Virus record (IMG/VR): IMGVR_UViG_2802429219_000018
DNA from: a virus
Lineage: Duplodnaviria > Heunggongvirae > Uroviricota > Caudoviricetes
Direction: 5' to 3' (one strand)
Length of the DNA: 7,738 nt
Shown: positions 1-7,738 of the stretch, piece by piece
Layout of the letters: the number at the start of each line of letters is the position of its first letter
How positions within the stretch are numbered: the stretch's first letter is position 1
Notes under the pieces: model-generated
Seen by the model: the letters and a program-made list of their open reading frames with translations, nothing else
Databases searched by the model: none
Told to the model about the DNA's origin: nothing
Translations under genes and position numbers: made by a program

Positions 1-63
1 TTTACGCACCTCTTTTCCTAACAAAACGCCAGCCATCTCAAAATTAGAACTAGTGTTAGACAT
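1..63 (-). CDS. possible 5'-partial ORF leaving the window. It starts at the ATG at 63..61 and reads MSNTSSNFEMAGVLLGKEVRK, continuing past position 1.
   Basis: An ATG opens a reading frame on the minus strand that stays open to the window edge. The upstream SD is weak (GAGATAGG) and a TAAAAT -10-like hexamer lies about 20 nt upstream. Only 21 codons are visible, so this is weak. Confidence 0.15.
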   Translation of the reverse strand, partial: MSNTSSNFEMAGVLLGKEVRK

Positions 64-119
64 ATATCCAAGCCTATCTCTTATTTTAAGATACATCTAC
101 TGTCTGGTATTTCAGGGGG

Positions 120-470
120 CCAGCTCAGTCTCAAAACGTGGGCATGTTGTCTCAAAATGCCTGCAAGTTGTCTCATTAAAAACAATAAATATTATTAAAT
201 AACATATAGATATATATTTTTGAGACAACCGAGACAACTGAGACAACCTAAACGATGTATTATGTGAGAGTATTTACAGCCATCAGATAGATTCCCAAAA
301 TTACTTCTATATATATACAGAATGTGGTTGTCTCAGTTGGTTCATTGTCTCAATAGGCAAAATATTGTTAAGTATCAACGCGTTATCAATAATAAGCGAG
401 ACAACCTAGTCAAAAATTGAGACAACTACCCCAAAAAATGAGACAACCACGCTAAGTTAGACGATACCTA
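120..470. repeat. Iteron cluster, read as a crr/ori-like replication origin downstream of the replication gene. Nine perfect and one 7/8 copy of the octamer GAGACAAC (usually TGAGACAAC) occur in both orientations, at minus 146-153, 167-174, 327-334 and 344-351 (7/8), and at plus 222-229, 231-238, 240-247, 398-405, 419-426 and 440-447.
   Basis: Read directly from the sequence. Three copies are tandem at 9-bp spacing (222-247). Three plus-strand copies and two minus-strand copies sit at exactly 21-bp phasing. The cluster flanks AT-rich tracts at 176-220 and 296-320, which could serve as a DNA-unwinding element. The position, immediately 3' of the alpha-like replication gene, matches where P4 carries its crr. 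Confidence 0.7.
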
Positions 471-477
471 TAAAACA

Positions 478-2616
478 CTATTCATCCAGTTCATCATCCA
501 TAAGTAATGCATACGCTCTTAACTGCTTACCGTTCAGATGCTTTATTCTGGGTGTTCTTGTTTGCCACCCTTTACCACTTGAAGGGCGTTTAAGCATATT
601 TGCCCCATGAAGCACACTTGCAGCATGGTTTGCATCAAATCCACTTGCCACCTCGGCTTTAAAAACAGCCGGAAGAACATAAAAAGTTATAGCATCATCA
701 AGGTTTGATTTTCCTTTATTTTTATAACCAGCAAGGTTATGAATACTCATCTGGCTCAATTCATCAAAATCAACAGGTACAAAACGACTAATGCTATTTG
801 CTGTAAGAAATGATGTTGCCTGCTCAATAATCTGCTCGTTTTCCTTATTGCCTGTCCCGAACTCAGCCACCCATACATTAAAAACATGCTGTAACGCATC
901 TCGACACGCTAATGAGTCCCATCCAGTAATATGTTCAGAAAGCAGCATTGCACATTCCATAACTGCAAAACGATCCTTTACTCTATGAACTTGCTCGCCG
1001 TAATGTTGCGGAATAAGAGAATCCCATCGCTCTAACGCTCGTTTATAAGCCTCCTTCGCTTCCTGTTGATGATCTGCAAGCCATCTGATCCACTCACGAC
1101 CCGCCGCGCCATAATTTTCTTTCCATGCTGCTTCCAGTGCCTTCGCATGTTTCTCTCCATTTTCGTATCCATGAAATTCAGTTGGTCGAGATACAGGGAT
1201 ATTCAGTAATCTAACGAGCTGTCCAGCTTTTACTTTGATTCCTGCTCCAGCGAGAAAAGTTTCAATACTTTTCTCTCCTGTACTGATAACAACCGTTTCG
1301 AAATATTTAATTTCACGGTTCCCACCATCAGGACTTCCCTGTAATTTCCCTTTTCCATTAAAAAGAGTATAAGACGACGTAAATACACTTCTGGCACTGG
1401 AAGCCTGCTCTATTTCATCAAGAGCCAATAAACAGTGATTATGTGATTCTGCTTCGTTAGTTATACCCAACGCCGTTCCATACCAGGAAAGCCGTTGTTG
1501 TTTTGGAATTCCATACAGACTTGAGGCAAAATCTTCCGCAGTTGTTTTTCCCGCTGTACTTTGCGCATACAGATGCACACCAAAGCCATCAGCACCAATA
1601 ACACCAATCAGCGGGGCTGCCAGTGACGTAGCAGCCGCCAGCATCTGAAACGGGTTTTTATATGCCAATTTTGCAACATTCTCGCGCCAGCTTTCAGTAG
1701 TTCCTTTTACGCGATAAGCCAGCCTTGAGGCACTTCCTCCGGTAAACATAACTGGGGTTTCAGGCTCACCAATAACATCACCATTTGGCATGATGTAGAT
1801 GCCACCAAACCACCCGGAACGTTGTGTAGCCGTATACTGTAACCCTTTCTGAGCTTCATTCTGTATCCAGTCAGATAGAAGCTCTCTGGCCTTATTTTGT
1901 GTAGTAATTTTTAATCCCCAGTCTTTAAGGCGTGACCATCCCTGAGGGGTTCCAATCATTCCGGCTCTAATACAATGAGTAACCATTTCCCCCCTGAATT
2001 TCCAGCGTAAAGCAATAAACATTGCGTCATTTTCTCTATCAAATCCTTCGCCTAACACTTCCAGAGGTGAGCACATCCATTGACCATGGCGGGTTATCTC
2101 TCCTGAACGTTCAATTTTTGGGGTAACCCAGTACATACCTACTGGATCCGCATTTATACGCAATTCAACGTAAGGCGCCAGTTCATCGCGTGCCTGATTA
2201 CTTGCAGATTGCACAATATCCGTCATCGACACTTCTCCGCTCTCTACCTGTTCACGGATCCGTTGCAAGTAGTCGCGCCAGTTCTCCGGCTCCCGGTCGG
2301 TGATGCCTTTGTATAATTTCGCATCCTGTACGCCAGCCAGCGCCAGCTTTTCAGCAATAGCGTTGATCTGAATTGGCTCCATTTCCCCCGCGATATAAAC
2401 ACGCGCAAAGCGGCGCTCATCGTCAATAATGCGGATATTCGCCAGGTCTGCCAGTTGCTTTGGCCCCAGGTAAACAGGTGGTACGTTATCGCCGTGTTTT
2501 CGTCCTTCGCTTTCAATCCAGTGTTGAGCATGGGAGTAAGCGTCCGTCCCGGCAAAAATGATTACCTCGGTGAATTTATCCTTCGGCTGATATTTTAAAT
2601 TCGGTGCGTTTTTCAC
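478..2616 (-). CDS. P4 alpha-like replication protein of the primase/SF3-helicase family, 712 aa. The N-terminal region is Toprim-like (VIIFAGTDAY). The central NTPase carries Walker A (AQSTAGKTTA) and Walker B (HCLLALDEIEQ). The C-terminal part is a putative origin-binding domain.
   Basis: It is a long uninterrupted ORF. The start is a GTG with a strong SD (GGGAGGT) about 8 nt upstream, and it overlaps the upstream gene's stop as GTGA. Walker motifs are read in the translation. Gene order (small genes, then replication gene, then iterons) matches the P4 left operon followed by crr. I do not see the EGYATA primase motif that I recall from P4 alpha. Confidence 0.9.
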   Translation of the reverse strand: MKNAPNLKYQPKDKFTEVIIFAGTDAYSHAQHWIESEGRKHGDNVPPVYLGPKQLADLANIRIIDDERRFARVYIAGEMEPIQINAIAEKLALAGVQDAKLYKGITDREPENWRDYLQRIREQVESGEVSMTDIVQSASNQARDELAPYVELRINADPVGMYWVTPKIERSGEITRHGQWMCSPLEVLGEGFDRENDAMFIALRWKFRGEMVTHCIRAGMIGTPQGWSRLKDWGLKITTQNKARELLSDWIQNEAQKGLQYTATQRSGWFGGIYIMPNGDVIGEPETPVMFTGGSASRLAYRVKGTTESWRENVAKLAYKNPFQMLAAATSLAAPLIGVIGADGFGVHLYAQSTAGKTTAEDFASSLYGIPKQQRLSWYGTALGITNEAESHNHCLLALDEIEQASSARSVFTSSYTLFNGKGKLQGSPDGGNREIKYFETVVISTGEKSIETFLAGAGIKVKAGQLVRLLNIPVSRPTEFHGYENGEKHAKALEAAWKENYGAAGREWIRWLADHQQEAKEAYKRALERWDSLIPQHYGEQVHRVKDRFAVMECAMLLSEHITGWDSLACRDALQHVFNVWVAEFGTGNKENEQIIEQATSFLTANSISRFVPVDFDELSQMSIHNLAGYKNKGKSNLDDAITFYVLPAVFKAEVASGFDANHAASVLHGANMLKRPSSGKGWQTRTPRIKHLNGKQLRAYALLMDDELDE

Positions 2617-2903
2617 TTCTTACCTCCCGCAACCAACATTGCCCGGATTTTTTTAATATTCGTGGCTGCACGTCTCGCCACCGCCTGTTGTTTGTTTTCC
2701 ACCAGAATAAAATCACGCTCAAACTGACGGCGCGGCATTACGCAGTCATATTCGTAAGCCTCACGGCGGTAGGTGATATTGCCTGGCGTAACGTGACGAA
2801 TAACCACTCGTCCCCCACGTCTGGTGTCGCGGTAAATATCTCCGTGTCTGATTTCAGGCCGAGAGAGACCGCTGGCAGTAAAGCCAGAATTTTTCTTTTT
2901 CAT
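2613..2903 (-). CDS. Hypothetical basic 96-aa protein, translationally coupled to the replication gene. It occupies the position of P4 epsilon/orf151.
   Basis: The ATG is preceded by an AGGAAA SD. Its stop is TGA and overlaps the GTG start of the downstream gene. The overlapping plus-strand ORF at 2604..2948 has no such signals. The C-terminus is lysine/arginine-rich. Confidence 0.6.
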   Translation of the reverse strand: MKKKNSGFTASGLSRPEIRHGDIYRDTRRGGRVVIRHVTPGNITYRREAYEYDCVMPRRQFERDFILVENKQQAVARRAATNIKKIRAMLVAGGKK

Positions 2904-2907
2904 GGTT

Positions 2908-3108
2908 TTATTTTCCTGTCAGCAGTTCCGGTTTTATTCCTGCACTAATACAGAGTTCAGAAAAGCCTTCTGCCGTACTTACAATTTCATTATTTCGCAG
3001 CCGGCATTGTGATTTCACTTTCCCTTTATCCAGGTAAACCAGTATGCGTCCGGTGAAATCCTCTGGCACATTCAGGGTAATTGTCATTGTTGCTGGCTTA
3101 TTACCCAT
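2908..3108 (-). CDS. Hypothetical 66-aa protein. It is a single-module paralog of the adjacent 122-aa protein, with an FTGRILV...G.V...E.F.EL...AGIKP module.
   Basis: Its ATG overlaps the upstream stop by 8 bp (ATGGGTAATAA). The shared motif lines up residue for residue with the first half of the 122-aa protein. Confidence 0.6.
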   Translation of the reverse strand: MGNKPATMTITLNVPEDFTGRILVYLDKGKVKSQCRLRNNEIVSTAEGFSELCISAGIKPELLTGK

Positions 3109-3469
3109 GGTTCACCCCCCCCTGAATGACCTGATAACCGCAACTGGTCAGCAATTCGATAAATTCCGGCAGTGTGCCGAAACAGCAATCATCACGCAGC
3201 CGTTCGCGGGATACCTCGACGCCGTTTTCGTAGTGACTCACCATGCGTCCGGTAAAATGCAGATCATCATCGTGATGGCACGTTAACGGCTTAATCAGTC
3301 GCGCACGTTCCGCCAGTTCCAGCAATGCTTCAACGCTTCCGGCAATTGCACCATCCGGCAGGTGGTAATTACGCACTATGCGCCCGTTCTCCACATTGAC
3401 CAGCAACTGCCCGGTAAATTTCTCGTCAAACTGAATGCTGTTAAGGTCAGAAATTGACAGGTTATGCAT
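3101..3469 (-). CDS. Hypothetical 122-aa protein made of two tandem copies of the ~45-aa FTG module (F18-T19-G20...IKP60 and F72-T73-G74...).
   Basis: Its ATG overlaps the upstream gene's stop (ATGCATAA). The internal duplication is visible in the translation. Confidence 0.65.
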   Translation of the reverse strand: MHNLSISDLNSIQFDEKFTGQLLVNVENGRIVRNYHLPDGAIAGSVEALLELAERARLIKPLTCHHDDDLHFTGRMVSHYENGVEVSRERLRDDCCFGTLPEFIELLTSCGYQVIQGGVNHG

Positions 3470-3665
3470 GGTGCACCTCCTGGCGAATACGGGCAGCGAA
3501 TACCATCACGCAGCCATCAGGAGATTGCTGACGCGCTTCCTGTTCGCTGATGGCCTCGATGTGAATTACGCGCGGTTGTGCCGTACTCAGGGCGATAAAA
3601 CGCCAGATATATTTATTCAGGTTGTGCGAGTCCCGCCCTTGCGGGTGTGTGGTATGATTTCTCAT
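3462..3665 (-). CDS. 67-aa small protein (MRNHTTHPQGRDSHNLNKYIWRF...). It is the first gene after the leftward promoter, the position P4 kil occupies. By recalled family pattern it resembles the Icd-like host cell division inhibitor small proteins of P4-like elements.
   Basis: This is the C-terminal portion of the 331-aa track ORF. The rest of that ORF runs antisense through the operator/promoter region and the RHH gene, so it is not credible as coding. The internal ATG at 3665 has a GAGGT SD 6-7 nt upstream. The family assignment is from memory of similar annotations and is not verified. Confidence 0.55.
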   Translation of the reverse strand: MRNHTTHPQGRDSHNLNKYIWRFIALSTAQPRVIHIEAISEQEARQQSPDGCVMVFAARIRQEVHHA

Positions 3666-3757
3666 AGCTACCTCGATACTGTTGCTATCGTTGGTGGTTA
3701 GAAGCCCGGTTAGTGTTAGCGCACTGCCGGGTTTCGTCGTTTTTATGAATCGATCAT

Positions 3758-3870
3758 TGTGAGATACATAGTCATCACAATGTGAGATATACATTATATT
3801 GTGGTGATATACATTGCAAGTGTTTTTATATCTCACTTTTGTGTATAGTGATATACACATAACTAATTGG
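3758..3870. promoter_or_regulatory. Divergent promoter/operator region carrying five copies of a GTGAGATATACAT-like motif, at 3758-3769, 3781-3794, 3804-3814, 3827-3836 (reverse) and 3848-3860. Candidate leftward promoter: -10 TATAAT at 3798-3793 and -35 TTGCAA at 3819-3814, with a 15-nt spacer. Candidate rightward promoter: -35 TTGTGT at 3839-3844 and -10 ACTAAT at 3862-3867.
   Basis: The repeats are read directly. The promoter hexamers were matched by eye. The spacer is suboptimal on the leftward side and the hexamers are weak on the rightward side. The operators overlap both candidate promoters. Confidence 0.5.
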
Positions 3871-3879
3871 TGATTAACT

Positions 3880-4182
3880 ATGTCTGTATACAAAAATGCA
3901 AAATCGCAAATGACAACGATCAGGGTTCCCCACGATGTTATGGAGGGTATGGAATCCGTAAAACTGGACGGCGAAAGCAACGCCGGATTCATAGTAACCG
4001 CCATGCGTGGTGAGATCGCCCGCCGCCAGGCAGAAGGAAGAGGAGAAAATCCCCTGGTTTCTTCGCTCGATGCACTGGCGCAGGTGGAAAAAATCGGAGT
4101 CAAAGCAGCCGAGGAGATCGGGCAGCTCGTCACCGTCGCGCGTGAAGAACTCCAGCGCCGCAAGGCCAAAGAACAGGAGTAG
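3880..4182 (+). CDS. 100-aa ribbon-helix-helix-like transcriptional regulator, a candidate immunity repressor. The N-terminus reads TTIRVPHDVMEGMESV...NAGFIVTAMRGEIARRQ, a beta-strand followed by two helices. The C-terminal tail is charged and coiled-coil-like.
   Basis: It is the only credible plus-strand gene. A GGTGA SD lies 6 nt before the ATG. The N-terminal pattern matches the Arc/MetJ/CopG RHH fold by eye. The gene sits immediately beside an array of tandem operator repeats, which is typical for RHH repressors. Confidence 0.65.
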   Translation: MSVYKNAKSQMTTIRVPHDVMEGMESVKLDGESNAGFIVTAMRGEIARRQAEGRGENPLVSSLDALAQVEKIGVKAAEEIGQLVTVAREELQRRKAKEQE

Positions 4183-4401
4183 TTGATCAGCACCGGGCAA
4201 CCAGAAAAAATCGTATCAGTCGCGCTACCAGCAAAATTTTTTGCTTTCCGGACAGCGTGGCCAACGGCATTTTGCAGCAAAATATTCTGCATTTCTGGCG
4301 TGCTGTAGTAACGGTGATCAGCGCCTTCACATTGAACGAACTTGTCGCTAAAATTCACCCATATAGCAAACATCGCGGTGCTACAGGTAATTCGTTCACA
4401 A

Positions 4402-4434
4402 AGGCGCTCCGGCAACGGGGCGCTTTCTCTTTTT
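4402..4434 (+). terminator. Intrinsic terminator. Stem GCGCTCCG (4404-4411), loop GCAA, stem CGGGGCGC (4416-4423), then TTTCTCTTTTT.
   Basis: An 8-bp GC-rich stem with one G-U pair, followed by a T-run on the plus strand. On the minus strand the same stem is followed only by CUUUGUG, which would make a weaker terminator for the antirepressor transcript. Confidence 0.55.
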
Positions 4435-4449
4435 GTAACGGTCAGAGCG

Positions 4450-5250
4450 TTACACATGGCTGTTTTCCTCCATGCGACGGGCTAACCAACGCTGCGAAAG
4501 ACGAATTAATTCAGCTTTCCGCTGGTGGTAGTCCTGGCCTAACTCAATCAGCGTGATATTGCTCTGCTCAAGGTAAGAAAGGTGCTCAAGCTGCAATGTG
4601 CTCATGTGGTCGCGTGGTTCGCCTGTGATGTCGTTCGCCTGCGCCCACTGTTTTGCAGTCATGCCACCCAGCACGATACGCGCCAGCATGTTCGCTTCCG
4701 TGGTGTAGTGGTGCTGGAGTGTGTTTTTACCCAGTTCAGCCCGGTACGCCTCCAGCGCGGCACACATTGGCTTAAAGTAGCTGGCAACTGTGATACGGGC
4801 TTTCAGTTCCCGGCGTAACGCTGCGGAACGCACTGGCGCTACCTTGTGTAGCTCCTCCTCGCATTTGATGAAGTACTGACGAACGGCGCGGCCCTGTTCG
4901 GTGCGTTCGACCATCGCCAGTTCTTTCGCCATGTTGATAGTGCTCAGGTAGTCGTGCTCTATACGTTGGCGAGATTTTGCGCTCACCGGATTGGGGGAGG
5001 TCAAATTTTCTACGAATTCAAAATCCACGCCCTTTTTAAATCCGTACTCATCAATGCGTCCTTTAATCCAGGTTGTGAAATCACGGCCTACCCCGAGCGC
5101 CTTATGCAACGCTCTGGCGCTAACAATATTGGTTTCACGCCCGCCAATAACGCCGGAAATAACCGGGATAATTTCGCCAAAATTTTGCAGATTCTGGTTT
5201 TCAGGCCGAACGAAGCCCTGCCCCTGTACGGGCGTTTTTGGAAATTTCAT
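4450..5250 (-). CDS. AntA/AntB-domain phage antirepressor-like protein, 266 aa.
   Basis: The N-terminal half (ARALHKALGVGRDFTTWIKGRIDEYGF...HDYLSTINMAKELAMVERTEQGRAVRQYFIKCEE) matches the AntA/AntB antirepressor N-domain pattern as I recall it. It is a clean ORF with an ATG start. Confidence 0.8.
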   Translation of the reverse strand: MKFPKTPVQGQGFVRPENQNLQNFGEIIPVISGVIGGRETNIVSARALHKALGVGRDFTTWIKGRIDEYGFKKGVDFEFVENLTSPNPVSAKSRQRIEHDYLSTINMAKELAMVERTEQGRAVRQYFIKCEEELHKVAPVRSAALRRELKARITVASYFKPMCAALEAYRAELGKNTLQHHYTTEANMLARIVLGGMTAKQWAQANDITGEPRDHMSTLQLEHLSYLEQSNITLIELGQDYHQRKAELIRLSQRWLARRMEENSHV

Positions 5251-5327
5251 AAAAACTCCTGCTATCGAATTAAGTTACTTTTATTTGCTGGTGGATAGCT
5301 GGGGGCAATAGCCCCGTAGCCATTTAA

Positions 5328-5525
5328 TCAGGTAGCTGTTCCGCGTGATTCCGCAATACGCTGATTAATCCACTCGTCAATTTCACTCTCAACGAAAGCA
5401 ATCGCTCGCGAGCCAATTTTTACAGGTTTAGGAAAACGCCCTTGGGCAATGAGTTTATAGATCCATGCCCTGCCATAGCCTGTACGGCGCATGGTTTCTG
5501 GCATACGAATTAAAGATTGTGACAT
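5328..5525 (-). CDS. AlpA/Vis-family small DNA-binding regulator of the excisionase/transcriptional-regulator type, 65 aa. It uses the internal ATG of the 88-aa track ORF.
   Basis: It carries the family motif RTGYGRAWIYKLIAQGRFPKPVKIGSRAIAFVESEIDEW. The ATG at 5525 has a GGGAGA SD 8 nt upstream. The longer 88-aa form would have to start inside the palindromic operator region. Confidence 0.8.
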   Translation of the reverse strand: MSQSLIRMPETMRRTGYGRAWIYKLIAQGRFPKPVKIGSRAIAFVESEIDEWINQRIAESRGTAT

Positions 5526-5591
5526 GATAATCGTCTCCCGTTGTTTATTGATGCCTACGGGAGACATTGAAGCAGGTAAGACATTGGATAT

Positions 5592-5628
5592 CACCGCAAT
5601 TGCGGTGAATGATACCGCAATTGCGGTA
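5592..5628. promoter_or_regulatory. Two perfect 16-bp palindromes, CACCGCAATTGCGGTG (5592-5607) and TACCGCAATTGCGGTA (5613-5628), 21 bp apart centre to centre. Read as a putative dimeric-regulator operator in the alpA-like promoter region.
   Basis: Read directly from the sequence. They sit 70-100 bp upstream of the AlpA-like start and directly downstream of the stop of the 251-aa gene. Confidence 0.5.
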
Positions 5629-5639
5629 TAGGACTACAA

Positions 5640-6395
5640 CTACGATTTAATTGATTTATTGGCTTCAGCAAACTTTGCTTCCAGCGTTCTTGAACTCATC
5701 CCCGGCTTACCTTCAAAATGTCCCAATAAATTACTAATAATAGAGCTTTGATTTTCGAATACAGATTGCTTAATACCAGCAGGTGAACGCCCTAACATTA
5801 GAAAAAGCAACCCTCCAATAATGTTTAAATATGTTGTTTCAGAACGTTGGTCAATGTTTTGCACGGAGTTATCAACCATTCGTCGTAGTGAATCACGTTC
5901 CCCTTGTAATTCGGAAATTTCATTTTTCTGCTGTTGGAAAGTCTTCATAGCATTATCTAAGCGAATATTAAGACGTTTGTTTTCAGCCTGAAGAGTTTGA
6001 TATGCCTCGACTGTAATTCCAGCATGTAACTGCTGCTCAACAGCATCAAAAAGGAAAGCTGGTTTTTGGTTGGGATAGTTTTTTGACATCCATGATTTCA
6101 GATCGGAATGGCGGACGGTTAAACGGTGCTTAGCAACCTGTTCTCCAGGTTGAACAGTTTTACCATCACGGCCATAAGGAATTTCACAATTATGGATTGC
6201 ATCTAAAATTTTCTCAGCATTAACACGCAAGCAAGGCCATTGAGGGAACATTCCAACGCTAGGTAAAACTCCATCTCCCACTCGCTCCAATATTAAAACT
6301 TCATGAGCAATTAAATTACACCAACGTAGCGCCGCTTCAATTGGAGTGTAATATGCCTTTTCAAGAGAACTACAGCTTTTTGAATTGTAAGTCAC
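5640..6395 (-). CDS. Hypothetical 251-aa cargo protein. It has an N-terminal globular domain, a central coiled-coil-like segment (QTLQAENKRLNIRLDNAMKTFQQQKNEISELQGERDSLRR) and a hydrophobic stretch (YLNIIGGLLFLMLG) that could be a transmembrane or amphipathic helix.
   Basis: It starts on GTG with a GAGGT SD 8 nt upstream and has no internal ATG nearby. The gene is visibly AT-richer than the flanking int and alpA-side genes. Confidence 0.7.
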   Translation of the reverse strand: MTYNSKSCSSLEKAYYTPIEAALRWCNLIAHEVLILERVGDGVLPSVGMFPQWPCLRVNAEKILDAIHNCEIPYGRDGKTVQPGEQVAKHRLTVRHSDLKSWMSKNYPNQKPAFLFDAVEQQLHAGITVEAYQTLQAENKRLNIRLDNAMKTFQQQKNEISELQGERDSLRRMVDNSVQNIDQRSETTYLNIIGGLLFLMLGRSPAGIKQSVFENQSSIISNLLGHFEGKPGMSSRTLEAKFAEANKSIKS

Positions 6396-6523
6396 TCTGT
6401 GCTACCTCGCACCCTCTGTAAAAGTGGCTGTGCCAGCCCGCAGAGGTGTACGGGTTTTCAGGAGCGACCCTAGACACAGCCTTTTCTTAATCGCTCAAAG
6501 TCTACTACTGTATACTCAACCAG

Positions 6524-7738
6524 TCACCCGCATTTTCCGAACTCACCATGCACCACATTTCCGCCATGCTCGAGCGAATCCATATAATCGGCGTACCACT
6601 GAAGCATTTCCCGCCGTCCATCCAGATATTGCGCATGGTTGTATGTGCCACGAATTGAGTTTTTATCGACGTGTGCGAGCTGCGTCTCTATCCATGCGGT
6701 GTTATAGCCCTGCTCATGCAAAATGGTGCTCATGGTGTGCCGGAATCCATGACCAGTAACCTTTCCGTTATAGCCGATGCGTTTAAATACTTGGTTTATG
6801 CTAGCCTCGCTCATTGTTTTCCTTGGATCATTACGGCCGGGAAACATAAGCGGATAATTGCCAGTTAATTCTTTAATCTGCCCAATAAGAGAAAGAGCCT
6901 GCTTAGACAAAGGCACCACATGAGGGCGACGCATTTTCATCCGTGAAGCAGGTATCTCCCAGATAGCCTTGTTGAGATCGATTTCATCCCATAATGCACC
7001 GCGCAGTTCGCCAGTTCGCAAACCAGTGATAATCAGTAGACGAGCCGCCATAACAACCAATGCACTTCCTGAGTAACTGGACAATGCCTTGAAAAAATCA
7101 GGCAATTCTTTGGCTGTGAGGAAAGGATAATGATTAGATTCATGGCCTTGCATCGCGCTAGTAAGATCTGGGGCAGGGTTATACTCTGCGCGACCAGTGA
7201 CTATTGCATAGCGGAAAACTTCCCCACACCGCTGCCTCACTTTTTTGGCTTTTTCTGTAGCACCGCGCCCCTCGATGCGTCGCAGCACATTCAGAAGTTC
7301 AAGTGGTTTGATTTCGGCGATTGGTTTTTTGCCAATGTAAGGGAACACATCTTTGTTGAAGGCTTCGAGGATGTCTGAAGCATAACCAGCAGACCATTTT
7401 TTTAATTTGCTGCTGTGCCACTCAAGGGCAATATCTTTGAAGGTGTTGTTTAACTGCGTTTCCCGGGCAATCTTTTCCTCTCGTTTCGCTTCCATCGGAT
7501 CGATACCCCCAGCGATACCCCTTTTAGCTTCTTCACGTTTTGCACGAGCATCAGCCAAGGTAACTTCAGGATACACACCTAGTGCTAACAGCTTCTCTTT
7601 ACCAGCTACACGATACTTGAAGCGCCAATATTTTCCTCCACTAGGTTTTACCAAGAGATACAGACCACCACCATCAGCCAGCTTGTAAGCCTTCTCTTTT
7701 GGCTTGGCAGTGTCTATTTGACGGGCATTGAGTTTCAC
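6524..7738 (-). CDS. int: P4-family tyrosine integrase. The start lies at or just beyond the right window edge.
   Basis: The N-terminal domain (KLNARQIDTAKPKEKAYKLADGGGLYLLVKPSGGKYWRFKYR) matches the P4-integrase arm-binding pattern. The C-terminus has HGFRHT (H-x-x-R) and GTYNHAQYL, which carries the tyrosine nucleophile. The first codon in the window is a GTG at 7738..7736. Confidence 0.9.
   Translation of the reverse strand: MKLNARQIDTAKPKEKAYKLADGGGLYLLVKPSGGKYWRFKYRVAGKEKLLALGVYPEVTLADARAKREEAKRGIAGGIDPMEAKREEKIARETQLNNTFKDIALEWHSSKLKKWSAGYASDILEAFNKDVFPYIGKKPIAEIKPLELLNVLRRIEGRGATEKAKKVRQRCGEVFRYAIVTGRAEYNPAPDLTSAMQGHESNHYPFLTAKELPDFFKALSSYSGSALVVMAARLLIITGLRTGELRGALWDEIDLNKAIWEIPASRMKMRRPHVVPLSKQALSLIGQIKELTGNYPLMFPGRNDPRKTMSEASINQVFKRIGYNGKVTGHGFRHTMSTILHEQGYNTAWIETQLAHVDKNSIRGTYNHAQYLDGRREMLQWYADYMDSLEHGGNVVHGEFGKCG

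Follow-up and report, generated by a model that had tools for sequence, protein, structure and literature searches.

Genes and features of the locus

The stretch of DNA analysed here, which we call the window and which is 7738 bp long in full, carries all of its genes on the minus strand, reading in one direction in the order int, alpA, antA, icd-like, DUF4222 and pri-rep. Beyond the stop codon of pri-rep lies an intergenic array of short repeats, and the window is closed by the end of an insertion sequence (Table 1). Bases 2233-7738 are 93-97% identical to islands found beside the tRNA-Thr gene by proA in many E. coli strains; the identity is 93.5% to the island of E. coli 55989, which is listed as a PICI in the supplement of Fillol-Salom et al. 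(2018; PMC6092414). The prototype island EcCICFT073 has the same order, with int, alpA, icd-like and, after intervening genes, DUF4222, pri-rep, a 288-bp intergenic region and then accessory and capsid genes. Where PMC6092414 deals with its replication, a pri-rep-ori segment of EcCICFT073 is described as maintaining a plasmid in a rep- and ori-dependent manner, and deletion of the ori region as reducing that maintenance. In a later survey ori likewise lies downstream of pri, and DUF927 proteins are listed with the PICI primases (PMC10111431). Judged by its gene content and order, the element in the window is a Gram-negative PICI.

This copy of the island has features of its own. Its icd-like ORF is 331 aa long, whereas those of relatives span 60-135 aa, and this hints at other rearrangements. 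None of the complete E. coli genomes contains the window in full, and the origin allele is rare, being present in 4 of 5426 complete E. coli genomes. At the opposite edge from int, bases 64-129 match about 1000 E. coli genomes, in up to 26 places per genome, and plasmids too; in an annotated example the match falls immediately beside, and not within, an IS3-family transposase gene that has a programmed frameshift. Since this segment is multicopy and flanked by an IS3-family transposase, we read 1-127 as the end of an insertion sequence and the ORF from 63 as its transposase. Homology to two uninterrupted relatives, those of E. coli STEC346 (L001) and E. coli RM9088 (L007), starts exactly at 128. 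The third leftward iteron, GTTGTCTCAAAA, is whole in both (the intact copies lie at 7998/8019/8040 in L001), whereas the window retains GTCTCAAAA only. The uninterrupted origin of STEC346 measures 403 bp (NZ_CP091044.1 2714851-2715253). As this alignment indicates, the outermost copy, the eleventh octamer, is cut by the IS insertion.

Table 1. Positions of the genes, insertion sequence and parts of the iteron array in the window
Feature	Position	Strand	Remarks
IS3-family insertion sequence end	1..127	-	127 bp; transposase orfA starts at 63; outside the origin, sets its truncated edge
Candidate replication origin (ori)	128..477	.	Intergenic iteron array, from the rep stop codon (478-480) to the IS junction; distal edge cut at 128
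Stump of outermost iteron, GTT/GTCTCAAAA	128..136	-	Third member of outer trio 125/146/167, 21-bp phasing
Two exact iterons (146-153, 167-174)	146..174	-	21 bp apart, pointing away from AT core A
AT core A, candidate duplex-opening site	175..221	.	47 bp, 94% A+T, between oppositely oriented iteron sets
Inner trio, exact tandem iterons (222, 231, 240)	222..247	+	9-bp spacing
Central spacer	248..326	.	79 bp; dyad centre ~287; TATATATATA run 306-317; A+T 64-79%
Second inner trio	327..351	-	8-9-bp spacing; GAGACAAC 327-334, TGAACCAAC-type variant 336-344, GAGACAAT 344-351
AT core B	352..397	.	46 bp, 72% A+T; one IHF-consensus match 373-385
Outer trio, exact iterons (398, 419, 440)	398..447	+	21-bp phasing; last copy ends 30 bp from the rep stop codon
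pri-rep, 712-aa initiator-helicase	478..2616	-	N-terminal 128-aa PICI module, DUF927 MCM-like ATPase, C-terminal domain
Rep C-terminal domain codons, residues 600-712	481..819	-	Putative iteron reader; residues 686-688 = bases 553-561
DUF4222	2613-2903	-	Pfam
251-aa ORF (between int and alpA); AntA-domain protein, ORF with Icd-like C-terminus and two small ORFs (after alpA)	between int and DUF4222	-	
AlpA	5328-5594	-	Pfam
Tyrosine integrase (int)	6524-7738	-	Pfam

Layout of the iteron array

When both strands were scanned, nine exact copies of the octamer GAGACAAC were found in the 7738-bp window, all of them within 146-447 (minus strand at 146, 167 and 327; plus strand at 222, 231, 240, 398, 419 and 440) and none elsewhere in its 7.7 kb. 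Chance would give 0.14 copies, and none of 200 dinucleotide-preserving shuffles gave nine. A tenth copy on the minus strand, GAGACAAT at 344-351, has one mismatch, and the only other one-mismatch matches in the window are two isolated sites, both intragenic. A T precedes eight of the ten copies and the repeat unit is therefore TGAGACAAC. Between the copies at 327 and 344 lies a variant site, 336-344, which reads GTTGGTTCA, that is, TGAACCAAC on the minus strand; the window copy thus holds 11 sites (nine exact, one near-exact and one variant), the truncated stump apart. Spacing is 21 bp from 146 to 167 and from 398 through 419 to 440, and 9 bp from 222 through 231 to 240. The A+T content is 94% at 175-221 and 72% at 352-397, against 54% for the whole window. 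Octamer density is 25.7 per kb in the array and 0.016 per kb in 631 kb of other enterobacterial loci, and 10 of the 11 copies of GAGACAAC in 21 kb of the intact relative L001 sit in one cluster.

These measurements bear out much of the initial annotation, which had described ten octamer copies around two AT-rich tracts (nine are exact and one has a mismatch), 21-bp phasing and three tandem copies at 9-bp spacing, all as we measure them. It had also proposed that the octamer would be enriched here, and within the window it is indeed confined to the array; its view of a single cluster agrees with our exact and one-mismatch scans, which place no copy in the int-alpA interval. The interval it gave for the origin, 120-470, holds for the array and needs trimming at 120-127, which belong to the IS3-family end.

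The intact design is one of 12 sites in four trios with dyad symmetry about position 287, a symmetry computed from the iteron coordinates. Iteron sets in opposite orientation flank AT-rich DNA twice over, forming two divergent units around cores A and B, and in each half of the array the iterons point away from the AT core of that half. Relatives with the same octamer share a unit in which three copies in tandem at 9 bp are followed by an AT-rich core of 45-55 bp and then by oppositely oriented copies at 11 and 21 bp; the equivalents of core A in relatives are likewise AT-rich and 45-55 bp long. The mixed inner trio of the window recurs in one such relative (L014), and in another (L011) the trio consists of three exact copies. 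The 350-bp array (128-477) is 99.7% identical in E. coli RM9088, and there too it follows the same rep allele.

Within 64-477 we found no DnaA box (at most one mismatch allowed), no GATC site and one match to the IHF consensus; since DnaA boxes and GATC sites are absent from this interval, nothing in it points to a DnaA-dependent origin. No support was found for an ORF inside the array. The possibility of an RNA gene was considered and rejected, an Rfam scan of 1-700 having returned matches at chance level (E near 1). The ori and rep module had no match in the plasmid collection, and in the phage collection the IS end was the only match. A literature search for the octamer GAGACAAC returned primer sequences only. 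It may already have been drawn in Fig. 2a of PMC6092414; the supplement of that paper does not contain iteron sequences.

The Rep initiator-helicase and its co-variation with the iteron

The product of pri-rep (hereafter Rep) contains a DUF927 domain (Pfam, E 7.9e-45), and residues 231-607 match chain 8tch_A of SaPIbov1 Rep (phmmer, E 9.2e-12). A full-length AlphaFold model has a mean pLDDT of 79 and is good to residue 606. Its best structural matches in Foldseek are SCCmec Cch (5dgk, E 4e-20) and SaPIbov1 Rep (8tch, E 1.6e-17), with the SaPI5 primase-helicase (7ola) also among the best. The C-terminal domain is modelled with low confidence, and a search there for a winged helix gave no significant fold or profile match. 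At the other end of the protein, the 128-aa N-terminal module is 91% identical in the Rep of another E. coli PICI (L004), which is an SF3 helicase, and 50% identical in EcCICFT073 Pri-Rep. The nucleotide homology breakpoint near 2230 coincides with a linker (residues 128-142) that is disordered in the model. From this breakpoint and the module boundary it follows that the 3' part of rep and the origin travel as a cassette, from 128 to about 2230. EcCICFT073, the validated E. coli PICI replicon, encodes an SF3 helicase (D5_N/DUF5906), and the transfer of function from it to the DUF927 allele is indirect because the helicase families differ.

To place the array among its relatives we fetched 80 loci encoding Rep relatives, with one genome per species. 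A clear iteron cluster begins 22-30 bp past the rep stop codon in about 70 of roughly 85 relatives, E. coli PICIs and other species taken together. In about 65 of the 80 loci an enriched 7-mer occurs within 600 bp 3' of the rep stop, in 5-13 exact copies (4 in a few), and over the other ~7 kb of the locus its count is 0-5, usually 0-1. The exceptions with more copies in the remainder are L024 (16) and L075 (5), in both of which the rep reading frame is interrupted. From some 10-15 of the 80 relatives a clear cluster is missing, or no more than 3-4 copies are present. Across 78 loci the site count of an origin is bimodal, with 16 loci at six sites and 28 at twelve.

Where E. coli PICIs have the remainder of the island in common, the repeat at this intergenic position differs from one Rep allele to the next. 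The octamer GAGACAAC accompanies the present allele in the window, L001 and L007 (10-11 copies); CGGGATAT/C accompanies a second DUF927 allele, 48% identical to it, in L002 and L003 (12-14 copies); and GGTAGACA(G) is found with D5_N/DUF5906 Reps in L004, L005 and EcCICFT073 (7-10 copies). Outside E. coli, GAGACAAC/TGAGACAAC occurs in seven loci, from Lelliottia, Scandinavium, Shimwellia, Kosakonia, Enterobacter and an Enterobacterales bacterium. The commonest iteron class among the fetched relatives is TGAACCAAC, and further classes are GGGACAAC, TGGGATAAG, CGGGATAA, TGAACCACG, TGAACCGA, TAACCCAC, TAACCCGT, ACCGACAA and TAGTCCAA. One more candidate class, CGTAACG in L081, was rejected as a (CGTAA)n microsatellite inside a normal GGGATAA origin. 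Across Enterobacterales this one Rep family carries at least nine or ten iteron specificities.

The iteron co-varies with the C-terminus of Rep. The origins of two relatives, L022 and L034, align along their length, each of the twelve sites having the same coordinates in both. Wherever L034 has TGAACCAAC, L022 has TGAGACAAC or a sequence close to it, a difference of two bases that recurs at all 12 sites. Their Reps are 88% identical over the helicase core and differ in a short C-terminal hairpin stretch, QRKSPRIDG against QGRV-REDG (in longer form, ...GYQRKSPRIDGRQ... against ...GYQGRV-REDGRQ...). When we scanned about 570 aligned Rep columns, numbered by the residues of the window protein, only 686, 687, 688, 694 and 708 had no residue in common between Reps of the GAGACAAC class (n=10) and those of the TGAACCAAC class (n=36), in a comparison whose statistics ignore phylogeny. 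All five fall in the last 27 residues of Rep; the window protein has T686, R687 and T688, and at residue 687 R is invariant in the GAGACAAC class and K in the TGAACCAAC class. For pairs matched in core identity, and again with phylogeny ignored, the C-terminal domains are more alike when the iteron is shared; in the 0.55-0.65 bin, for instance, their similarity is 0.67 for such pairs and 0.43 for pairs with different iterons. Such localised residues, together with a concerted rewrite of the sites, are what a cognate protein-site pair would predict, and they would be hard to explain without a binding partner.

One could go further and suggest, tentatively, that the DUF927 Reps of Enterobacterales satellites use a simple and rewritable recognition code. 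Here a C-terminal hairpin (residues ~684-695, for instance Q-x-R-T/V against Q-R-K-S) would tell iterons of the form TGA-NN-CAAC apart by their two central bases, a few residue changes and a concerted rewrite of six or twelve sites would switch specificity, and six or twelve sites would be preferred because each site takes up one C-terminal domain of a hexamer or double hexamer. We regard this proposal as somewhat less likely to be right than wrong in its full form. If it is true, co-resident satellites would be kept from replicating each other. Residues 686-688, 694 and 708 are in any case concrete candidates for the determinants of specificity. Taken with the range of iteron specificities, the twelve-site rewrite and the clustering of site numbers at six and twelve, they could serve as a rule for predicting which satellites might cross-replicate or be incompatible, which was the practical question behind the initial annotation.

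A probable PICI origin, its alternatives and its known counterparts

Taken together, these data lead us to conclude that, very probably, 128-477 serves a Gram-negative PICI as its replication origin and the adjacent DUF927 Rep reads it with its C-terminus. We favour this because the array begins 30 bp past the stop of rep and occupies the intergenic DNA throughout, and because of the PICI gene order, the allele-specific iterons, the C-terminal co-variation and the homology of Rep to SaPIbov1 Rep. What we observe is the repeats, where they lie, how they are conserved and how they co-vary with the C-terminus of Rep; from this we infer binding, melting and Rep-dependent replication along the following lines. 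Rep, presumably a hexameric MCM-like DUF927 helicase, would use the domain at its extreme C-terminus to recognise the iteron TGAGACAAC, which is 8-9 bp long. The 21-bp phasing of the outer trios would place their sites on one face of the helix, and the inner trios would offer tandem sites at 9 bp. Rep bound to the inverted sets would then distort and open the AT-rich segment, and the initiator would load itself as the helicase, probably with one hexamer per six-site half by analogy with the SaPI Reps.

Three other readings deserve mention. The array might act mainly as a transcriptional operator, or as a copy-control ('handcuffing') site, for rep or the downstream operon. Plasmid iteron arrays often serve both origin and control roles, the next gene starts about 50 bp past the outer trio in intact relatives, and the region contains weak sigma-70-like matches (5 against 2.4 expected). 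On the coding strand, however, we find no terminator-like site in the stretch from rep to the array; a core of 94% A+T enclosed by inverted sets, six or twelve sites and strict placement after rep in some 70 loci are the hallmarks of a SaPI/PICI ori; and the reduced plasmid maintenance on deletion of the EcCICFT073 ori region, as described in PMC6092414, speaks for replication. A mainly regulatory function is therefore unlikely in our judgement. A role as operator or in copy control is possible alongside origin function, but would leave the AT cores and the design of six or twelve sites unexplained.

A second reading accepts an origin by descent and holds that it is dead in this copy, the IS3-family insertion at 127/128 having cost it one site and cut it off from the island's downstream half. 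The IS end does adjoin the array and cut an iteron, the window as a whole is missing from the complete E. coli genomes, and the icd-like ORF is unusually long. Against this, 10 of the 12 sites depart from the octamer by one base at most, a further site is the variant of TGAACCAAC type, and neither AT core is damaged. Identity to the uninterrupted relatives is 99.7% over the region, many relatives have only six sites, and the rep ORF runs its full length, with 99-100% identity to its counterparts in intact elements. The insertion may have impaired the window copy, and that it abolished origin function altogether seems to us very unlikely. Finally, a P4-type crr/ori served by a primase-helicase of the P4 alpha family is highly improbable: the close analogy of the P4 crr in layout, and the P4-alpha-like Zn-ribbon and Toprim primase at the N-terminus of many Rep relatives, are set against the lack of detectable similarity between Rep and P4 alpha, different helicase families, a different octamer, one cluster in place of two and the gene content of an E. 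coli PICI.

The comparison with P4 is instructive in its particulars. The likeness lies in octamer iterons in both orientations, clustered directly 3' of the gene for a multifunctional initiator-helicase: the P4 crr begins 46 bp from the alpha stop codon and has ten such iterons, which the C-terminal domain of P4 alpha reads. The differences begin with the protein. P4 alpha has the domains Zn_Ribbon_Prim, Toprim_3, D5_N, DUF5906 and Pox_D5, none of which overlaps with those of Rep; its helicase (D5_N/DUF5906/Pox_D5) is unrelated to DUF927, and BLASTP of Rep against it gives E=0.5. The annotated P4 record holds 11 exact copies of TGTTCACC, 16 annotated type-1 repeats and no copy of GAGACAAC, and the window cluster is built on the latter and not on the P4 octamer. 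P4 also has two separated cis sites, ori and crr, whereas the window and L001 each have one cluster. Of the genes that mark P4, neither sid nor delta nor psu was found in the window, nor in L001, the intact relative for which there is an annotation. The array is thus like the P4 crr/ori in outline without belonging to that system. The initial annotation had given the P4 type I iteron correctly as TGTTCACC, distinct from GAGACAAC. It had the P4 ori in the int-alpA interval, and the annotated record has it between ORF88 (vis) and sid. Its description of the gene as alpha-like gives way to a DUF927 Rep whose nearest solved relatives are SCCmec Cch and SaPIbov1 Rep, and its P4-type element to one with the gene content and order of an E. 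coli PICI, not of a P4-type satellite. Its central proposal, an origin bound by the C-terminal domain of an alpha-type protein, survives in part: position, architecture, comparative behaviour and C-terminal co-variation all point to an origin read in this way, and it is the alpha ancestry that falls.

The closest structural match of the modelled Rep is SCCmec Cch (5DGK; Foldseek E 4e-20), a member of the same DUF927 family, and we know of no equivalent iteron origin adjoining cch. The SaPI system offers the fuller parallel. As summarised from Ubeda et al. (2007, 2012) in the account of SaPI replication in PMC9371898, the iterons of SaPI origins number six to twelve and are divided equally between the two flanks of an AT-rich region, pointing one way on one flank and the opposite way on the other. 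The same account has the SaPI Rep recognising its iterons through a C-terminal winged helix beside the AT-rich core, with binding and melting independent of ATP and one hexamer probably loaded per side. The window shares with the SaPIs a homologous Rep ATPase core and an origin directly after rep, and in both the C-terminal domain would set specificity, for the SaPIs according to PMC9371898 and here as the co-variation suggests. It differs from them in its iterons (8-9 bp against 5-6 bp), its Gram-negative host, the extra N-terminal PICI module of Rep and an origin with two AT cores in a four-trio dyad layout.

The origins of Gram-negative PICIs are the nearest counterparts, belonging to the same type of element with the same gene order and an ori immediately 3' of pri-rep, where short iteron sets in both orientations likewise flank AT-rich DNA. 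EcCICFT073 differs in pairing an SF3 helicase (D5_N/DUF5906/Pox_D5) with GGTAGACA, whereas the allele in the window pairs a DUF927 MCM-like helicase with GAGACAAC. The finding is in itself an ordinary one, in that a single PICI origin has been annotated and its class corrected from P4-like to PICI. Compared with these systems, the array would seem to be not a new kind of element but a new or rare specificity variant of a well-described type of origin.

Iteron number and sequence among the probable origins

Iteron sites were counted in the 600 bp after the rep stop codon of loci encoding Rep relatives (L008-L087). The number of sites per origin is bimodal (6 in 16/78 loci and 12 in 28/78), which suggests one iteron per subunit in a single or double hexamer. 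The six-site origin occupies ~110 bp and is built from three tandem copies, then the AT core, and then three phased copies.

The origins of two relatives, L022 and L034, have identical positions across nucleotides 1-340 after the rep stop codon, and all 12 of their 12 iterons differ at the same two bases (TGAACCAAC versus TGAGACAAC). The core of the two Rep proteins is 88% identical, whereas the C-terminal hairpin differs (QRKSPRIDG versus QGRV-REDG). This pair has the appearance of a concerted switch in specificity. TGAACCAAC is the commonest iteron class in the wider Rep family, and a single site of this type is also found within the window (see table). The site in the window may be left over from an earlier specificity, or it may be a variant that is tolerated. 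The same mixed trio is present in the Scandinavium relative L014, while all three copies in the trio of Lelliottia L011 are GAGACAAC.

No clear iteron cluster was found within 600 bp of the rep stop codon in L016, L018, L042, L065, L068 and L079, where the top 7- or 8-mer reaches at most 3-4 occurrences by exact k-mer counting. At these loci the origin may have decayed or moved elsewhere, or its repeats may be too degenerate for this type of counting. Separately, the locus from Xenorhabdus khoisanae (L081) carries a (CGTAA)n microsatellite of ~10 units, 119-169 after the rep stop codon, within an otherwise normal GGGATAA-type origin.

Features in and around the probable origin and rep

Coordinates of features in the window
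Feature	Position	Strand	Remark
IS3-family insertion sequence, end portion	1-127		terminal sequence ...CTGTCTGGTATTTCAGGGGGCCAGCTCA
Transposase orfA of the IS3-family element	start at 63	minus	
Single TGAACCAAC-type site	336-344		middle of a trio otherwise GAGACAAC
N-terminal 128-aa module of Rep (residues 1-128)	2233-2616		
331-aa ORF	3462-4457		Icd-like cell-division-inhibitor model match at residues 283-326 only

The origin's outermost iteron (GTT|GTCTC) was interrupted when the IS element inserted into it, and the remainder of the island lies outside the window. The same IS end is found in ~1000 E. coli genomes, at up to 26 copies per genome, as well as on plasmids and in phage PhiR41_1. 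At the icd-like locus, the ORF is far longer than the Icd-like proteins annotated in related islands (60-135 aa), and the homologous region of those islands carries YlcI/YnfO genes on the opposite strand. The ORF may have arisen by fusion or rearrangement, or it may have been called too long.

The N-terminal module of Rep

Residues 1-128 of Rep have no Pfam match, and their predicted fold is alpha/beta. A breakpoint in DNA homology at ~2230 falls at the same place as a disordered linker in the Rep model (residues 128-142). In many Rep relatives from other genera the module is replaced by a Zn-ribbon and Toprim primase. The module may be a primase-related domain or one that recruits the host primase. 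PICI Reps whose helicase is of an unrelated type, SF3 (D5_N/DUF5906), have this module too, at 91% identity, and identity to Pri-Rep of the prototype E. coli PICI, EcCICFT073, is 50%.

What the first reader, a model, noticed from the sequence alone, without database searches (positions are those of the whole stretch)
2908..3469. Triplicated ~45-aa FTG module across two overlapping small genes
The 122-aa protein is two tandem copies of a module, and the adjacent 66-aa protein is a single copy of the same module. The consensus is FTG[RQ][ILM][LV]V..[DE][NK]G.[VI]V...........[ST].E.F.EL...[AC]G. The 66-aa protein aligns residue for residue with the first half of the 122-aa protein (FTG at 18-20, IKP at about 58-61). 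The genes overlap by 8 bp. This suggests a recent duplication or fusion history, and perhaps heteromeric assembly. They sit in the operon position where P4 has eta/epsilon-type helper-interaction genes.
Basis: seen in the sequence. Interest (0 to 1): 0.5.

Follow-up and report, generated by a model that had tools for sequence, protein, structure and literature searches.

The report
Triplicated small module in satellite operon
Two overlapping small genes in a phage-satellite island carry three old, diverged copies of an uncharacterised ~50-residue protein module; they are real genes that can be swapped in and out, they sit where satellite P4 keeps its helper-derepression gene, and their function is still unknown.

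Summary
The 122-aa gene (3101-3469, minus) holds two copies of a ~50-aa module and the 66-aa gene (2908-3108, minus) holds one. The genes overlap by 8 bp. The similarity is far above chance, and PHROG 340 matches all three copies. Both genes are under purifying selection (dN/dS about 0.23 and 0.48).

The window is an Enterobacterales PICI/P4-type satellite with this gene order: int, AlpA, AntA, Icd-like, 122 aa, 66 aa, DUF4222, primase-helicase. The two genes lie in a variable array of small genes. Every gene in the array is joined to the next by the same 8-bp start/stop overlap.

The duplication is not recent. The three modules belong to three old subfamilies, and the two-module fusion is conserved in Hafnia, Cedecea and Serratia. 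The two genes also occur without each other, which argues against an obligate 122+66 complex.

The predicted fold is a beta-hairpin plus a helix. It has no match in Pfam, PDB or BFVD, and only a weak MORN-like motif. Conserved fusions to Bro-N and to a DnaG-type zinc ribbon suggest a protein-binding adaptor. Function is inferred, not shown. The best guess is that these proteins bind helper-phage or host proteins when the island is induced.

The parts
3101..3469 (-). 122-aa gene, a tandem two-module protein (N-type + C-type module)
   Evidence: ORF listed. The same gene is called in GCA_002965785.1. phrog_340 matches it in 2 stretches, E=1.2e-29. dN/dS is 0.23 over 32 distinct alleles.
3275..3469 (-). 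Module copy 1 (aa 1-65 of the 122-aa protein; FTG at aa 18-20)
   Evidence: HMM domain i-E=1.7e-22. It groups with the N-halves of two-module proteins and with 70-aa single-module proteins. dN/dS is 0.25.
3119..3259 (-). Module copy 2 (aa 71-117 of the 122-aa protein; FTG at aa 72-74)
   Evidence: HMM domain i-E=2.4e-21. It groups with the C-half of the Cedecea two-module protein. dN/dS is 0.145.
2908..3108 (-). 66-aa gene, a single module (copy 3; FTG at aa 18-20)
   Evidence: ORF listed. phrog_340 E=1.2e-16. HMM i-E=1.8e-30. The AF2 model has pLDDT 74, with strands 21-27 and 30-37 and a helix at 46-55. dN/dS is 0.48.
3101..3108 (-). 8-bp start/stop overlap ATGGGTAA between the 122-aa and 66-aa genes (translational-coupling junction)
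   Evidence: Read from the sequence. Every junction of the array in more than 100 related loci has the same ATGNNTRA design, and so does P4.
3462..3481 (-). Junction between the Icd-like gene and the 122-aa gene: Shine-Dalgarno AGGAGG (3476-3481) inside the Icd-like C-terminal codons, then the 8-bp overlap ATGCATAA (3462-3469)
   Evidence: Read from the sequence. CAGGAGGTGCACCATGCATAA is the commonest junction upstream of this gene type. P4 has GGAGGTGTCCCGTGCGTAA at cI137/epsilon.
3115..3122 (-). Run of 8 G (coding strand) in the last codons of the 122-aa gene, which also serves as the ribosome-binding stretch for the 66-aa gene
   Evidence: Read from the sequence. In relatives the run is 5-10 G, and its length decides whether the two-module gene ends normally, ends early, or is fused in frame to the next cassette.
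3249..3256 (-). TTTACCGG (the Phe-Thr-Gly codons) of module 2. It is a direct repeat of the same 8-mer at 3411-3418 in module 1, 162 nt (54 codons) away
   Evidence: Read from the sequence. Natural 67-aa proteins join module 1 to module 2 exactly at FTG (P0046, P0047, P0049).
3411..3418 (-). TTTACCGG of module 1 (partner of the repeat at 3249-3256)
   Evidence: Read from the sequence.
3462..3665 (-). Icd-like gene (67 aa), the first gene of the operon and the upstream neighbour
   Evidence: NCBIfam NF033153 phage_ICD_like, E=6e-19. Called as a 67-aa gene in the assembly. Its C-terminus is like the P4 'cI 137 aa' ORF.
2613..2903 (-). DUF4222 gene (96 aa, pI 10.9), the downstream neighbour
   Evidence: Pfam PF13973, E=1.4e-19. 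The order icd - FTG - DUF4222 is kept in Hafnia-type elements.
478..2616 (-). Primase-helicase (712 aa, DUF927), the last gene of the coupled operon
   Evidence: Pfam PF06048, E=7.9e-45. It overlaps the DUF4222 gene by 4 bp.

Best explanation
Shown:
- The two genes encode three copies of an uncharacterised ~50-residue module (PHROG 340). The predicted fold is a beta-hairpin (FTGRxLVxxENGxV...) followed by an alpha-helix (TLxxFxELAxxAGY).
- They are genuine protein-coding genes under selection, in the early operon of an Enterobacterales PICI/P4-type phage satellite.
- The junctions have the form expected for translational coupling, in the chain Icd-like -> 122 aa -> 66 aa -> DUF4222 -> primase-helicase.
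- They are two cassettes of a variable array of small genes. The cassettes are exchanged, lost, fused and internally recombined between related islands.
- The array fills the slot that in P4 holds epsilon (the anti-repressor of the helper P2) and orf151.
- The three modules are old paralogues, and the 122-aa protein is an old, conserved two-module fusion.

Inferred:
- One module is too small to fold alone. It probably works as a dimer, so the two-module protein would be a built-in pseudo-dimer and the 66-aa protein a homodimer.
- The module has no catalytic motif or known DNA-binding motif. Elsewhere it is appended to a Bro-N domain or to a DnaG-type zinc ribbon. I therefore think it is a stoichiometric protein-binding adaptor or inhibitor.
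- It would be made when the island's early operon is switched on. It would bind a helper-phage or host protein, in an epsilon-like, anti-repressor-like or host-takeover role. Different cassettes would carry different target specificities.
For: The module is real and triplicated.

Purifying selection acts on both genes.

Operon structure:
- The overlaps are 8 bp, 8 bp and 4 bp, with the Shine-Dalgarno sequence inside the upstream gene's tail.
- The scan found no terminator-like site inside the two genes and two weak promoter-like matches near 2956-3018. Totals for the scanned region were close to the shuffle expectation: 3 promoter-like sites against 2.6 expected, and 4 terminator-like sites against 2.4.

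Cassette behaviour:
- More than 10 architectures are seen between icd-like and DUF4222 in about 180 fetched loci, many from the same contigs.
- 9 of 51 elements with a homologous replicase N-domain have no FTG module at all.
- Each of the two genes occurs without the other.

The P4 slot and junction are the same. Epsilon/Ash inactivates the helper repressor (PMC8628076).

Fusions:
- Bro-N + module is seen in P0163 and in genes in the nin region of lambdoid prophages.
- CHC2 zinc ribbon + module is conserved at 79-90% identity in 11 loci, in the same slot after icd-like. In the protein database this fusion is named from Citrobacter.
- Module - cas74-like - module occurs in one chain, P0170.

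The two-module form is conserved across genera.

Fold: hairpin + helix in both AF2 models.

Experimental lead: in E. coli ECOR61, a six-gene Icd-like ... primase locus causes cell death when a phage accessory gene is expressed. Tn5 suppressors map to the Icd-like gene and to the two small genes right after it. The first of those two overlaps the Icd-like gene by 8 bp (bioRxiv 10.1101/2023.04.06.535777).
Against: - There is no direct evidence for any binding partner.
- The 122-aa AF2 model has low confidence (pLDDT 45), and no multimer prediction was possible.
- Fusions in this array can arise simply from adjacency plus a frameshift in the poly-G junction. 'Guilt by fusion' is therefore weaker here than usual.
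- E. coli PICIs of this general type are described as being induced by the helper through AlpA, not as inducing it (PMC6092414). An epsilon-like derepressor role is not required by their known biology.
- The ECOR61 small genes are 61 and 63 aa. I could not show that they are FTG modules, and Tn5 insertions may be polar.
- The wider family sample is seeded by the module itself, so the frequencies are biased.
Confidence: 0.4

Rival explanations
1. Replication accessory. The modules would be adaptors of the island's own primase-helicase, for example recruiting it or a zinc-ribbon domain to the origin or to the host replisome, and would work only with the replicase.
For: - They always lie just upstream of DUF4222 and the replicase, with coupling-type overlaps to them.
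- The CHC2 DnaG-type zinc ribbon + module fusion is conserved in 11 loci.
- In the close relatives examined (DUF4222 and a replicase ORF found in 60 of the 71 loci), the adjacent replicase N-terminal ~120 aa is the same even though the helicase part differs.
Against: - The same array goes with three unrelated helicase bodies: DUF927, DUF5906/D5-like and RepA-like.
- In Hafnia-type elements it goes with a replicase that has a different N-terminus.
- 9 of 51 elements with a homologous replicase N-domain lack the module.
- The module also occurs fused to Bro-N in lambdoid nin regions, away from any primase.
- In L074 no primase gene follows the zinc-ribbon fusion within the fetched DNA.
Confidence: 0.2
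2. Modulators of the neighbouring toxic or regulatory genes. The acidic 122-aa protein (and/or the 66-aa protein) would neutralise or tune the Icd-like division inhibitor or the very basic DUF4222 protein. The early operon would then act as a self-limiting or abortive-infection module.
For: - The order icd-like - module - DUF4222 is conserved from Escherichia to Hafnia.
- The charges are opposite: 122 aa is -7.9, DUF4222 is +13.7 and icd-like is +2.
- In ECOR61, suppressors of cell death fall in the Icd-like gene and in the two small genes after it, and all six linked genes were needed to rebuild the effect.
- The DUF4222 protein RgdR is a regulator in EHEC (PMC10877973).
Against: - DUF4222 occurs without the module (L266).
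- The module occurs without DUF4222 in Citrobacter-type arrays and in lambdoid prophages.
- No PADLOC defence model matches any gene of the operon.
- Homology of the ECOR61 small genes to this module is unverified.
Confidence: 0.15
3. Anti-defence proteins. These would be small, fast-swapping inhibitors of host immune systems, expressed early to protect the replicating satellite and/or its helper.
For: - They are small and mostly acidic: the family median pI is 5.7 and the 122-aa protein has pI 5.2.
- Presence and absence vary like cassettes, and the position in the operon is early.
- The 66-aa gene evolves faster (dN/dS 0.48).
- The genes lie in accessory regions, such as the nin region, in prophages.
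Against: - There is no similarity to any known anti-defence protein or fold.
- tblastn finds nothing in 50,697 GenBank phage records, whereas known anti-defence genes are usually common in virulent and temperate phages.
- Overall selection is purifying, not diversifying.
Confidence: 0.12
4. One reading: a recent duplication or fusion whose products (122 aa + 66 aa) form an obligate heteromer.
For: - The genes are adjacent and have a coupling-type overlap.
- In the largest class of arrays the two types co-occur.
- Their net charges are weakly complementary.
Against: - The modules are only 30-36% identical to each other and belong to three old subfamilies.
- Orthologous halves in Hafnia, Cedecea and Serratia are closer to each other than the paralogous modules within this window are.
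- Each gene type is found without the other in 20-30% of sampled arrays.
Confidence: 0.06

Closest known systems
P4 epsilon (Ash family, PF10554) and P4 orf151
   Same: They occupy the same operon slot, directly after the Icd-like ORF and before the small pre-primase gene and the primase. They use the same 8-bp ATGNNTRA/GTGNNTAA overlap, with the Shine-Dalgarno sequence inside the upstream gene's last codons. They are small, non-enzymatic, satellite-specific proteins. Epsilon works by binding a helper protein, the P2 repressor (PMC8628076).
   Different: There is no detectable sequence similarity. Epsilon and orf151 are single-copy and not modular. No anti-repressor activity has been shown for the FTG module. 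The island here is PICI-like (AlpA, AntA; relatives carry PerC, ProQ/FinO and DUF2213). No P4-type sid, delta or psu was seen, although the window ends at the primase.
PHROG 340 (and phrog_2512); Pfam accession PF27490 precomputed on two 121-aa homologues
   Same: Both window proteins are members by profile match: E=1.2e-29 with two stretches, and E=1.2e-16. PF27490.1 is listed for P0022 and P0024.
   Different: These are catalogue entries with no function. PF27490 is not in the Pfam copy available here, so its name and boundaries could not be checked.
MORN repeat variant (PF07661, MORN_2)
   Same: The hairpin FTGRxLVYxENGxVKSE resembles one MORN_2 unit (...YYENGQVKSKxTxKDG...). The family profile picks up MORN_2 proteins through many short stretches.
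   Different: hhalign probability is only 20%. No family member reaches the Pfam MORN_2 threshold. Each FTG module has a single hairpin followed by a helix, not an array of 23-residue repeats. This is a resemblance of motif, not demonstrated homology.
C-terminal target-binding domains of Bro-N / Ant-type phage proteins
   Same: An FTG or FTG-like module forms the C-terminal domain of Bro-N proteins: P0163, and the genes in L105, L107 and L125, which lie in lambdoid nin regions.
   Different: Here the module stands alone or is duplicated, with no Bro-N domain. The island's own AntA protein (4450-5250) has no such module. The function of those Bro-N fusions is also unknown.
ECOR61 Icd-like ... 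primase six-gene locus that causes programmed cell death when a phage accessory gene is expressed (Silas et al., bioRxiv 10.1101/2023.04.06.535777)
   Same: The locus has an Icd-like gene followed by small hypothetical genes and a DNA primase. By the published coordinates, the first small gene overlaps the Icd-like gene by 8 bp. The small genes matter for the phenotype, since Tn5 suppressors fall in them.
   Different: Polar effects are possible.

Membership tests
PHROG 340 (uncharacterised phage/satellite protein family) | Significant match to the family profile | tested here: met
   122 aa: E=1.2e-29, 2 stretches. 66 aa: E=1.2e-16.
Internal tandem-repeat protein (two-module fusion) | Two non-overlapping domains of the same family in one chain, with significant self-similarity | tested here: met
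   HMM domains at aa 1-65 and 71-117. Half vs half gives E=7e-6 and z=8.3.
P4 epsilon / Ash family (PF10554) | Sequence match to the Ash/epsilon profile or to P4 epsilon | tested here: not met
   No Pfam hit at E<=0.1. phmmer with --max against P4 epsilon gives E about 0.6-0.9, with negative scores.
P4 epsilon / Ash family (PF10554) | Position directly after the Icd-like ORF in the early (left) operon, joined by an 8-bp overlap | tested here: met
   Window junction at 3462-3469. P4 junctions at 8168-8175 and 7888-7895.
P4 epsilon / Ash family (PF10554) | Binds and inactivates the helper prophage repressor | not testable with these tools
   Needs a binding or derepression assay.
MORN_2 repeat (PF07661) | Reaches the Pfam gathering score; several consecutive ~23-residue repeats | tested here: not met
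   No MORN_2 hit for any of 38 family members. hhalign probability is 20% over 35 columns. There is one hairpin per module.
Obligate two-gene (122 + 66) complex | The two gene types always co-occur | tested here: not met
   20 of 67 arrays have the two-module gene without the 66-aa type. About 14 of 59 arrays have the 66-aa type without the two-module gene, one of which carries a single N-type module gene.
Real protein-coding genes (as opposed to chance ORFs) | dN/dS clearly below 1 in the annotated frame; conserved length and junctions | tested here: met
   dN/dS is 0.23 (122 aa) and 0.48 (66 aa), against 0.22 and 0.21 for the neighbouring genes. Junctions are conserved.
PICI / P4-like phage satellite (context of the genes) | Integrase, AlpA regulator and primase-helicase, all in one orientation, next to a chromosomal attachment region | tested here: met
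   int 6524-7738, AlpA 5328-5594, DUF927 replicase 478-2616. int-alpA RNA RF02996. The island abuts proB-proA.
PICI / P4-like phage satellite (context of the genes) | Packaging or capsid-redirection module (PICI) or sid/delta/psu (P4-like) | tested here: inconclusive
   The window and its source contig end just after the primase. Close E. coli relatives carry ProQ/FinO, PerC and DUF2213 genes there, and no sid, delta or psu is annotated.
Known anti-phage defence or anti-defence proteins | Match to a PADLOC model or to a solved or predicted structure of a known inhibitor | tested here: not met

The most novel reading that the evidence does not exclude
The FTG modules, together with the other small cassettes in the same array, would be interchangeable specificity subunits of the satellite's early operon. 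Each would recognise a particular helper-phage or invading-phage protein. They would either derepress the helper (a new anti-repressor family, unrelated to Ash/epsilon) or couple phage sensing to the Icd-like toxic effector, as the ECOR61 cell-death locus suggests. Cassette swapping at the conserved 8-bp junctions would then be the way satellites retarget to new phages.
Probability: 0.18. Interest if true: 0.65.

Novelty: new variant of a known kind. Interest (0 to 1): 0.38.

Why it matters
Phage satellites of Enterobacterales are very common. A megablast match to this 1.15-kb stretch is present in 1262 of 5426 complete E. coli genomes. Even so, the small genes between the Icd-like gene and the primase are all annotated 'hypothetical'.

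This work shows three things:
- These small genes form a cassette array with a fixed junction design that is shared with P4.
- One cassette type is an Enterobacterales-wide module family with no known fold or function.
- The array fills the slot of P4's helper-derepression gene.

If the modules prove to be target-specific binders, they would help explain how satellites match or switch helpers, or how they sense invading phages. They would also give a set of small natural protein binders. If they have no phenotype, the result is still a useful annotation of a widespread family. The finding is descriptive, and no mechanism has been demonstrated.

Tried and rejected
- **Protein family libraries.** Pfam and NCBIfam scans of both proteins and of 38 family members gave nothing. 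PADLOC gave nothing.
- **Solved structures.** PDB sequence searches with the single proteins and with the family profile gave only chance-level hits: designed armadillo repeats and RNF4.
- **Structure prediction.** The AF2 model of the 122-aa protein has pLDDT 45. It is usable only for secondary structure.
- **GenBank phages.** tblastn of the 122-aa protein against 50,697 phage records found no match.
- **Genome scans.** Genome-contig scans with the 122-aa protein and with P0170 found no confirmed locus. The family alignments were too divergent for pattern-based locus search. P0170 was not found in IMG/VR.
- **P4 proteins.** Homology to P4 epsilon, orf151 and orf106 was tested and rejected.
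- **MORN.** Homology to MORN repeats is only a weak motif resemblance.
- **Internal signals.** Promoter-like and terminator-like sites in the scanned region were no more frequent than expected by chance.
- **Other ORFs.** The 80-aa ORF on the opposite strand (3044-3286 +) and the 331-aa ORF (3462-4457 -) were judged not to be genes. Selection and the public gene calls support the 122/66/67-aa frames.
- **Literature.** Searches for the family (phrog_340, PF27490) found nothing. The PICI papers read here assign no function to these genes.
Full report
**1. The observation**

The window carries, all on the minus strand:
- an integrase (6524-7738);
- a 251-aa unknown gene (5640-6395);
- AlpA (5328-5594);
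- an AntA-type protein (4450-5250);
- an Icd-like gene (3462-3665);
- the 122-aa ORF (3101-3469);
- the 66-aa ORF (2908-3108);
- a DUF4222 gene (2613-2903);
- a 712-aa DUF927 primase-helicase (478-2616).

A YlcI/YnfO gene (3880-4182) lies on the plus strand, divergent from the operon. The 122-aa and 66-aa ORFs overlap by 8 bp (ATGGGTAA), and the Icd-like gene overlaps the 122-aa ORF by 8 bp (ATGCATAA). The public assembly that holds this exact sequence is GCA_002965785.1, contig PTSA01000029.1. It calls the same genes and places the island next to proB-proA.

**2. Is the triplication more than chance?**

Yes.
- BLASTP gives E=3e-6 (66 aa vs first half of the 122-aa protein), 5e-6 (66 aa vs second half) and 7e-6 (half vs half).
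- Smith-Waterman scores are 8.3-10.1 SD above 5000 shuffles, and no shuffle reached them.
- The independent profile phrog_340 matches the 122-aa protein twice and the 66-aa protein once.
- An HMM of the wider family finds exactly three copies in six-frame translation of the window and nothing else.

Both AF2 models give the same secondary structure for each module: a beta-hairpin (residues 21-27 and 30-37 of a module) and a helix (46-55). The 66-aa model is moderately confident (pLDDT 74). The 122-aa model is not (pLDDT 45).

**3. Are both ORFs genes?**

I collected 67 related loci from IMG/VR with the 122-aa protein, 59 more with the 66-aa protein, and three annotated E. coli loci.

| Gene | Pairwise Nei-Gojobori dN/dS |
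|---|---|
| Two-module gene, whole | 0.23 |
| First module | 0.25 |
| Second module | 0.145 |
| 66-aa gene | 0.48 |
| DUF4222 | 0.22 |
| Icd-like | 0.21 |

Both ORFs are therefore under purifying selection, and the 66-aa gene is less constrained.

**4. What the surroundings show**

Between the Icd-like gene and DUF4222, related islands carry from one to five small genes in many combinations. The cassette types are:
- a 74-aa helical protein (MCN...);
- the two-module FTG gene;
- a 77-aa protein (MRDDRF...);
- another 77-aa protein (MRDIYHET...);
- the 66-aa FTG gene;
- others.

Every junction has the same design. A purine-rich Shine-Dalgarno sequence sits inside the last codons of the upstream gene, followed by ATG-NNT-RA, where TAA or TGA is the upstream stop codon. 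This is why the upstream genes end in ...HA...HG or ...VQ, and why the downstream genes start with MHN, MCN, MRD or MGN. The scan found no terminator-like site inside the two genes. Promoter-like and terminator-like sites in the scanned region were close to the number expected by chance. The genes are therefore most likely one translationally coupled operon ending in the replicase.

Modules per array were 3 in 46 loci, 2 in 20 loci and 1 in one locus of the first sample. In the sample seeded with the 66-aa gene, about 14 of 59 arrays lack the two-module gene. In a sample seeded with the replicase N-terminal 120 aa, 9 of 51 elements have no FTG module at all. The cassettes are therefore individually dispensable, and the two genes of the finding are not an obligate pair.

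**5. Dynamics inside the genes**

The protein database holds many in-frame hybrids of the two-module protein (67, 73, 80-91 aa). In these, module 1 is joined to module 2 at equivalent positions. The 67-aa form is joined exactly at FTG. There the window has the 8-nt direct repeat TTTACCGG (3411-3418 and 3249-3256), 54 codons apart.

The 3' end of the two-module gene is a run of G. It has 8 G in the window (3115-3122) and 5-10 G in relatives. Its length decides whether the gene ends with the normal overlap, ends early, or is fused in frame to the next cassette. The 196-203-aa fusion proteins are examples. I cannot exclude that some of this variation comes from homopolymer sequencing errors.

**6. 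Age of the duplication**

A profile search of 1.84 billion representative proteins found 102 clusters at E<=1e-3. Most are 60-90-aa single-module proteins. Several are two-module proteins. Named members come from Escherichia, Salmonella, Citrobacter, Hafnia, Cedecea, Serratia and Dickeya.

In a neighbour-joining tree of modules:
- the window's first module groups with the first modules of the Hafnia, Cedecea and Serratia two-module proteins;
- the second module groups with the Cedecea second module;
- the 66-aa protein groups with a separate '...IKPExLTGK' subfamily.

In Hafnia-type elements the two-module gene sits in the same place: icd-like, 8-bp overlap, two-module gene, DUF4222, replicase. 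The fusion and the three paralogues are old, not recent. The tree is rough because the sequences are short.

**7. Comparison with P4**

In the P4 record the ORF annotated 'cI gene product (137 aa)' has an Icd-like C-terminus. It overlaps epsilon by 8 bp, and epsilon overlaps orf151 by 8 bp. The junction sequences (GGAGGTGTCCCGTGCGTAA and ...ATGTTTGA) follow the same design as here. The FTG genes therefore occupy the epsilon/orf151 slot. [quoted passage not shown] There is no sequence similarity between the FTG module and epsilon, orf151 or orf106.

**8. Clues to what the module does**

No Pfam, NCBIfam or PADLOC model matches. No PDB sequence, solved fold or BFVD model matches either. tblastn finds nothing in GenBank phage records.

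The hairpin resembles a single MORN_2 repeat. The family profile pulls in MORN_2 proteins through many short matches, but hhalign gives only 20% probability.

Three fusions are informative, with a caveat:
- **CHC2 zinc ribbon + module.** A DnaG-type CHC2 zinc ribbon followed by one module is conserved at 79-90% identity in 11 loci, in the same slot after icd-like. In the protein database this fusion is named from Citrobacter.
- **Bro-N + module.** The protein P0163 carries a Bro-N domain followed by an FTG module. FTG-like versions of this fusion occur in lambdoid prophages, and the one inspected (L105) lies in the nin region.
- **Module - 74-aa cassette - module.** One protein (P0170) contains all three in a single chain.

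The caveat is that neighbouring cassettes in this array fuse easily. Even so, the zinc-ribbon and Bro-N fusions are conserved. The module travels with different replicase bodies and with different replicase N-termini.

One experimental lead comes from E. coli ECOR61. There, a six-gene locus of an Icd-like gene, small genes and a primase causes cell death when a phage accessory gene is expressed. Tn5 suppressors fall in the Icd-like gene and in the two small genes after it. The first of those overlaps the Icd-like gene by 8 bp. I could not obtain those sequences, so I do not know whether they are FTG modules.

**9. Verdict**

The 'recent duplication' and 'heteromer' ideas are not supported. The genes belong to an uncharacterised family found across Enterobacterales in satellites and prophages (PHROG 340).

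My best mechanistic reading has moderate-to-low confidence. The module is a small dimerising protein-binding unit, and the cassettes act as stoichiometric binders of helper-phage or host proteins when the early operon is expressed. The rivals are a replicase adaptor, a modulator of the Icd-like or DUF4222 neighbours, and an anti-defence protein. The evidence does not exclude any of them. The finding is a solid annotation with a testable lead, not a demonstrated new mechanism.

Noticed in passing
window 6412-6480 (-): Rfam int-alpA RNA (RF02996), 49.8 bits against a gathering score of 35.8. It lies between the integrase gene and the 251-aa gene.
   Followed up: no
window 3666-3738 (+): A SymR-antitoxin-like match below threshold (RF01809, 32.9 bits against a gathering score of 61, E=0.003). 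It lies antisense to the leader immediately upstream of the Icd-like start codon (3665). It could be an antisense RNA controlling the toxic first gene, or it could be chance.
   Followed up: no
window 3115-3122 (run of 8 G on the coding strand); relatives L004-L070: The homopolymer at the end of the two-module gene varies from 5 to 10 G among relatives. Its length toggles between separate genes, an early stop and an in-frame fusion with the next cassette (196-203-aa proteins). It may be a slippage hotspot or partly a sequencing artefact.
   Followed up: partly
window 478-2616 (-); L001, L016, L062: The replicase is a mosaic. The same N-terminal ~120 aa (MKNAPNLKYQPKDKF...) is joined to three different bodies. 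These are DUF927 (710-712 aa, as in the window), a 582-604-aa form that RefSeq annotates as 'DNA primase family' or DUF5906, and a 465-471-aa form that is probably the one RefSeq annotates as 'helicase RepA family'.
   Followed up: partly
L001 6274-6498 and 6849-7082 (reverse-complement coordinates used); absent from the window: Most relatives carry two further cassettes that the window lacks: a 74-aa and a 77-aa acidic, probably helical protein, flanking the two-module gene. A 240-aa protein (P0170) has module - 74-aa-like segment - module in one chain, with BLASTP E=4e-10 for the middle part.
   Followed up: partly
window 3462-4457 (-): The 331-aa ORF is an artefact of a long open frame. The real Icd-like gene is the last 67 codons (3462-3665). 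RefSeq annotations of relatives give it 67, 123 or 158 aa. The 'long N-terminal extension' mentioned for the ECOR61 Icd-like protein may have the same cause.
   Followed up: partly
window 2613-2903 (-): The DUF4222 neighbour is very basic (pI 10.9, +13.7). A DUF4222 protein, RgdR of EHEC O-island 51, is reported to activate type III secretion through Ler (PMC10877973). The neighbour may therefore be a regulator rather than a replication protein.
   Followed up: no
L226 (P4, NC_001609) 7888-7895 and 8168-8175: P4's 'cI 137 aa' ORF, epsilon and orf151 are joined by the same 8-bp overlap design as the cassettes here. The cassette-junction architecture is thus shared between P4 and PICI-type islands.
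   Followed up: yes
L166 1-5374 (context of the window in GCA_002965785.1): The island is integrated next to frsA, crl, a porin gene, proB and proA. The source contig ends about 480 bp past the primase, so the packaging or late part of the island is missing from the window.
   Followed up: no
window 5640-6395 (-): The 251-aa gene between int and alpA has no family match. It gives only weak coiled-coil-type hits around residues 117-186. RefSeq calls its counterparts hypothetical.
   Followed up: no
L105 4989-5540 and 6052-6300: In a 46-kb lambdoid prophage contig, a Bro-N protein with an FTG-like C-terminal domain lies about 500 bp from a separate 82-aa FTG-like gene. Both are in the nin region, upstream of genes that look NinG-like and Q-like by inspection.
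   Followed up: partly

What the first reader, a model, noticed from the sequence alone, without database searches (positions are those of the whole stretch)
3758..5250. Protein-based immunity/derepression module (RHH repressor, five-operator array, AntA antirepressor) where P4 carries its RNA immunity
In P4 the region between vis and kil/alpha holds P_LE and the cI immunity RNA. Here that slot is taken by three things. First, a divergent promoter region with five copies of a GTGAGATATACAT-like motif. Second, a rightward 100-aa RHH-like regulator. Third, a convergent AntA-domain antirepressor. The two divergent promoters lie within the operator array, so the RHH protein could autoregulate and also repress the leftward kil-to-alpha replication operon. 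Satellites need to derepress their helper (P4 epsilon binds the P2 C repressor). An AntA-type antirepressor may therefore be this element's helper-derepression or self-derepression factor. Together this looks like a lineage of P4-like satellites with a different lysogeny switch.
Basis: partly seen in the sequence, partly recalled or inferred. Interest (0 to 1): 0.65.

Follow-up and report, generated by a model that had tools for sequence, protein, structure and literature searches.

The report
Satellite switch: RHH repressor plus antisense RNA
This is the control region of a phage-satellite island of the PICI type (not P4), where a small DNA-binding repressor with five operator sites and a previously unnoticed SymR-like antisense RNA probably keep the island's replication genes silent, while the "antirepressor" gene is optional cargo.

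Summary
The sequence features are real. Five GTGAGATAYAC-like sites lie 22-23 bp apart (3759-3858). A 100-aa ORF and a convergent AntA-domain ORF are present.

- **Element type:** it is a Gram-negative PICI of the EcCIMP1 type (int, alpA, DUF927 primase, iteron ori), not a P4-type satellite.
- **Repressor:** the 100-aa protein belongs to the YlcI/YnfO family and has an RHH-like N-domain. Across 22 YlcI-bearing loci from about 10 genera, the repeat sequence tracks the protein's beta-strand residues and nothing else. This is strong comparative evidence that the protein binds the array, which overlaps two divergent promoters.
- **RNA:** P4's C4/CI RNA is absent, but RNA control is not. A conserved, structured ~80-nt plus-strand RNA (3664-3746) lies antisense to the ribosome-binding site and start codon of the Icd/Kil-like first gene. 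In 25 sequences, 95.8% of pair positions are paired and 15 of 23 pairs show compensatory changes. It matches SymR in both search directions.
- **AntA:** it sits in a variable cargo slot behind alpA and is absent from most related loci, so it is not an integral part of the switch.

No expression or binding data exist. I rate this a new variant of a known kind, of moderate interest.

The parts
3462..3665 (-). Icd/Kil-like 67-aa first gene of the leftward (replication) operon. Downstream genes have overlapping or closely abutting stops and starts down to the DUF927 primase/helicase (478-2616).
   Evidence: NCBIfam phage_ICD_like, 68.4 bits against a cutoff of 25. phrog_6196. ORF map. P4 kil occupies the same position and shares the THP[EK]F N-terminal motif (read by eye).
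3650..3658 (+). Predicted extended -10 promoter (TGgTATGAT) of the antisense RNA, embedded in codons 3-5 of the icd-like gene.
   Evidence: Read from the sequence. A TAnnnT hexamer lies 7 nt upstream of a purine next to the CAT of the start codon in all 17 aligned loci. K-12 symR has the same geometry (TAGAAT, 7 nt, then the start). This is a prediction, and no -35 was found.
3664..3746 (+). SymR-like cis-antisense RNA of about 80 nt. Hairpin 1 is at 3673-3690, with the anti-SD CCUC just 5' of it. Then comes the linker UGGUUAGA. Hairpin 2 is at 3700-3734 with loop GUGUUAGCGCAC. A U-rich tail follows.
   Evidence: Rfam symR scores 32.9 bits, E=0.003, below the gathering score of 61. The same hit occurs at the same place in L003, L004, L005 and L013. 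MFE is -37.2 kcal/mol, z = -5.6. RNAalifold and pair counts give 95.1% paired with 13 of 23 pairs compensatory. In 25 sequences this rises to 95.8% and 15 of 23. 47 G.U cells favour the + strand (95.1% against 83.6%). The self-built model R1 finds it in every cassette locus and in K-12 symR.
3759..3858 (.). Operator array O1-O5: 3759-3769, 3782-3792, 3804-3814, 3826-3836 (inverted) and 3848-3858. The period is 22-23 bp.
   Evidence: The same five positions (about -121, -98, -76, -53 and -32 from the RHH start codon) are occupied in other loci by lineage-specific motifs that track the RHH beta-strand.
3791..3819 (-). Predicted leftward promoter P_L: -35 TTGCAA (3819-3814), 17-nt spacer, -10 TAATGT (3796-3791). 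A perfect TATAAT at 3798-3793 with a 15-nt spacer is the alternative. O2 and O3 overlap it.
   Evidence: Inferred by homology. TTGACG-17-TAACAT is found by the scan at the equivalent position in L004 and L023. The window's own version fails the scan.
3844..3849 (+). Predicted -10 (TATAGT) of the rightward promoter P_R for the RHH gene, flanked by O4 and O5.
   Evidence: Read from the sequence. TATAAT or TATACT lies at the same position in the other loci. No good -35 was found, and the site is not detected by the scan.
3880..4182 (+). YlcI/YnfO-family protein of 100 aa: an RHH-like N-domain (residues ~10-51) plus a long C-terminal helix (58-99). Proposed repressor of P_L and autoregulator of P_R.
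4183..4449 (.). Conserved spacer between the RHH gene and antA. It contains a promoter-like site (4326-4354, +) and a hairpin at 4401-4426 with a T-run, which could terminate the RHH transcript and, weakly, the alpA-antA transcript.
   Evidence: Conserved in L001 and L002 whichever RHH cassette is present. Function unknown.
4450..5250 (-). AntA/AntB-family protein of 266 aa. It lies downstream of alpA and is co-directional with it. It occupies a variable cargo slot and is not part of the conserved cassette.
5328..5525 (-). AlpA-family regulator (context). It is the known helper-induced activator of Gram-negative PICIs and lies upstream of antA on the same strand.
   Evidence: Pfam Phage_AlpA, 70.5 bits. 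Role taken from PMC6092414 and PMC11773190.

Best explanation
**What it is.** The region is the regulatory core of a Gram-negative phage-inducible chromosomal island (PICI) of the EcCIMP1 type. It holds a portable cassette with two layers of repression over the island's leftward operon. That operon runs from the Icd/Kil-like gene through small ORFs and DUF4222 to the DUF927 primase/helicase.

**Layer 1 (inferred from comparative data).** The YlcI/YnfO-family protein is a ribbon-helix-helix repressor. Its beta-strand residues read five operator sites set two helical turns apart. Its long C-terminal helix probably links dimers so that they bind cooperatively. O2 and O3 cover the leftward promoter. 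O4 and O5 flank the protein's own promoter. The protein therefore shuts off the replication operon and autoregulates.

**Layer 2 (structure shown, expression inferred).** A constitutive ~80-nt antisense RNA starts at the icd-like start codon and ends in a conserved hairpin. It pairs with the ribosome-binding site and 5' leader of any leaky leftward transcript. Like SymR on symE, it blocks translation of the toxic first gene. Because the downstream genes have overlapping or closely abutting stops and starts, this may also dampen the rest of the operon.

**Induction (speculative).** The helper phage switches on alpA. Transcription then runs alpA, antA and on towards the convergent repressor gene. 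It either reads through into the replication operon and interferes with repressor expression, or delivers a factor that inactivates the repressor.

**AntA.** It is an optional passenger of the alpA transcript. Its target is unknown: a helper repressor as in N15, the island repressor, or phage interference.
For: **Element identity**
- The window carries int, AlpA, DUF4222 and a DUF927 primase.
- Eight exact GAGACAAC iterons and one 1-mismatch copy lie downstream of the primase gene at 146-447.
- The integrase is 97% identical to that of the experimentally mobilised EcCIMP1.
- Relatives lack P4 late genes.

**RHH fold**
- AF2 secondary structure fits the fold.
- UniRef names some homologues Arc-like or CopG.
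- In L002 the slot holds a different 57-aa protein with a sub-threshold Pfam Arc hit and its own GGTAATTACC repeats.

**Operator assignment**
- Five sites sit at conserved positions in the YlcI-bearing loci.
- Identical beta-strands go with identical motifs across genera:
  - QMTTIRVP with GTGAGATAYAC in E. coli and Yersinia.
  - QL[TF]TVRVP with TGTGTTTCA in Xenorhabdus, Photorhabdus, Serratia, E. coli and Citrobacter.
  - QSLTARIP with GTGTAAG in Enterobacter, Klebsiella and Edwardsiella.
  - QQ[IL]NARFP with TGGKATTCA.
- AlpA, integrase, replicase type and first-gene type vary freely within a motif class.
- The leftward promoter is detected between O2 and O3 in L004 and L023.

**Antisense RNA**
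- Reciprocal match to K-12 symR: 26.9 bits, E=4e-4, over the full model and on the annotated symR.
- It is present in all 24 cassette loci and absent from EcCIMP1, which also lacks the RHH.

**Literature**
- SymR overlaps the symE RBS and start codon and blocks translation (PMC4147584).
- AlpA is the helper-induced activator, and a global repressor in Gram-negative PICIs is described as 'unclear' (PMC6092414).
Against: - There are no expression, binding or genetic data for any part.
- No Pfam RHH model reaches threshold. Foldseek found nothing. hhalign to Mnt is in register but not significant. A PDB profile search gave no RHH hit.
- The window's own promoters and the RNA's terminator fail the strict consensus scans. 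The U-run starts about 6 nt after the stem.
- The Rfam symR hits are all far below the gathering score.
- Watson-Crick covariation cannot by itself tell the strands apart. The strand call rests on G.U pairs, the U-rich tail and the SymR analogy.
- The window and the Xenorhabdus class differ at few RHH-domain residues (M11/L11, I14/V14) yet have different motifs. The specificity code is therefore inferred, not understood.
- EcCIMP1 works without the cassette, so it is not universal to PICIs.
- The induction route is guesswork.
Confidence: 0.6

Rival explanations
1. This is a lineage of P4-like satellites in which protein-based immunity (RHH plus operators) has replaced RNA immunity. The AntA protein is the element's helper-derepression or self-derepression factor and so an integral third part of the module.
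For: - The gene order int, alpA/vis, regulatory region, icd/kil-like, primase parallels P4.
- P4's C4-family CI RNA and its a1b1/isrK-like targets are absent here.
- The founding AntA of phage N15 is described as acting against the prophage repressor and is linked to icd (PMC4488713).
- antA lies behind the helper-induced alpA, so it would be made on induction.
Against: - No sid, psu, delta or epsilon genes occur in close relatives. The primase is DUF927 rather than alpha-type. The closest characterised element is the PICI EcCIMP1.
- An antisense RNA is present.
- AntA is absent from 18 of 24 cassette loci, including loci with the same operator class. It is present with an unrelated RHH (L002) and in EcCIMP1, which has no RHH.
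- The AntA folds resemble DNA-binding proteins, and its C-domain matches a defence candidate.
Confidence: 0.12
2. The conserved hairpins act only in the sense (minus-strand) mRNA leader, for example as an RBS-sequestering or stabilising structure or a processing site. In this view no separate antisense RNA is made.
For: - Most conserved pairs are Watson-Crick and so also form on the minus strand (83.6% paired).
- The leader folds better than shuffles (z = -2.9).
- The proposed antisense promoter lacks a -35, and the terminator fails the strict scan.
Against: - 47 G.U cells become A.C mismatches on the minus strand, against only 2 the other way.
- The plus strand folds much better (z = -5.6).
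- A U-rich tail follows hairpin 2 only on the plus strand.
- A -10-like hexamer sits at a fixed distance in all loci.
- There are reciprocal covariance-model matches to the experimentally defined antisense RNA SymR, which has the same geometry.
Confidence: 0.15
3. The repeats are bound by a different protein, such as AlpA, the replication initiator (as iterons) or a host factor. The YlcI-like protein would then have another role.
For: - No binding data exist.
- The window class and the Xenorhabdus class have nearly identical RHH domains but different repeats.
- PICI and P4 replicases do bind short iterons.
Against: - The repeat sequence follows the YlcI beta-strand class across genera. Meanwhile AlpA (undetectable to 77% identity to the window's AlpA within one class), integrase and replicase family (DUF927, D5_N, AAA_25) vary within a class.
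- The ori-type iterons are elsewhere (146-447).
- When the RHH is swapped (L002), the repeats are swapped with it.
Confidence: 0.07
4. The cassette is mainly an addiction or abortive-infection module rather than a life-cycle switch. In this view Icd-like is a toxin, the antisense RNA is its type I antitoxin, and the RHH is a transcriptional brake. Together they stabilise the island or kill infected cells. This is not exclusive of the best explanation.
For: - The geometry is identical to the SymE/SymR type I pair.
- Icd family members inhibit cell division (family annotation).
Against: - The controlled transcript is not a two-gene unit. It is the whole replication operon, with overlapping or closely abutting genes.
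- The cassette always sits between alpA and the replicase genes of satellites.
- No PADLOC hit was found for Icd-like or YlcI.
Confidence: 0.2

Closest known systems
Phage P22 immI region (Mnt and Arc RHH repressors, divergent Pant/Pmnt, sar antisense RNA, Ant antirepressor)
   Same: - A small RHH repressor with a C-terminal oligomerisation helix (like Mnt).
- Operators over divergent promoters.
- An antisense RNA covering the translation start of a gene in the repressed operon.
- An antirepressor-family gene nearby.
   Different: - Here the repressed operon encodes Icd/Kil-like and replication functions, not the antirepressor.
- antA lies outside the operator-controlled units, in the alpA transcript.
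- There are five operators with a 22-bp period instead of one.
- No sequence homology to Mnt or Arc was shown.
- The comparison with P22 rests on my own knowledge, not on a tool result.
SymE/SymR type I toxin-antitoxin pair of E. coli K-12 (Rfam RF01809)
   Same: - The antisense RNA starts within 0-3 nt of the target's start codon, from a -10 embedded in the first codons.
- It has two hairpins, and the anti-SD lies in or next to hairpin 1.
- The linker is UUGUGAUUAG in SymR and UGGUUAGA here.
- The hairpin-2 loop is GUGUUGGCGCAC in SymR and GUGUUAGCGCAC here.
- Covariance-model hits are reciprocal.
   Different: - Scores are far below the family gathering score (30-39 bits against 61).
- The target is an Icd/Kil-like protein heading a replication operon, not SymE.
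- No LexA box was seen. Control is by an RHH operator array instead.
P4 CI / P1 C4 / N15 CA immunity RNAs (Rfam C4 RF01695, c4-a1b1, isrK) upstream of kil/icd
   Same: - The position is the same: the leader of the operon that begins with an Icd/Kil-like gene.
- The logic is the same: an RNA blocks expression of the first gene and so of the operon.
   Different: - C4-type RNAs are cut from the sense transcript and act on repeated target sites. [quoted passage not shown]
- No C4, a1b1 or isrK match at E<=1 in the window or 7 related loci, whereas P4 gives 74.9, 44.1 and 60.8 bits.
Gram-negative PICIs and cf-PICIs (EcCICFT073, EcCIEDL933, EcCIMP1)
   Same: - int, alpA, then a co-directional replication operon and iteron ori.
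- The integrase is 97% identical to EcCIMP1's and uses the same tRNA-Thr site in relative L001.
- AntA, Icd-like, DUF4222 and PerC genes are shared.
- YlcI/YnfO, AntA and Icd are listed as accessory genes of Enterobacter cf-PICIs (PMC13612085).
   Different: - The published model has only the AlpA activator and states that a global repressor is unclear.
- EcCIMP1 itself lacks the RHH cassette and the RNA.
- The papers read here and a full-text search describe no function for YlcI/YnfO, the operator array or the antisense RNA.
SaPI/Gram-positive PICI master repressor Stl/Rpr
   Same: It works alike: a divergently transcribed repressor next to the int side holds the excision-replication operon silent until the helper acts.
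   Different: - Stl proteins are unrelated HTH repressors relieved by binding helper proteins.
- No such interaction is known here, and the fold is RHH.
RHH proteins that bind arrays of repeats (TraM of F-like plasmids, omega of pSM19035, CopG)
   Different: - No detectable sequence homology.
- The biological context differs (conjugation or plasmid copy control).

Membership tests
YlcI/YnfO family (NCBIfam NF041551) | HMM score above the curated cutoff over the N-terminal domain | tested here: met
   71.2 bits against a cutoff of 30, residues 8-49 on profile positions 1-42 of 42. PGAP uses the same name for homologues.
Ribbon-helix-helix (Arc/MetJ/CopG) DNA-binding superfamily | An N-terminal strand-helix-helix unit of about 45 residues | tested here: met
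   [not shown]
Ribbon-helix-helix (Arc/MetJ/CopG) DNA-binding superfamily | Significant sequence or profile match to a curated RHH family | tested here: not met
   No Pfam RHH family at E<=10 apart from weak DUF7557 and PSK_trans_fac hits. hhalign to Mnt gives probability 1%. The PDB profile search gave no RHH hit. Foldseek gave none.
Ribbon-helix-helix (Arc/MetJ/CopG) DNA-binding superfamily | Dimer whose paired beta-strands read repeated DNA sites | tested here: inconclusive
   Not directly testable. Indirect support: the repeat motif co-varies with residues 11 and 13 of the predicted strand across 22 loci.
AntA/AntB antirepressor family (Pfam PF08346) | AntA domain above the gathering score | tested here: met
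   80.7 bits against 27, residues 43-117. Precomputed PF08346 on all 120 listed homologues.
AntA/AntB antirepressor family (Pfam PF08346) | Binds and inactivates a repressor | not testable with these tools
   Only an annotation carried over from N15. The folds resemble DNA-binding proteins.
P4-like satellites | Late/hijacking genes sid, delta, psu and the derepressor epsilon | tested here: not met
   None in the window. None in 12-kb flanks of close relatives L001 and L002, which carry ProQ/FinO, PerC, DUF2213 and transglycosylase genes instead.
P4-like satellites | C4-family CI immunity RNA with its target sites in the left-operon leader | tested here: not met
   P4 scores 74.9 bits for C4, 60.8 for isrK and 44.1 for c4-a1b1. 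The window and 7 loci give none at E<=1.
P4-like satellites | Integrase, Vis/AlpA and a primase-helicase in the same order | tested here: met
   This feature is shared with PICIs and does not discriminate. The primase is DUF927 type.
Gram-negative PICI | int, alpA, then a co-directional pri/rep operon followed by an iteron ori, with no phage lysis or tail genes | tested here: met
   Relatives are islands of roughly 13-16 kb at tRNA-Thr or next to abgR. The integrase is 97% identical to that of the validated EcCIMP1.
Gram-negative PICI | Induced and packaged by a helper phage | not testable with these tools
   Shown only for EcCIMP1 and EcCICFT073 in the literature.
SymR RNA (Rfam RF01809) | Covariance-model score at or above the gathering score | tested here: not met
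   32.9 bits in the window and 29.9-38.7 in four loci, against 61.
SymR RNA (Rfam RF01809) | Cis-antisense geometry: starts at the target's start codon and covers the RBS, with two hairpins | tested here: met
   The reverse search with R1 hits the annotated symR over the full model (26.9 bits, E=4e-4).

The most novel reading that the evidence does not exclude
The RHH gene, its five-operator array and the SymR-like antisense RNA together form a portable two-layer immunity cassette. This would be the missing repressor system of many Gram-negative PICIs and cf-PICIs. Its exchangeable RHH/operator specificities would define satellite immunity groups. Helper-induced AlpA transcription would override it through convergent read-through. 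E. coli K-12 symE/symR would be a domesticated relative of the RNA half of the cassette.
Probability: 0.3. Interest if true: 0.75.

Novelty: new variant of a known kind. Interest (0 to 1): 0.55.

Why it matters
The field's model for Gram-negative PICIs has an activator (AlpA) but no known repressor. Fillol-Salom et al. 2018 say outright that a global repressor is unclear.

This cassette occurs at least in part in about a fifth of complete E. coli genomes (1175 of 5426; the class-B cassette query matches 1088). It is also found in Yersinia, Klebsiella, Enterobacter, Citrobacter, Serratia, Edwardsiella, Xenorhabdus and Photorhabdus. It offers a concrete candidate for how these islands stay silent.

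It gives a first functional hypothesis for the uncharacterised YlcI/YnfO family, including the K-12 prophage genes ylcI and ynfO. It provides a natural series of RHH-operator specificity pairs that could be used to work out RHH recognition rules.

It also links the orphan SymE/SymR antisense system to mobile-element regulation. All of these points can be tested with simple reporter, EMSA and Northern experiments.

Tried and rejected
- **Foldseek of the YlcI monomer against the PDB.** No match below E=6. A small domain joined to a long helix suits the method poorly.
- **PDB sequence-profile search with the YlcI alignment.** Only spurious hits such as Hef HhH. phmmer of AntA gave only apolipoprotein noise.
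- **hhalign of the YlcI profile against Mnt.** It aligns the right segment but is not significant. Against the L002 Arc-like protein only the C-terminal ELQQRG tail aligns.
- **Phage collection search with 3440-4200.** One weak partial hit, so the cassette is not a feature of deposited phage genomes.
- **Literature.**
  - YlcI/YnfO appears only as an annotation label.
  - The HE-PICI paper's 'icd' is isocitrate dehydrogenase, which is irrelevant.
  - No paper links PICIs with RHH proteins or SymR with satellites.
- **P4 membership.** Considered and rejected: the defining genes and RNA are absent.
- **Repeats as replication iterons.** Considered and rejected: the true iterons are at 146-447, and the repeats do not track the replicase type.
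- **AlpA as the repeat binder.** Considered and rejected: AlpA varies within motif classes.
- **Prototype PICIs.** I did not locate EcCICFT073 or EcCIEDL933 in the genome collection, so whether those prototypes carry the cassette is unknown.


Full report
**Observation**

- The degenerate pattern GTGAKATAYAY matches exactly at 3759, 3782, 3804 and 3848 on the plus strand. Chance expects 0.03 matches.
- A fifth copy, GTGAGATATAA, lies inverted at 3826-3836.
- All five lie within 100 bp with start-to-start spacing of 22-23 bp. The rest of the 7.7-kb window holds only one 2-mismatch match.
- The 100-aa ORF (3880-4182, +) and the 266-aa ORF (4450-5250, -) are convergent. A hairpin with a T-run lies between them at 4401-4426.
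- The 266-aa protein carries a clear Pfam AntA domain (80.7 bits).

**What the element is**

The window reads, on the minus strand:
- integrase
- a 251-aa coiled-coil ORF
- AlpA
- AntA
- [the plus-strand 100-aa gene]
- a 67-aa Icd-like protein
- two phrog_340 proteins
- DUF4222
- a 712-aa DUF927 primase/helicase

. Eight exact GAGACAAC iterons and one 1-mismatch copy then follow at 146-447.

Close relatives in complete E. coli genomes are islands of roughly 13-16 kb at tRNA-Thr/proA or next to abgR. They continue with ProQ/FinO-family, PerC-family, DUF2213 and transglycosylase genes and have no sid, psu or delta.

The integrase is 97% identical to that of EcCIMP1. EcCIMP1 is an experimentally mobilised PICI at the same tRNA-Thr site, and it also carries AlpA, AntA, Icd-like, DUF927 primase and PerC genes. 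A 2026 survey lists 'AntA/AntB, YlcI/YnfO, Icd' as accessory genes of Enterobacter cf-PICIs.

The element is therefore a Gram-negative PICI, not a P4-type satellite. The P4 comparison holds only as an analogy of gene order.

**The 100-aa protein**

- It passes NCBIfam YlcI_YnfO_N (71.2 bits against 30). It has 249 homologues across Enterobacterales, and UniRef names some of them Arc-like or CopG.
- No Pfam RHH model reaches threshold. Foldseek, a PDB profile search and hhalign against Mnt were uninformative.
- An AlphaFold2 model (pLDDT 79) shows an extended N-terminal segment, two helices (18-27 and 34-51) and a long C-terminal helix (58-99).

The fold assignment is reasonable but not proven.

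**The repeats as its operators**

This is the strongest result. I collected 22 loci that encode YlcI homologues, plus one with a different protein in the slot. They come from Escherichia, Yersinia, Klebsiella, Enterobacter, Citrobacter, Serratia, Edwardsiella, Cronobacter, Erwinia, Phytobacter, Xenorhabdus and Photorhabdus.

In every YlcI locus the ~130 bp upstream of the gene holds repeats at conserved positions, about -121, -98, -76, -53 and -32 from the start codon. The sequence of the repeat differs between loci and follows the predicted beta-strand of the protein:

| Beta-strand | Repeat motif | Loci |
|---|---|---|
| QMTTIRVP | GTGAGATAYAC | window, L001, Yersinia L025 |
| QL[TF]TVRVP | TGTGTTTCA | Xenorhabdus, Photorhabdus, Serratia, E. 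coli L023, Citrobacter L024 |
| QSLTARIP | GTGTAAG(W)AAC | Enterobacter L003, Klebsiella L015, Edwardsiella L026 |
| Q[LV]KN[IV]RIP | GGTGTGTATTTA | L009, L012 |
| QQ[IL]NARFP | TGGKATTCA | L013, L019, L020 |
| KQISIRIP | TGAATCACA | L027 |

The classes for L023, L024, L025 and L026 were predicted from the protein before their DNA was read.

Within one motif class the AlpA, integrase, replicase family and first-gene type vary widely. None of those proteins can therefore be the determinant.

In L002 the slot holds an unrelated 57-aa protein. It has a sub-threshold Pfam Arc hit and its own GGTAATTACC palindromes.

The leftward promoter TTGACG-17-TAACAT is picked up by the scan between the second and third sites in L004 and L023. 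The window's equivalent (TTGCAA-17-TAATGT, 3819-3791) is weaker and fails the scan. A TATAAT, TATAGT or TATACT -10 for the repressor gene sits between the fourth and fifth sites.

I infer that the protein represses the leftward operon and autoregulates. I also infer that the 22-bp phasing and the C-terminal helix allow cooperative binding on one face of the DNA.

P4 itself gives strong Rfam hits for its CI RNA (C4, 74.9 bits) and the target motifs (isrK 60.8, c4-a1b1 44.1) between vis and kil. None of these is found in the window or in seven related loci at E<=1.

However, the Rfam SymR model hits the plus strand at 3666-3738 (32.9 bits, E=0.003). It hits the same place in L003, L004, L005 and L013 (29.9-38.7 bits), always below the gathering score of 61.

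The evidence for a structured plus-strand RNA is as follows.
- **Geometry.** The stretch lies antisense to the Shine-Dalgarno sequence and start codon of the Icd-like gene.
- **Structure.** An alignment of 17 loci folds into two hairpins with 23 pairs. Of these, 13 show compensatory changes. 95.1% of cells are paired, against 39-44% when partners are slid, and 0 of 500 shuffles reach any measure.
- **Independent loci.** A covariance model built from that alignment (R1) finds one copy on the same strand in all 24 cassette loci, including seven not used to build it (58-95 bits overall). The 25-sequence alignment gives 95.8% paired and 15 of 23 compensatory pairs.
- **Strand.** 47 cells are G.U pairs that would be A.C on the minus strand, against 2 the other way. 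That is 95.1% against 83.6% paired. The plus strand folds at -37.2 kcal/mol, z = -5.6. A U-rich tail follows hairpin 2 on the plus strand only.
- **Promoter.** A TAnnnT hexamer lies 7 nt upstream of the predicted start in every locus. In the window it has an extended TG (TGgTATGAT, 3650-3658).
- **Link to SymR.** R1 also hits the annotated symR of E. coli K-12 over the full model (26.9 bits, E=4e-4). SymR shares the start-codon geometry, the linker and the loop GUGUUGGCGCAC. SymR is known to overlap the symE RBS and start codon and to block translation (PMC4147584).
- **Linkage to the RHH.** EcCIMP1, which lacks the RHH gene, also lacks the RNA. The two appear to travel as one cassette.

Expression of this RNA is not shown. 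Its promoter has no -35, and its terminator fails the strict scan.

**AntA**

- The gene lies 77 nt downstream of alpA on the same strand, with no intrinsic terminator between them. It would therefore be made when the helper induces alpA.
- The slot between alpA and the RHH gene varies:
  - no detected gene: L008, L013, L015, L017, L029;
  - a small unannotated ORF: L019;
  - AntA: window, L001, L002, L005, L025;
  - AntA plus Bro-N plus another ORF: L026;
  - unrelated ORFs: L023, L024.
- AntA also occurs in EcCIMP1 without any RHH.
- N15 AntA, which gives the family its name, is described as acting against the prophage repressor within an icd-antA-antB operon.

A role against helper repressors therefore remains possible. 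AntA is not an integral part of this switch, and a role as the specific antagonist of the YlcI protein is unlikely.

**Mechanism proposed**

*Shown:*
- the anatomy;
- the conservation of position;
- the protein-motif co-variation;
- the RNA structure and its strand bias;
- the relationship to SymR;
- the absence of C4.

*Inferred:*
- RHH dimers bind O1-O5, repress P_L and autoregulate P_R.
- The antisense RNA blocks translation of the Icd/Kil-like gene from leaky transcripts. Because the downstream genes have overlapping or closely abutting stops and starts, this may also limit the replication operon.

*Speculative:*
- Induction works by AlpA-driven transcription running through antA and the hairpin into the convergent repressor gene and onward. 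This would bypass P_L and interfere with repressor synthesis.

No operator copy lies near alpA or int, so the repressor does not appear to control alpA.

**Comparison and novelty**

Functionally the closest analogue is P22 immI (RHH repressors over divergent promoters, plus the sar antisense RNA), combined with a SymR-type antisense control. Neither the RHH membership by sequence nor SymR membership by score is met, so I describe these as 'works like'.

The cassette is common. Parts of it occur in 1175 of 5426 complete E. coli genomes, and 231 carry at least 80% of this variant. A query spanning the class-B cassette matches 1088 genomes, 265 of them at 80% coverage or more.

The papers read here and the full-text searches describe no function for YlcI/YnfO, no RHH repressor in PICIs and no SymR-like RNA in satellites. 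[quoted passage not shown]

I rate it a new variant of a known kind. Interest is moderate because it gives a directly testable candidate answer to an open question.

Noticed in passing
window 146-447: Eight exact GAGACAAC copies and one 1-mismatch copy, in both orientations, lie just downstream of the DUF927 primase/helicase gene. They are probably the island's replication-origin iterons, analogous to the P4 ori/crr type 1 repeats.
   Followed up: partly
window 6412-6480 (-): The Rfam int-alpA RNA motif (RF02996) scores 49.8 bits, above its gathering score of 35.8. It lies between int and the 251-aa ORF. It is also found in L005 (50.3 bits) and, just below threshold, in L009. Its function is unknown, and it may belong to the alpA induction circuit.
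   Followed up: no
window 4326-4436 (+): A promoter-like site (TTCACA-17-TAAAAT, 10 of 12; TATAAT in L001 and L002) is followed by the 4401-4426 hairpin and a T-run. This could give a ~75-nt plus-strand sRNA opposite the antA 3' end. Its body differs between the window and L002 while its flanks are conserved.
   Followed up: partly
window 5640-6395 (-): A 251-aa ORF with a central coiled coil sits between int and alpA. It has no Pfam, NCBIfam or PADLOC family. It is 100% conserved in L001 and absent or replaced in other loci, so it is probably accessory cargo.
   Followed up: partly
[not shown]
   Followed up: partly
L001 9673-10203 and L002 11072-11602: Related islands encode a ProQ/FinO-family protein just downstream of the primase. 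It could be a dedicated chaperone for the antisense RNA, as FinO is for FinP. This was not tested.
   Followed up: no
L022 2836-2912 (E. coli K-12 symR) and window 3462-3665: K-12 symE/symR shares promoter geometry, linker and loop sequence with the satellite RNA. The N-termini of SymE (MTDTHS) and the Icd-like proteins (xHTxTHP) look alike where the antisense -10 is embedded. This hints at a shared mobile 5' regulatory module.
   Followed up: partly
L020 4429-4508 (+): A second, weaker copy of the antisense-RNA motif (R1, 40.5 bits) lies downstream of the RHH gene in this locus. It may be a remnant of a second cassette.
   Followed up: no
L029 7226-7405 (+): A cf-PICI (with capsid, protease and portal genes) carries a 59-aa YlcI/YnfO protein in the same slot. 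By length it lacks the C-terminal helix. The RHH domain alone may therefore be enough in some cassettes.
   Followed up: no
L012 1907-2049 (+): A full-length isrN Hfq-binding sRNA (RF01396, 152.7 bits) lies about 1 kb downstream of the RHH gene in this island.
   Followed up: no

Follow-up and report, generated by a model that had tools for sequence, protein, structure and literature searches.

Immediately ahead of alpA, in a 7,738-nucleotide stretch of Caudoviricetes DNA (IMG/VR record IMGVR_UViG_2802429219_000018; in its entirety, 'the window'), are two perfect palindromes set side by side, and the question that these raise is one of what recognizes them and with what consequence for alpA. 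A first-pass annotation, made from the letters of the window, had described two perfect 16-bp dyads, i.e., CACCGCAATTGCGGTG at 5592-5607 and TACCGCAATTGCGGTA at 5613-5628, centred 21 bp apart in the alpA upstream control region, and had read these as a pair of operators for a dimeric protein. That description is borne out in its location as well as in its geometry, with the centre-to-centre distance indeed 21 bp, and it can be extended, as each palindrome grows to a perfect dyad of 18 bp (Table 1). Relative to the alpA ATG the dyads occupy the stretch 66-104 nt upstream, which is also 12-50 nt past the stop codon (5640-5642) of a 251-aa ORF. That is, they are found within the 114-nt gap between that ORF and alpA, a gap which contains also a conserved hexamer and a leader hairpin, with the last bases of the proximal box, GTGA, entering a -35-like hexamer. 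Offered by the annotation as candidates for the binding protein were AlpA itself, a delta/Ogr-type activator, and a helper-phage regulator. The 251-aa gene immediately upstream was absent from these, and it is the C-terminal helix of that gene's product which covaries with the dyads.

Table 1. Features of the window that bear on alpA control, numbered from the first letter of the window.
Feature	Position	Strand	Remarks
Proximal operator box (candidate)	5591-5608		Perfect 18-bp dyad TCACCGCAATTGCGGTGA, centre 5599.5
Distal operator box (candidate)	5612-5629		Perfect 18-bp dyad ATACCGCAATTGCGGTAT, centre 5620.5
-35-like hexamer GTGATA	5589-5594	minus	Overlaps 3' end of proximal box; putative -35 role
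TTCAAT hexamer, candidate -10	5566-5571	minus	+29 to +34 from proximal box centre; putative function
alpA leader hairpin	5533-5565	minus	9-bp arms; sequesters Shine-Dalgarno
alpA, proposed regulated gene	5328-5525	minus	65 aa from ATG at 5525; Phage_AlpA PF05930, E 1e-19
bisR-like gene, proposed box binder	5640-6395	minus	251 aa; GTG start
int-alpA RNA motif, Rfam RF02996	6412-6480	minus	49.8 bits vs gathering score 35.8
P4-type tyrosine integrase gene	6524-7738	minus	404 aa; first island gene

Apart from these two dyads, no perfect even palindrome in the 7738 bases has arms of at least 7, and palindromes with arms of at least 8 numbered on average 0.14 in shuffled windows (500 dinucleotide-preserving shuffles). 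Common to both is a 14-mer, ACCGCAATTGCGGT, with exactly two copies in the window and no third one present there even at up to 3 mismatches. Looking for further copies had been suggested along with the original description, and a scan of viral contigs with this 14-mer returned at least 120 isolated single matches plus two known satellites. The annotation had named as what would count against an operator the possibility that this is a REP-like, i.e., dispersed, palindrome. That possibility is rejected: A 221-nt query across the region was found in 8 of 5426 complete E. coli genomes, at one copy each and always at the same island position, and there are just two dyad copies in the window as also in a complete E. 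coli island (L001). That latter island, from E. coli SCU-104, carries at 10415-10428 a natural variant, TCTCCGCAATTGCGGTGA, which differs solely in the outermost base of the proximal box, with core half-sites intact. A direct repeat, AGACATTG, had been pointed to as well. It exists, at 5562-5569 and 5579-5586, but is not conserved in two of the loci compared (L006 and L085) and is near chance expectation (~0.09 for a region of this size), and it has been dropped as a separate element.

The element in which the dyads reside can be described from its gene content. In minus-strand order the window encodes the integrase, the 251-aa ORF, alpA (with product annotated as WP_004027535.1 in E. coli relatives), an AntA-domain (AntA/Bro) gene, DUF4222, and a DUF927 primase. 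Its nearest E. coli relatives are islands of ~12-14 kb which adjoin tRNA-Thr or tRNA-Gly, which have ProQ/FinO and PerC genes further on, and in which no phage structural, capsid, tail, or lysis genes are annotated; AntA/Bro, icd-like, DUF4222, primase, ProQ/FinO, and PerC genes are the content of the window together with the complete islands L001-L003. This is the layout of Gram-negative PICIs of the EcCI type, i.e., int, alpA, and primase in one orientation, adjacent to a tRNA gene and without structural or lysis modules. By gene content, then, the element is a PICI-like satellite island rather than P4. An analogy with P4 and its Vis protein had been drawn initially, and the part of this which stands is the combination of an AlpA/Vis-family gene with a P4-type integrase. 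The remainder does not: P4 CI/C4 or isrK RNA is not detected in the window, even at E up to 1; psu, sid, and delta are not annotated in the closest relatives (L001-L003); and the Ogr/Delta site, TGT-N12-ACA, is absent from 5525-5660. A P4-like satellite is rejected on these grounds, and the lack of that site upstream of alpA speaks also against the delta/Ogr-type protein that had been proposed as binder.

Three additional observations concern this same stretch of DNA. The int-alpA RNA motif, with its stems, U-run, and AGGG, sits between the int stop and the bisR-like start rather than adjoining alpA; it is found likewise after int and before the pre-alpA ORF in PICIs L008, L012, L041, L052, and L085, and the end of its consensus, i.e., a U-run and then AGGG, looks like a terminator followed by the ribosome-binding site of the next gene. 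Just upstream of the sole opposite-strand gene of the window, which is of the YlcI/YnfO family (3880-4182, plus) and which has an N-terminus looking to be ribbon-helix-helix, there is a palindrome, TGTGTATA-GTGA-TATACACA (3840-3859), that may be an operator of that gene. Lastly, there is a weak match to SymR-antitoxin-like RNA at 3666-3738 (plus; 32.9 bits, below the gathering score of 61, with E of 0.003), located where relatives have annotated an icd-like gene or pseudogene.

What then is the 251-aa protein? No significant family match was obtained for it in Pfam, NCBIfam, PHROGs, or PADLOC, and yet its full-length relatives number 706, many of them 50-87% identical to it. Their alignment reveals a strongly conserved stretch of residues 1-125, a variable middle, and a conserved C-terminal part. 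Residues 1-125 constitute an N-domain having a weak Xis/MerR-like winged-helix resemblance and containing the invariant residues C8, C26, C55, H96, and H124. In the AlphaFold model that domain is followed by a single long helix of 84 residues (118-201, coiled coil) and then by a C-terminal three-helix domain. The latter, a small helical C-domain (residues 184-251; secondary structure pLDDT of about 90), ends with helix 235-250 (..SSRTLEAKFAEANKSIK). This C-domain is predicted to be a helix-turn-helix, i.e., based on its AlphaFold secondary structure and on a GISxRTLxxKF motif that may resemble the helix-turn-helix motifs of the Fis/NtrC type. A Pfam scan of 21 C-domains returned no sequence match to known DNA-binding families, and a C-domain profile compared with PDB sequences returned nothing below E = 0.9.

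The gene neighbourhoods of the protein's relatives point to a regulator which already has a name. Full-length similarity, at 40-46% identity and E of 1e-50 to 1e-67, exists between the window protein and ICE-type relatives (L124, L142, and others), and in the Pseudomonas and Thauera relatives L124 and L142 the gene order is bisR-like, alpA, parA, a gene of 527-556 aa, and DUF2857 (bisC). The 527-556-aa gene, which is at the bisD position, had no ParB-domain match in a Pfam scan. In ICEclc the order is bisR-alpA-parA-shi-bisD-bisC, with BisR itself possessing 251 aa, no Pfam domain, three low-confidence domains of which one is DNA-binding, and relatives occurring in Alpha-, Beta-, and Gammaproteobacteria (PMC7423338). 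BisR received its name in 2020, as founding member of a new family of regulators, one starting the ICEclc-type transfer programme, and by itself in a host lacking the ICE it is a direct-acting and potent activator of PalpA, of about 40-fold (PMC7423338; the reporter source data being about 1500-1900 units with BisR versus 32-42 with vector and 3.3 with AlpA). The ICEclc alpA-leader primer matches the leader of one collected locus (L123) with 1 mismatch. No match to the ICEclc bisR primers was seen among the collected loci, meaning that ICEclc proper is outside of that set. Going by gene order, by size and description, and by the leader primer match, the 251-aa protein is a member of the BisR family. 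What the island does not possess, by contrast with ICEclc, is the rest of that system: ParA, BisD, BisC, and type IV secretion genes are absent from the window and from complete islands L001-L003, and there is no parA/shi/bisDC feedback loop nor TciR or MfsR input in the island. An ICEclc-type bistability generator, that is, BisR with BisDC feedback, is rejected here, there being no bisD/bisC after alpA and no conjugative genes.

Whether dyads and the bisR-like gene belong together can be judged from other loci. Collected via AlpA relatives (71-100% identity) was a first set of 80 viral-contig loci, and in these ACCGCAATTGCGGT boxes occur only where the 251-aa gene occurs as well. Other islands have different ORFs between int and alpA and have different repeats upstream of alpA, including ACCCTnAGGGT in 3-5 copies, CTTCCAAAA direct repeats, TTTGCATGCAA twice at a spacing of ~21 bp, and TGTAATATTACA twice at a spacing of 21 bp. 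As the repeats change with the upstream ORF, the partner of the repeats would be the upstream gene and not alpA. In most enterobacterial PICIs among L010-L083, int and alpA are separated by some unrelated ORF of 150-370 aa, with each type possessing its own repeat set, and a weak resemblance to the BisR C-domain is seen at the ORF C-termini of L064, L045, and L043 (E of about 1e-3 with a 75-sequence set).

A second set, also of 80 loci, was collected via the 251-aa protein, with one genome per species, and spans Gamma-, Beta-, and Alphaproteobacteria. A few bases past the bisR-like stop codon (median 6) there are, in nearly all of these, two dyads and then an alpA-type gene, so that the order of the cassette is bisR-like, twin dyads, hexamer, RBS-sequestering hairpin, alpA. 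The twin-dyad score exceeds the 99th percentile of shuffles in 44 of 77 distinct loci. Taking the 48 strongest loci, the dyads are 21 bp apart in 37 and 20 bp apart in 11, and spacings of 19, 22, or 23 never occur. Retention so strict, over about 50 diverged loci, supports the original reading of the dyads as an operator pair for a dimeric protein. The sequence of the boxes, on the other hand, differs from locus to locus. ACCGCAATTGCGGT is the box of the window and of Cellvibrio, Stenotrophobium, Comamonadaceae, Hydrogenophaga, and Finniella; CTGCAATTGCAG is that of Alcanivorax, Thauera, Steroidobacteraceae, and others; and ATTGCAnTGCAAT is that of Pseudomonas, with further types consisting of CCGAATTCGG, ACCC(C/T)A..T(A/G)GGGT, and ACCGCCAATACGGT. 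The cassette is very common beside P4-type integrases in Klebsiella (L284-L291) and in Betaproteobacteria it occurs with Prim-Pol or Toprim primases, so that satellite-like islands, and not ICEs, would house most of the close relatives. One protein of the family (P0005) has listings in 723 of the collection's contig blocks.

It is these differences between boxes which allow identification of a probable reader. The N-domain of the BisR-like proteins is the same across all dyad types while the last helix of the C-domain varies with box type. Particularly, S-x-R-T-L-E (RTLE) accompanies CCGCAA boxes, E-R-T-L-W accompanies CTGCAA boxes, K-R-T/S-L-D accompanies ATTGCA boxes, x-[TS]-[TN]-L-E accompanies CCC(C/T)A boxes, and a wholly different C-domain accompanies CCGAATTCGG boxes. 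The alignment columns which discriminate most cleanly are 239, 230, 235, 248, and 236, all of them in or beside helix 235-250. No CCC(C/T)A-type locus retains R236, a loss seen in at least 3 separate clades, and the GC core of the half-site is lost alongside. Since box types of the first 80 loci were assigned by eye, we offset this by forecasting box type from C-terminal motif for 8 loci which had not been used before, and all 8 forecasts were correct: three RTLE proteins (Klebsiella, Xenorhabdus, and Salmonella) with CCGCAA boxes and five x[TS][TN]LE proteins with CCC(C/T)A boxes. One protein among these (P0019) is 73% identical to that of the window and yet has TNLE and CCCC boxes, versus another (P0021), 70% identical, which has kept RTLE and has CCGC boxes. 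Dyad sequence, in short, covaries with the last C-domain helix of the BisR-like protein. Part of this covariation could reflect co-inheritance of a single recombination block rather than contact, as the boxes are only 0-40 nt from C-domain coding sequence.

AlpA, the first candidate to have been put forward, fares differently in the same comparison. Its subfamilies are shuffled relative to dyad type, with CCGCAA boxes accompanying at least 5 unrelated AlpA subfamilies and with one AlpA recognition region (TGFKRAHIYNLMKEGKFP) accompanying four box types; and the AlpAs of two of the eight forecast loci (L285 and L290) are identical in helix-turn-helix and wing but stand beside CCCC and CCGC boxes, respectively. 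AlpA thus is excluded as the specificity partner. A version of that idea is that the dyads are autoregulatory operators at which AlpA dimers either activate or repress their own promoter. AlpA does activate its own promoter in EcCICFT073 (PMC6092414), and as ICEclc AlpA lowered the PalpA reporter, to 3.3 versus about 32 with vector, it does act somewhere in such promoters. The shuffling just described nevertheless makes such operators quite improbable here. Winged helices of the AlpA/Xis type (Xis, TorI, and the Vis family) also usually are monomers on direct repeats, which counts further against AlpA on these dyads.

Alternatively, the dyads might be bound in trans by a regulator of a helper phage or of the host, coupling induction to the helper. 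Such coupling has a precedent in that helper phages induce EcCICFT073 alpA transcription via a factor that was left unidentified (PMC6092414). For the dyads, though, nothing links them to a helper: The box follows a cis-encoded protein across bacterial classes which would be unable to share one helper or host factor, and the matches to the 14-mer in viral contigs are, satellites aside, isolated, single, and chance-like. We thus view a trans-acting binder, including the helper-phage regulator of the first-pass annotation, as very improbable.

The boxes might instead act solely as RNA, whether by ending the bisR-like mRNA with 3'-end hairpins or a terminator or by forming a long inter-box helix which insulates alpA from transcription coming from upstream. 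As RNA, the identical boxes (5591-5629) can pair together, forming a 14-bp helix with a 7-nt loop, and each box alone can form a 6-bp hairpin, with the minimum free energy of the region -45.7 kcal/mol (z-score -6.5). In one Stenotrophobium locus (L089) six consecutive T come after the proximal box, in the manner of a terminator. The window itself possesses no such U-tract; an intrinsic terminator is rejected there, with none called in 5526-5640 and with no T-run after either box. Hairpins, moreover, need neither a shared half-site nor a fixed 20-21-bp spacing, and a role confined to RNA would leave the correlation with protein residues unexplained. We give this possibility little chance.

If the dyads are read by the BisR-like protein then their position relative to the alpA promoter matters. 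Upon alignment of loci on the centre of the proximal box, a TG at +7/+8 is found to be conserved (1.4 and 1.25 bits) within a GTGAYW hexamer, corresponding to the conserved ...GTGA/GTGC proximal-box end seen across loci. Further along, at precisely +29 to +34, there is a TTSAAT/TTSACT hexamer in 30 of 56 distinct loci, including the window and ICE-type Pseudomonas, and the distances from box to GTGAYW and from box to TTSAAT are equal in ICE-type and satellite-type loci. Should TTCAAT be the -10, an uncertain assignment given that it is without the usual A at its second position and that a scan of 5200-6600 for sigma-70 promoters and terminators returned nothing in the gap, then the dyad centres would be at about -41 and -62. 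These are the classical class II and class I positions, respectively, for activators. The opposite assignment, of TTSAAT as -35 with a -10 in the hairpin loop, is rejected, as there is no conserved TAnnnT 16-18 nt downstream in any locus group. The arms of the leader hairpin are GTCUCCCGU (also written GUCUCCCGU) and ACGGGAGAC, and the same design, burying the Shine-Dalgarno between covarying yet still pairing arms, is seen in 65 of 69 distinct loci. If transcription starts ~7 nt after TTCAAT then the 5' arm of this hairpin would be truncated, and only transcripts reading through from upstream would be translationally silenced.

The same binder could also act with opposite sign. That is, the BisR-like protein might repress alpA, or might block read-through from int and bisR-like, with the island silent until receipt of a helper signal, in the manner of Stl of SaPI. 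The proximal box does overlap the -35-like hexamer and there is no good sigma-70 promoter; the regulator gene is upstream and in the same direction, such that a bound protein could be a roadblock; and the question of a master repressor of Gram-negative PICIs was left open in 2018 (PMC6092414). Against repression are the activation of PalpA by ICEclc BisR unaided, in a host free of the ICE (PMC7423338), the identity of box-to-hexamer geometry between ICE-type loci and the window, which argues for one mechanism, and the textbook activator placement of the site centres. Repression consequently strikes us as unlikely, if deserving of mention.

What we propose, accordingly, is that the dyads are operators of the BisR-family regulator which is encoded immediately upstream, and that through these alpA is turned on, a reading to which, drawn as it is from comparisons of sequences, we would assign a probability of roughly two in three. 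The 84-residue helix of the 251-aa protein is the predicted means of dimerisation, and each dimer would employ its two C-terminal domains in reading the paired half-sites (ACCGCAA) of a single dyad. A pair of dimers would then be found on one face of the DNA, 21 bp or two helical turns apart, at the alpA promoter. The proximal dimer would abut the -35-like GTGATA, and together the dimers would recruit RNA polymerase to what presumably is a weak alpA promoter. By homology with ICEclc BisR, alpA thereby would be switched on, and AlpA would in turn drive the island programme, as has been shown for AlpA of EcCICFT073 (PMC6092414). Physical binding, the dimer/tetramer stoichiometry, and the promoter elements are in this scheme inferred, as is the direction of regulation, with activation resting on the ICEclc homology. 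The 2020 model of ICEclc took four BisR per PalpA (PMC7423338), which fits with two dimers on two dyads.

As to what this would mean for BisR generally, the operator that we propose consists of two dyads 21 bp apart which abut the -35 region, and the proposed reading part of the protein is the C-terminal helix, residues 235-250, employing a simple residue-to-base code. In papers from eLife (2020), PLoS Genet (2022), NAR (2025), and J Bacteriol (2026) we came upon no account of a BisR binding site, and neither the operator nor the recognition helix appears to have been reported before. When ICEclc BisR was tried on related P. aeruginosa ICEs these were not induced (PMC13393423, 2026), which is to be expected if operators and C-domain specificities have diverged; divergence of operators indeed would explain this. 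Although the BisR-PalpA node is known from ICEclc, its presence in a PICI-like satellite without BisDC is, going by gene content, new, and the node is thereby placed in phage-satellite-like islands of Escherichia, Klebsiella, Salmonella, and Xenorhabdus. If true, then a concrete entry point to alpA switching in such islands is supplied, consisting of one gene and two 18-bp sites.

A broader, more speculative suggestion, toward which we lean against rather than for, is that BisR-like proteins fill the vacant place of master switch across a large class of Gram-negative integrase-alpA-primase satellites, PICI-like and P4-like both. The invariant, Xis/MerR-like N-domain perhaps would take in a conserved phage or host cue. 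The fast-evolving C-domain and the twin operators perhaps would make up an island-specific 'code' that guards against cross-activation among co-resident islands and ICEs. Other PICIs, in turn, might employ unrelated sensors fused to a similar C-terminal reader.

Among known systems it is ICEclc BisR/PalpA (Carraro et al. 2020, PMC7423338) which the window most directly recalls, with a Pfam-less regulator of ~251 aa encoded just ahead of alpA, with relatives in Alpha-, Beta-, and Gammaproteobacteria, with ICE-type relatives in bisR-alpA-parA-bisD-bisC order, and with the box, hexamer, hairpin, and alpA layout the same in those ICE-type loci. It differs in that int directly precedes the bisR-like gene of the window, the setting of which is a primase-bearing, PICI-like satellite without the BisDC loop. 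EcCICFT073 (Fillol-Salom et al. 2018, PMC6092414) is alike in having int, alpA, and primase in one direction at a tRNA gene, and in having alpA as the key activator gene, with its promoter the point of induction. EcCICFT073-like loci (L011-L038, as grouped by sequence) differ, however, in their 3-5 ACCCTnAGGGT boxes and in possessing another upstream ORF, and AlpA autoactivation and a phage inducer have been shown with EcCICFT073 whereas here the predicted activator is BisR-like.

The resemblance to P4 Vis/PLL extends to the placement of an AlpA/Vis-family gene downstream of a P4-type integrase in a satellite, but not to the P4 RNAs, genes, and Ogr/Delta site enumerated above, and we know of no Vis binding sites that are dyads of the kind seen in the window. 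With phage lambda, lastly, CI activates PRM from about -42, class II activator sites being at -41.5. Lambda OR1/OR2 thus provides a textbook likeness, that is, two dyads, dimers on one face such that cooperativity is allowed, and a proximal dimer which abuts the -35. There is no relation in sequence or fold, the binder here being instead a predicted coiled-coil protein which would read DNA through a domain at its C-terminus; the dyads are 21 bp apart as opposed to 24 bp; and the candidate alpA promoter of the island has no divergent partner.
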